From a bacterium (GTDB lineage: Bacteria > UBA8248), in the NCBI GenBank assembly GCA_965200245.1, contig CBDATS010000005.1:704001-768000 (forward strand): 64,000 bases of DNA. The letters are read 5' to 3'. Below are positions 1 through 64,000 of the stretch, in pieces (positions within the stretch are counted from its first letter, which is position 1; the number at the start of each line of letters is the position of its first letter). The notes beneath the pieces are model-generated. The model had not been told where the DNA came from and did no database searches. It worked only from the letters and a program-made list of their open reading frames with translations. The position numbers were made by a program, and so were the translations under genes.

Positions 1-63
1 GCTGAGAACCGCGAGGAGCAGGGCCGTGGCGAAAAGCAAAGCTGCCGGGGCGTGTCTGCTCAT
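1..63 (-). CDS. 5' end of a probable FecCD/BtuC-type ABC permease (runs off the window edge)
   Basis: The reverse complement reads ATG...MSRHAPAALLFATALLLAVLS, which is hydrophobic. Its start overlaps the btuF stop (ATGA). The family call rests on operon position. Confidence 0.6.
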   Translation of the reverse strand, partial: MSRHAPAALLFATALLLAVLS

Positions 64-923
64 CGGTAGAGTCCCCGAACCAGGTCGTCCAGCCCGTCGA
101 TGATGTACTGGGATACGCTTGAGAAACGCGGATAGGGGATCTCTACGATCTTCTTGGTTCTTAAGGGAGCATAGACCGCATTCGCACGGATGGCGTCCCT
201 CATGCTCGTACCCGATCCGGGGTTCACACCCACCATGATGACGTCGGGATTCCATGCGATGATCCGCTCCGCCGACACCCTGCGCGCACCCCGAATCCCT
301 CGTTCGGTGGCCACGTTGACGCCGTCTGCGAGACGGATGAGCGCATCGTGCGAAGTCTCGGCGCCCGTCACCCAGCCGCCCTGCACGAGGGACAGGATGC
401 GCGGGGGCTTCGCATCGGTCGGAATGCGCGCTCGTATGGCACGTATTCTCCCTCTCGCGTCCGCGACGAGTTTCTGTGCCTTTGCTTCTTCTCCGATCAG
501 GCGACCCATCCTCTCAATAGCTGCAAAAACGTCATCCACGTCGCTGAAGGAGGAGAATATGGAGACGGGTACACCGGTTTTGCGCAGGTGATCGAGGAAT
601 GTGGCGCTCGAATACGAGGCGGCGAATACCATGTCGGGTCTCAGAGCGATGATGCGCTCGGGCACGCTGGTGATGAGCGGAATCCCGCGCGCCTCGTCGG
701 CGACGTTGGAATAGCCCGGATGTCCGGCCAGCTTGTGCAGGCCAACGATTCTCTCTCTGGGCGCGAGTGCCAAGAGCATCTCAGCGGTAGCGAGTGTCAT
801 GGCGATCAGGCGCGCGGGCTTCCCTGCGACGCGTGCGTATGCCGCTTCCCCCAGGCTCTGTGAGAGTGCATTTCCCATCAGAACAGCCACCAGCAGGAAG
901 AAAATTGTAAGCCTTGCGCGCAT
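60..923 (-). CDS. btuF: Cobalamin/Fe-siderophore ABC transporter substrate-binding protein (BtuF-like)
   Basis: Signal peptide, the class III SBP motifs 'ATAEMLLAL' and 'ERIIALRPD', and position downstream of a TonB receptor and B12 riboswitches. ATG at 923 preferred over 941. Confidence 0.85.
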   Translation of the reverse strand: MRARLTIFFLLVAVLMGNALSQSLGEAAYARVAGKPARLIAMTLATAEMLLALAPRERIVGLHKLAGHPGYSNVADEARGIPLITSVPERIIALRPDMVFAASYSSATFLDHLRKTGVPVSIFSSFSDVDDVFAAIERMGRLIGEEAKAQKLVADARGRIRAIRARIPTDAKPPRILSLVQGGWVTGAETSHDALIRLADGVNVATERGIRGARRVSAERIIAWNPDVIMVGVNPGSGTSMRDAIRANAVYAPLRTKKIVEIPYPRFSSVSQYIIDGLDDLVRGLYR

Positions 924-968
924 CGTGCGCCCCTTGCGCAATTTCCATCTTCAGTCGAGATGATCCCG

Positions 969-3008
969 CTAGAACATCGCCCTTACGCCCGCGAACCACT
1001 GCCGACCAGGAGACTCGTAGCCGTATACGGCTTCAAATTCCTCATCAAGGACATTGTTCACCTTGAATTCCACCGTCAAGCTGTTGAACCTCGATCTCTT
1101 CGTCTTATCGAACATCAAGATTCCGCCCTTCACGATGTCCACTGAAAGTGCAAGGTCCACCTTGGTGAAACCGGGGTTCACCACCCGAGGGAAGGGCCAC
1201 GGCGCAGAGTCGTCGATGTCCCACCTGTCGCTCACCGTGTTCCCTCTCAGAGTGGCTTTCAGGAGTTCGGGGTGGTAGCTGATCGATCCGCTCCACCACC
1301 AGTCCGGGCGTCTTAGCAGCGCTTCCCCTTTCACGTAGTGGGGCGCGCCGAGACCCTGTGTTTCGAGCGCTTCTGTATCTATGGCGTTGAAACTTGCATG
1401 GACTGTAAAGTCGTGAATATCGAGGAGCGAGAGGGAGAGTTCCGCTCCCTTGACTCGCGCTTTCTGAATGTTCTCGTAGTTTGTACCGTTTTCGAACGGC
1501 ACGAACGACCAGGCGATCAGATCGTCGATCTCGTTGACGTAATATGTGGCGCTGAACCTGATCTTGTTCCCCGCAAGGAACTGATCGAAACCTGCCTCCC
1601 AGCTTTTCTGTCTTTCGCTCCTTAAGTTCGGGTTACCGGGTCCCCAGACGTCCAGTAACTCCGCAAAGGAGGGCCGCTTGACTCCCTCGCCCACCGCGCT
1701 GCGAATCCGCGCGTCAGTTCCCGGGATTTTATAGGATGCCGAAAGTTTTCCGGTCGTTTCGTCCTCGCCGACGTCAAAACTGTCCACCCGCGCCCCGCCT
1801 GCGAGGGTGAGACCGCTCTGGAGCCGGAACTGTTGCTGCGCGTAGAAGGAAGTAGCCCGCCTGTCGCTGTCGTATTCACTGTCCCCGAAGGCGGACATGC
1901 TTTGGATGGAAATGTCCTCCGTCTCCCACTCGACTCCGAGTGTGGATATGGAACTGCGAAGGGCGTGCAAGCCCAGTTGCTTGCCTGTGAGCCTCACATT
2001 CATCTGGTTGTCAAAGTGGAACCTTGAGCCGTCTGTCTCCGTTTTGCTCGCGCTTGGGTCCAGCACGTCGGGCTTGTTCTCATCAATCGTGTCCCTCAGA
2101 TAAATGGAGACGCGCGGAACGTATTCGAACCACGGGGTTAGCTTGAGATGCGCGCGCGCGCCGATGAGTTGTTCCGTAAGATCCCTGTATTTGTTGGGTT
2201 CTGTGTATCCCTGGTGAGCAGGACCAGGGAGGTCGTAGTGGTTCCGATTGGCGTGAAAGATAAAGCGCACCCTGGCGTTTTCAGAGAGGAAATGATCCAG
2301 CCCCACCGTCCCTACAGTGCGGTAGTAGCCGTCGTTGGGAAGATGCCCCCCCGTGTCGAGACGGCTCAAGCTCGCCACGTATCCGCTCTTGGCCGTTCCG
2401 CCACTTAATTTGAAAACTTCTTCAAATGTTTCGTCACTGCCACCCCTCAAGCGGACGCTGAAGTTCGGTGCCTCACCCGGCTTCCCGAAATCGGGCAGGA
2501 AGTTTATGACACCCGAAGCCGCGTCCGATCCGTACAACGGGCTTTGTGGACCCTTGAGTATTTCGGTTGCACCCATCCACTCGGGCGACAGGTGGCCGAA
2601 GTCATACGCGCTCCCGTCCGGGAAAGTGAGCTTGAAGCCGTCGAGCATCACACTCGTGAAGTTGCTCTCGCTCCCTCTCAAGAAAAGGCTCGTCTGCCCG
2701 CCTCGTCCGCTCGCCTGCGGGAGGACAACGCCCGCCCCCTCACTCAGAAAGTCTATGGCATCTCCGGGCAGGAAGCTTTCGATCCTTTCAAGTCCCAACA
2801 CCTCCACTGAATCGGCCACGTCGCTCAGCCGCTCGGGCGTGCGCGTAGCTGTGACGGTGATGGGATCGAGATAAAGCTCCTCCTCAGCGCTTTGCGCACA
2901 GGCATTGTCTGCAACGCTGAAGAGGAAAAGCACCGCGAGCCACGCAGCGATCAGACCTCCCCGGATGCGGATGGATGAATTGGTGAGTTTCCTCGGAACT
3001 CTTTTCAT
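969..3008 (-). CDS. btuB: TonB-dependent receptor, probably for cobalamin (BtuB-like)
   Basis: TonB box 'DPITVTATR', plug motifs 'LFLRGSESN' and 'EILKGPQSPLYGSDA', C-terminal Phe, and upstream cobalamin riboswitches. Confidence 0.85.
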   Translation of the reverse strand: MKRVPRKLTNSSIRIRGGLIAAWLAVLFLFSVADNACAQSAEEELYLDPITVTATRTPERLSDVADSVEVLGLERIESFLPGDAIDFLSEGAGVVLPQASGRGGQTSLFLRGSESNFTSVMLDGFKLTFPDGSAYDFGHLSPEWMGATEILKGPQSPLYGSDAASGVINFLPDFGKPGEAPNFSVRLRGGSDETFEEVFKLSGGTAKSGYVASLSRLDTGGHLPNDGYYRTVGTVGLDHFLSENARVRFIFHANRNHYDLPGPAHQGYTEPNKYRDLTEQLIGARAHLKLTPWFEYVPRVSIYLRDTIDENKPDVLDPSASKTETDGSRFHFDNQMNVRLTGKQLGLHALRSSISTLGVEWETEDISIQSMSAFGDSEYDSDRRATSFYAQQQFRLQSGLTLAGGARVDSFDVGEDETTGKLSASYKIPGTDARIRSAVGEGVKRPSFAELLDVWGPGNPNLRSERQKSWEAGFDQFLAGNKIRFSATYYVNEIDDLIAWSFVPFENGTNYENIQKARVKGAELSLSLLDIHDFTVHASFNAIDTEALETQGLGAPHYVKGEALLRRPDWWWSGSISYHPELLKATLRGNTVSDRWDIDDSAPWPFPRVVNPGFTKVDLALSVDIVKGGILMFDKTKRSRFNSLTVEFKVNNVLDEEFEAVYGYESPGRQWFAGVRAMF

Positions 3009-3076
3009 GAAAATACGTCTCCTTGAGCGGCCCTGGCGCTCGTAACAGACCCTTGGTGGATCTGAAGGGAGTTGAC

Positions 3077-3221
3077 GCTGGCAGGCCGGTCTTCTGGCTC
3101 GCGCCGATGGCCATCCTTCATTCCTTCCCGGGTGTGTCCCCGGTGGATTCCATGAAGGACGCGGCGCTTACAGCTGCCGGGCAGCTCTGGATTCGCACCG
3201 GATTCCCGAACACCTGTCAGC
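3077..3221 (-). ncRNA. Cobalamin riboswitch, proximal copy
   Basis: Minus strand: GGGAATCCGGTGCGAATCC...CAGCTGTAA...CCACCGGG...CCCGGGAAGG...GAGCCAGAAGACCGGCC (B12 box). P1 pairs GCTGACAGG with CCTGCCAGC. Confidence 0.88.
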
Positions 3222-3380
3222 CGTTTCAGCGGCGGATGCGTCCACCGCGCTTGTGGCGAAACTTTATCGCTGCGCGTACGCAACCCACGCCCGTGCGGTG
3301 ATGCTCTCGATTCAGGGTGTCATAATGCACAAGATACCACCCACCTCCCGTTCCGCGAGGACGTGACGGTTCATCAGGCT

Positions 3381-3542
3381 ATCGCAGGTCGGTCTCCTGG
3401 CTCCCGGATCATCCTACTCACGACCCCTTCCCGGCAGCGTGTACCAGTGGTAATGGCCGCTTTCGTCCCCGGTCACAGTGGCGGGTCCGCGCCGGATTCT
3501 CACCGGCTTCCCGGGCTTTCACCGAGAAAGCCCACCTGCGAC
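3381..3542 (-). ncRNA. Cobalamin riboswitch, distal copy
   Basis: Minus strand: GTCGCAGGT-GGGCTTTC..GAAAGCCC-GGGAAGCCGGTGAGAATCCGGCGCGGACCCGCCACTGTGA...CCACTGG...CCGGGAAGG...GAGCCAGGAGACCGACCTGCGAT. Confidence 0.93.
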
Positions 3543-3597
3543 ACGTCGGAACAAATCTTTTCCAACTACAAAATCAATGCGCTGCGACGCGGAGGAT

Positions 3598-4101
3598 TCA
3601 GACCGCCTCGTACTTGTCACGCGTGATGGTGTCGAGATCGATGCCTTCGATACGAACGAGTCGCGTCTCCCCCTCGCGCTTGGGCGAGTGAAATTCGCCC
3701 ACGTCGTAGGCCTTGGAGAGGCCCGGCGTCAGGTCGTAGCTGCGCACGGCGCGCACCTTGCCGGGTGCTGCGCCGTTGGGCCGTTCGACGAGTTCGTAAT
3801 CCGTCATCGTGGTAGTTCCCACCGCCTGGCCGTAGATGGCCCACGACTCACCGTGATCATGCGGGGGGCTTCCAGTCGCACCTTTGTGCACGTGAGCGAA
3901 GATACAAAAACCGAGATCAGGGTCTTTGTAGAGGAGCTTGCGGGGGGAGTCGTTGTCTGGCCCCAGATGTTCCTGCACGAATTCCTGTTTGACCAGCACT
4001 TGCTCAAGCGCGTCGCTTACCTTCTGAAGGCCCGCCTTGCTTGAATTATCCTTGAGAATGTCGCGGCATTCGGCTGCAAATGTATCGAGAATCTTGCCCA
4101 T
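3598..4101 (-). CDS. Cupin-fold protein, cysteine dioxygenase-like
   Basis: 'SPPHDHGESWAIYGQAVG' and a downstream 'FHSP' metal-binding motif. Confidence 0.75.
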   Translation of the reverse strand: MGKILDTFAAECRDILKDNSSKAGLQKVSDALEQVLVKQEFVQEHLGPDNDSPRKLLYKDPDLGFCIFAHVHKGATGSPPHDHGESWAIYGQAVGTTTMTDYELVERPNGAAPGKVRAVRSYDLTPGLSKAYDVGEFHSPKREGETRLVRIEGIDLDTITRDKYEAV

Positions 4102-4261
4102 CGTTCGCTCTCCTTATCTTGGAAGTTGATTTTTCGCTCATTATTAAAACAGTGTGCATATTTTGTAAACTTGACGAGAGTTTTTCTCGAACCCAGTGTA
4201 TGATTCCCTGATAATTCTGGGACCATGGGCGTATGGTGAATTCCCTGAAAAGGCCCTTTGA

Positions 4262-5038
4262 ATGGATTCGGCGAAGCAGCGCAATATCGAAACCTTCACG
4301 CGGATGGCGGAGACCTACGGCGGCTATTACAGCGACGCGGAACAGGCTCGCCTAGGTACGATGGCCGAGCACATCGGTTTCGGCGAAGGCTGCTGGCTGG
4401 TCGATTTCGGCATGGGCACTGGCACTTCCGCAAAACCCTTTCTGATGTTGGGCGGGAACGTGGTAGGGTTGGACCTCACGCCCGCGATGACCAAAAGGGG
4501 GCGCGAGCGTCTGCGTGAATGGGGTCTCGAGGCGAACGCCCGCTACGTCATGGCTAACGCGCACGACGCACCCCTGGCGGCAGGAGCCGCCGACGCCGTC
4601 ATCTGCAGGCACACGTCCCACCATCTGGATGACCCCATAAAAGTTTTTGCCGAAATGGCGCGCGCCGTCCGCCCGGGCGGCCATGTCTTCCTGATTGATT
4701 ATCACTACCCAAACGAGGCCGAAGAACGCGAGAAGATAGATGCGCTCGACAGACTCCGAGAGCCGACCATCACGCGGCATCTATCGCAGGAGGAGATGGA
4801 GGGTTTATTCCATGCAGAAGGAATCCGGATCGAGGAGACCATCGTCGACAGGAGGGAAACGTCCTTCGATGAATGGATGGATTCCGCAAAGACCTCGCCC
4901 GAGGTTTTCCCACGGCTCAGAGCCGCGTTCGAGGCGCTACGTGATCAGGGCGGAAGCTGGTACGAGGAAAGAGGTGAGGGCACGGAATTCTCCATCATCC
5001 GAAAACGCCTGACGATCCTAGGCCAAAAACCGGTCTGA
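4262..5038 (+). CDS. Class I SAM-dependent methyltransferase
   Basis: Motif I 'LVDFGMGTG', 'GLDLTPAM', 'HHLDDP' and 'VRPGG'. Confidence 0.85.
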   Translation: MDSAKQRNIETFTRMAETYGGYYSDAEQARLGTMAEHIGFGEGCWLVDFGMGTGTSAKPFLMLGGNVVGLDLTPAMTKRGRERLREWGLEANARYVMANAHDAPLAAGAADAVICRHTSHHLDDPIKVFAEMARAVRPGGHVFLIDYHYPNEAEEREKIDALDRLREPTITRHLSQEEMEGLFHAEGIRIEETIVDRRETSFDEWMDSAKTSPEVFPRLRAAFEALRDQGGSWYEERGEGTEFSIIRKRLTILGQKPV

Positions 5039-5047
5039 ATTTTTTCC

Positions 5048-6739
5048 TCACAGTTCCTGCGGTGCGCCGCCTAAAGAGGCAGGTTTCACGATAGCGTCGA
5101 TGAGGAAAGGCTTACCGCCCCGGGCGGCTTCCGCAAGGTGCATCTCAAGTTCATCTGGCGAATGGACACGCACGGCTTCCACGCCCATCGACTCAGCCAG
5201 CTTGATGAAGTCGAGATTCGGCTCCGTCAAATCCATGCCGACGAACCGGTGAAACTCCTTCGCCTTGCCGTCCAGGGCCAGCACACGCCCTTTCAGGATG
5301 TGGTAAGCCCCATTGTTGGCGATCAGGAAGATCACTCCGACGCCGTATTTCGCCGCCGTCCACAAGGTCTGGTTCGAGTACATGGCCGAGCCGTCTCCCG
5401 AGAGACAGATGACGGGACGATCGGGCGACGCTATCTTCACGCCAAGCGCCATGGGCAGACCGTTTCCGATGCCGCCACCCTTTCTCCCGAAAATCTGCGA
5501 CGCCGTGCACCCCACAGCACGTCTGAAGCCCGGCCCCGCGGAGGTGAGCGCTTCATCCACCCATACGGTGCCTTCGGGTGCCCCCGTGCCGAGCGCTTGG
5601 TGAAAGGCGGGAAGCGGCATACCTTCCGAGTAATCGCTTGCCTCTGCAATTGGCGGAACTGCTTCGCGCGAGCTTTGGTTTTCCTGCGCAATCTGTGCTG
5701 CGCGCGCTTTGGCTCTTACTGCCTGATCCGCTGTCTGCGCTTTCGCCACGGCTTCCAACAAGAGGGGAAGGGTGGTTTTCGGGTCTCCATACAGCGAGGC
5801 GTCCAAGCCGAAGTTCTTGCCCATTTCCCAGGCGTTGATATCCAGATGAACCACACGGCAACCCTCGGGCAGCGGCCGTACGTCGGCGGGGTATGAGAAC
5901 AGAAAGACTTCCGTACCGACGAGGAACACCAGGTCGAATTCCGAGAGGCGCTCTCTCAAGGGTTTGGCGAGGATGGGGAGTTTCCCGGCGTAAAGCGGGT
6001 GCTCCATAGGATATGCGATCACGTTGGCAAAGTTCTCTTCATATGCCTTGGCGCCAATTTGCTCGGCGAAGCGCGCCACCTCTTCCAGCGCACCCGAATG
6101 CGCTACTCCGGCACCTGAAACGACGCAGTGCCGTTCGGCTTTCGCGATCAGCGCGGCGGCCACCTCGATCGACTCGGCAGAGGCGGCAAAGCGCATGTCG
6201 ATGCGCGTGGGTTTTTCCTTTAGCTCCGAGGCGGGAGCGAGCATGACGTCTCCGGGCAGGGAGAGGAACACGGGACCCGTCGGTGGCGTCATGGACACCT
6301 TGACGGCGCGACGCACGGCTTGTTCCAGGTCCTCGACGCGGCGCACCTCGTAGGACCACTTCACGAGCGGTTCCGCCATGCGCGTGAGATCGTCGTAGAG
6401 AATGATTTCGTGAAAGTGTCCGCTCTGGGGCTGGTTCCCGGCAGTGACGAGCACTGGCGCTCCCGAGCGTTTCGCGTTGTAGAGAAGCCCCATCGCGTTG
6501 CCGAGGCCGGGCGCGACGTGGAGGTTCACGGCGGCGGGCCTTCCCGTGCTGAGGCCATAGCCTTCTGCCGCCGAGATGGCCACGCCCTCGTGCAACGTAA
6601 GGATGAACTTGAGCCGCTCCTCGTTCACGAGCGCGTCCATCAGGGGAAGCTCCGTTGTTCCCGGATTTCCAAACAGGTGCGTCACGCCCTCATCAAGCAG
6701 GGTTTCGAGTAGCAAGGATGCTCCGTTTGCGTTTCTCAT
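5048..6739 (-). CDS. ThDP-dependent enzyme, benzoylformate decarboxylase-like
   Basis: 'FGNPGTTELP', 'NLHVAPGLGN' and the ThDP motif 'GDGSAMY...NNGAY'. Confidence 0.88.
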   Translation of the reverse strand: MRNANGASLLLETLLDEGVTHLFGNPGTTELPLMDALVNEERLKFILTLHEGVAISAAEGYGLSTGRPAAVNLHVAPGLGNAMGLLYNAKRSGAPVLVTAGNQPQSGHFHEIILYDDLTRMAEPLVKWSYEVRRVEDLEQAVRRAVKVSMTPPTGPVFLSLPGDVMLAPASELKEKPTRIDMRFAASAESIEVAAALIAKAERHCVVSGAGVAHSGALEEVARFAEQIGAKAYEENFANVIAYPMEHPLYAGKLPILAKPLRERLSEFDLVFLVGTEVFLFSYPADVRPLPEGCRVVHLDINAWEMGKNFGLDASLYGDPKTTLPLLLEAVAKAQTADQAVRAKARAAQIAQENQSSREAVPPIAEASDYSEGMPLPAFHQALGTGAPEGTVWVDEALTSAGPGFRRAVGCTASQIFGRKGGGIGNGLPMALGVKIASPDRPVICLSGDGSAMYSNQTLWTAAKYGVGVIFLIANNGAYHILKGRVLALDGKAKEFHRFVGMDLTEPNLDFIKLAESMGVEAVRVHSPDELEMHLAEAARGGKPFLIDAIVKPASLGGAPQEL

Positions 6740-6764
6740 CTATCTGGCCTCTGGGTGTTGTGAA

Positions 6765-7499
6765 TTAGTGGAAATGGATGCCACCGTTCAGGAGAAGCGT
6801 CTGGCCGGTGATGTAGCCGTTTCGCACCATCAGCATCACAGCGTCGACCGTCTCTTCCACCGTTCCAAACCTGCCCATCGGGGTATGCGGTGTGGTTACG
6901 CGGAGGTCGTGCGTCATCATGTCTGTTTCTACCACAGCAGGCGCCACGCTGTTCATAGTAATCCCTTCTTTCACCAAGGCGGCTGCGTAACCGTGGGTAA
7001 GGCCGTGCATGCCCGCCTTGGACGCCGCGTAGTGCGGCCCGACACGACCGCCCGTGAAGGCAGCGTTCGATGAAATATTCACGATTCTGCCCCACTGCGC
7101 CGCACGCATGTCGGGCAGTACGGCTTGAGTGAGCAAGAACGCGGATTTGAGATTCACGGCAAGCGTCTCATCCCAATCGGCCTCGGTGAGTTCGTCAAAA
7201 GGTTTCTTGATGGCAATACCTGCGTTGTTGACGAGAATCGAGACGGGGCCAAAGTGTTCCCTCGTCTCATCTACGAGGCGGCGCACATCTTCGGCATTCG
7301 AGACATCCGCCTGAATGATAAAGGCCTCTCCACCCGCCTCTTCTATCAGGCGGCGGGTTCCTTCTGCTTCCTCCGTATGTTTCCGGTAGTTCACTGCCAC
7401 GCGGCAGCCTGTGCTCGCCAGTGCCAGTGCACATCCGCGCCCGATGCCCCGGCTCGCGCCGGTGACGATACAGGTATTTCCCGTCAGATCCGTGGACAT
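6765..7499 (-). CDS. SDR family oxidoreductase (FabG-like)
   Basis: 'TGASRGIG', 'NNAG' and 'YAASK'. Confidence 0.92.
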   Translation of the reverse strand: MSTDLTGNTCIVTGASRGIGRGCALALASTGCRVAVNYRKHTEEAEGTRRLIEEAGGEAFIIQADVSNAEDVRRLVDETREHFGPVSILVNNAGIAIKKPFDELTEADWDETLAVNLKSAFLLTQAVLPDMRAAQWGRIVNISSNAAFTGGRVGPHYAASKAGMHGLTHGYAAALVKEGITMNSVAPAVVETDMMTHDLRVTTPHTPMGRFGTVEETVDAVMLMVRNGYITGQTLLLNGGIHFH

Positions 7500-7612
7500 T
7501 CCATTTCCTCAACTATACAAGAGAAGTTCGCATCCTAATTCATCCGGTGCGAGAAGGGCAGTCGCACCGGAGAATTTTCTCGCTTGGGGATCGTGATAGT
7601 ATATTAATCATC

Positions 7613-8629
7613 ATGAGCGGAGATAACATTCGTCTCGCCTGCGTCGGGCTGGGTCGCTGGGCCGGTGTGCTGGCGGAAGGCATCCAGAAAACGCACGGGC
7701 TTCAAATCGCCGCCTGCCACACGAGATCGGACGAGCGCAATGAGGCGTTCGCGCAAAAATACGGGTGCACACCCTATCCAGACTACACAGCCATACTTGA
7801 AGAGCCGGATATCGACGCCGTAGTCCTCACGACGCCCCACAGCGCGCATAAGTAGCAGGTCTGTGCGGCGGCCCGCACTGGCAAGCACGTTTTTGTCGAA
7901 AAACCCATTGCCGTCACGCCGGGGGATGCGCGCACCTGTGTAGAGGCGTGTGAGAAAGCGGGTGTCGTCTTGATGGCAGGACATTGCTGGCGCTGGGTGG
8001 CCTCTGTTCAAAAGGCGAAATCGCTGTTGGACGCGGGCGCGATCGGCGAGGTGACGCAGGTGTCGGGGCATTTCGGCAACTCTCGCGCGCAGAATTTCGG
8101 CAAGGAAATCTGGCGTGACGATCCTGAAGAATCGCCTCTCGGGCCATTCACGGGACCGGGTTTTCACCTTCTCGACATCCTCAAGTACCTCCTGGGTCCG
8201 ATAGAGGAAGTCTTTGTCGTGCTGGAGCGGAAGATGACGGCGGGGCGCATTCCGGACACCGCTTCGGGCACACTTCGGTTCGCCTCAAACCTGATTGCCC
8301 AAGTGAGTTCAAGCTTCGTGACACAGCGCCGATACCAGCTTGCCTTGTTCGGTATCGAAGCGAATCTCTACGTGAACGCCGACCCTCAAGGCGGAACGCC
8401 CGCTGCATCCGGCCTCGTCATCCACAGGCGAGGCGAGGAGACACCCGAAATCCTCTCGGTCGAGAAGACCGACATGATCGCCTGCCACATGGACTCTTTC
8501 GCAATGAGCGTGCGCGGCGATGCGCTCCCTTTCACCGACGGACGCGAGGGAGCCTCCCTGGTCGCGCTGCTCTCGGCCATGCTAGCATCATCGAAGACGG
8601 GGGGATGGGAGCGCGTGGAATCACCCTGA
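7613..8629 (+). pseudogene. Gfo/Idh/MocA oxidoreductase interrupted by an in-frame TAG at 7853-7855
   Basis: 'VGLGRWA' Rossmann start. The frame continues through TAG to 'QVCAAARTGKHVFVEKP' and into the 7970..8629 ORF without a frameshift. Confidence 0.85.
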
Positions 8630-9551
8630 GAGAACAAGCTGGCCCAGGCGCTGCCCATCTCCGAAACCACTTCCCCCATACGACGGCCCATGCGCCCAAT
8701 ACCGAGCAGATACCGCCGATAATCACCTGCATGCTCACACGCTCCTGTTTCCTGAAGAACAGCCAGGAGAAGAGGATGATGATCAGGATCGAGAGCCGGT
8801 TGATGGGAACGACCTGAATGACCTCGCCGTCCTTGATCGCCCACCAGAAGAAAAACGCGGCCAGAAAGTTGCACGTTGCCCCCAGAACCGTAATGAGGAG
8901 CGAGTGTCGCGTAAAGGGACCGCTTTTCATCTTGGTAGCCGGGAAGAGAAAGAAACTCGCGAGCAAAAGCGTGAGCGTCGTCGTGTTCGAGAACGCCATA
9001 CCCAGCGTGACAGAGGGGATGTGGACGAAGCCATATTTGCGTACGATGTGCGAAACGCTCGCAAAGGCGGCCCCCACCACGGGGATGAGGTAGTAGGCGA
9101 GCGGCACGCGTCTCTCGATCGCTTTTTTGTCATATAACAGGAGTACCCCGCCCGCCATGATGCCCAGCGTCCCTATCGCCACAAGCGGAGTGAGCCTCTC
9201 ACCCAACAGGAACACAGCCAGCCCCGAGGACCAGACGAGACCCGTCTGCGTCAGAATGGGCGTGCGCGCCAAACCTACCAACTTGATGGATATCATCCCC
9301 ATATAGCGTCCGCCCAGTCCACCGACCGCGCCCACGAGCGCGAACCACAGGATCCCGTAGATCGGCCAGTGGTCGAGACCCTCACCCATCGCGTAGAGAC
9401 CCAGCGCGAAAAGGGTGGTAATGACGGTCGCGATAACCGTCGTCACGAGTGGACTCAGGTCCATGAGCGCACCCCGGTAGAGTGTCCTAGCGACGGAGAT
9501 GAAAAACGCCGAAACAAGCGCCATCAGGTTGGGATGCAATGAATCGAACAA
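8532..9551 (-). CDS. EamA/DMT family transporter
   Basis: About 10 hydrophobic segments with two EamA repeats ('VFLLGERLT', 'LFFRKQERVS'). The 3' tail overlaps the convergent gene. Confidence 0.85.
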   Translation of the reverse strand: MFDSLHPNLMALVSAFFISVARTLYRGALMDLSPLVTTVIATVITTLFALGLYAMGEGLDHWPIYGILWFALVGAVGGLGGRYMGMISIKLVGLARTPILTQTGLVWSSGLAVFLLGERLTPLVAIGTLGIMAGGVLLLYDKKAIERRVPLAYYLIPVVGAAFASVSHIVRKYGFVHIPSVTLGMAFSNTTTLTLLLASFFLFPATKMKSGPFTRHSLLITVLGATCNFLAAFFFWWAIKDGEVIQVVPINRLSILIIILFSWLFFRKQERVSMQVIIGGICSVLGAWAVVWGKWFRRWAAPGPACSLRVIPRAPIPPSSMMLAWPRAARPGRLPRVRR

Positions 9552-9645
9552 GTAGGAAACTCAGGGCAAGAGGAATACGCCATTATCCACCGGCGGCGAG
9601 AACAGGGCAAGGATCGGGCGGGAAAACGTAATGAGGGATTGCGTC

Positions 9646-9681
9646 TTAGCAGGGGCGGACACGCAGGTCCACCCCTGCTAA
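9646..9681. repeat. REP-like palindrome / hairpin
   Basis: TTAGCAGGGGCGGAC-ACGCAG-GTCCACCCCTGCTAA forms a 15-bp near-perfect stem in intergenic DNA. Confidence 0.65.
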
Positions 9682-9772
9682 ACAGTGTGTTTCGCAGAAG
9701 TGGCTGCCGCCGTTCCGCTCGTAACTTGAGTGCTTCCGTTCACAGGCGCACGCATCAACCGATCAAGCGCGA

Positions 9773-10399
9773 TCACGGCGCTCTCGGGATGCTCAGCACT
9801 ACCGAATCCACCCGCCGGGAAACCTCATACCGCGCCCGCGCCATGGAGAACTGCGCGAGCAGGACGACGTTGGCCAGAGGCTCCTCCGCCGCTGCCTGCG
9901 CAATCAGAGAATCATGCGCCTGCCCGTCGCCTGCCTGAAGTGCGTCGAGCGCGCCCGGCACGTAGGAGTAGTCAATTGTGAGGTCGGCTCCTCTTTGTTC
10001 AGGCAGCACTTCTAGTTCACGTCGCATTGAGGGGCCCGAAGGCTTGAACGTAGAGAGGATACGGATGCGACCTCCAAGCGCTAGCGACTCTTCAAGCATC
10101 GCCTGATTTGGTTTCAAGACAGGGATTGGAAACTTCGCCTGCACAACCTCAATCGCCGTTCCGAAAGCAGAGCATGAATAGAGAATCGCCTCTGCGCCAC
10201 CGCGATGCGCGAATGCCGCGAGGCTCTCCACACGCTCGTTGATTTCAGGGGTGAGATGGCTGACAGCGTTCAGGTCGCGCATCAGGGATTCGTCGATGAG
10301 TTGCACTACTTCTACTTCGGGCCAATGGCTTTCGAACGCGGCTTCTATGGGTGATACCGCGACGCGGGTCGCATGAATGATGCCGATGCGGGCGGACAT
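9773..10399 (-). CDS. Asp/Glu/hydantoin racemase family protein (probable C-terminal frameshift)
   Basis: 'IHATRVAVSPI', 'LYSCSAFG', 'PVLKPN' and 'VVLLAQFSMARA'. Confidence 0.8.
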   Translation of the reverse strand: MSARIGIIHATRVAVSPIEAAFESHWPEVEVVQLIDESLMRDLNAVSHLTPEINERVESLAAFAHRGGAEAILYSCSAFGTAIEVVQAKFPIPVLKPNQAMLEESLALGGRIRILSTFKPSGPSMRRELEVLPEQRGADLTIDYSYVPGALDALQAGDGQAHDSLIAQAAAEEPLANVVLLAQFSMARARYEVSRRVDSVVLSIPRAP

Positions 10400-10571
10400 G
10401 TTCCGAATAAATCCTTTCCAAAACAAAGACGTACGAAACCGATGAATCAGAACACGGGATTCTGGACGAAGCGCGGTTTCATGGTAAGGGAGGAGTAATT
10501 ACATAGTTCCCTTTCAAGTCCAGAGCCCGGAAGCCCACTGCCAAGTCATGAAGCCATGCAAATAATTCCCA

Positions 10572-11093
10572 TCAAAAATCGACCTTGTCTGCCTCATCGG
10601 TCTCCGGGAAGGGCCCTTCTTTTATTTCGATGGCCTTCGTACCCGGTTCCAGGAATTCGATGCGATGCCCCTCGTACATGAGAATCATGTCGCCAGGCGC
10701 CAAGTTCACGTCGCCCGCATGATCGCCTTCCCTGGCGTAGACCCCGATTCGCATACGGCCAGATCGGCAAATCATAATCTGGTGACGTGTCGTATTCACG
10801 GGTCGTTCCGTCACTTCGTGGTAGTGGGGGTTCACTACGGCGCCGGGGTTTCGGTTCAGCATGACGATTTGAAGCGGGTTCTCGTCCGGCGTCATGTGCG
10901 CCTTCGTTCTTCGCTCAGTTTCGGGATCGGCGCCGGAGTAGGCTTCCGCCAGATGGGCTCGCTCGGCTTCGGAATCCAGATAGGGCGGGAAGGCGGCATA
11001 ATCGTCAAAATCGTTTCTGATGACCAGCGCCAGCGTTCTCCCATCGGTGGCCTTCACATATTCGACGCCGACCGCTTCGATTTCCCGAGCCAT
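10572..11093 (-). CDS. Cupin-fold hypothetical protein (WbuC-like)
   Basis: 'PHYH', 'LAPGDMILMYEGHRIEF' and 'EIKEGPF'. Confidence 0.65.
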   Translation of the reverse strand: MAREIEAVGVEYVKATDGRTLALVIRNDFDDYAAFPPYLDSEAERAHLAEAYSGADPETERRTKAHMTPDENPLQIVMLNRNPGAVVNPHYHEVTERPVNTTRHQIMICRSGRMRIGVYAREGDHAGDVNLAPGDMILMYEGHRIEFLEPGTKAIEIKEGPFPETDEADKVDF

Positions 11094-11151
11094 CCTTGTC
11101 TCCCTTATCTTCTAGTGATTTTGATGACCTTAGACACGAAACCAAATTTCC

Positions 11152-11949
11152 CTACAACCCCAGAACCTCGGCCATGCCGTAGATGCCGGGGGGGTTGTCG
11201 GCCACCCAGCGGACCGCGCGAACGGCGCCAACCGCGAAATTATCCCGGCTGCCTGCGCGGTGCGTGATTTCCACCCGCTCGCCCATGCCGAAGAAGTAGA
11301 CGGTGTGCTCGCCAGGAACGTCGCCGCCACGCAGCGTCTGCATCCCAATGACGCCTTCGGGGCGTATCCCCGTCTGGCCCTCCCGGTGAAACACCGCGTC
11401 TTCGGGATATTGCTTGCCCATCACACGGGCCAGAATCTCCCCCATGCGCACTGCCGTTCCCGAGGGGGCGTCCACCTTCTGGTTGTGGTGCACTTCCATG
11501 ACCTCTACATCATAGGCGTCGCCGAGGAGTCGGGCGGCCTCTTCTATCAGGCGAAAGGAGACGTTCACCCCCACGCTCATGTTCGGAGCGAGAACGCAGG
11601 CGATTTTGTCGCCGAAACCCGCAATTTCTTTGTGTTGCGCGTCGGAGAAGCCAGTGGTGCCGACAACGGCAGCCATTCCTTTTTCGGCAGCAATACGCAC
11701 ATGACCGACGCTGGCCCCGGGAATCGCGAAGGAAACGAGCACATCACCGCTCAGCGAGGATGGATCACTGGTGAGTTCCACACCCAATTCCCTGCAGCCT
11801 GCGTGCGCGCCCGCATCCGCACCCAAAGCTTCAAATCCTTCGCGCTCGAGAGCGCCCGAGAGGGTGAGATCGTCTGAAGAGGCGATTTGGTGGATGATGC
11901 GTCCCCCCATTCTTCCGCCGGCTCCGGCCACAACGATTCGTATCGACAC
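11152..11949 (-). CDS. dapB: 4-hydroxy-tetrahydrodipicolinate reductase
   Basis: 'GAGGRMG', 'VGTTG', 'APNMSVGVN' and 'EVHHNQKVDAPSGTA'. Confidence 0.97.
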   Translation of the reverse strand: MSIRIVVAGAGGRMGGRIIHQIASSDDLTLSGALEREGFEALGADAGAHAGCRELGVELTSDPSSLSGDVLVSFAIPGASVGHVRIAAEKGMAAVVGTTGFSDAQHKEIAGFGDKIACVLAPNMSVGVNVSFRLIEEAARLLGDAYDVEVMEVHHNQKVDAPSGTAVRMGEILARVMGKQYPEDAVFHREGQTGIRPEGVIGMQTLRGGDVPGEHTVYFFGMGERVEITHRAGSRDNFAVGAVRAVRWVADNPPGIYGMAEVLGL

Positions 11950-12113
11950 AGGATTCCCCTCCCCTCCAGAGAAAATAAGTCTTCCATGGAGAACATAAAA
12001 AGATAATCATACGCGCTTTGGGAAGAAGTGGGAACCTGCGCGCGTCATAAGGGTTGCAGGAGAAGGAAATGCCCATATTCAAACAAGATATCTGATACCA
12101 TAAGGCGGAAACG

Positions 12114-12737
12114 ATGTTCTCTCTGGCAATACTGGCATGGGGATTGGGGCTTTTGGATATCAGGCGAGAAGAACTCGATGAATCCGCCTGGGTCAAACGC
12201 TGCCAGAACGGCGACAGGGACGCTTTCGAACCCCTGTTTCGCCAAAACGTCGGAAAAATACAGCGCCTCGTGTGGGGGATGATCGGAGAACGCAAGGAAG
12301 ACACTAACGATGTCGTTCAGGAGATATTCCTGAAAGCATACTTGTCCCTGCACAATTTCCGGGGAGACGCCAAGTTCTCCACCTGGGTCTACCGAATTGC
12401 GGTTAACCATTGCCGCGATTACCTGAAGCGCGCCGCGCCACTGCCGCTGGAACTGAGTGAAGAGCATATCGTGGACGAACCGCCATCCAGAGACAAGGAA
12501 GAAGAGGATAAGCTGCGGGAGATGCAGGAAAGGCGTGCGAGCGACAAACTCCAGAAACTCCTGTCGCACCTATCGGCAAAACATCGCCATATTCTGGTAA
12601 TGCGTGAACTCGAGGGAATGAGTTACGATGAGATAGGCAAAGTGCTTGAGATCAAGCCCGGCACGGTGCGCTCGCGGCTCAATCGCGCGCGCGCCAGCCT
12701 TATGCACGTGGCCGAAAACAGCCGGGAGGATTCGTGA
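12114..12737 (+). CDS. ECF sigma-70 factor (true start may be TTG at 12153)
   Basis: 'DVVQEIFLKAY', 'FRGDAKFSTWVYRIAVN' and region 4 'GMSYDEIG...GTVRSRLNRAR'. Confidence 0.93.
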   Translation: MFSLAILAWGLGLLDIRREELDESAWVKRCQNGDRDAFEPLFRQNVGKIQRLVWGMIGERKEDTNDVVQEIFLKAYLSLHNFRGDAKFSTWVYRIAVNHCRDYLKRAAPLPLELSEEHIVDEPPSRDKEEEDKLREMQERRASDKLQKLLSHLSAKHRHILVMRELEGMSYDEIGKVLEIKPGTVRSRLNRARASLMHVAENSREDS

Positions 12738-13216
12738 TGTACTGGTGGAAGGAGGCGTTCGACAAGCGCCGAAGGGCGCGGGACTGGGACGCTCCCCGGA
12801 CCGAAGACGAGACGGTCACGGAGTGCAAGTCCCTCTTCGAGGCTGCCCGCGAGAATGCTCCTGCGCCTGACGAAAAAATGTGGGAAAAGCTGCGTCCCCA
12901 GCTTGTCGCCCATGAAGCACAGGTCCAAGGTACTTTCTCCTTCGTCTCGGCACTGGCCACAACGGGACCGAGATTCGCCGCGGCGGTCTTGGGCGTCATG
13001 CTCATCATCGCAAGTCTTTTCTGGAGCCAAGGCGTCAGGATACAAATGCAGACCCTCGAACCCAGGGCGAGCCTGATGGTCAGTCTGGAGAGGAACCCCC
13101 TGAACCCCATTATGATGATTGGCAACGGACTCGAAGCGGAAACAGGCCAGGACTTGCTTCAATACGCTATCTACGACTCACCTGCACACTTAGGGATATT
13201 GAGACGGGAACAATGA
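12734..13216 (+). CDS. Putative single-pass anti-sigma factor
   Basis: Overlaps the sigma stop codon and has one central TM helix 'FAAAVLGVMLIIASLFW'. Confidence 0.6.
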   Translation: MMYWWKEAFDKRRRARDWDAPRTEDETVTECKSLFEAARENAPAPDEKMWEKLRPQLVAHEAQVQGTFSFVSALATTGPRFAAAVLGVMLIIASLFWSQGVRIQMQTLEPRASLMVSLERNPLNPIMMIGNGLEAETGQDLLQYAIYDSPAHLGILRREQ

Positions 13217-13734
13217 GAAACTGGTTCACGAAAGAATTCATAAAGGTTTCGGCGGTGTTGCTGATTGTGTTCCTGGCAGGCGCTGGAACAGGCTACGTCG
13301 GCGGACGCAAACATGCGCATTACGAGTTCCTCCAGGCAGAGCAACGTACCATGGGAGGTCTCCATGCCAGCCAGGTACGATCCCTGAAGCACGGCACCCG
13401 CTCCTTCCGCGCCAGAGGCGAAAGACGATTCATACGACGGTTGGAACACGACTTGAACTTGAATTCTGCACAACGGGCGAACGTCGATCGTGCGCTCCAG
13501 AATCATTACGAGCGCATCCGTGAAATCAGAAGCCGGATGAGGCCCCAGATCAATTCCATCATGCAGGAAATCCGCAATGACGTGCGATCTTTCCTGGACG
13601 ACGAACAGAAAATATCTTTCGACCAAATGGTCGAAAAACACAAGAAAAGACGCGAGATGAGACGTCAACGAAGAATAGAGAGAGCCAAAAAGATACGTCC
13701 GGACACCTCGGTTTCACCGGCCATGAAACCATGA
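13213..13734 (+). CDS. Membrane-anchored periplasmic helical protein (Spy/ZraP/heavy-metal-sensor-like)
   Basis: N-terminal TM 'VLLIVFLAGAGTG' and LTxxQ-like motifs 'LNLNSAQ' and 'FLDDEQ'. Confidence 0.65.
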   Translation: MRNWFTKEFIKVSAVLLIVFLAGAGTGYVGGRKHAHYEFLQAEQRTMGGLHASQVRSLKHGTRSFRARGERRFIRRLEHDLNLNSAQRANVDRALQNHYERIREIRSRMRPQINSIMQEIRNDVRSFLDDEQKISFDQMVEKHKKRREMRRQRRIERAKKIRPDTSVSPAMKP

Positions 13735-13795
13735 GTTCGTGCTCAATATGCCGCTACTCTTTGAAATACAAACGCCAAACCGGAGGAATACGAAA

Positions 13796-14416
13796 ATGAA
13801 ACGCCACATACATCGCACCCTGGCGACAATCGCCCTGGCCGCCGTATTAAGCCTCGGCCTCGTCGGTGCATCCTGGGCCGCCGAGCAAGAATCTTCCCGG
13901 GATCGAATGCCGAATTTCCCACAAATCATAGAACAGATGATGGAACAAGCGCATCTCACAGGAAACCGGCACCATCGGGGACGCCACGGAATGCACGGCC
14001 CGAGACCCTACTCGGCGCGTCCTCTGATTTCCATCGCGCTGAGGAACCAAGAAGAGCTCAAGCTCACCGATGATCAGGTGAAACGCCTCAAGGACATCAG
14101 AGACGCGTTTTCCAAGTTGTCTGTCAAACAACGCGCCGAAATGAAAACCCGCAGAATCGACATCAGACGCGCGCTCGATAACGAGAAAGTCGACCTTGCC
14201 GACGTGGAGAAGAAAATACGCGAGATTTCCACAATGCGCGCGGACTTGAGGATTGCGCGCCTCAAAGCGATTCAGGAGGGCAAATCCTTACTTAACGCCG
14301 AGCAGCAGAAGCAGTTATCTGAATTCGTCAGAAAGCACCGTGGCCGAGGACACCACCGATTCCATCACCAGATGTACCGAGGTTCCGGCTCCGGGGACAA
14401 CCCCAAGACCTACTAG
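13796..14416 (+). CDS. Spy/CpxP family periplasmic chaperone
   Basis: GGAGG RBS, signal peptide ending ASWA, 'LKLTDDQ' and 'LLNAEQ' motifs, and His-rich segments. Confidence 0.82.
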   Translation: MKRHIHRTLATIALAAVLSLGLVGASWAAEQESSRDRMPNFPQIIEQMMEQAHLTGNRHHRGRHGMHGPRPYSARPLISIALRNQEELKLTDDQVKRLKDIRDAFSKLSVKQRAEMKTRRIDIRRALDNEKVDLADVEKKIREISTMRADLRIARLKAIQEGKSLLNAEQQKQLSEFVRKHRGRGHHRFHHQMYRGSGSGDNPKTY

Positions 14417-14488
14417 ACTTCCAGGTCCCCTGCGGCATGGCGTGAAAACCATGCCGCAGGTTTTCGGGCCCCACTCAAGGGAGCACCC

Positions 14489-14647
14489 ATGTGGATTCTG
14501 ATGTATGAGATATATGCTGGTTACGATATGCTCGACATCACCCTGGCGGGTGCCATCGTCATTGCTTCAGGACTGATATGCGCTCTTCTGAGAAAACTCT
14601 GGCAGGATGATTTTCCCTACCCAGCATCTTCAGAGGGAAAAGGGTAA
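14489..14647 (+). CDS. Small (52 aa) membrane protein missed by the ORF track
   Basis: AAGGGAG RBS, then MWILMYEIYAGYDMLDITLAGAIVIASGLICALLRKLWQDDFPYPASSEGKG*, with one TM helix followed by RK. Confidence 0.5.
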   Translation: MWILMYEIYAGYDMLDITLAGAIVIASGLICALLRKLWQDDFPYPASSEGKG

Positions 14648-14660
14648 TGCCGTCTCCGAT

Positions 14661-15485
14661 TTACAGCAATGCCTCTTCCGTCATTTCCCCCTTGTAGACC
14701 AGCTTGGTTGCCCCTTCCATGTAGACATCGTGCGCTTGACTGCCGACACCCTCGAAGTAGATTTTGAGTATCTCGCCACTGCGCACGTTCACGTCCACTG
14801 GAGCACTCACCAGACCACGCGTGGCAGCGAGAATCGCCGTCGCCACGGCACCCGTGCCGCAAGCGAGTGTTTCGTTCTCGACACCCCGCTCATAGGTTCT
14901 TAGAATCACGGAACTCTCCCCGCTTATCTGCGCGAAATTCGCGTTCGCACCCGCAGGCGCAAACGCATCGTGGGTGCGGACAGCCCGACCATCGCCCACG
15001 ATGTCGACAGCCTCCACGTCGTCCATGAACTCCACCGCGTGGGGGACACCGGTATTGAGGTGATCGACCACAATTTCCCTTCCGTTTATGTCGAGCCGAA
15101 TGTCTGAGCGAAAATCGAAGGGCTGCGTCATTCGCAGCTTCACTGTCGAATCGTTCATCGTCGCATCGATAACGCCCGCGATGGTCTCGAACGAGACCGA
15201 ATCCGTGGCGATGCCCAACTCCCTCGCGAACCGCGCGGCGCAGCGTCCACCGTTTCCGCACATCTCGCCCTCGGAGCCGTCGGCATTGAAGAAGCGCCAT
15301 TTGAAATCGGCTCGTTCGCTTGGTTCAATGAACATCAGTCCGTCTGCGCCTACAGACTGGCCCCTGCGGCAAACCCGCCGGACGAAATCGATCATTTCAT
15401 CAGCGCGGTGCTTGAGACTCCTGTTGTCGATGAAAATGAAGTCGTTGCCACTTCCACTGAACTTGGTGAATTCGATTCTGCTCAA
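14661..15485 (-). CDS. dapF: Diaminopimelate epimerase
   Basis: 'GSGNDF', 'GADG', 'NADGSEGEMCGNGGRC' and 'RTYERGVENETLACGTG'. Confidence 0.97.
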   Translation of the reverse strand: MSRIEFTKFSGSGNDFIFIDNRSLKHRADEMIDFVRRVCRRGQSVGADGLMFIEPSERADFKWRFFNADGSEGEMCGNGGRCAARFARELGIATDSVSFETIAGVIDATMNDSTVKLRMTQPFDFRSDIRLDINGREIVVDHLNTGVPHAVEFMDDVEAVDIVGDGRAVRTHDAFAPAGANANFAQISGESSVILRTYERGVENETLACGTGAVATAILAATRGLVSAPVDVNVRSGEILKIYFEGVGSQAHDVYMEGATKLVYKGEMTEEALL

Positions 15486-16759
15486 TGTATCTGCCTCTCT
15501 CCGATGAATGCGGGAATATGTTCGCCGCGAACGAGATCGTCATACGTCTCGCGTTCCCTGATTATATGATACTCCTCCCCGCGCACAAGAATTTCGGGGG
15601 GTCTGGGGCGCGAGTTGTAATTCGACGCCATGGTGAAGCCATACGCACCCGAACTCATGATGGCCACCAGGTCGTCACGGTAAAATTCGGGTAAATCCCG
15701 GTCCTTGGCAAGGTAGTCTCCACTCTCGCAGACGGGGCCCACGAGGTCGGTCAGATGCTTCGTCCTGCTCCGCACCGCTTCCTCGACAGGCCACACGTCC
15801 TGGAAGGCCTGATAGAGGCTGGGACGGATCAAGTCATTCATGCCAGCGTCTATGATCACGAAGCGCTTGTCCGGATTATTCTTCCCATACAGTACGCGCG
15901 TGACAAGAATGCCTGCATTACCCGTGATGACGCGACCCGGCTCGAAAATGAGCGTACACCCCAAACCCTTGAGCTTCGGCAGTATGGCCGCCGCATAGTC
16001 TTTCGGTAACGGCGGTGCCTCGTCGTGATAGGTGATGCCCAGTCCACCGCCCAGGTTTAGATACCGGATGTCGTGCCCGTCTGCGCGCAACTCGCTCACC
16101 AAGCGCGCTACGATTTCCACCGCATCGGCGAACGGGGCACTCGAGGTGATCTGACTTCCGATATGGCAATGTACACCGGAGGGTTCGATCCCCTCGAGTT
16201 TTGCTGCTGTCTGGTACTGTTCCCGCGCTCGATTGATGTCGATGCCGAACTTGCTCTTCTTGAGTCCTGTGGTGATGTAGGGGTGGGTCTGGGGGTCGAC
16301 ATCGGGGTTTACCCGAATCGCGACATTCGCCCGCTTGCCCATGCGGCTCGCCACGGAGCCGATGTTCACCAGTTCCTCTTCGCTCTCTACGTTGAAAAGC
16401 AAGACACATTTCTCAAGCGCAAAGGCGATTTCCTCATCCGACTTGCCGACACCTGCGAATACAATGCGGTTTGCGGGGAGGCCTGCCTTGACCGCGCGGA
16501 ACAATTCACCTCCCGAAACGATGTCCAGCCCTCCGCCCATCACACCGAAGAGCCTGAGTATCGCCAGGTTCGAGTTGCTCTTCATAGCGAAACAGATGAG
16601 GTGCGGAACGGACGCGAACGCCTCGTCGAAGACCCGGAAATGACGCGAGAGCGTTTCGTGGCTATAGACGTAGAAAGGCGTCCCCACCTCTTCCGCCAGC
16701 TGCGTCAAGGAAACATTTTCGGCGCACAACTGCCCGTCCTTGTATTCGAAATGGTGCAT
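15482..16759 (-). CDS. lysA: Diaminopimelate decarboxylase
   Basis: 'GTPFYVYS', 'FAMKSNSN', 'HCHIGSQI', 'EPGR' and 'GPVCESGD'. Confidence 0.97.
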   Translation of the reverse strand: MHHFEYKDGQLCAENVSLTQLAEEVGTPFYVYSHETLSRHFRVFDEAFASVPHLICFAMKSNSNLAILRLFGVMGGGLDIVSGGELFRAVKAGLPANRIVFAGVGKSDEEIAFALEKCVLLFNVESEEELVNIGSVASRMGKRANVAIRVNPDVDPQTHPYITTGLKKSKFGIDINRAREQYQTAAKLEGIEPSGVHCHIGSQITSSAPFADAVEIVARLVSELRADGHDIRYLNLGGGLGITYHDEAPPLPKDYAAAILPKLKGLGCTLIFEPGRVITGNAGILVTRVLYGKNNPDKRFVIIDAGMNDLIRPSLYQAFQDVWPVEEAVRSRTKHLTDLVGPVCESGDYLAKDRDLPEFYRDDLVAIMSSGAYGFTMASNYNSRPRPPEILVRGEEYHIIRERETYDDLVRGEHIPAFIGERQIH

Positions 16760-16799
16760 TCTGAAAGCTCTCTTTCCGAGTCCGGCAAACCTCAAGTTC

Positions 16800-16916
16800 T
16801 CACGAACCCGAAGCGACCGGACTCCTGGGTGGTTTCGGCGGTCCCTTGACGCCACAACCCACGGCCATGCAGGTTATCCCGACAACCAAGACGCCCGCCA
16901 GTAATATTCTTTTCAT
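16800..16916 (-). CDS. Small lipoprotein, LppL/LptM (YifL)-like
   Basis: MKRILLAGVLVVGITCMAVG-CGVKGPPKPP has a lipobox plus CGxKGP, in the conserved position upstream of lysA. Confidence 0.8.
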   Translation of the reverse strand: MKRILLAGVLVVGITCMAVGCGVKGPPKPPRSPVASGS

Positions 16917-16920
16917 GATC

Positions 16921-18333
16921 CTATATTCCCAGACGTTTTTTTTCGGCCCGAATCTGGGACCGCACACTTCTCCTGGAAGCGCCGCCAGCACTGCCCCTCG
17001 AAAGCAGGGATTTCGCCAAATCCGTTTCCGCCAAGTCATCCAGGTTAAGATGGGAGTCAGCCTCTTCCAAATCCTTTGCTCCCAACTCCCCGAGCGCCAT
17101 CCCCTTTTCGATGGCGATTCGCACGGCGCGGCCCGCCGCCTCGTGGGCCTGGCGGAAGGGAACCCCCCGCCGCACCATGGCGTCGGCCAAATCGGTTGCA
17201 GTCATGTACCCACCCTCTGCGGCCCGGGCCATCGCTTCCGGCCTGAATCGAACGGATTCGACCATAGGCGCCATGACCTCCAAGGAGGCCAAAAGGGAAT
17301 CCGCGGCGTCGAACAGGGATTCCTTGTCCTCCTGCATATCCCGGTTATAGGTGAGCGGCAGCCCTTTCATCAAGGTGAGCAGGGCCATGAAATCGCCAAC
17401 TACGCGTCCACTCTTGGCCCGGACGATCTCGGCTACGTCGGGATTTTTCTTTTGCGGCATGAGCGAGCTTCCCGTTGCGAACGAGTCCGCAAGCTCTACA
17501 AAACCGAACTCTCCACTCGCCCAGAGGACGATCTCCTCCCCGAGCCTGCTCAAGTGCATCATCGAAATTGAGGCGGCGGATGCGAACTCGAGCGCGAAAT
17601 CCCTATCGCTCACAGCGTCCATGCTGTTCTCGGCGACAGAATCGAACCCGAGTCGTTTTGCCACCATTTTTCTGTCTATGGGGTGGCTCGTGCCCGCAAG
17701 CGCGCCCGCACCCAGCGGCAGGACGTTAACGCGGGAGCGCGTTTCGGTGAAACGCTCCCCGTCGCGCCTGAACATCTGGGAATACGCGAGCAAGTGATGT
17801 GCCAGCGAGACGGGCTGCGCGCGCTGCAAATGCGTGTAGCCGGGCATCACGGTATCGACGTGCGCTTCGGCCTGCTCCAACAGTGCACGCCTTAGCGCCA
17901 AAAGCGCCTCTCCTGTCTCGTCGATGCGGCTTCTGAGCCACAGCCTGAGCGAGGTGGCCACTTGATCGTTTCGACTCCGGGCGGTGTGCAATCTGCCGCC
18001 GACTGAGCCGATGCGCTTCGTGAGTGCCGCCTCGACGTTCATGTGCACATCTTCGAGTTCAGTCCGGAACTCGAACTTGCCCGTCTCCACTTCACTCAGA
18101 ATAGCCTTTAAGCCGGCGACGATGGCGCTGGCGTCTTTTTTCGTAATGATCCCCCGTGCACCAAGCATCTCCGCGTGCGCGATAGAAGCAAGGACATCAT
18201 ACGGCGCCAAGCGGTAGTCGAACGAAACGCTTTCAGTAAAGGCCTCCACGCGCGCGTCCGTCCTTCCCCGGAACCTCCCGCCCCAAGGTTTATGGGTCTT
18301 CGTCTTCTGAGACTTTGCTTCTCTCCTTGGCAT
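16921..18333 (-). CDS. argH: Argininosuccinate lyase
   Basis: 'WGGRF', 'LHTARSRNDQVAT', 'MPGYTHLQRAQP' and 'GSSLMPQKKNPD'. Confidence 0.98.
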   Translation of the reverse strand: MPRREAKSQKTKTHKPWGGRFRGRTDARVEAFTESVSFDYRLAPYDVLASIAHAEMLGARGIITKKDASAIVAGLKAILSEVETGKFEFRTELEDVHMNVEAALTKRIGSVGGRLHTARSRNDQVATSLRLWLRSRIDETGEALLALRRALLEQAEAHVDTVMPGYTHLQRAQPVSLAHHLLAYSQMFRRDGERFTETRSRVNVLPLGAGALAGTSHPIDRKMVAKRLGFDSVAENSMDAVSDRDFALEFASAASISMMHLSRLGEEIVLWASGEFGFVELADSFATGSSLMPQKKNPDVAEIVRAKSGRVVGDFMALLTLMKGLPLTYNRDMQEDKESLFDAADSLLASLEVMAPMVESVRFRPEAMARAAEGGYMTATDLADAMVRRGVPFRQAHEAAGRAVRIAIEKGMALGELGAKDLEEADSHLNLDDLAETDLAKSLLSRGSAGGASRRSVRSQIRAEKKRLGI

Positions 18334-19292
18334 CCTGGATTTCCTAACACAAATTCAACCCTTGGCGCATAACCCTTTTGGAGTCATTCCACCCAGTGTG
18401 TCAACCAATACCAACCCGTCCGTCACCGAGTAAATTTTTCCGATGAGAAAAGAAACGCGGAAACACCAGCAACAGCAAACACATCCGGTTTTGCCGGATA
18501 AATGGACAAAAGCGGATATCGCCAGAACATGGCTGGTAACAGAATCGTCAAACGGAGGTGCTGCGTGCGCCTGACATGCCCTGTATATGCGTTTCGTGAT
18601 CGAATCACAATCAATCATGGCCTTACGCGTCGCCTGGTTTAATTCCGAGACAATATGAAATCCAGGCTTCCGATGGATGAAATACAAGGAGGATTTTGAA
18701 CCCAACTCGTTGAGCATCTTCTTCACATTATCGATAAAGGCAAAGTTCTTGGTCCGTTCTCGGGGATCAGTATTACAACTCTTGCGACTAGTCGCAGAGG
18801 GCATCAAACTACGGAGACAGAGATTATACTAGTGGACAACCTCGTTGCGAGAACGGTCACCGTCGCCAAGGACGTCCACACCCGACGTTTTGTCGACGTA
18901 TTCACCGCATTTCTGGAACACCCGGCAAAAGACGCTCTCAAAATAGGGTATGCGTAATCACAACAGAGTACAATGCACACCGAAAAGTCTCCGCTCAATT
19001 TGAAGCATTACAAAGTGACTCCGGGCCGAGGGTATATTAATGGAATGTTCCACTACACACTTCGAACCTTGGATACATAATGATTGGTTTTTCAAACGCA
19101 CAATTCCGAGAATTTATGTGCATGAGGACACACAGAGAACTGCTTACAAGGCAACAGGCGATGAGGGCACCCAAGGGGCATGAAAATCAAGGAGGACCGC
19201 CCGGGTCGCTTGCGGGCACGTGCTGCATCTTCTAGGATGCGGTTCATACAGCCATTTTTCGAACCTTTCGGCCGATTTTTGGGAAAACGCAT

Positions 19293-20564
19293 TTGGATCA
19301 ACAACATCGCCTCTTCTCACCGAAACAATGGATTTTCATCGTCTCCGCTTTCGTTCTCTTGGGGCTTTTCTCAGGTCTCAATTTTCTCTTCGGCGTATTC
19401 CTGAACCCTTTGATAGATGAATTCGCCTGGAACCGATCGACGGCTTCTGCGGCGTATTCCATCAACATGGTCATGATTGCGTGCTGTTCGATGATTGCGG
19501 GCGGCTTTTCCGATAAATTCGGTACGAGACCCGTGCTGCTCATCGGAATTTTCATTGTCGGCGTTGCATTGCTCCTTTCATTCTTCATCCAGAACCTCTG
19601 GCACTACTTCCTGTTCACCGGCGTGATGGCAGGTCTCGGACGCGCTGCCATCGCAACGCCTGTGCAGGCCTTCATACAACGTAACCTCACCAGAAACCGG
19701 GGGCTTGCGACCGGACTGGCCGGTTCGGGTGCGGGTCTCGGCATTCTGGTCTTGGCGCCCCTCACCGGCTACTTCGTGAGCACGCACGGGTGGAGAAACT
19801 CCTACCTCTACCTGGGAATTCTCTTTTTCGTCGTCGCCATTCCGGCGGCCATCTCCCTGGTACCGCGAACACCGAAAAGCGGCGAGAACCCTCGGCCCCA
19901 GGAAAAACAGGAAGAGGCCGACCCGATTCTTCCCGAAGCGACCATGGGAATGCGGGAGATTCTCAAACGCAGACCCTTTTGGATGATCATCTCAAGCCAC
20001 GCCACCGACTGTATCTGCCATTCGGTGCTCATCGTTCACCTGGTGCCCATTGCTATCGAGGCAGGCATATCCCACGTACAGGCGGCAAGCCTCGTGGGCG
20101 TGATGGGACTGGGAACGCTAATCGGACGAATCAGCCTGGGCCTGCTCGCTGACCGCATCGGTGCCAAATGGGCGCTGTTCACCACCCTGGTGACACAGAC
20201 ATTACCGGTGCCCTTCCTGCTGTGGACAGATTCTCCACTCGTTTTCTACGTCATCGCCCTGATGGTCGGCACAGGCATGGGAGGTCACGGGACGATGTAT
20301 CCCGTTGTCACGCGCGAATACTACGGCCCCAGAAGAGTGGGATTTTTGTTCGGTGCGTTCATCACGGGCGCCAGTTCGGGGATGGCCACAGGCGGGTTCA
20401 TGGGCGGGCTGCTGCACGACATGACGGGCGATTACACGCTCTCCATCTTGCTCAGCTTCGCGGCTGGGGTCGCATCACTTCTGTTCGTACTCTCCTATCC
20501 CTCAAGAAAAAGTCTGCGCAGAAAAAAAGACATGGCGCACACTGTCGCTCAACCTGCAGGATAA
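19293..20564 (+). CDS. MFS transporter (monocarboxylate/OFA-like)
   Basis: About 12 TM segments, motif A 'GGFSDKFGTR' and 'GLLADRIGAK', and 'RGLATG'. Confidence 0.9.
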   Translation: MDQQHRLFSPKQWIFIVSAFVLLGLFSGLNFLFGVFLNPLIDEFAWNRSTASAAYSINMVMIACCSMIAGGFSDKFGTRPVLLIGIFIVGVALLLSFFIQNLWHYFLFTGVMAGLGRAAIATPVQAFIQRNLTRNRGLATGLAGSGAGLGILVLAPLTGYFVSTHGWRNSYLYLGILFFVVAIPAAISLVPRTPKSGENPRPQEKQEEADPILPEATMGMREILKRRPFWMIISSHATDCICHSVLIVHLVPIAIEAGISHVQAASLVGVMGLGTLIGRISLGLLADRIGAKWALFTTLVTQTLPVPFLLWTDSPLVFYVIALMVGTGMGGHGTMYPVVTREYYGPRRVGFLFGAFITGASSGMATGGFMGGLLHDMTGDYTLSILLSFAAGVASLLFVLSYPSRKSLRRKKDMAHTVAQPAG

Positions 20565-20768
20565 ACAGAATTCGCGAACCGTCTCGATGATGTCGAATCG
20601 ATAACGGTTGGACGACCTCGAACCAAAAGGAGTTCCAGGTCGCTTGAATTGGGAAGAGCAACTCTCTCCCCATAAAAACACTTTCCCCTTGAGTATTGAG
20701 CATCCTGAAGATGAGATGCCAAACACACAAGGGGGAAAAAATTCCTGCGCCTTTCGTTTCTTTTCCTC

Positions 20769-22538
20769 CTACTTCTCCGGTATCACGGGTAGCATGACAT
20801 AAGACGCAAACTCGGGTCCGCAGTGGAGCGTCACGTTTTTCCCGAAAATCTCCTCGGGCCTGTCCGTTGGGTCATCGTGCAAGAAAGGCCCGCAACCCCT
20901 GAAGACATTCTTCATGTTCGAGAGCTTGTGCGTGGTGACGCAACTGTATTCGTAGTCCTTGCCGCGCACACTGAGCGCGAGCCTGTAGCCGGGCGGTACC
21001 ACGATGCAGGTGGGCCAGACCTCGATGTCGAGTTCGTATATCTCGCCTGGGGTGAGGTATTGCTTCTCATCGTGCGCCTGGTAGGGCTTCCATTCCGTCG
21101 AGAGTTCGGGGACGAGCTTTCTGTGAGAGGCTCTCAGCCAGCCCTGCGCGATGGGCGTGTTCGGATCGAGCGTGCCCTGGAAAGTGATCTCCTTCATGTC
21201 GGGCGTGAACAGGCGCACCACGAGAAACAAGTCGGCATCCTTCGTTTCGGATGAGACGAAAAGTTTCGACGCGATGGGACCGGTGATTTCCGTCTCTTGC
21301 TCGAAGGGCGGCAGCATGAAAGTCACGCCGTCGCTGAACCCTCCGTAAGTGATGGTCTGCGCATCGGCGATGGGCGCGGTGTCGAGGCTCATATGGACTG
21401 GGTTGAGATAAAACTTCGTCCACTGCGTTCTAGCGAGGGGCCATTCGTTCTCGCCTCGTTCGACGAATTTCTCGCCCACGTGGCGCACCTTGAGCATGAC
21501 GGGTGGCTTCTCCATCCAGCCAGTGTCCCCGCCCTTGAGATAGTGGCCGAAAAACTGCTTCTGGAGTTTCTCCCCGTATGGGGTGTAGAACTCCGTCCAG
21601 TGCTCGAGACCATGGACTTCCAGCCACTTTTCCGTAGATGCCGCGCGCATGAAACCCTCGTAGTTCCCCCTGGGATGGAGACCCTGCCCGCCCCAACTCG
21701 CCGCCGAGATGAAGGGCGTCTTTATCTTCTCCCAGTGAGCAGATCGGTCCCGGTACCACTCGCCGTCCAGCGGACGTTCGAGAACGTCGCCGCCGAAGTC
21801 CGATCGATTCTTTGCGAGTTCTTCCTCGCTCAGGGTGTCGGGGCCGCAGACCAGACCACCGTGTACGCGGCTTTTGGGGCCGTTTTCACCCAGACCGTGC
21901 TGCACGGATTTCACCTGCATGTCGCACCAGTTTGTCAGGAACGTGGTGAGGATGCCTCCCTGGTGACTCATGTCGCGGTAGAAGTCCGCCGCACCCTCCC
22001 AGATGCACATGGCTTCGAGGTGCTTGGGCTGGAGACCCGCGACATGCCACTGGTTGATGGCGTAGTACGATATGCCCGTGAGGCCCACCTTGCCGTTGCA
22101 CCAAGGCTGCTTGCCAGCCCATTCAACACAGATGGCGAAGTCTTTCGCCTCGCGCATGGAGAAGTGGTCGATGTAGCCCGGCGAGCGGCCCGCTCCGCGC
22201 GAGTCCACGCGGATGCAGATGTAGCCGTCGGGCACCCATTTCTCGGGATCCACGACCTCCCAACTCTGGTGGATGTTCGAAGAACCCGCGACTGCGTCGG
22301 GATGCCCCTCGGAGAAAATCTCCCACACCGTTTCGTAGCCATCCTGCCAGGCCAAGTCTTTCGCGTATGGGCCGTAGCTCAGGATGACGGGGTATTTTCC
22401 GGCGTCATCGGGCCGGTAGACGTTCGCCCGCAGCACCAAACCGTCCTCCATCTGGATGGGAACGTCCCATTCGATGAGAAAACCGTGCCGTTTTTCGGTT
22501 CGGTATTGCGGATCCGTGCTCAGGTCGATATCACTCAT
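20769..22538 (-). CDS. CocE/NonD family hydrolase, copy 2
   Basis: 'LRANVYRP', 'YGPYAKD', 'DSRGAGRSPG', nucleophile 'GISYY' and a C-terminal PepX_C-like domain. Confidence 0.92.
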   Translation of the reverse strand: MSDIDLSTDPQYRTEKRHGFLIEWDVPIQMEDGLVLRANVYRPDDAGKYPVILSYGPYAKDLAWQDGYETVWEIFSEGHPDAVAGSSNIHQSWEVVDPEKWVPDGYICIRVDSRGAGRSPGYIDHFSMREAKDFAICVEWAGKQPWCNGKVGLTGISYYAINQWHVAGLQPKHLEAMCIWEGAADFYRDMSHQGGILTTFLTNWCDMQVKSVQHGLGENGPKSRVHGGLVCGPDTLSEEELAKNRSDFGGDVLERPLDGEWYRDRSAHWEKIKTPFISAASWGGQGLHPRGNYEGFMRAASTEKWLEVHGLEHWTEFYTPYGEKLQKQFFGHYLKGGDTGWMEKPPVMLKVRHVGEKFVERGENEWPLARTQWTKFYLNPVHMSLDTAPIADAQTITYGGFSDGVTFMLPPFEQETEITGPIASKLFVSSETKDADLFLVVRLFTPDMKEITFQGTLDPNTPIAQGWLRASHRKLVPELSTEWKPYQAHDEKQYLTPGEIYELDIEVWPTCIVVPPGYRLALSVRGKDYEYSCVTTHKLSNMKNVFRGCGPFLHDDPTDRPEEIFGKNVTLHCGPEFASYVMLPVIPEK

Positions 22539-22578
22539 TTTCACCTCATCTCGCAAATGGGAAATTTTATATTCTGCG

Positions 22579-24333
22579 TTATTTCTCAGGAATTATGGGC
22601 AGCATCACGTAGGCCCCTTGCTCCCCGCCGCAATGGAGCGTCACGTTCCTGCCGAACACTTCGGCCGGCCTGTCCTTGGGGTCGTTATGAATGAAGCAAC
22701 CGCAGCCCGTGAATTCGTTTTTCATGTTGGACAGGCCGCCGCCCGATCCGCCGGGATATCCATAGTCTTTGCCGCGCACCGTGAAGGCAATGCGGTAGCC
22801 GGGCGGAATCACGATGCAGGTGGGCCAGATTTCGATGTCGAGTTCATATATCTCACCTGGCGTCAGGGGCTGTTCCTCATCATGCGTGTGATACGGCCTG
22901 TAGGGCAGGGTCTTTTCGGGGTCGATTTTCCGGTGCGAGGCTCTCAGCCAGCCCTGCGCGATGGGTGTGTGCGGATCGAGCGCACCCTGAAATACGACTT
23001 CCTCCATGTTCGGGGTGAAGACGCGTACCACGAGGAACATGTCCGCGTCCTTGACCTCGGACGACACAAAGAGCTTGGCCGCGATGGGACCGGTGACTTC
23101 TGTTTCTTCCGCAATCGGCGGTGTGGTGAAGGTGACACCGTCGCTGAAACCTGCATAGGTGGTCGTGGCCGCCTCTTCAACGGGAGCGCCTTCGAGCGAG
23201 TGGTTCTTGGCGTTGAGATAAAATTTCGTCCACCGAGTCCTAGCCAGGGGCCATTCATTCTCGTGCCGCTCAACGAAGCGTTCGCCCGGATGGCGAACCT
23301 GCAGCAGCACGCGGGGATGATCCGGCCAGCCGGTGTCCTCGCCCTTCAGGTAATGGCCAAAAAACTTCTTCTGCATATTGACGCCATAGTCGGTATAGAA
23401 CTCCGTCCAGTGCTCGATGCCGTGGACCTCAAGCCATTTCTCTTCGCAACCCGTTTCGAGAAATCCTTCGAAGTTTCCGCGCGGATGAAGACCCTGCCCG
23501 CCCCAATTGGCGGAGGAGAGTAGAGGTACTTGTATTTTGCTGAAGTCCGGCATTCTCGATTGCCAGAATTCGTCGGTGTCCAGCTTGTGGGAGAAGCAGT
23601 CCTCGCCGAAATCGTTTCGGTTTGCGCCGAGTTCTTCTTCTGTCAAGGTCGGGGGGCCGGAGACCCAGTCGCCCGTGAAACGGCTCTTGAATCCGCGCTT
23701 GCCACGTCCATGCTGGACGCTGTAGACCTGCATCTCGGGCCAGTTGCGCGCGAAGCCGTTGCAGAAGATGCCGCCGTGGTGGGCCATTTCGCGATAGAAA
23801 TCAGCCGCGCCCTCCCAAATGCACATGGCGGCGAGATGCGGCGGCCGCATGCCTCCCACCTGCCACTGGTTCATGCCGTAATACGAGATGCCGTTCAGCC
23901 CGATCTTGCCAGTACTCCAGGGCTGCACGGCTGCCCATTCGATGCACTGGTAGAAATCTTGCGCCTCGCGTGCCGACCAGATGTCGATGACGCCCGGCGA
24001 ACGGCCCGCGCCACGCGAGTCCACGCGGATGCAGACGTAGCCGTCGGGCACCCATTTCTCGGGGTCCACGACTTCCCAGTTCTGATACTTGTTGGTGGAA
24101 CCTGCGGGCACGTCGGGGTGTTCTTCGACCATGCGCGTCCAGCAGGTCTCATAGAGATCCTCGAAATGGAGGTATTTCCCATAGGGGCCATACGTCATGA
24201 TGACCGGGTATTTCCCCTCATCGTCCCGGGGGCGATAGACATCGCACCGCAGGACAACACCGTCTTCCATGGGAATGGGCACGTCCCAGTCGATACGCAT
24301 TCCGTCCCTGTCTTCGGTCTTGTAATCGCTCAT
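22579..24333 (-). CDS. CocE/NonD family hydrolase, copy 1
   Basis: Same motifs as the adjacent paralog ('GISYYGMNQW'). Confidence 0.92.
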   Translation of the reverse strand: MSDYKTEDRDGMRIDWDVPIPMEDGVVLRCDVYRPRDDEGKYPVIMTYGPYGKYLHFEDLYETCWTRMVEEHPDVPAGSTNKYQNWEVVDPEKWVPDGYVCIRVDSRGAGRSPGVIDIWSAREAQDFYQCIEWAAVQPWSTGKIGLNGISYYGMNQWQVGGMRPPHLAAMCIWEGAADFYREMAHHGGIFCNGFARNWPEMQVYSVQHGRGKRGFKSRFTGDWVSGPPTLTEEELGANRNDFGEDCFSHKLDTDEFWQSRMPDFSKIQVPLLSSANWGGQGLHPRGNFEGFLETGCEEKWLEVHGIEHWTEFYTDYGVNMQKKFFGHYLKGEDTGWPDHPRVLLQVRHPGERFVERHENEWPLARTRWTKFYLNAKNHSLEGAPVEEAATTTYAGFSDGVTFTTPPIAEETEVTGPIAAKLFVSSEVKDADMFLVVRVFTPNMEEVVFQGALDPHTPIAQGWLRASHRKIDPEKTLPYRPYHTHDEEQPLTPGEIYELDIEIWPTCIVIPPGYRIAFTVRGKDYGYPGGSGGGLSNMKNEFTGCGCFIHNDPKDRPAEVFGRNVTLHCGGEQGAYVMLPIIPEK

Positions 24334-24540
24334 TCGGCTTTTCTCCTCGGTTCAACGAAGATATTTGAATGCGGGCGGCGCGGTTGGCCACCGTGGAAAT
24401 TTGGTTGTCGGTTCGGTGAACGCCGCAATTATAGCGGCCTTGCGCTCCGTGATCCAGATGAGAGAGGAATTTCAGGTGATTCTTCATCGGGGGTAAATCG
24501 GTGCTTTTGCGGTGGAAGCGCGATTCCTGAGCCTAGTGGC

Positions 24541-24571
24541 CACAGGTACGGTTCACGAACCGCCCTTATGG
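24541..24571. repeat. Degenerate REP-like palindrome
   Basis: CACAGGTACGGTTC-AC-GAACCGCCCTTATG is an imperfect stem in intergenic DNA. Confidence 0.4.
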
Positions 24572-24650
24572 GAATGCAGATAGCCGTGATTCCGGGATAC
24601 GTTAGAACCACGATGTCGCTTTCCATCCCAAATCGTTGGGAGAAGTCCTC

Positions 24651-25682
24651 TCAGATCGTGCGATACGCCTGCGTAATGGCACGGCTCGATGTGTTCCAGC
24701 CGGGTATGACGAGGCAGGAGGGGCCGGGAATTCCCCCTGCGACGATCAGGAGAATGTCTTCGGGTTCGTGCACCATCGGGGCGAGAGAATCGTCGTCATC
24801 GTGATCCACCCACTCCGGCCAGCGCGAGAGTTCACGCCCCCGGTAGCGTCCACCTTTTTTCAAGACACCTACGGGCATTCTCGCACGCTCGAAGAGCTCA
24901 CGCTTCACGTCCGCACGGCTCAGGCCCCCCCTCGTCAGGATTTCGGCGTGATCGGGCGCGATGACAACCACCCAGTTCGTTTGCGTGTAGGCCGTCGTGG
25001 AACCCATGGTGCACATGGTATTCGAAATCGTGGTGAGGACACCTTCGGGCTTGGCACTCACGTCGTCCATCGCCAGGCGGGGGGCTTCGGCATTGCAGAC
25101 GGTGAGGACGTCAGCATCCCGCCCGAAGCCGAAATCGATCGGCATCGGCTCCCAAGGGCTTTGCTCCTCGTTCTCGCGGACGCAGTAGGTGAACTTGGAG
25201 GGACTACCGAATGTGCTCATATCCGAGACGCCAGGAATGCCGCCACCCAGGTTCATCATGATCAGTCTTATCGCCCGGCCGATGGTGGCGTTCGCGCGAA
25301 AGCCCGGGCCGAAACAACCTGATCCCCCATGAATGCCGATCTCCCGTGCGTAAGGGCCGTTCAGAATCAAGAGAGGCCCTCCGGTGAACATGGTAGCCTG
25401 GATGCCCACGAGGTTGAAACGCTCGATAAGCATAGCTTCGATGGCTCCCAACACTACGGGCAAGTATTCAGGCTTGCAGCCCGCCATCAGGGAGTGCAAG
25501 GCGACACTCTCCACCGTCGCCGTGTTGAGCGAGGGCGGAATGTCACCCAGCACCTCGCCCGGATCTCGGCCTGCGCCGCTCAGCATCCAAGCAAGGCGCT
25601 CGTGCGTGGGCGTCACAACGGGTAGTCCGTCCGACCAAGGCATATCGAAGAAATATTCGAATGGGTCCTGCGTTTCGTTCAT
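24651..25682 (-). CDS. Conserved hypothetical protein of the family usually paired with UGSC/thioredoxin-like (seleno)proteins
   Basis: 'WSDGLPVVTPT', 'MAGCKPEYLPVV', 'GPGFRANATIGRAIRL' and 'ENEEQSPW'. Family recognised from memory. Confidence 0.7.
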   Translation of the reverse strand: MNETQDPFEYFFDMPWSDGLPVVTPTHERLAWMLSGAGRDPGEVLGDIPPSLNTATVESVALHSLMAGCKPEYLPVVLGAIEAMLIERFNLVGIQATMFTGGPLLILNGPYAREIGIHGGSGCFGPGFRANATIGRAIRLIMMNLGGGIPGVSDMSTFGSPSKFTYCVRENEEQSPWEPMPIDFGFGRDADVLTVCNAEAPRLAMDDVSAKPEGVLTTISNTMCTMGSTTAYTQTNWVVVIAPDHAEILTRGGLSRADVKRELFERARMPVGVLKKGGRYRGRELSRWPEWVDHDDDDSLAPMVHEPEDILLIVAGGIPGPSCLVIPGWNTSSRAITQAYRTI

Positions 25683-25691
25683 TGCATGTCC

Positions 25692-26585
25692 TTAGAGGGT
25701 GAGGTTGTAGAACTTTACTGCGTTTTCGAACGACACCTTGCGGATCGCCTCATCAGAGAGACCCGCGTTCCGCATGGCGCGCAGCGTCTTGGGAATCGAG
25801 AGAATGTCTATAGGCCTATATCCCAGATGGTCTGAGTTCAGCATAATCCTGTCCGGTCCGAACCTTTCCACCCATTCGATGACCTGAGCAGGCTGTAAGG
25901 GCCTGAGCGCGCTGCCGATACTGATGGCGCACATGGCGCGCGAGTGCTCGTGGATGTGCTCGACCGTCGTGGCGTCGGTGTGATCAACTGCGACCTTGGC
26001 TTCATCGAAACCTGTTTTCCGGATGATTTCCAGGTCTTTCTGCATGTAGTGGAGTCGGATCTGCTCGGGCGGCACGTCCGCCTGCACAGCGACATTTCCG
26101 AGAAAATCCTTGCTCTTCTTGGGCGTCGGCGTATGCAGGATGATGGGTTTATCGTATTTTTTCGCGAGTTCTGCCTGCACTTCGAGGCATGCGGCTTGTT
26201 CTTCCATCGGCCAGGTAAGGGAGAAATACTGCGTGGGGTCGAGGCCAATCTCGCCCAGGGCGACGACGTTTTCGTCTTCCAGGAAACCGGGAATCTCCTC
26301 CAGCAGTTTTTCCCAGTCGTTCACTCGCGTCATCGAACTGATACCGACCGCGCAGCGAATCTGGATGAAGTGCTGCGCCTCCAGTGCCCGGACCATTTCT
26401 ATTGGCCCTTCCCAGAAACGCATGATGTCGTCGTAACCCGGCGCCTCCTGCCACACCTCTCGGTAGAGGTGAGGGTTGCCGCAGGAGAGCACGGCCGCAC
26501 GCATGCCCGTCGTGCCGAGCAACTCCCACTCGTCCCAGTTCAAGGCGTGCATGTGGTTGTGGCTGTCGATGTATTCGTCGAACAC
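25692..26585 (-). CDS. TatD-like metal-dependent hydrolase (amidohydrolase superfamily)
   Basis: 'IDSHNH', 'VALGEIGLD', 'PIILHTP', 'VDH' and 'LNSD'. Confidence 0.82.
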   Translation of the reverse strand: MFDEYIDSHNHMHALNWDEWELLGTTGMRAAVLSCGNPHLYREVWQEAPGYDDIMRFWEGPIEMVRALEAQHFIQIRCAVGISSMTRVNDWEKLLEEIPGFLEDENVVALGEIGLDPTQYFSLTWPMEEQAACLEVQAELAKKYDKPIILHTPTPKKSKDFLGNVAVQADVPPEQIRLHYMQKDLEIIRKTGFDEAKVAVDHTDATTVEHIHEHSRAMCAISIGSALRPLQPAQVIEWVERFGPDRIMLNSDHLGYRPIDILSIPKTLRAMRNAGLSDEAIRKVSFENAVKFYNLTL

Positions 26586-27279
26586 CGGAATCTCTCCGCT
26601 CGCTGAATGGTTTGAGACTCAACCTATCTGCGTGGACACCGGGGGTCAAGGGGGAATTCTCCATCGGGTGGACTGGAGGAGGTTCTCGCCGATCCATGAG
26701 GTCGGCCTGCTTCGGCGCGGAAAACCGCCTTGCGCGGCCTGGTTCATATGTCGGTTGGTAGTTGCGGGTTTCGCTTCCATTTCATCGGTGCGCCGGTTTT
26801 TTCATCCGGCGCTTTCTTGTAGTGAGTGACTAAATGTTTCGAATGCTTAAATTCGCCGCGTAGCTGGTGCCATCGCTTCTCAACGCTCCCGGCGGATGAA
26901 TGCACGAGACCCAGTTCTGTCTTCCCTTTCAACGCATCCCCTATCTTTATCGTGCGCCCGGCAACACGCGGAAGGCGAGCGGTGCCTGTGCCAAGCGTTA
27001 CACCCTCCATCACCCTTGCGCGACTATAGTCAATGCATGATCATTTCAATGGGACACAACCCCAAATTCCGCTGATGGTCGATCCTGATATCGGAAAGTC
27101 ATGTAACCGTAAGTTCTTTCGAAACTTCTTAGATAATTTGGAATTTTGGAGACTCGCGAGAAACAAGAGTATCTTCCTTATGACCCTAGCACAATGAACG
27201 GAGTGTTAGATGTATATACAGGGAAGAAAAGTACCGTATCCAGAAAATAGGGATTTATATACAAAAGTCTGCACAGGTA

Positions 27280-27447
27280 CTACATTTTCTTCAATTCCCA
27301 CCTTTCCATATTGCCTTCCAGCTTCCATTTCTGATCCAGTTCTTCGCGCGAAGGCGTACGCTTTTCCAGATTCTCTTTCCGAACTTCGCGTAGCAGAATA
27401 TGCTTTACCGCATCTTCAAATTGCTGTTTTGTAATTTCTTCATTCAT
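27280..27447 (-). CDS. Small hypothetical protein (55 aa) in the AT-rich islet
   Basis: MNEEITKQQFEDAVKHILLREVRKENLEKRTPSREELDQKWKLEGNMERWELKKM*, with a purine-rich RBS. It is divergent from the repeat-protein gene. Confidence 0.55.
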   Translation of the reverse strand: MNEEITKQQFEDAVKHILLREVRKENLEKRTPSREELDQKWKLEGNMERWELKKM

Positions 27448-27573
27448 TTTTGGATATCCCCTGTTCTTGAGGGAACTTGCCGTATAAATAAGTAGAGGAT
27501 TAGTAAATCTTGGTTTTATTCCAAAAGGAGTTTTGGAGTAAGATCAGAGAGGGATGTAAAGGAGACCAATATC

Positions 27574-28550
27574 ATGAGTGAATCAGAAAAGGTCGAGTAC
27601 CAAGTAGTCGATGGAATCAAGTATACGTTTGTTAATGGTGAGAGAAAGTATCAATATGAAGATAATTATGACACAGTAAAGATTAGAGTGGGTCTTGAAG
27701 GCGATGAACTTGAGAAATTCGAGAAACACTTGAAAGGGAACAATGGGAACCCGAGGGGCTGACCGGCGACCCACGCTCACCTGATGTCGAGGTGAGAAGG
27801 CAATTTTTCAGGCATTTTTACGATACGGAGGAAGAGGTCGAAGCCAATGCGAATCGAAAATTCCACATCCCGAGAGCACTTTATGAATGGTTGTATTGGG
27901 CTGAGGCTGTACCCGACGCTCCTGATCTGTCAAACCTAATGAAAATACAAGAATCTCTTTATGAGAAATCTCATGCTCCTAAGACTTTTAATGAATTCAT
28001 GAAATGGGTGGAGAGTCAGCCCAGCACTCCTGATCTGTCCCATCTTAGAAAGGCATATATTGAGGAGGCGGAGGATCCGGAGAGTTGGATTGGGTACAAA
28101 AATGAACTTTCAAATTGGTTGTATTGGGCTGAGCGTTTACCAGGTACCCCCGATCTGTCAAACCTAAAGGAAATACTGTCAGTATCTCTTTATGAGAAAT
28201 TTTACGAGGACAAGTTTTTTGGTGAGTTCATGGAATGGGTAGTGAGTCAACTCAACACCACTGATCTGTCCCGTCTTAGAGAAGCATATAAAGAGGAAAT
28301 GGCGAATCAGAAATACATCGCATCTAAAAAAATCTATGAATGGCTACTTTGGGCAGAGGATGTACCAAGCACCCCCGATCTATCAAACCTAAAAGAAACA
28401 CAAGAATCTCTTTATGAAGAATCTCTTTATATGGGCTATAATGACTCGAAGACTTTTGATGATTTCATGGAATGGGTAGAGAGTCAGCCAGATGCTCCTG
28501 ATCTGTCCCACCTTAGAAAAGAATATCAAATCCAATCGGACAAAAAATAA
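27574..28550 (+). CDS. Hypothetical W/PDLS tandem-repeat protein, split by a probable frameshift near 27730
   Basis: AAAGGAGA RBS before ATG 27574. The second ORF's frame is open from 27714 and overlaps the first ORF. There are three ~76-aa repeats. Confidence 0.65.
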
Positions 28551-28589
28551 GTTTTAGAGATGGGATAATTAAGAAAAACTGGTTTGGAC

Positions 28590-29829
28590 GAGTTACTGTC
28601 AAATCCGGTGTACGGCCGTCCCGAGTCCGGCGGCCTCCCTGCCCGTTTCGTTTTCCTTCACCCCATCGGTGAACCTCACGTCGGCGATCACGTCTGCCAG
28701 GCAGTGGAAGCCGTTCAGCCTGCGCCACCGCTTCTGCGCACTCATGGCGAGCCGGTGCACGGGACCGGGCGCCGTCCTCCCGCTCAGGCAGTTCCCCGTC
28801 TTCGCCGTACACAGCCGGATGGTGGCGAAGGTCGACTCGCGGGGATTCGTCGTCCGCAGATGCCTCCGGTGGGCTGCGGGGAAGTCGTGGAAGGCGGGCA
28901 GTTCCCCGCGGTCCCCCGCCAGGCATTCCGCAACCCTGGGATACTTCGCCTCCCGGGTGGCGGGGAAGCGTTCGAACGCCCCGTGCGCGTTCCGCCGGGT
29001 GTCGGAGCGCCATATCCCGTGCAGCATCGACTTCGCCTCCTCCTGCACGCGTCCGGGCATCCTGTCGGGCACGTTCGCCGTCCTGTGCACCCGGCAGCGC
29101 TGTCCCCGGGTCTCGGGATACACCTCGGCCAGGGCCGACCGGAACCCCGGCCCCCCCGTCGCCCACCGCCGGCCCTGCCGCCTTCACACCCCGGTCCCTT
29201 GAACTCAGAAGAACAGCCTTCCAGCTCTCCCTCGACTCGCGGAACCCCGCCTCCAGGGCCAGGAAGTGCCTGCGACCACGCGTGTCGCAGCCCACTGCCA
29301 CCAGGAGACACCTTCTCTCCCCGCTGCGCACGTTCACGCAGATCCCGTCCCCTCCCCGGTCGCGCTCGCGCCACTGGGCGTACCCGCGTTCCCGGCCCTC
29401 CTTCAGCCGCGCAACCGTCGCCGGGGACAGGCCACGCGCCGACCCGAAGTCGTTCGTTGACACCCCCTTGCACCGGAACCAGGGAATCACCGCCTCCACA
29501 CGCCCCGTCTTCTTCAGGCAGGGGGGCAGCAGCTCCGGGCGGAAGCACCGGCCCGCGGCGACCCCGGGCGTCGCGCGCGGCCTCGTGCTCCTCCGGGAAG
29601 TCCCGCAGTTCCGCCTCCACCGCCTGGCGGATGATGCGCTGCGCGCCCGCGCGCAACAGTTCACTCAGTTCGTCCCGAAAGGCTGGATTCACGAAGGGAA
29701 CCGTCGTATCTTCCTGCATGGTGGTGCATCTCCTCCTTGCTGAATGACCGGGCTTCCAACAAACCCGGTTCAGCAGGAATGCGCCGCCTTCTTCAATTCA
29801 GCCCCATACACCAGATCCGACAGTAACTC
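28590..29829 (-). mobile_element. IS256-family insertion sequence with a degenerate transposase
   Basis: 26-bp TIRs (GAGTTACTGTCAAATCCGGTGTACGG vs revcomp GAGTTACTGTCGGATCTGGTGTATGG) and a 9-bp direct repeat GGTTTGGAC at 28581-28589 and 29830-29838. Tnp motifs 'QAVEAEL', 'KGVST', 'RES..SW', 'GDG' and 'HLRTTNP.ESTFAT' are spread over three frames. Confidence 0.95.
28599..29719 (-). pseudogene. IS256 (mutator-type) transposase pseudogene
   Basis: Starts MQEDTTVPF at 29719 after an AAGGAGGAG RBS. It has at least two frameshifts and short internal deletions. Confidence 0.9.
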
Positions 29830-30138
29830 GGTTTGGACTTTTGCATATAATTCTCAATCAATGGGATAGGATCGCAGGGTGATCACCATGCACGGTCAAA
29901 CTCTTTTACGATTATGCGCGACAAGCCCAGTAAACCTCCGGCAAGGTCTTCAAAACGCGGCCAAGGACGAGTAATGAACTAGTTCTTGGTTTATTCGTCG
30001 AAAGTTGAACCCGCGCGCTGGACATATTCATGCAACAAATTGCGGAAGAAGACAGCCTCGCCCTGCGGACACCTATCGAGCGAGCGATCAAGTAGAACCG
30101 ATTATATTCCAGCCGAAGACTCCGGCAAATAACCTGCC

Positions 30139-30648
30139 CTATTCCCCGTCCAACTCGATGTTGTCGTAATCGGGTATAGCACCCATGCCCTTTTTGGCGG
30201 CCATGGATTTGCGCTCGTACTCCATCACGAGTTCTCCGCGTTGGTTATAGGCGCGCGTCTTGATAGTGACGATGCCTCGATCGGGTCTGCTCTTCGATTC
30301 GCGCTTGTCGAGTATTTCAGACTCGGAATAGAGCGTATCGCCTGCAAAAACGGGAGCGGGCATCTTGATGTAGGTCCACTCCAAGTTCGCCACCGAACGG
30401 TAGGATGTGTCCGTAACCGTCATACCGGCCACGACGGCCAGCGTGAGCGCCGAATTGACGAGCGGCTTTCCGAACTGGGTCTTCGACGCATAGTGGGCGT
30501 CAAAATGAATCGGGTGGGTGTTGTTCGTCAGCAGGGTGAACCAGGTATTGTCCGATTCGAGTATGGTGCGACCCGGCCTGTGCTTGATCACCTCGCCCAC
30601 TACGAAATCCTCATACCAGCGTCCCATCTGAAAATCAGGCATTTTCAT
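30139..30648 (-). CDS. MaoC family dehydratase
   Basis: 'GRWYEDF', 'DNTWFTLLTNNTHPIHFD' and 'PVFAGDTL'. Confidence 0.92.
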   Translation of the reverse strand: MKMPDFQMGRWYEDFVVGEVIKHRPGRTILESDNTWFTLLTNNTHPIHFDAHYASKTQFGKPLVNSALTLAVVAGMTVTDTSYRSVANLEWTYIKMPAPVFAGDTLYSESEILDKRESKSRPDRGIVTIKTRAYNQRGELVMEYERKSMAAKKGMGAIPDYDNIELDGE

Positions 30649-30740
30649 TATCCTCGTGATACGCCTGTCCACCCTATTGGCATGAACCGGCGACAGATAC
30701 TCGCTTTCGGATGTAGATTCCTTCCCCTTTCATCTACCCA

Positions 30741-31892
30741 CTAGGCGGGAAATTGTTCCAGAAGCCTCTTGGCGATGATCAGGCGCTGAATCTCGTTCGA
30801 ACCCTCGCCCACCACCAGGAGCTTCGAATCCCTGAAATAGCGCTCCACGGGCAACTCCTGGATATAGCCCATGCCACCGTGCACCTGGATCGCCTCGCTC
30901 GCGCAAAACTCCGCTGTCTCGGACGCGAAGAACTTGGCCATTCCGGCTTCCAGGTCGCATCGCTCGCCCTGGGCCTTCAAGTTCGCCGCGTGATACGTCA
31001 TCAGCTTCGCGGCGTGGATGCGCGTTCCCATCTCGGCGAGTTTCGCCTGGATTAACTGATGCCCTGCCAGCGGCTTGCCGAAGGTCTCGCGCTGTTGGGC
31101 GTAGCGCATCGAATCCTCGAAGGCCGCGCGGGCGAGCCCCACGCTTCGTGCCGCCACGTTGACGCGCCCGCCCTCGAGGGCGCTCATAATCATCGGAAAT
31201 CCCTCGTTCTCTTGACCGAGCAGATTTTCAAGCGGCACGCGCGCGTCCTCGAATACGAGTTCACTTGTGCGGATGCCTCGGTAGCCCATTTTCTTGAGAT
31301 GTCGGCTCACCTGAAAACCGGGCGTTCCCTTGTGGACGAGGATACAGGAGATACCCTTCGCCTTGGGTTTTTCGGGGTCGGTGCGCGCGAACACGCTGAA
31401 CATCGTGCCGTGCTCGGCGTTCGAGATGAACATTTTGGAGCCATTCATCACCCACTGATCGTCTTCGCGCACCGCACGCGTCTTGAGTGCAGCTGCGTCG
31501 GAACCAGAACCCGGCTCGGTGAGCGCCATGCCCGAGTGCCACTCGCCGGTGGCCATCTTGGGGAGATAGGTCTTTTTCTGCTCCTCTGTTCCGTAGTTGA
31601 GTAGCATCCAGGCGGTCATCATATGCGTACCCAAAATGCCTGCCACGCTCATCCAGCCGACTGAGAGTTCTTCCATGGCGATGGCGTAGCAGACCTCATC
31701 TATGCCGCTCCCGCCGTATTCCTCAGGTATCGTGAAGCCAAAATACCCGAGTTCCTGCATCTTCTCCACAACGGGCGTAGGGTATTTGTCTGCGAGTTCG
31801 TACTCCATGGCGATGGGCATAACCTCGCGATCCACGAATTCCTTCATCATCCTCTGAACGCTCGTCTGTAGTTCGGTGAACTCGAAATGCAA
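30741..31892 (-). CDS. Acyl-CoA dehydrogenase
   Basis: 'IPEEYGG', 'ALTEPGSGSD', 'NGSKMFISN', 'IQVHGGMGY' and 'GEGSNEIQR'. Confidence 0.95.
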   Translation of the reverse strand: MHFEFTELQTSVQRMMKEFVDREVMPIAMEYELADKYPTPVVEKMQELGYFGFTIPEEYGGSGIDEVCYAIAMEELSVGWMSVAGILGTHMMTAWMLLNYGTEEQKKTYLPKMATGEWHSGMALTEPGSGSDAAALKTRAVREDDQWVMNGSKMFISNAEHGTMFSVFARTDPEKPKAKGISCILVHKGTPGFQVSRHLKKMGYRGIRTSELVFEDARVPLENLLGQENEGFPMIMSALEGGRVNVAARSVGLARAAFEDSMRYAQQRETFGKPLAGHQLIQAKLAEMGTRIHAAKLMTYHAANLKAQGERCDLEAGMAKFFASETAEFCASEAIQVHGGMGYIQELPVERYFRDSKLLVVGEGSNEIQRLIIAKRLLEQFPA

Positions 31893-31937
31893 TGTACGCT
31901 CCTTCCTGAAATCGAGCGAGTAAAGTTTATCGAGACA

Positions 31938-33116
31938 TCAAATCACCCCGTCGCGGCGCAAATCCGCCACATCGTCCGGAGAATAGCCGAGAGCTTCCAG
32001 CACCTCTTCGGTGTGTGCGCTCAGTTCCGGCGGATGTTCGAGCCTGGGCGTCATACCGCTGAACTTGACCGGGAAACGGCACATCTTCAAATTTCCGCGT
32101 TCGCCCGCCACCTCAGGGAAAATCTCGCGGTGCGTCGTCTGTGGATGATCGCACACCTCGCCCAGATCGTTCACCGCTCCGCAGGGGACACCCGCTTCCA
32201 AAAAAACACGCCGCCACTCTTCGCACTCCTTTGTAGCGAGGATCGGCAGCACTTGAGCGAGCAAGGCGTCCTTGTTCGCATACCTGTCCGCGTTGGTGGC
32301 GAAGCGCGGATCCTCTATCCACTCGGGATGACCGAGGACCTCGGCAAGCAGTCGCCAAGTGCTCTCGTTTCCGCACGCAACGCCGATGAGCTTTCCCCCC
32401 TTGGCGGGGTAGGCCCCGTAGGGTGCGAGGAAGTGATGTTCCACGCCAATGCGGCTTGGCTTCTTGCCATGCAGAAAATAGAGAAAATGAAAATAACCCT
32501 GCATGCTCACCATGCAGTCGAACATCGAGATATCCAACTCTTGGCCCTCGCGCGTTTTGTCACGCTGCCTTAGAGCCATCATCGCTCCTAGGGCGACAAA
32601 AAGCCCCGTCACTCCATCACAGATGGAGTGCGCCATCTTTGCGGGGGAACCAGGAGGGCCCGTCATCTCCATGATACCCGCTTCGGCCTGGATGAGACCG
32701 TCGAACGCTTTCATATCGCGGTAGGGGCCGTTTTGTCCGTAGCCTGAGGTATGGATGTAGATGATATCGGGCTTTATCTTCTTCACGTCCTCATAGGCGA
32801 AGCCGAGCCTGTCGATTGCTCCCGGACTGAAGTTTTCGAGAAAAATATCCGCGCTCTCGAGCATTCCCCGGAGAATCTCCTTGCCCCGCTCGTCTTTCAA
32901 GTTGAGCGTCACGCTCTTCTTGTTGGGGTTCACCCAGTAGTGCACCGCCCCCTCGTCGAATACTTCATTATCCCAGAGACGCACCATGTCACCCCTGCCG
33001 GGAACCTCAACCTTCAGGACCTCCGCGCCGAAATCGGCCAGATGGCGCAAGCCTATTGGCCCACTGATGGATACTCCCAGCGAAACAATTCGAACGCCAT
33101 CAAGCGGAAGCGCCAC
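31938..33116 (-). CDS. CaiB/BaiF family III CoA-transferase
   Basis: 'PLDGVRI', 'LADFGAEVLKVE', 'NPNKKS', 'ENFSPG' and 'GYGQNGPY'. Confidence 0.93.
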   Translation of the reverse strand: MALPLDGVRIVSLGVSISGPIGLRHLADFGAEVLKVEVPGRGDMVRLWDNEVFDEGAVHYWVNPNKKSVTLNLKDERGKEILRGMLESADIFLENFSPGAIDRLGFAYEDVKKIKPDIIYIHTSGYGQNGPYRDMKAFDGLIQAEAGIMEMTGPPGSPAKMAHSICDGVTGLFVALGAMMALRQRDKTREGQELDISMFDCMVSMQGYFHFLYFLHGKKPSRIGVEHHFLAPYGAYPAKGGKLIGVACGNESTWRLLAEVLGHPEWIEDPRFATNADRYANKDALLAQVLPILATKECEEWRRVFLEAGVPCGAVNDLGEVCDHPQTTHREIFPEVAGERGNLKMCRFPVKFSGMTPRLEHPPELSAHTEEVLEALGYSPDDVADLRRDGVI

Positions 33117-33585
33117 TTCATAACTCCCCGAAAAGCGTGTCCCTCCACGAGGCGGCGAATACGGCGGAGGCCAGCCTGGAGTCCTCGCGTCTCAAGCGGT
33201 TTCTCGACGAATGGGCCCATGCGAAACCACGAAAGGAGACTTGACAATACACCATCGATTTCAGGAATGACAAGGTAACGGATCAATCGCGATTGCAGAG
33301 TAAGCGATTGCCAAATGCGTCCGTTCAGCCACGCCAAAGAAGGAATGACTGCCCAAAGGCGCACAAAAGCGGGCGTACACCCAGGTTCGCCCCTACCACA
33401 ATGGATTGCAGGGAAGAATCCGTGTGTTTCCCCGAAGTCACGCTTTGCCGATGACGACTTGGCTAGTCATGCCGGAACGCGTTTATCCGAACTGTTATGG
33501 TTGCAGCGCGCTGGAACTACTCTACCCAACCTCGATCTCAGCAAAAGCCGGAATGACGATGAGAAACAACAGCAAGGCAAGAAAA

Positions 33586-33927
33586 TCATTCCCCCGCCTC
33601 GTCGAGATAATGCTGAAAGTCCCCCGATATCTTCGAGATGAAGGTTGCGACGTGAGCGAGCGCGATGAACTCCATGTCCTCGGGATCATCTGCGACTTCG
33701 TCTCTCAAGCCCGCAAGGGCATCAATATATTCTTCTGCTTCAGAACCTGTGGCTACGTCTTTTTTCTCGCTCGGTTCCCTGTCCTTTTCCACAAAGTCCG
33801 CGAACGCGCCCACCTCGTAGGAGACAAAGCAAAACGCATGATAAAGTGCCTTTTCCTCGACGTTTCCCTCACCCTGCGCGTCTTTTCTGAGTTCGTTCAG
33901 CTTTGCCAAAACAGGTTCGTGCTTCAA
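33586..33927 (-). CDS. Hypothetical acidic helical protein with an internal two-fold repeat
   Basis: GAGGAG RBS before TTG. The two halves share L..LR...E..AL.H...F.S...G.F. Confidence 0.65.
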   Translation of the reverse strand: MKHEPVLAKLNELRKDAQGEGNVEEKALYHAFCFVSYEVGAFADFVEKDREPSEKKDVATGSEAEEYIDALAGLRDEVADDPEDMEFIALAHVATFISKISGDFQHYLDEAGE

Positions 33928-34081
33928 TGGCGTCTCCTCGTCCCGTTCACCCGGATCATTTCTGCGGCGTTGATATGTGAATCAGGCAAAATTTTCTGCA
34001 GGCACATTCAAACAGCCTAATGATGTAAAATATGTGCAAGTTCCCCGCACGTATTTCATAAACCCACCCTTCAAGGTCATA

Positions 34082-34981
34082 TTACAATGCACGTGCCTCC
34101 ACGCCCGCCATGCGCTCAAGCACCTTGACGAGGGCGATGTGGTCGAGTTCCCCCTCTCCGTTCGCCGCCAAGGAGTTAAACATCTGCGATACGAGTGACG
34201 CGCCAGGAAGCGCAACCCCGCGCTCGCGGGCTTGTTCAAGCGCGTAGCGCAAATCTTTGATGTGGCTCGTGATCTTCCCGCCGGGAGAGAAATCGCCCGA
34301 CAGAACCTTGGGTGCCTTTACCTCCAGCCCTCCACAGCGCGCGAGACCCGCACCCATCACGTCCACGAGAGCCGCCGGATCGAGTCCTGCCTTGGCCCCG
34401 AACACGAGCGCCTCGCCCACGCCGAGAAACGTAACAGCTACAAGAATCTGGTTTGCGAGCTTGGCGATACAGCCAGAACCCGCAGGCTCGCCGACGTGAA
34501 CCACCTTCGCTCCCAGCACGTCGAGCAGGGGTTTGCAGCGTTCGAATACGTCCTTGGGGCCTCCAGCCATGATGGCTAGCGTCCCCGCGGCCGCCCCCTC
34601 GGGTGCTCCTGACACTGGCGCGTCGAGCATGCTAACACCCTTGCCGGAAAGAGCTGCTGCGACCTCGGCGGAGAAGGCCGGGTCGTTGCTCGTGCAGTCC
34701 ACCAAGACGCTGCCGGGCTTCATGGCGTCAAAGAGTCCATTCTCCGCGTAGACAACGTCTTTTAAGTTCGGCGCGTCGGGCAGCATGGTGAAGACGAACT
34801 CCGAATGGGCTGCCACTGCGGCGGGGGAATCGCACGCCCTTGCGCCCTCTGACGCAATTTCATCCACCGGCGGACGGCTTCTGCTCGATATCGCGAGCGG
34901 ATAGCCCGCCGCCAGAAAGCGCCGCGCCATCGGTATTCCCATCAGACCCAGACCCACGAAACCAACCGCCGTCTTGGACAT
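34082..34981 (-). CDS. 3-hydroxyisobutyrate dehydrogenase / tartronate semialdehyde reductase family
   Basis: 'GFVGLGLMG', 'LDAPVSG', 'AKLANQ' and 'IKDL'. Confidence 0.92.
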   Translation of the reverse strand: MSKTAVGFVGLGLMGIPMARRFLAAGYPLAISSRSRPPVDEIASEGARACDSPAAVAAHSEFVFTMLPDAPNLKDVVYAENGLFDAMKPGSVLVDCTSNDPAFSAEVAAALSGKGVSMLDAPVSGAPEGAAAGTLAIMAGGPKDVFERCKPLLDVLGAKVVHVGEPAGSGCIAKLANQILVAVTFLGVGEALVFGAKAGLDPAALVDVMGAGLARCGGLEVKAPKVLSGDFSPGGKITSHIKDLRYALEQARERGVALPGASLVSQMFNSLAANGEGELDHIALVKVLERMAGVEARAL

Positions 34982-35233
34982 CTCTTCTTCTCCCAAAGGT
35001 GCGCGTTCTTTGTCGGAGTTGATGATAGGACACCGGGTCGAGTGAGACAAACGGAATCAACCCCGACTGATAAAGGAGGGATTGCTGGAATCATGTAGAG
35101 GCTTTTCGCGAACGGCCCCTACGGGTCAAACCGCACGACCAAGAATCATCGCCAAATTGATAATGCTTGCGAACATGTGCTACTTTGGTTCGGATATGCT
35201 AGGAGCCTAAGCATCCAAAAAGGACACAAGACC

Positions 35234-35716
35234 ATGACAAGAACCATCACCCTGAAAATCGCGATTCTTGTATCCGTGCTGTTGTTTACCGCACCCGCCC
35301 TCGCAGACAAGCACGCACAAAAGCGTGGCACCCCAAAGCAGGCACAGGGGATGGTGGAGAGGGCCATCACTTTCTTCAACAAGGAGGGCGCGAAAGCGGC
35401 CTTTGATCGCTTCACCAACCGGCCCGCCCCAGAATTCAGGCACTTGGACCTCTACATTTTTGTGATTCGCTCGGACGAGAAAGGAGCTATCGTTGCGCAC
35501 GCCGCGGATCGTACTCTCGTTGGCAAGAATTCCACGACGCTCATCGACGCCAACGGGCTCAACATTGGCCGCGCCATTCTGAATGGTGCGAAACCAAAGG
35601 GCGCATGGGTGGATTACGGATGGAAAGACCCCCTAACGGGTAAAATAGTTCCCAAGTCCTCATGGGTCGTCCGCCAGAAAGGTTATATCTTCGGCTGCGG
35701 CGTCCACAAGCTGTGA
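35234..35716 (+). CDS. Stand-alone periplasmic single-Cache domain protein
   Basis: Signal peptide (ALA), 'AQGMVERA', 'DLYIFV', 'WVDYGWKDP..GKIVPKSSWV' and 'GCGV'. Confidence 0.85.
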   Translation: MTRTITLKIAILVSVLLFTAPALADKHAQKRGTPKQAQGMVERAITFFNKEGAKAAFDRFTNRPAPEFRHLDLYIFVIRSDEKGAIVAHAADRTLVGKNSTTLIDANGLNIGRAILNGAKPKGAWVDYGWKDPLTGKIVPKSSWVVRQKGYIFGCGVHKL

Positions 35717-35918
35717 GCAAACCTGAACAATGGGCGGTTGTCTGCACAACCTATACAGCTATAATTCCCTGAATTAAGCAGGTATTGCTCGCAAACGGCC
35801 CCTTTTTGAAACCAGTTCGACCAGCGGGAGAGTCGGCCTCCAGTTCCAGGCAAAGAGATTTCGTCCCTTCCCGCGTGGGGCCCGTCTCCAAACCCTTCTT
35901 CAAACGCCTTGCGTCGTA

Positions 35919-37301
35919 TCAGAACTGCCTCACGAAGCGAAGTTCGGCGCGGGTGCGCTTGTAATCGTAGAGTTGCGCATTAGACTCGCGTTCCTCGTTC
36001 ACCACGATGAGTTGGGGGCTGAACCCGAAGGTCGTAAAGCCACGGTTGAAGATCGAGGCACTCAATATACGTACATCGTCCGAGCGGGAAGAATTGTCGG
36101 GGACATAGGGGAACCATCCCCCCGAGTAGTCCGTTATGCGAAGTTCCGCGTTCGCCCCCACGGTGAAGCCGTAGGGCAAAGCGATCGAAGCGCCCAGCCG
36201 TCCCCACCGGCTGCGATTGCGCCATGTGCGCGATTCGGGACTTTCAGCCGCGTAGCCAAGTCCACCTCGAAGCTGGAGCGTCGGCGTGAGTACCCATGAA
36301 CCCACCAGTGCGAAATCCAGTTGCGGGCCGTCCAAATACTTGTCCCGTTCGTGGTCACGTTCGTGCCAGGCAGCCCTACCGCTCAGACGGATACGGGGCG
36401 TCAGGAGATGTTCGAGTTCAAAACGCCCCCCGAACTCGTGGCTGTGGATGAGTCCACCGCTTCGGCGCTGGCGCGCGCTGGCGAGCAGGCTCATCTCCGT
36501 CTTGGGGGTCAGCCACCATCGCGGCCCTGCGTGGAGCGAGACCGTCATCTGATCGAAGCGGCTCTCCTCGTATTCCCGGCGTGATAAATCCGTGCCCAGA
36601 CGAAGACGCACGCGCTGGCTTATGGGATGCTGGTATTCTACCCCTCCCCAGAAGACGAAACCGATACCCGAGCTTTCGCCCTCGAAATTATTACGCCGGA
36701 AAGGCAGATCGTAAATGTAGATGAGTTCCGAATCCGATACTCCGCCGATGTTCGTATCCGGTGCCAGGGAAAAACCGAAATACGCGCTCCAGCGTCTGCG
36801 TGCGCGCATGATGCGCAGGAAACGACTGATGTTGGCAACCATCGCCTTGGGCGGCTTGCCGGCAAGTACGCGCTCGAAGTGTCCGCGCGAGAGGTCGTCT
36901 TCTTGTTTGTAGAAGAACGCCCGCGCGAGTTCGAGCCGTACGCGCACGAGACCAGGCTGCTCAATGAGGATGGCCCGGAGCACGGCGATGGCCTCGTCAA
37001 GAAGGGCGAGTTTCTCCTTTTCCTTATCCGCAGGCAGGCGCCTTGATGATTCGATGGCCGAAAGGCCTGTGAGGAAGAGTACATCCGTCCTGTCTGCACG
37101 GCCCTTCGATTCCCTCGCAATTGGTTGCAGAATCTTGAACGCCTCGTAGTAGCGGTGTTGTTTGAGCAGACTGCGCGCTTCCTGGACTTTCGGGTCCTTG
37201 GAAAGGTGAGACCGCGAAGGCGCTGCATCGGCATCCACAGCGCAAAGATACGCAAACACCATGAATATGGCGCAGGTGACGAGTAATATGGATTTCCTCA
37301 T
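35919..37301 (-). CDS. Surface lipoprotein assembly modifier (Slam, DUF560)
   Basis: Signal peptide, TPR 'PGLVRVRLELARAFF', 'APDTNI', beta-barrel strands, 'RESNAQLYDY' and a terminal 'RQF'. Confidence 0.85.
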   Translation of the reverse strand: MRKSILLVTCAIFMVFAYLCAVDADAAPSRSHLSKDPKVQEARSLLKQHRYYEAFKILQPIARESKGRADRTDVLFLTGLSAIESSRRLPADKEKEKLALLDEAIAVLRAILIEQPGLVRVRLELARAFFYKQEDDLSRGHFERVLAGKPPKAMVANISRFLRIMRARRRWSAYFGFSLAPDTNIGGVSDSELIYIYDLPFRRNNFEGESSGIGFVFWGGVEYQHPISQRVRLRLGTDLSRREYEESRFDQMTVSLHAGPRWWLTPKTEMSLLASARQRRSGGLIHSHEFGGRFELEHLLTPRIRLSGRAAWHERDHERDKYLDGPQLDFALVGSWVLTPTLQLRGGLGYAAESPESRTWRNRSRWGRLGASIALPYGFTVGANAELRITDYSGGWFPYVPDNSSRSDDVRILSASIFNRGFTTFGFSPQLIVVNEERESNAQLYDYKRTRAELRFVRQF

Positions 37302-38337
37302 GGCGTGCGTGAGGTGTGTAGAGAGCGCTCCCGGGAGCCTCTCCGCCTCATTCTCCTTTCCTTAGGCTGGCTCTTGAACGGGGTATTACCGAAGCAGAAT
37401 CGGACATAATATAGCCTACATTTCAGGCGAAGGGAAGGTAGCCTGCAAGCCGCTTTCCGCATCGCTTGCGTATTGTTCTATCCCCCTCCGGAGGGTCTTG
37501 ACGGGTTGACTAATTTCCCGTGCGCCGAAAGTGCTTGTCGCATGGCCGTTGCCGAAGTAAGCGCTGAGCCGCTTACGCCCCTGTAGGTAGCTGGGGGGCG
37601 AAAGCCGGAACGGCCGCACAAACCTCATACTCCGGTGTGTCCGAGTTGTCTACCACCACTGTCGTTCCGGCGCTGAATATGAGCGTCCCGGGCTCTTTCG
37701 GCAACGACTGTGGCAATGGTGGGATATGTCACACTGGCCACATTAGCCGAGTTGGTTGGATTGAGTTGGAGAACCTTATTCGTGACGGCAGGATCCTCGT
37801 TGGTCGTGTCCGTGCTGCCGTCAAACGTCACCACTTTCGCGAAATCCGTGGACGTGGGAGCATGGATACCGATGTAAAACTCTAGTTATATACGGCATTC
37901 AAGCCCTTCTCATCTCACCCTAGATTGAAAAGTCTGCTGCCTCTCCCTCCGCGCGTCCTGCAGCATGTGCCATCTTCGCATTACACGGATGTGACTCGCC
38001 GCCCAAGGATACGACCCGTACTGCTACATTTCGAATGACGTGAAAACCGTCAGTAACATTGTCGTAACAAGTTCAAACCATTTGCTCAAATATATCCGAA
38101 GCGGGGCAATCCTGCCCAAAAAGGGAGAGATTGTGTTTTTGGCTCGACTTGCGACCCTGTGTATTCGGCAAGGTTCCGGAAATCCTGAGCGCCCCTTTGT
38201 CTCTCCTCTCACACACTTCAGTTCGGCTACACGCCTTTCATTCATAATCACCTCGCTCTATGATGATATGGTGCATTCATGTACGACATGGACATGGAAT
38301 AATTCGATGCCCTCTAGCGGCACAAACGAGGATTGCG

Positions 38338-48016: not shown

Positions 48017-51000
48017 TCATTCCGCTTGTGCCACGACCTCGCATACGTGCTTTCTTAACACATCATCTACACGGCGAGAAACGTCTACGCCCGGACGCAG
48101 GAAAGAAAACACGAGGTCATCCACTTCCAGACCGGTCACCGCCTCAAGCGCCATGACATAGGCACCCCCCTGGTTCTCATAGAACGATGCCTTCTCTTCC
48201 TCCTCGCCTTCGGCAACCTTATCCGTCTTGAAGTCCACAATCGTCAATTTCTCTTTTTCCTCGAACACCAAGTCGATGAATCCCCGAATCACCCTGCCCT
48301 CCAATTCGAACATGAAGGGCAACTCCTGCCAGCGCCTCGGTGCTACGCCTGCACGCGCAAGAATACCATTCTCCAAAGAATTCCGTATCAAATCCATGGC
48401 GAACGCAACGTCGTCTTCGCCCAAATCGAGTGTGTGGGCGAAGGCAACGCCCACTTCCTGCAAACTCTCCAAACATTCGCGCGTAGGCGGCTCAAGACGC
48501 GCGAGGATAGCATGAACAAGGTTCCCGAACGCCGTGCCTCCTGCGTGAACCTCCTGGTCTTGTGGCGTCTCCTCATCTGGATGCGTCCATGAGGTGACAG
48601 ATTCTTCTGCATCCAGACCTTTCGCGAGTCCGCTGGGAGCCAAGGGTTTTTTCATGTCGATCGGCTTTTTCAGGCGTTTTAGTCTCTCATCGAGAGCAGC
48701 ACGCCGCGTGAGGATGATCCCCGGCTCCCCGTTTTCTGGACAGAACGCTTCGTCGCCAAGCCGCAGGATGGGTTCAGCAGGTTTCGACGCCTCCGGCAAA
48801 ACTTCGATGACGGAGACCATCTGACTCATTTTTTCTATCTCGTCCTCGCCCAGGCCCGCGTCTTTCATGAAAAAACGAAAACCCGATTCCGGCCAGAGCA
48901 GATAATCCTCCGCCCGCGTCGCCGCCACGTACCAAAGACGCTTTGTTTCCGCCTGCTGGAACCGGTCTTCGCGCCCAAGCGCATCCATATAGCCCAGCGT
49001 ATCGAGTCGTCTGTTTCCCGAACCCAGATGCAGATCGACCGCTTCGTTTCCTTTCTCGTGGCTCGCGATACGCTCCCTGGGGTGCCGATCTACACTTCCC
49101 TCCAAATCGGCCAAGGCAACGACAGGAAATTCCAGCCCCTTGGCCTGGTGAACGCTCATCAACCGAACCGCTCGTCCCTCATGAGCATCCAAAAACGCCT
49201 CTGGTTCCTTGACATCGCGCTCTGGTCCGTACTGCGCTACCAGATGCGTGGTGAAAGCATCCACGCCCCCCACCCCCCCGCCTGCGAACTCGTGCGCCAT
49301 GTCGAGGAGTTTTTCCAGATTGGCGACGCGCTGTTCTCCGTTTGATGAGGCCATGAACAACTCGAGCGCTCCCGTACGGCGGTATATTTCCTCCAAAAGG
49401 GAACGCGCGCTCGAATCTCTCTTCATCTTGTGAAGCAGGCGCATTTCTCGAACCGCCTCTTGCAACTCCCCAGGCGGGTCTTGCGTTTTCAAAAAGTAAC
49501 GGGCGAGTTCCACGTCCGAAAAACCGTACAGGGGAGAGCGCAGGGCGGCGGAAAGTGCAAGCGGGTCGCCGGGCCACACCGCAGCGGCCAAAACCGAGAT
49601 GACCGAGCCAACCTCGAACTTGTCGTAAAACCCGTGCCCACCATCGGTCACGAACGGAACCTCCGCAGCGCGAAAGGCACCCTCAAACTCCGCGTAACCC
49701 GTTCTCGTGCGGAACAAGACGGCGACATCACCATAGTGGACAAACCGACGCTTGTTTTGCTCTTTATCGCGAATTTCTACCTTCCTCTCCACCAAATCGC
49801 GAATCGCCATGACAAGGCATGCGGCCTCACTCTTTCTCCTGTCTTCTGCTGTCACCTTGCTACCCTCGGCTGGTCTGTCTCCCCCTTCTTGTCTTCTGAT
49901 CAGGAAAACGGCCGGTTCCAAGGATTCGCGATGCGCAACGAGTTCGACGTATTCAGGCTGGACAGCGGTGTTCGCGGAGTCGTGAACGATGACGCGTGAG
50001 AATACCTCATTCACGAAATCGACCACGCCGGGGGTACTGCGGAAATTTTCTTGAATGTACAGTACTCGTCCATCCGGGAGATCCCCAATCTTCTCCCGCA
50101 CTTCATGGTAGATGGCGATATCCGCCCGGCGGAAGCGATAGATGGATTGTTTTGGGTCGCCTACGAGAAACAGCCTGGCGTCATCCATCCGCACTGCTCG
50201 CCAGTCAGCGTTATCTCCTGTTCCTGCAAGCAAGAAAATTAACTCGACCTGCAGTAGGTCTGTATCCTGAAACTCATCGACAAGAAAATGCTTGATTCCC
50301 TCGCGGATTCTCCTTCGCACACCGGGGTTTTTCCGGGCGAGCTTCGTTGCCAGAAACAGCATGTCCTGATAGGACAAAAGCCCCGCTTCGCGAAGACCCT
50401 GCTCGAAAGACTCGGTGAAGTCTCGAACGAGCGGAACCAGACCGGCGATCATCTCGTGGGCGATTAACGCGGCTCCTTCTCGCAAGAACCTATCGTATTC
50501 TCTCCGGAAGTGTTTTAGGTTTTCTCTGCCTTCTTCTTTTGAACTCCCCCAGTTCGCCGCTGAACCTACCCCCTTGTTCAGTTTGAACCCGGGATTCCAA
50601 AACTCACGCAGAAGCTCGGTTTGCGAAAGTTCGGAGAGACCCTCTATCCAGCTTCTCGCCATTTCCAGTTGCTGGAAAGCCTTGTCTTTTTTATTCATGC
50701 AGTGGCGCCCCACCTCCGCCCAAGTACTGAACGCTTCCGCTACTTCCGTGTAGATTCTATCGGGAGAAACGTCTCGTGAACGGGGGAAATGTTCTCTCAA
50801 CTCCGGCAGGTCGAGCAGGGCGTCGCGGATTCTCTCCAGATCGGCCACCTGGAAACCGAGTTCCAGAAAATCACGCAGTTGCGCATCCTCGCCGTTCAGC
50901 ACCTGCGTCAGCCAGTCGCGCCAAGCCGTGTCGCGTCGCGCCTCGTACTCGATTTCATCCACATTTCCTGCTTCGGGGGGAAGCCCTGCGTCCAGCGAGA

Positions 51001-51349
51001 AACTCCGCAAGAGGTTGAGGGCGAAGCCGTGGATCGTGGAGATGCGCGCGGATTCCAGGTTCTCCAGCGCATCCTGCAATCGCGCTCTCGTTTCTTCGCC
51101 CTGTTCTTCAAGCGCCGCTGCGCGAATCCCACGGCGGATCCTGTCCTTCAGTTCCGCAGTCGCTTTTCGCGTGAAAGTGATGGCAGCTATCTCATCAAGA
51201 CGCACGCCTTCACTTAGAATCAGGTGAAGGATTCTATCCACGAGCAGGGTCGTCTTGCCCGTACCCGCGCCCGCTTCGACGAGAATGGGGCCGCGCGTCC
51301 AAGTCGTGGCCTCGCGTCGCTGCACCTGATCGCGTGGGTGTGCGTTCAT
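48017..51349 (-). CDS. addA: AddA-type UvrD helicase-nuclease
   Basis: 'EAGAGTGKT', 'ITFTRKA', 'STIHGF', 'VDEFQDT', 'VGDPKQSIYRFR', 'HQAKGLEF', 'YVAATRA' and a C-terminal nuclease 'GFIDLV...VDFKT'. Confidence 0.92.
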   Translation of the reverse strand: MNAHPRDQVQRREATTWTRGPILVEAGAGTGKTTLLVDRILHLILSEGVRLDEIAAITFTRKATAELKDRIRRGIRAAALEEQGEETRARLQDALENLESARISTIHGFALNLLRSFSLDAGLPPEAGNVDEIEYEARRDTAWRDWLTQVLNGEDAQLRDFLELGFQVADLERIRDALLDLPELREHFPRSRDVSPDRIYTEVAEAFSTWAEVGRHCMNKKDKAFQQLEMARSWIEGLSELSQTELLREFWNPGFKLNKGVGSAANWGSSKEEGRENLKHFRREYDRFLREGAALIAHEMIAGLVPLVRDFTESFEQGLREAGLLSYQDMLFLATKLARKNPGVRRRIREGIKHFLVDEFQDTDLLQVELIFLLAGTGDNADWRAVRMDDARLFLVGDPKQSIYRFRRADIAIYHEVREKIGDLPDGRVLYIQENFRSTPGVVDFVNEVFSRVIVHDSANTAVQPEYVELVAHRESLEPAVFLIRRQEGGDRPAEGSKVTAEDRRKSEAACLVMAIRDLVERKVEIRDKEQNKRRFVHYGDVAVLFRTRTGYAEFEGAFRAAEVPFVTDGGHGFYDKFEVGSVISVLAAAVWPGDPLALSAALRSPLYGFSDVELARYFLKTQDPPGELQEAVREMRLLHKMKRDSSARSLLEEIYRRTGALELFMASSNGEQRVANLEKLLDMAHEFAGGGVGGVDAFTTHLVAQYGPERDVKEPEAFLDAHEGRAVRLMSVHQAKGLEFPVVALADLEGSVDRHPRERIASHEKGNEAVDLHLGSGNRRLDTLGYMDALGREDRFQQAETKRLWYVAATRAEDYLLWPESGFRFFMKDAGLGEDEIEKMSQMVSVIEVLPEASKPAEPILRLGDEAFCPENGEPGIILTRRAALDERLKRLKKPIDMKKPLAPSGLAKGLDAEESVTSWTHPDEETPQDQEVHAGGTAFGNLVHAILARLEPPTRECLESLQEVGVAFAHTLDLGEDDVAFAMDLIRNSLENGILARAGVAPRRWQELPFMFELEGRVIRGFIDLVFEEKEKLTIVDFKTDKVAEGEEEEKASFYENQGGAYVMALEAVTGLEVDDLVFSFLRPGVDVSRRVDDVLRKHVCEVVAQAE

Positions 51350-54300
51350 ACCGCTCTCTCCCGCAACACGAGAAGTTCGTTTATTTCCGGCGCTCCCTCT
51401 TTTCGTGCGGCGCGCTCGATCCTGTCGGGCCCGCAAACCATCCTGTAATTGCAATACCTGCAGCCAACGTCGGATGGAGTCGGAAAAAACCGTCCCTTCC
51501 CGGATGAGGCAAGGAAATAATCCAGGAGCGCATCCACATCCGCCATGCGGCCTTCGATATCCTCAGAAGATCGCACGCGCTCTTCGGCACCCTCTTCTTC
51601 CGTAAGATAGACGTATGCGCCGCTTACTCTGGCACTCTCCGGCAAGGCGTCCGTGCGCGCGCGCAGATGCCGCGCGTAAAGATGAAGTTGAAGACTCGCG
51701 CCACCGTCCAGAATTTTTCCTTTGGCAGGAAGTGAATTTTTTCTTCCCCAGGTCTTAAAGTCGATGACGCGGTATTCCCCCGCTTCATTTTCCTCTAGCA
51801 GGTCCATCCGACCACTCAGGGCGAGTTCTCCCGCCTGAAGCGTTATCCGTAATGGCTCCGAACCCCGGCCGCCGAATCTCTCTTCCACGCTCACCGGCTG
51901 CCTGCCCGTTTGCTCCGCGCGTGTTTGCTCCAGGTAACCCTCCAAGCGCCTGTATAATGTGTTTTCGAGCACCGCCCATGGCAACGCGAGCAGGGGCGGC
52001 GATTCAGCCGCATCCGCCTCCTCACGCAACGCCTCGTGAATCGCATCTAGGAGCGCGCCCTGAGCGGTCGTTTCATCGAGCGCGTCAATAGACCGGTTCT
52101 CCCGCTTGAGCCATAGATGAAAATGTTCGAGAGCCCTGTGCGTCAACTGCCCTCTCCTCCTCCCGTCCAAGACGAAAGGGGGTAGAGGTTCCTCGCGCTT
52201 TTCCATGCGCGGATACAGGCGCTCGTTCACGAACCGATACGGGCAACCGAAAAAAACCTCTACCGCAGTGACGCCGAGGGGCCACGCGGGCGAGTGAATC
52301 CTCTCCCGGATGATTTGCAGCAAGTCGGGGGTCGTGAGCATACCGTCAAATGCGGTCAACGCACCCTGCCGCCATCGCTCGGCCAGGGCGTTTCGTTTGC
52401 GGAGAAACCCGGGGAAATCGTTCATGTAGGCGAGGGCACCCGCCTCGGACCGCCTGATCTGCTCCACCATGCGCGCCAAGTCATACTCTCGCAGTTGAAC
52501 GGGATTCCCGGAACAGGCTCCGACATTCGGTGTCGTGGTGGCGGTGTTGCTGCGCAAGCCCGCGAAAAGGCCCCACGCGCCGTCTCTCGCCTCTCCCAGC
52601 GCATCGGCCAGATAATGCAGGTAAAGGCTGGGGAAAGACGCCGTCTCATTCCCCGTGCCATCCTCGACACTCGTCACCGTAATAACGAGCCGTTTCCTCA
52701 CCGACTGGAGGATCGTCCACAACTGAAAACGCGCTTCATTGTCACGGTATTTCTTGAGCGGAAGCGCCATTTCCCTCTCCGGGAAGCGCTGTTTCGCCAC
52801 GCGGTTCAACACCTCGCGGGTGGAATCGGGCAGGAGCGGGTTTTCGCTCCCCTGAGCCGGAAACAGGCCCTCGCCCATGCCTGCGAGCACGACCGTGTCA
52901 AAGGAAATCCCGCGCGCGCTCTGGATAGAGGAGAGACTCGCCAGATGCCTTTCTTCCAACTTGTTCACGCTCTGGGGGGTTTTCTCGAAAAACAGCTCGC
53001 AAAGATCGTAGAACGCCTCACGCGTCATCTCGCCGGTAACAGCATCCAAATCCGCCAGCAAACGGACCACATCCTTAACTGCTTTAGCGTCGACCAAATC
53101 GCATGTCGTCTCTGAGAAGACTTCCAGAGCCGATTGAACGAACAAAGAGAGCGACCCCGCTTCGGGGATCCTCTCCATGAGATCGACGACTTCGGACATC
53201 GAGATGGCAAGGGAATAGGCAGCAGGACGCTCCTCATCTCCTTCTTTCATTCTCTCCAAGGCGTCATCGAGTTCTGCGCACCAGGCGTCCGCACCTCTCA
53301 GGTAAGGCAGGCTTCTCGAGAAAAACTCCCATCTGGACACAAGGATGTCGTCACAGACAAGTTCTTCGAATCCGTATTTCTCGGCAAGATACCGAAACCT
53401 CGGCGTGCCGATGAAGCCTCCCTCCCCTAGAAAGCGCATCAACTCGGCGCGCGGATAGCCCTCAACCGGAAGACGAAGCATCAAAAGAAACAACCGGGCG
53501 GCGGACGTTTCCGACAGAGGATTCCTTCCTTTGGTCAGACAGGGAATTTCGAGGGTTTGAAACGTCTCCTCGAATAAGTCCTGATAGCCGCCTTGCTCGG
53601 TCATCAGGACGCATACCTCATCTTCACTCTCGAAATCCTCCCGTGCCCGGAGCATCTCCCGGCAGGCTTCCCGGACTTCTCGGCCTCTTGTGGGGGCAGC
53701 TACGACGCGCATGGCATCCGCCGCCAAAGGCCCGGCCTGCGCTCCATGGCGCGAAAAGATCGCTTCGGCCAGTCCCGAAAGCGGCCTGGACGCGATCGGC
53801 CCCGCTTGTTCGCGCTGGAAACCCTGCTCCTCTAGCCAGTGGATAAAGGGCAGCGCGTACGCGCAGGCGGGCGCGTCGGTTTGAGCAGGTACCAGGGCTT
53901 GGGACTGCGCCTCCCGGCAGACAGCCGCCGCCAGCCTGCGCTGAATCGCATTCATCTCTGCAAAACCGTAGAAAATAGTGGGTACGCGCGGGGGGTCGGC
54001 TTCCGCCCTCTCGCACGCGGTCAGGAAAAGCGAGGATAGGTCGTAAAATCCGCGTTCACGCATGCAATTCCTGTAACGCTCGATCAAAACCCCCAAGTCC
54101 CACAGTCGCGCCGCATCGGGGCCGGGAATCTCCTGGCTGAGTTTCCTCAAATCATGGGGCGAAAAGTTCGCCTCAGCCAGGTCCGTCAAAGTCGCGTAGA
54201 GGTTCTCTCCGTATCCCACTGAATCGGAGGGGTAGAAGGCGAACTCTCCGCGCGTGCACTCGAACACCTCTTTGGCCAGGGTTTCGGCCAAAGCCGGGTG

Positions 54301-54573
54301 GATCCGCCTGAGTTCCGCCAAGGAGCGCTCGGGTTCGGCAATCTTACGCGCTAAGTCGATCATGCCCAGAACCTCCACCCCTGCGAAACTGCTCGCGCGT
54401 GCAAGAACGCTCTGAACGTGATCACGCAGCCTGCTCGAGATGACGACCACTCTCCTGTGCGCCAGTGGATCTCCGCAACCCATGCCGCGTACGCGGGAAG
54501 CAAGGGATGACTCGAGATGGTGGAAAGGAGCGGTGAAGAGAATTTTAGAGACTGACGCCATGAGGAGTTCCAT
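51346..54573 (-). CDS. addB: AddB-type inactive helicase with PD-(D/E)XK nuclease and Fe-S staple
   Basis: 'GCPYRF', 'GRMDLLE...VIDFKT', 'LQLHLY' and 'CRYCNYRMVC'. It overlaps the addA start. Confidence 0.88.
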   Translation of the reverse strand: MELLMASVSKILFTAPFHHLESSLASRVRGMGCGDPLAHRRVVVISSRLRDHVQSVLARASSFAGVEVLGMIDLARKIAEPERSLAELRRIHPALAETLAKEVFECTRGEFAFYPSDSVGYGENLYATLTDLAEANFSPHDLRKLSQEIPGPDAARLWDLGVLIERYRNCMRERGFYDLSSLFLTACERAEADPPRVPTIFYGFAEMNAIQRRLAAAVCREAQSQALVPAQTDAPACAYALPFIHWLEEQGFQREQAGPIASRPLSGLAEAIFSRHGAQAGPLAADAMRVVAAPTRGREVREACREMLRAREDFESEDEVCVLMTEQGGYQDLFEETFQTLEIPCLTKGRNPLSETSAARLFLLMLRLPVEGYPRAELMRFLGEGGFIGTPRFRYLAEKYGFEELVCDDILVSRWEFFSRSLPYLRGADAWCAELDDALERMKEGDEERPAAYSLAISMSEVVDLMERIPEAGSLSLFVQSALEVFSETTCDLVDAKAVKDVVRLLADLDAVTGEMTREAFYDLCELFFEKTPQSVNKLEERHLASLSSIQSARGISFDTVVLAGMGEGLFPAQGSENPLLPDSTREVLNRVAKQRFPEREMALPLKKYRDNEARFQLWTILQSVRKRLVITVTSVEDGTGNETASFPSLYLHYLADALGEARDGAWGLFAGLRSNTATTTPNVGACSGNPVQLREYDLARMVEQIRRSEAGALAYMNDFPGFLRKRNALAERWRQGALTAFDGMLTTPDLLQIIRERIHSPAWPLGVTAVEVFFGCPYRFVNERLYPRMEKREEPLPPFVLDGRRRGQLTHRALEHFHLWLKRENRSIDALDETTAQGALLDAIHEALREEADAAESPPLLALPWAVLENTLYRRLEGYLEQTRAEQTGRQPVSVEERFGGRGSEPLRITLQAGELALSGRMDLLEENEAGEYRVIDFKTWGRKNSLPAKGKILDGGASLQLHLYARHLRARTDALPESARVSGAYVYLTEEEGAEERVRSSEDIEGRMADVDALLDYFLASSGKGRFFPTPSDVGCRYCNYRMVCGPDRIERAARKEGAPEINELLVLRERAV

Positions 54574-54623
54574 TTCAGCGTTGGTGAGCGGTTCCGCTGG
54601 ATGAAGTAGATCCGAACGATCGA

Positions 54624-55589
54624 TCAGGTGTTCAGCACACTCTCACCGAAGAGTTCTTCCACCTCAAGCAGGCCGGGCGTGAGGCCCTGCTGGTGGGCAT
54701 AGGAGAGGAGTTTTTCGAGAGACGTGCGGTTCGCCTCCACCCCGTAGGGCCAGAAATTATCGCCAAAAATCTCGCGTGTCTCATCCATCACAGAGGGTAG
54801 AAACGGAATCATGGCCGAGAGGGCACCGTTATCGCTCAAAAGTTCCATCGTCTTTTCGCGCGCCTCGCACATGGCCTGGTAAATGGATCCAAGCGCCCAG
54901 GGGGTTTTCACGTGAATATCGCGTCTCAGCACAACGCAGTGCATCATGGGATGAACACCCGTTCGCTTGTAGTACGCCGTCTCGGCGGCCTTGTAGTTCG
55001 GGAAGAGACGCTTGACGCGTGGCGAGCCCTTAGCGAAGCACTCGGGCACCTGATGAATCAGCGCTCCGTCTACCTCGCCCGAATCGAGCATGCTCGAAAC
55101 CGTCTGGCCGGGCTTCATATAGCGGATGCGCGCGCCGGGCGGCATGGGAATCGGTACGCGCGGCTCAATGGCCGCCACCCAATCCACCGAACTCACGTCG
55201 AGGCCGTATTCTTCGGCGAGAATGCCCACAATCCACACCACCGCCGTCATTCCCCATTCGCGGATCGCGATTCGCTTGCCGTTCAGGTCCGCCACCTGAT
55301 TGACGCCCGCATCAGTGTTGGCATAAACCATCGAATGCCGGAAGACGCGGCTCGGAAAAGCTGGCATCCCCACGAAGGGGCTCTCGCCCTCACCGAGCAG
55401 GAACATGTGCGCACCCATCGACATTTCCGACAGATCGAACTCCTGGTATCTGCACATGCGGAAGAATATCTCGGTGGGCGGCAAGGAAAGCACCCGGAGA
55501 TTCACCCCCTCCGGGCGAACCGCACCCATCTTGAGAATGTTGGTCCGATCATAATCGCCAAACGCCGCTGTGAGTTCCAGAGCCGGCAT
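54624..55589 (-). CDS. 4,5-dihydroxyphthalate decarboxylase-like (PBP2-fold) protein
   Basis: 'DYDRT', 'EIFFRM...EFDLSEMS', 'FPSRVFRHS' and 'WPYGVEANR'. Confidence 0.85.
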   Translation of the reverse strand: MPALELTAAFGDYDRTNILKMGAVRPEGVNLRVLSLPPTEIFFRMCRYQEFDLSEMSMGAHMFLLGEGESPFVGMPAFPSRVFRHSMVYANTDAGVNQVADLNGKRIAIREWGMTAVVWIVGILAEEYGLDVSSVDWVAAIEPRVPIPMPPGARIRYMKPGQTVSSMLDSGEVDGALIHQVPECFAKGSPRVKRLFPNYKAAETAYYKRTGVHPMMHCVVLRRDIHVKTPWALGSIYQAMCEAREKTMELLSDNGALSAMIPFLPSVMDETREIFGDNFWPYGVEANRTSLEKLLSYAHQQGLTPGLLEVEELFGESVLNT

Positions 55590-55795
55590 GTTTTCCCCTT
55601 TCACGTCATAAATCCTGAAAACACCTATTCTTGATAATCGCGGAACGGCCCTCAGGTTTCTCATAATTTCCTTCTCTCAGCAACGAGGCGCATCCTTGTG
55701 CGCGTGAAAAATGCGGTTGACCGCCCGCCACCCGACGTGGCATGAAGAGTCGGGCAGTCACAGGATTCCGAATTGACAACCGAAAAGGATAACGC

Positions 55796-56839
55796 TTGGC
55801 CAATAAGACAAGGGTGATCATTTGCGGGTTCGGGCGCGTGGGACGTGAATTCGCGAGACTCATCCACAAAAAATCAGAGTTCATGCGCACGGCTTATGAC
55901 CTCGATCCGGCCATTGTTGGCGTGGGAGAACTCAACGGGAGCCTGCACTGCCCCGTTGGAATCGACCCCGCAACAACTGCGGACACCTTCGAGCGGACAG
56001 GCAGTTTCGAAGGGAATCCTCATCTGGAAGCCGATTGGAGTGGAATCGACCTCATTCGCTCGGCAAGCACCGACATACTCATTGAGACGACGCCCACCGA
56101 CATCCGCACGGGCGAGCCGGCCATGAGCCACATACGCGAGGCGCTCTCAAGAAACATCCACGTTGTGAGCGCGAACAAGGGACCCTTCATCCGCGCCTAC
56201 CGCGAACTGACTGCGCTGGCGCGTGAGAAAAATTCAAGTCTCAAAATCTCCGCCGCTGCTGCAGCTGCCCTCCCGACCATAGACGTGGCGGAGATATGCC
56301 TCGCGGGTGCCGAGATTCTTGGCATAGAAGGCGTACTGAACGGGACAACGAATTTTATACTTTCCAGAATGCGGACAAACGGCAAGAGTTATGAGGAGGC
56401 GCTCGCAGAGGCGCAGTCGCTCGGTATCGCGGAGACCGACCCCACGCTCGACGTGGAGGGTTTCGACACGTCGAACAAGCTCGCGCTCATCGCGAACGTC
56501 TGCATGGGTGCGGACCTGATGCCCGCAGACGTGAAGCGTACGGGTATCACCGGCATATCACTCGAAAAAGTGCAACGCGCGAGTGCTGCGGGCAAAATCA
56601 TGCGTCTGGTGGGCACAGCCAAGCGAGGCGAGAGCGGGCGCGTCTCGGCCTGCGTCGCGCCCGTGCTACTCTCGCCCGATCATCCCTTGGCAGGGGTTGA
56701 GGGTGCAGAGAAGGGAATCACCTACACGAGCGATACCATGGATCGTGTCACCGTGACGGGCGGAAAGAGCGATCCGCGTGGCGCGGCCGCCGTTTTACTT
56801 AAAGACCTCATCAACATTTATCGTCATTCATCATCCTGA
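55796..56839 (+). CDS. hom: Homoserine dehydrogenase (no ACT domain)
   Basis: 'GFGRVG', 'HVVSANKGP', 'GVLNGTTNFIL' and 'AQSLGIAETDPTLDVEG.D..K'. Confidence 0.9.
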   Translation: MANKTRVIICGFGRVGREFARLIHKKSEFMRTAYDLDPAIVGVGELNGSLHCPVGIDPATTADTFERTGSFEGNPHLEADWSGIDLIRSASTDILIETTPTDIRTGEPAMSHIREALSRNIHVVSANKGPFIRAYRELTALAREKNSSLKISAAAAAALPTIDVAEICLAGAEILGIEGVLNGTTNFILSRMRTNGKSYEEALAEAQSLGIAETDPTLDVEGFDTSNKLALIANVCMGADLMPADVKRTGITGISLEKVQRASAAGKIMRLVGTAKRGESGRVSACVAPVLLSPDHPLAGVEGAEKGITYTSDTMDRVTVTGGKSDPRGAAAVLLKDLINIYRHSSS

Positions 56840-56853
56840 CGCGGAGATTTCCC

Positions 56854-58455
56854 ATGAACAACGCAGATTTAATCGTCAAAACCATGAAGGAAGCGGGCGT
56901 CACGCACTGCTTCGGCATTCCGAGTGGAAACGTGCTGCCCATGCTCGAGGCCATGCGCAAAGGGGGAATCACCTTTGTCCTCACTGCGCACGAGGGCTCG
57001 GCGAGCTTTTCCGCTGACGTGATGGGCCGCCTGACGGGCGCGCCCGGGTTTTGCATCGCCACCCTGGGACCTGGAGCTACGAACCTCTCGACCGGCGTGG
57101 GCAACGCCTATCTGGACCGCTCTCCGCTCATCGCGCTGACCTGCAACTTGCACACGCACCAGTTGGGACGTCGTATTCAGATGTACATTGACCATCACAC
57201 CCTCTACAGGCCCATCAGCAAAGCGAGTTATCCGCTCAGGAAAGGTCGTGTCGCCTCCGTGCTGGAACAAGCGATAGGCCTCGTGTTAAGCGAGCCGCAC
57301 GGCCCCGTCCACCTGGATTTGCCAGAAGACGTGTCGCTCGCACCCGCTACCGAGGATATACCGCCCATCCCTCAGGGCAAACGTCACCGCCCCGCACCTG
57401 AGAGCGCATTCTCAAAACTGGAATCCCTTCTTCAGAACGCCAAGCGGCCCGTCGCCGTTCTGGGCTCCACGACCATGCGGATGGAAAACCCAGCGCTTCT
57501 TCGCGCCTTCATCGACAAGCACCAGCTACCCTTCGCCACGACCACCATGGCCAAAGGGATGATAGATGAAGACCATCCGCTTTCGGTCGGGTGCATCGAA
57601 CGCGGCAAGCGCCAAGTGCAGCGAGAGTTCTTAAGAAGCGCCGATTTGATTCTGGGGATTGGCTACGATGTCGTCGAGGTGGAATACGAGCAATGGATCA
57701 AGAACGTGCCCCTCGCCAGCGTGGACATTGACCCGGTGGATGCGGATGCTTCTGTCGATATCACGCACGAGTTGGTGGGCAACCTTGATGCGTCTTTGAG
57801 ACGCATGAACAGCTTCGCCCCCGGCAGCTTTGAGTGGCCTTCAGACGCCGCCTTGCGCCAAAAAGAAAAATTCCAGAAGGCCCTGCGCCCCGATGTTCCA
57901 AACTTCGCGGCTCATCAGGCCATCGACGTGGTTCGCGAAGTGACGCCAAAGGAGGGAATCCTGTCCTTTGACGTGGGCGCACACACGCACCAGATAGCCA
58001 GCCAGTGGACCGTTCACGAGCCGCGCACGTTCCTCATCACGAACGGGTGGTCCTCAATGGGCTTTGGTCTGCCGGGGGCTATCGCCGCGAAGCTCGCATG
58101 TCCAGAAAAACCCGTGGTTGCCCTTATCGGGGACGGGTGTTTTCAGATGACGTGCGGCGAGGTAGCAGTCGCCAAGAGAATGGGCCTCGCCATTCCCATA
58201 GTCGTGCTGGACGATCGCTGGCTCTCGCTCATCCAGGTGAAACAGGACAGGCGCGCTTACGGCCGCTACGGCACCGAACTCCAGGCTGAGGAATACCAGG
58301 CGCCGCCCGCCCATTATTTCGGCGTGCCTGCCGTGGGCGCACGAACGCCGGAGGAACTTCAAAAGGCGCTCCGCCAGGCTTTCGACGCTGACGGGCCGAC
58401 TATCATCGAAGCGGTGGTGGACACCGGGCACTACGACGACACGGTATTCGACTAG
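56854..58455 (+). CDS. ThDP-binding protein, acetolactate synthase large-subunit-like
   Basis: 'TAHEGSA', 'ATLGPGATN', 'GPVHLDLP', 'SSMGFGLP' and 'GDGCF'. Confidence 0.9.
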   Translation: MNNADLIVKTMKEAGVTHCFGIPSGNVLPMLEAMRKGGITFVLTAHEGSASFSADVMGRLTGAPGFCIATLGPGATNLSTGVGNAYLDRSPLIALTCNLHTHQLGRRIQMYIDHHTLYRPISKASYPLRKGRVASVLEQAIGLVLSEPHGPVHLDLPEDVSLAPATEDIPPIPQGKRHRPAPESAFSKLESLLQNAKRPVAVLGSTTMRMENPALLRAFIDKHQLPFATTTMAKGMIDEDHPLSVGCIERGKRQVQREFLRSADLILGIGYDVVEVEYEQWIKNVPLASVDIDPVDADASVDITHELVGNLDASLRRMNSFAPGSFEWPSDAALRQKEKFQKALRPDVPNFAAHQAIDVVREVTPKEGILSFDVGAHTHQIASQWTVHEPRTFLITNGWSSMGFGLPGAIAAKLACPEKPVVALIGDGCFQMTCGEVAVAKRMGLAIPIVVLDDRWLSLIQVKQDRRAYGRYGTELQAEEYQAPPAHYFGVPAVGARTPEELQKALRQAFDADGPTIIEAVVDTGHYDDTVFD

Positions 58456-58620
58456 AATATCTCCAGAACAGACGATACCGAGACGTTTGAACGAAAGAAA
58501 TCGCAGTTTAGGCCTTATAGGTAATGTCGCATCCATTCTGAACACACCGTGGATTCTTCTTCGGGCGGGGCATTTCACCGGGCGAATTCGGGCATTATCC
58601 TTATACGTTGAAAGTCATGT

Positions 58621-59040
58621 TTTTCCGTTCCACGCGAACATAAAGAAACACAAGGTGAAATCGTACAACTCCTACTTGCGAGACAGGGGCATTGTCTCAC
58701 ACCCCACCAAGTGCAGGACGCGCTCGCAGGCCACCCGATAACGGAGCGAGAGAGCTTCGTCATGGAGAAGTTGCTCGTCGCCGTCCCGCCCCGGTAGATG
58801 GCGAGTTTCTATCGCACCTTGGCGGGCGCGGAGATCGACCCCATATTCGAAATTTCAGGAAAAAACGGTCACAGGCTACTGGGATCAAAACATGGTCACT
58901 CCGGGGTCTCGGCAAGGGTTTCCGTCACGCCTGTGAGGATTTAAGGCTCGAACGCGCTTTTATCGTCTGTCCGGGGGAGGAGTACTACCCCGTCACGAAG
59001 GACACGGGGTGGTTGGCCTGCGGAAGATGGTCTCTATCAT
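58621..59040 (+). pseudogene. Eroded 3' remnant of an AAA-ATPase/DUF4143 gene
   Basis: Fragments across frames: 'PFHANIKK..VKS...YLRD.GI', 'LAGHP', 'FYRTLAGAEID' and 'KGFRHACEDL...AFIV.PGEEYYP'. Confidence 0.75.
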
Positions 59041-59068
59041 ACTGCACGGGGAGGAACAGCCAGAGGCA

Positions 59069-59446
59069 CTAGAGAAACCTGGCGCCCTCGATGATCGCCT
59101 CACCGAAGTTTACACCTTCGATGTCCGCGCCTGTCAAATCCGCGTCGCGGAAACTTGTGCCCGCGACGTCGGCATCGCTTAGGAGCGCGTCGCGCAGGAC
59201 GACGCCCTCCAGATCGGCGTTTCGCAAATCCGTCTCACGCAAGTCTGCGCCCGAAAGATCGGCGGCGCTCAAGTCCGCGCGTACCAGACTCGCGCCTCTT
59301 AATTTGGCGTCGGTAAGGTCACACCCGCTCAGGTCCGTCCAAGAGAGGTCTTCACCCTCCATGGAGAGGGGCTCGCCTTTTTGCGCGGCTTCTTCAATAA
59401 GTTGTTCCAACTTCTCGCGCGGCATGTTCATGTCGGGGAAAATCAT
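59069..59446 (-). CDS. Pentapeptide-repeat protein
   Basis: A run of A(D/N)Lxx repeats. Confidence 0.92.
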   Translation of the reverse strand: MIFPDMNMPREKLEQLIEEAAQKGEPLSMEGEDLSWTDLSGCDLTDAKLRGASLVRADLSAADLSGADLRETDLRNADLEGVVLRDALLSDADVAGTSFRDADLTGADIEGVNFGEAIIEGARFL

Positions 59447-59645
59447 AGATCAGACAGGCGAACTTGCAAGGCCGGATTGACAAGAATCCGACGTGATGCC
59501 TACAAAGACACTCACGTACAGACCCTTTGAAGATGTGCAAGCGCCCCTCTTCGAAGAACCATCAAACTGAAAATGCGCGCTTGAAATTCTTGCAACGAAG
59601 GCGGAGAGCGCTCTCCCCGCCGCTGAAAATCGACAGGAGAATTCC

Positions 59646-61427
59646 ATGAAGGTGAAACGGGTAGGCGTCATCGGTCTGGGGACGATGGGTTCGAACATCG
59701 CCATCGTCTGCACTCGGGGTGGCAAGGAAACGACGGTTTTCGAGGCAAACGCGCAGGCCATGGAGGCGGGCATGACGCGGGTACGCTCATTCCTGGACGC
59801 GGGCATCGAGAAGGGCAAGACCTCTCCTGAGGAGAGAAAAGCGATGCTGGGTCGAATTACGCAAGCCGAATCGATCTCGGGACTTCAAGATTGTGACCTG
59901 GTGATCGAGGCCATCACCGAAGATAGCGAGGAGAAGAACAAGCTGCTCCGCAGCCTGAACGCCGTACTAGGCAAAAAGGCCATCATCGCTTCCAACACGA
60001 GCACACTCTCCATCTCCCACATGGGAGCGGCATCGGGACGCCCTTCGAAGACCATCGGCACGCATTTTTGCCTACCGGCAGCACTCAACAGACTCGTGGA
60101 AGTTGCCCCTGCCCTCCTCACGAGTCAAGAGACCACGAGTGCGACCATGGCCTTTTTGGAAGATGTCGGCCAGACGCCCGTTCTGGTGAAAGATGCACCC
60201 GGCTTCGTGCTGAATTACTTCCTCGTGGCGTTCCAGAACGACTGCATCCGCCTTATCGAATCAGGCTACACGAACCCGGCGGATCTGGACACGGGCGTGC
60301 GCCTGGGCCTCGGCTACAGGATGGGTCCCATGCGCCTACTTGACATTGAGGGACTGGATATCCACCGCACAGTCTCGCTCTCGATGTACGAACAACTGAA
60401 AGACCCGCGCTACATCCCTCCGCCGCTGGTTGACCGCATGATAGATGCGGGCTATCTGGGCGCCAAGACGGGCAAGGGGTTTTACACCTATAAGTCCGCC
60501 GGCGTGTTCGGCGTCGCCGAACCGGAAGAAGACGCAGCGAATGCGCGCGACCTCTCCTCTGGGCAGACCATCGCGGACGCAGTGAAGAAAGTCGGCGTCA
60601 TCGGCCTAGGGGCCATGGGTTCGGGCATCGCACAGGTCTGTTTGACCGCAGGGCTGGAAGTCACTGGTATCGAGGTGAGCGCGGAGACTCTCGAAACGGG
60701 CCTCAACCGCATCCGCAGGAACCTCGACGGCGCAGTGAAACGCGGGAAAATGGACGAAGCCAAAAAAGAGGAAACGCTCGCGCGCCTTGACGGTTCGACC
60801 GATCTGGGGGCGCTTTCCGATTGCGACCTCATTATCGAGGTGATCATCGAAAACCTCGACGCCAAACTCGAACTCTTCGAAAAACTCGGAGAAATAGCGA
60901 AAGAAAGAGCGATCATTGCGTCGAACACTTCTTGCCTCTCCGTGACCGCCATGGCGGCCAAGACGAAAACCCCTGAGCGCGTGGTGGGCCTTCACTTTTT
61001 CAACCCACCCTACGCCATGCGGCTCGTTGAGGTGGTCGAAGCCATCCAGACCGCACCCGAGATCACAGAGTTCGGCATCGCGTTCTGCCACCGAATCGGC
61101 AAGACACCTATTCCCGTCAAGGACAGACCCGGTTTCCTGGTGAACCGCTTGCTAGTCCCTTATCTCAATCACGCCGCCCATGCGTTCGATGAAGGCCTCG
61201 CGGACAGCGAGAGCATGGACAAGGCCATCAGCATGGGACTCGGACACCCCATGGGGCCACTCACGCTCATCGACCTGGTAGGCGTAGATGTGCAGACCTT
61301 CGTTGCCGACTCGATGGCCGAAGAGTTGGGCGAGGCGAGATTCTACGCCCCGCCCATCCTGCGCCGGATGACCTCGGCTGGGTGGCTGGGCAGAAAGACA
61401 GGCAAAGGTTTTTATGACTACGAATAA
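59646..61427 (+). CDS. 3-hydroxyacyl-CoA dehydrogenase with two complete tandem modules
   Basis: Two sets of 'GVIGLG.MG', 'IASNTS', 'HF', 'PGF..N', 'MGP..L.D' and 'G.KTGKGFY'. Confidence 0.92.
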   Translation: MKVKRVGVIGLGTMGSNIAIVCTRGGKETTVFEANAQAMEAGMTRVRSFLDAGIEKGKTSPEERKAMLGRITQAESISGLQDCDLVIEAITEDSEEKNKLLRSLNAVLGKKAIIASNTSTLSISHMGAASGRPSKTIGTHFCLPAALNRLVEVAPALLTSQETTSATMAFLEDVGQTPVLVKDAPGFVLNYFLVAFQNDCIRLIESGYTNPADLDTGVRLGLGYRMGPMRLLDIEGLDIHRTVSLSMYEQLKDPRYIPPPLVDRMIDAGYLGAKTGKGFYTYKSAGVFGVAEPEEDAANARDLSSGQTIADAVKKVGVIGLGAMGSGIAQVCLTAGLEVTGIEVSAETLETGLNRIRRNLDGAVKRGKMDEAKKEETLARLDGSTDLGALSDCDLIIEVIIENLDAKLELFEKLGEIAKERAIIASNTSCLSVTAMAAKTKTPERVVGLHFFNPPYAMRLVEVVEAIQTAPEITEFGIAFCHRIGKTPIPVKDRPGFLVNRLLVPYLNHAAHAFDEGLADSESMDKAISMGLGHPMGPLTLIDLVGVDVQTFVADSMAEELGEARFYAPPILRRMTSAGWLGRKTGKGFYDYE

Positions 61428-61498
61428 ACGTACCCGGCAGTCGCCCCGGGAATAGCGATGCGCATCCCGGTTGCTGCACCTATCATCCCGCGAGAGAA

Positions 61499-62452
61499 GT
61501 GATGAGCCGCGCGTTTCCAAAGCCAGTAGTCGTGGTGAGCAAGTGCTTGGAGTTCGAGGCATGCCGCTACAACGGCGAGCGAATCTCGGCACCCTTCATC
61601 GAACGGCTCGAACCCCATGTGCGTTTCCGGCCCGTCTGTCCCGAGGTGGCGATTGGCTTGTCCACGCCAAGAGACCCGATACGAATCCACTTACAAGACG
61701 GGAAGAAACGTCTCTACCAGCCCACCACGCAGAGGCAACTCACACGAAAGATGAACACCTTTTCCAGACGGTTTCTTGAGAATATCGAAGAAGTTGACGG
61801 TTTTATTCTCAAGGCAAAATCACCATCGTGCGCGATCACCGACGCCAAGATTTTTCCTTCCGCTGCAGCGGGCGATCACGTAACCTTGGGGTCGGGCCTG
61901 TTCGCAGGCGCCGTTCTCGAGAGATTCGGCGCGCGCGCGTTCGTGGACGAAACCGAGTTGAACGACACCGAAGTCCGTGAAGGTTTTCTCACCAAAATCT
62001 TCGCGCTTGCAGCCTTTCGCGAAGCCCGGGAATCAGGCCACCCCGCCAGCCTCACCCGCTACCACGCGGAGAACAAGCTCCTGTTCCTGGCCTATGACCA
62101 AGAGATAATGAGGGGGATGGGGCACATCGCGGCGAACCGCGAAAAATACGCGTTCCGTGAGGCCATCTCCACATACGAAGGCGCACTCACGAGACTTCTC
62201 TCCCGTTCACCTACGCGCGCCTCATGGGTGAACGCTCTCACCCACGCTATGGGACATTTTTCGAAAAAAAATGGATCGAGAGACAAAGCGCTCTTTCTCG
62301 ATGCGATAGAAGAATATCGTCAGAGAAAAGCCCCGCTATACGAGTTGATCGAAACCCTCAGAGGGTGGATCGCGCACCTTGGTTCTAAATATCTCGAGGC
62401 GCAGACTCTTTTCGAGCCCTATCCGAAGGAATTGGGGGGTGGGATAACCTGA
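61499..62452 (+). CDS. DUF523+DUF1722 (YbgA / 2-thiouracil desulfurase-like) protein
   Basis: 'VSKCL...CRYNG', 'PVCPEV.IGL.TPR', 'LKAKSPSC', 'H..NKL' and 'YLEAQT...PYP'. Confidence 0.9.
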   Translation: MMSRAFPKPVVVVSKCLEFEACRYNGERISAPFIERLEPHVRFRPVCPEVAIGLSTPRDPIRIHLQDGKKRLYQPTTQRQLTRKMNTFSRRFLENIEEVDGFILKAKSPSCAITDAKIFPSAAAGDHVTLGSGLFAGAVLERFGARAFVDETELNDTEVREGFLTKIFALAAFREARESGHPASLTRYHAENKLLFLAYDQEIMRGMGHIAANREKYAFREAISTYEGALTRLLSRSPTRASWVNALTHAMGHFSKKNGSRDKALFLDAIEEYRQRKAPLYELIETLRGWIAHLGSKYLEAQTLFEPYPKELGGGIT

Positions 62453-62879
62453 CATCGAAACGAAAGGCCCAGTATCTTGGGCAACAGGGTTTGCGCAAAG
62501 TCATGCAATGTCCTGATGGATTATTGAAGTTAAACGTCGGGGTGATGACTACCACTCATCATGGATTGAACGGCCATTCTGTAATGACCTGGAAAAGAGA
62601 AAAACGAACTGTTTCAGATTGCCAACGACCATTGTTGCAGGTTTCTGAAAATCAAATCGTTGGAATCGGGGGTGAGCCGGGTAAGCTGGCGCCTTCCGGT
62701 GTAACGACATCTGGACCCACCCGCCTCCGCACATCCTGAAAGTAGATACCTCATTCCAGGTCAAAAATTTATACCCATTCACTCCACACCCCCGGATAAC
62801 AATCTCATGGCGAAGCAACCCGATTTGGTGATATAATGAGGACTTTATTCCAGGGAGTTGAATCACTGAGGACATTGCA

Positions 62880-63521
62880 ATGCCAAGACGCCATAAAGTG
62901 CGCAAATTCAAGCCCTATCTCATGCGCTACCTTCATTCGGACGACCCGAACTACGAGCCCGTGCTGAGAGATCTGCTTGAGCACGAACATGAGGTCTATG
63001 ACGAGAGTACCGTCGGCGAGGGCGCGGAGGCGACCCGTGGGGAGAGGCTTCCTCATATGTGGCACGTTGTCTTTACGGAACTTACCGACATTCTCACCCC
63101 ATTCCACATCGAACAGCTTTTCGAGCGTCTGGAGAGAGATTTCTCGGCTACGTGCCAAACGATTCGAGAGATGTCCGACCCGCAGCCGATGAAGGAAGAC
63201 CCTGAGTTCCGGCACTACCTCATGCGGTACCTCAACACGAACGACCCGAACTACGAACCCGTGCTGAGAGATCTGCTCGAACACGAACACGAGATTTACG
63301 ACACCATAACAGCGAGAGAAGATATAGATTTCCAGCGCGGCGAACGCGGTACGCTCACGTGGCAGGCCGTCCACAGCGAACTCTCGACAGTCGCCTCGCC
63401 AGAGCAGATTCGGGAACTCTTCGACAAGCTGGAGAAAGATTTCTCGGCTACCTGCGCGCTATTCCACGAAATGGCCGAGGCGGAAAAACTCATTCAGGAA
63501 GAGGAAGGCGGACCCGGCTAG
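62880..63521 (+). CDS. Hypothetical protein with two tandem ~100-aa repeats
   Basis: 'YLMRYL..DPNYEPVLRDLLEHEHE.YD' and 'LF..LE.DFSATC' each occur twice. GAGG RBS and TATAAT upstream. Confidence 0.75.
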   Translation: MPRRHKVRKFKPYLMRYLHSDDPNYEPVLRDLLEHEHEVYDESTVGEGAEATRGERLPHMWHVVFTELTDILTPFHIEQLFERLERDFSATCQTIREMSDPQPMKEDPEFRHYLMRYLNTNDPNYEPVLRDLLEHEHEIYDTITAREDIDFQRGERGTLTWQAVHSELSTVASPEQIRELFDKLEKDFSATCALFHEMAEAEKLIQEEEGGPG

Positions 63522-63647
63522 TCTTGCTTTCAAGCCTCTTGCCACTACAGACCGTGGGATCCTTGGGATATAAAGCTTATCGAGTCATAGACAACCGGAC
63601 ACGGCTTCAAAACCGAAGTTCACAACTTATCGATAAGGGAGGCCCGC

Positions 63648-64000
63648 ATGGCGAAATACTCATACGATCATCTCCATTTCAGGAGCGAGGATCCGCACGT
63701 TGCCCGTGATTTCTGGATCAACATGTTCGACGCCAACGTCGTGGAAGAGAGAACGTTGGGAGGCGCACCGTCGTTCAAGTTGGACCTGAACGGCATGGTG
63801 TTCCTCGTTTCGGGCCGAGCTGAGGGAGAAGACCCTGTGCGGACGGGCTCCGAACCCCGCTACGGGCTGGACCATTTCGGACTCCTGGTCGACGACATGG
63901 ACGAGGCTCAAAAAGAACTTACCGAGAAGGGTGCCGAGTGGATCTGCGAACCTTGGGAAATACGCCCGGGGGTGAAAATCGCCTTCATCAAAGGTCCAGA
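63648..64000 (+). CDS. VOC/glyoxalase family protein (truncated by the window end)
   Basis: GGGAGG RBS, then MAKYSYDHLHFRSEDP...YGLDHFGLLVDD...PWEIRPGVKIAFIKGP. Confidence 0.88.
   Translation, partial: MAKYSYDHLHFRSEDPHVARDFWINMFDANVVEERTLGGAPSFKLDLNGMVFLVSGRAEGEDPVRTGSEPRYGLDHFGLLVDDMDEAQKELTEKGAEWICEPWEIRPGVKIAFIKGP

Follow-up and report, generated by a model that had tools for sequence, protein, structure and literature searches.

Insertion sequences of the IS256 family have terminal inverted repeats (TIRs) and a target duplication of 8-9 bp. Neutral decay in bacteria is generally AT-biased. Fungal RIP changes C:G to T:A, ADARs are reported to prefer a 3' G for A>G changes, and DGRs convert A to any base on one strand. 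The site of E. coli Vsr is CTWGG, with C at -1 and G at +2, and biased gene conversion has reportedly been described in bacteria by Lassalle et al. in 2015. We know of no RNA step for IS256 and, to our knowledge, no natural DNA adenine deaminase is known.

The element analyzed here resembles IS256 elements and MITEs in its PF00872 remnant, its ends of about 26 bp, its 9-bp duplication and its mobilization without an intact transposase of its own. It differs in its interior, which shows a one-way, context-specific A:T>G:C drift that ordinary dead copies of the same family lack. As with Vsr or GC-biased gene conversion, the changes are transition-only, directed towards G:C and associated with C at -1 and G at +2; unlike in those systems, they are limited to one mobile lineage, come without a genome-wide motif skew and leave the +1 base free. 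Directional transitions, a dinucleotide preference and ruined transposon genes are shared with fungal RIP, as is the fact that all 12 copies examined in a second genome are affected, but here the change is A:T>G:C, gradual and inherited, the copies are near-identical and another repeat family is unaffected. The base-specific change with a neighbor preference, including a 3' G for A>G as in ADARs, also recalls APOBEC/ADAR hypermutation, but strand-coordinated runs and a depletion of G 5' of the changed A are absent. In contrast to DGRs, the element shows A>G only, and on both strands.

Structure and setting of the element

The window, the whole stretch of 64,000 nucleotides that was analyzed (G000:C5:704001-768000), belongs to a 3.68-Mb assembly of 15 contigs (G000; 96% complete, 8% contamination). 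At 28590-29829 it contains a non-autonomous IS256-family element of 1240 bp with 68.6% GC. Its features were as follows.

28581..28589, no strand: left copy of the target-site duplication, GGTTTGGAC, 9 bp (read directly)
28590..29829, minus strand: whole IS256-family element, with the transposase remnant on the minus strand (read directly, from PF00872 and from the copies)
28590..28615, plus strand: left TIR, GAGTTACTGTCAAATCCGGTGTACGG, 26 bp; positions 17 and 24 are T>C relative to the relatives
28599..29123, minus strand: C-terminal transposase remnant, a 174-aa frame (PF00872, E=6.8e-15, profile 245-351)
29140..29544, minus strand: middle transposase remnant in another frame (PF00872, profile 88-238), corresponding to G000:C5:733140-733544
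29145..29151, no strand: C7 run between the two frames; C6 in the C4 copy and in a contig of run X1
29545..29554, no strand: junction of a 98-bp alignment gap, a direct repeat GCGGCGACCC that flanks the 78 extra bases retained in the C2 copy
29546..29719, minus strand: N-terminal transposase remnant, residues 1-58 (tblastn), with the start codon at 29719
29804..29829, minus strand: right TIR, 26 bp (its reverse complement was compared with the left TIR)
29830..29838, no strand: right copy of the target-site duplication, GGTTTGGAC, 9 bp (read directly)

The target-site duplication is perfect on both sides of the element, and the two TIRs match at 22 of 26 positions. All four mismatches are transitions, so that the preliminary description, which had reported intact ends, a perfect duplication and transitional mismatches, was accurate on these points. 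It had also called the transposase destroyed, and this was borne out. The PF00872 profile (Mutator-type DDE transposase) matched in two frames (E=6.8e-15 and 5.8e-9), the frame was broken at the C7 run, and six deletions of 98, 27, 24, 17, 14, and 8 bp were found relative to the relatives. With these frame breaks and deletions and with altered conserved residues, an intact single transposase frame is absent. The C-terminal remnant contains QRCRVHRTANVPDR and FHDFPAAHRR, and the middle remnant contains DGIC and VGDGG. Loose ends at 29545 and 29564 were observed in public-read contigs by the junction of the 98-bp gap. The element is a non-autonomous IS256-family derivative.

The element borders DNA that is locally AT-rich (left flank 27001-28000, 41.3% GC). 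The contigs of the genome have 52-59% GC, and 400-bp genome windows average 56.9% (sd 5.0%). The contrast between a GC-rich element and AT-rich flanks that had been pointed out is thus present (68.6% vs. 41.3%), but about half of it is a family trait. According to one report, IS niches are AT-enriched in general (PMC13548323). The adjacent genes, which encode a MaoC-like hydratase and an acyl-CoA dehydrogenase, are ordinary. A DUF4143 remnant that had been named as a decay control within the window was not recovered, as no PF13635 match was found inside the window at E<=0.001.

Copies of the element in the genome and in public data

Three near-identical copies, including that in the window, were found in G000 (99.84-100% identity), and all changes are common to them. 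The C4 copy (G000:C4:705183-706421; 99.84%) differs by one base and by one C of the C run; its C6 fuses the frames into a 354-aa frame, and it has no target duplication. The C2 copy (C2:312692-313691) shows 100% identity wherever it can be compared with the window copy. A stretch of 76 bp is missing from it, and 78 bp deleted from the window copy between two GCGGCGACCC repeats are still there. Its right end is truncated and runs, in frame, into the beginning of a DUF1156 gene that belongs to a defence-like island. About 12 further fragments with 72-97% identity were present in G000, together with 72-bp end-to-end mini elements, made from two related ends, at eight places. No intact transposase of the element's subfamily was identified in the G000 assembly, where other PF00872 genes were only 26-31% identical. 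A single-copy IS256-like pseudogene at C15:151917-152837 appeared unmutated by eye.

The element was also carried by contigs of runs from two other studies and by 9 raw Illumina reads from a further study; the runs were sponge-associated. The read and contig pieces listed have the letters of the element, the exceptions being two variant pieces close to its right end, one from X1 and one from X4. The variants in the public runs were C6/C7, the base difference of the C4 copy (29725), 29706 and 29713 in X4, and 29763 in X1. Thus, the confirmation of the bases in short reads that had been proposed turned out in favor of the assembled letters. The deletion form and other insertion junctions also occurred in these runs. 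Contigs of RNA library X6 contained the element as well, where DNA carry-over is possible.

The near-identical copies and the further insertion junctions in public reads indicate that the mutated element was still copied. The earlier suggestion that the mutated copy is moved in trans agrees with three copies and extra junctions in the absence of an intact subfamily copy in the assembly.

Direction of the changes

Matches to the element were found in 24 of the 61 genomes searched (G000 counted), including 18 of the 22 congeneric genomes other than G000. The elements of these relatives are about 1385 bp long and share 73-80% DNA identity with the element, and the best intact homologues are 72-73% identical (413-422 aa). 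All 13 relatives extracted had 61.2-65.5% GC, so the family as a whole accounts for much of the GC contrast to the flanks; frames of 421-422 aa were present in 6 of the 13. The element lies 3-7 points above the relatives in GC and is the most divergent member of the set, with 74-83% identity to the others, against 77-94% between those others. Closer relatives of the mutated lineage were not detected in the 60 other genomes (best 79-80% DNA identity) or in a metagenome contig scan (5 loci, 47-71% aa identity), and a 22-mer scan of species genomes returned one chance 23-bp match (L072) and the convergent copies of G061 (see below), with nothing closer. In a protein tree of 118 sequences, the element was nested in the family, 13 nodes from the midpoint root and beside P0002 (support 0.82), on a long private branch. 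The IS256 consensus that the preliminary description had used corresponds to real relatives, with QRCWVHKTANVLDK and FYDFPAAHW present in L033.

Twelve relatives served as a proxy for the ancestor (L037 was left out because of its ragged right end). At the 697 columns invariant in all 12, the element had 66 changes, comprising 39 A:T>G:C, 14 G:C>A:T, and 13 transversions; per site, A:T>G:C reached 0.159 and G:C>A:T 0.048 (p=1.4e-6). Columns with at least 80% agreement gave 60 A:T>G:C and 28 G:C>A:T transitions along with 34 transversions. This corresponds to 60/364 vs. 28/655 transitions per site (p=1e-10), a 3.9-fold bias, and the one-way change claimed earlier for conserved residues thus also holds against the relatives. 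The 1.4-fold difference in transversions was not significant (W>S 8/364 vs. S>W 10/655, p=0.46). When each relative was scored against the other 11, mostly the opposite tendency was observed (e.g., 1 vs. 18, 7 vs. 17, and 5 vs. 17 for A:T>G:C vs. G:C>A:T), with L042 as the exception (13 vs. 9).

The same direction was seen at the protein level. Among changed codons for residues with 90% or more conservation across 79 distant homologues, 27 were A:T>G:C and 9 were G:C>A:T (16 T>C, 11 A>G, 6 C>T, and 3 G>A), including five TGG>CGG changes (Trp>Arg). A single-step amino-acid method gave 28 vs. 2 for the element and 100 vs. 72 for the 13 relatives pooled. Directional A:T>G:C change in the lineage of the element is confirmed, its polarity resting on the tree and on the residues that distant homologues conserve.

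Sequence context of the changes

T>C changes were found at 35 of 118 sites with a 5' C and at 24 of 244 other sites (p=6e-6), on each strand separately as well as on both, which upholds the CT>CC / AG>GG context described before and adds to it a preference for G at +2. With both strands pooled, T>C occurred at 21/42 CTNG, 14/74 CTNH, 13/76 DTNG, and 11/168 DTNH sites (CTNG vs. DTNH, p=5e-10). C at -1 and G at +2 both favor the change and their effects multiply, while the +1 base is free and not W. The private changes of the relatives contained no CTNG excess (12/539 vs. 55/2226). A>G and T>C were interleaved and evenly spread along the element, with P(runs<=observed) of 0.61 to 0.99 in a runs test, and G was not depleted at the position 5' of the changed A. 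A dislocation-type polymerase error was rejected as a source, because the other base changes do not copy the 5' neighbor (C>T after T, 3/146).

The copying lineage and the dead fragments

The lineage that kept making copies (hereinafter the copying lineage) was compared with 16 dead fragments of G000, trimmed to their BLAST ranges. Derived states of the element were shared stepwise by six fragments (16/18, 11/18, 4/13, 4/17, 8/33, and 0/8), which indicates that the change was gradual. The preliminary description had envisaged a RIP-like process acting on the element. Independent hits on the copies are contradicted by the data, since the copies are 99.8-100% alike and the changes are inherited, stepwise along the fossil fragments.

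The private changes of the 16 fragments comprised 34 A:T>G:C transitions, 66 G:C>A:T transitions, and 54 transversions, and their direction differed from that of the copying lineage (p=5e-6). No CTNG excess was present in these fragments (4/50 vs. 21/459). In the unfavored context, the T>C rates of the copying lineage (11/168) and of the fragments (21/459) agree, as do those of C>T outside a 5' C (24/469 and 47/862, respectively). C>T after a 5' C was lower in the copying lineage, although the difference is weak (4/186 vs. 19/328, p=0.07).

A paired comparison was made with the eight fragments for which 86 or more columns were scored and whose identity to the element was 79% or higher. Changes since the split on the element side and the fragment side were 2/3, 8/5, 7/7, 3/4, 9/6, 13/14, 25/26, and 8/5, in total 75 vs. 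70 (p=0.74; 95% interval of the element's share 0.43-0.60), where counts of the copying lineage overlap between pairs covering the same part of the element. All 16 fragments together gave 108 vs. 154, with the excess coming from three distant ones (11/35, 7/23, and 6/17); five short fragments gave 4/0, 1/2, 3/4, 1/1, and 0/2. With transversions as a clock, the copying lineage had about 40% more transitions than the fragments (88/34 vs. 100/54). The element's lineage was therefore not detectably faster than the dead fragments, with a 40% excess still compatible, and such an excess would also fit an added mutational process.

Restriction to the lineage of the element

The genome k-mers checked showed neither loss of CTNG nor gain of CCNG (observed/expected 1.10 for CTGG and 1.00 for CCGG); CCWGG was depleted (0.81). 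A genome-wide drive is ruled out for these k-mers. Intact multicopy relatives in other genomes showed no C-x-N-G skew at synonymous sites (0.75 vs. 0.77), which disfavors the idea that transposition is mutagenic in itself. Another GC-rich repeat family of G000, the one other family compared (3-4 copies, 69-72% GC), showed no CYNG excess (2/64 vs. 17/218); it has no Pfam match and is absent from the 22 genus relatives. In a scan for CCNG-rich regions, the copies of the element ranked among the top windows. Of 20 frames from other top windows, 16 had no Pfam match, 3 belonged to ordinary families (a GTPase and two AIRS-domain copies), and 1 had a single sub-threshold match.

These results support a directional, context-specific change restricted to the element's lineage rather than spread over the genome. 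The confinement to the element proposed earlier also extends to the comparison with dead fragments of the same family, which, like the k-mers, lack the bias. As for the proposed RIP-like process, its directional and context-specific character and its action on both strands stand, but it is not general to repeats, not strand-clustered, and not independent in each copy. Inheritance by the copies and the lack of strand clustering set the change apart from fungal RIP. The analogy with RIP fails in mode, while its core, a directional, context-specific process confined to the element, stands; the original observation is confirmed as real and is stronger than stated.

The same signature in a second genome

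A 22-mer of the element was found in a genome labelled uncultured Rhodobacter sp. (G061), inside a different IS256 subfamily with about 47% protein identity to the element. Relative to its own intact homologues, the G061 sequence had changed from EQRCWVHKTANVLG to ERRRRVHRTANVPG, and the 22-mer identity between the two elements arose by convergence. The subfamily has 93 matches in G061, all of them at 73% identity or below, and none of its copies there is intact. The GC content of 32 matched stretches in 20 loci was 62-77%, and that of the flanks of two loci (L073 and L074) was 56-62%.

In one copy (L075), 84 single-step changes were found at 339 conserved sites, of which 37 were T>C, 35 A>G, and only 4 G:C>A:T. 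The 12 G061 copies examined, read as assembled and with several near-duplicates among them, had 19-70 A:T>G:C vs. 2-8 G:C>A:T changes each, in total 479 vs. 57. The signature was stronger in these 12 copies than in the element, and their contexts again favored CTNG, as read on the derived sequence from raw counts without opportunity normalization. As a DNA pattern, the fully mutated motif RVHRTANVP occurred in G061 only, among 151 genomes around it. The rve-family IS of G061 (7 matches, 5 of them with 324-aa open frames) included no decayed copies. Within G000 and G061 alike, only lineages of the IS256 family were seen to carry the signature.

Possible causes of the directional change

Directional processing of G·T mismatches to G:C on the copying lineage is the leading, if tentative, candidate for the cause. 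In this reading the element is a selection-free derivative that was still mobilized in trans, and G·T mispairs might arise when it is newly copied or pairs with a sister copy, their source being copy-out replication errors or heteroduplex between copies. Such mispairs could be resolved towards G:C by a sequence-preferring enzyme for T:G mismatches, of the Vsr or very-short-patch type, which would fix T>C and A>G and remove C>T; one published account places the cut of Vsr 5' of the mispaired T. The net effect would be a context-specific, transition-only, GC-biased conversion, which could run unchecked because the dead gene is under no selection. Since A:T>G:C changes cannot create stop codons, long open frames persist.

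This mismatch processing is favored because the change is transition-only, the context is Vsr-like, the rates in unfavored contexts are at background, and there is a hint of C>T suppression. The gradual build-up, the interleaving of the two change types, the contrast with the dead fragments, and the recurrence of the signature in G061 also count in its favor. A repair bias working in both directions predicts the lower C>T rate after a 5' C on the copying lineage (4/186 vs. 19/328), but that suppression is weak (p=0.07), and the approximately 40% extra transitions fit an added process. Two pairs of vsr and an m5C methylase gene (PF00145) were identified in G000, at C2:276589-277872 and C2:12734-14598, and one vsr in G061. 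The Vsr domain of the latter shares 61% identity with one Vsr of G000 and 48-57% with the others, which is not decisive. A vsr gene was also present in all four genus relatives searched, whose elements are normal; as it occurred in all 5 further genomes searched, vsr was rejected as a discriminator. Its presence in unaffected relatives counts against Vsr-type repair, as do the lack of a CTNG/CCNG skew in the genome, a +1 base that is not W as in the E. coli site, and the other GC-rich repeat family and the intact multicopy relatives, which do not carry the signature. Loss of mismatch repair was excluded by MutS and MutL frames in 5 of 5 genomes searched. With both proteins present, mismatches should normally meet strand-discriminating handling, which again argues against Vsr-type repair.

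Targeted adenine editing is a distinctly less probable explanation. Here a deaminase would act on IS256-type DNA, or on its transposition intermediate, and turn A into hypoxanthine at 5'-C-N-A-G in both strands, a RIP-like defence in the opposite direction that would inactivate the transposase over repeated exposures. The very pure spectrum of G061 (72 of 84 changes A:T>G:C and 4 G:C>A:T in L075; 479 vs. 57 in the 12 copies) speaks for it, and a transition-only, context-specific signature is as expected for a base-modifying enzyme, but strand-coordinated clusters are lacking and the copies inherit their changes instead of being hit independently. The occurrence of the signature only in IS256-family lineages of both genomes, neither of which has an intact copy of its subfamily, fits such targeting, as do the extra transitions by the transversion clock, but the lineage is not detectably faster than the dead fragments (75 vs. 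70), and the hint of C>T suppression is not what an additive process would lead one to expect. The preliminary description had proposed looking for adenine deaminases in the genome. No PF02137 (ADAR-type) match was found in G000 or G061, though the search matched no control genome either. The PF00383 set of G000 comprised TadA, RibD, and two paralogues (L097 and L099) that resemble TadA but score below its cut-off, which would be compatible with editing; that of G061 comprised TadA, RibD, and Cdd, so that PF00383 gave no extra deaminase common to both, and no candidate enzyme shared by the two genomes was found. A literature search returned neither a natural DNA adenine deaminase nor a description of A:T>G:C-mutated bacterial IS copies.

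It is improbable that the copying lineage evolved elsewhere, in another host or replicon with a GC-biased neutral spectrum, and repeatedly re-entered G000 to decay locally. Branch lengths of the copying lineage and the fragments are about equal while their spectra differ, the genome itself has no such bias, and further insertion junctions occur in public sponge-metagenome contigs, all of which would suit this history. Against it, fossils of at least five successive stages lie in one genome, G000; the 60 other genomes, the scan of metagenome contigs, and the search of species genomes by 22-mers yielded no closer relative; an 8-fold context effect is unusual for a genome-wide neutral spectrum; and G061 poses the same puzzle, with copies of 62-77% GC against L073 and L074 flanks of 56-62%.

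Ordinary decay of a divergent, GC-rich IS256 subfamily is a very improbable explanation, and so is an artefact of sequencing or assembly. Three points would fit: the family is GC-rich anyway (61-65.5%), the C7/C6 run differs between data sets, and the G061 letters are those of the assembly. Against this, the element is nested in the family on a long private branch, its changes fall at residues conserved in distant homologues (5 Trp>Arg), controls by the same methods are unbiased, and contigs of two other studies and 9 raw Illumina reads match it.

Implications for IS256-family elements

A dead mobile element has gained GC by a sharply context-specific, transition-only process, and dead fragments of the same family have not. 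For annotation, the practical consequence is that dead elements of this sort retain long open frames and are listed as proteins. If directional T:G repair is the cause, this would be the first clean, polarized, within-genome case in a bacterial repeat known to us, with a testable signature. On a more doubtful note, some bacteria (two unrelated genomes, at least one of them sponge-associated) may possess a transposon-directed DNA base conversion, A to G at 5'-C-N-A-G on both strands of IS256-type elements, that silences IS families without stop codons. If an adenine-directed enzyme were responsible, this defence of the genome would be of a new kind, comparable to RIP but prokaryotic, and the enzyme would be a natural editor of A to G in DNA.

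Genomic surroundings of the element copies

The insertion point of the element was located ~40 bp downstream of the stop codon of a 252-aa frame, which lies within a 41% GC stretch and is composed of repeated units (…PDLSNL…YEWLYWAE…F.EFM.WV.SQP…). A search of this frame against Pfam gave nothing above the cut-off. A single 604-aa open frame unites the truncated copy of the element with a gene's N-terminal DUF1156 domain. Neighbours of this copy included ParA-like, Schlafen AlbA_2, and SNF2/NOV_C helicase genes, and the surroundings look like a disrupted defence island.

Window 27792-28550, + strand: 252-aa repeat-unit frame
G000:C2:312493-314307 (= L129:6493-8307), minus strand: fusion frame, truncated element copy and DUF1156

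TadA-like paralogues, repeat families, and depleted words

In addition to true TadA, two TadA-like paralogues with a CDA fold were encoded in the genome of the sponge-associated bacterium (G000), both scoring under the TadA equivalog cut-off of 150 bits.

G000:C4:425191-425661 (L097): 157 aa, 85 bits
G000:C4:1063072-1063536 (L099): 155 aa, 79 bits

A second, GC-rich repeat family (69-72%) was also found in G000, with three copies being 100% identical and one ~85%. It had no match in Pfam and was not found in 22 genus relatives, and the CYNG signature was not present in it.

G000:C4:1361421-1362957, C4:1332605-1333859, C4:1143746-1144825, C5:390004-390912: copies of the GC-rich family

Further, G000 contained eight 72-bp units, each a pair of IS256-like ends in mutually inward orientation. 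All eight were embedded in a larger repeat family (~0.7-1 kb; up to ~20 matches per copy, 83-100% identity) of ordinary GC content (50-57%).

G000:C2:244182-244253, C2:305446-305517: 72-bp units
G000:C4:570850-570921, C4:1426743-1426814, C4:1517720-1517791: 72-bp units
G000:C5:329645-329716, C8:198572-198643, C15:316072-316143: 72-bp units

Genome-wide, a second-order Markov model revealed depletion of the 4-mers CTAA/TTAG (0.55), CTAG (0.64), GATC (0.68), AGCT (0.73), and GTAC (0.75) and the 5-mers CCWGG (0.81) and GGCGC (0.75), which may be the footprint of restriction-modification or methylation motifs.

Open frames of mutated IS256 copies

The heavily mutated IS256 copies of the second genome, G061 (L075-L094), retained stop-free open frames as long as 451-570 aa. 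A:T>G:C changes are unable to create stop codons, and these mutated copies will therefore be reported as proteins by gene callers.
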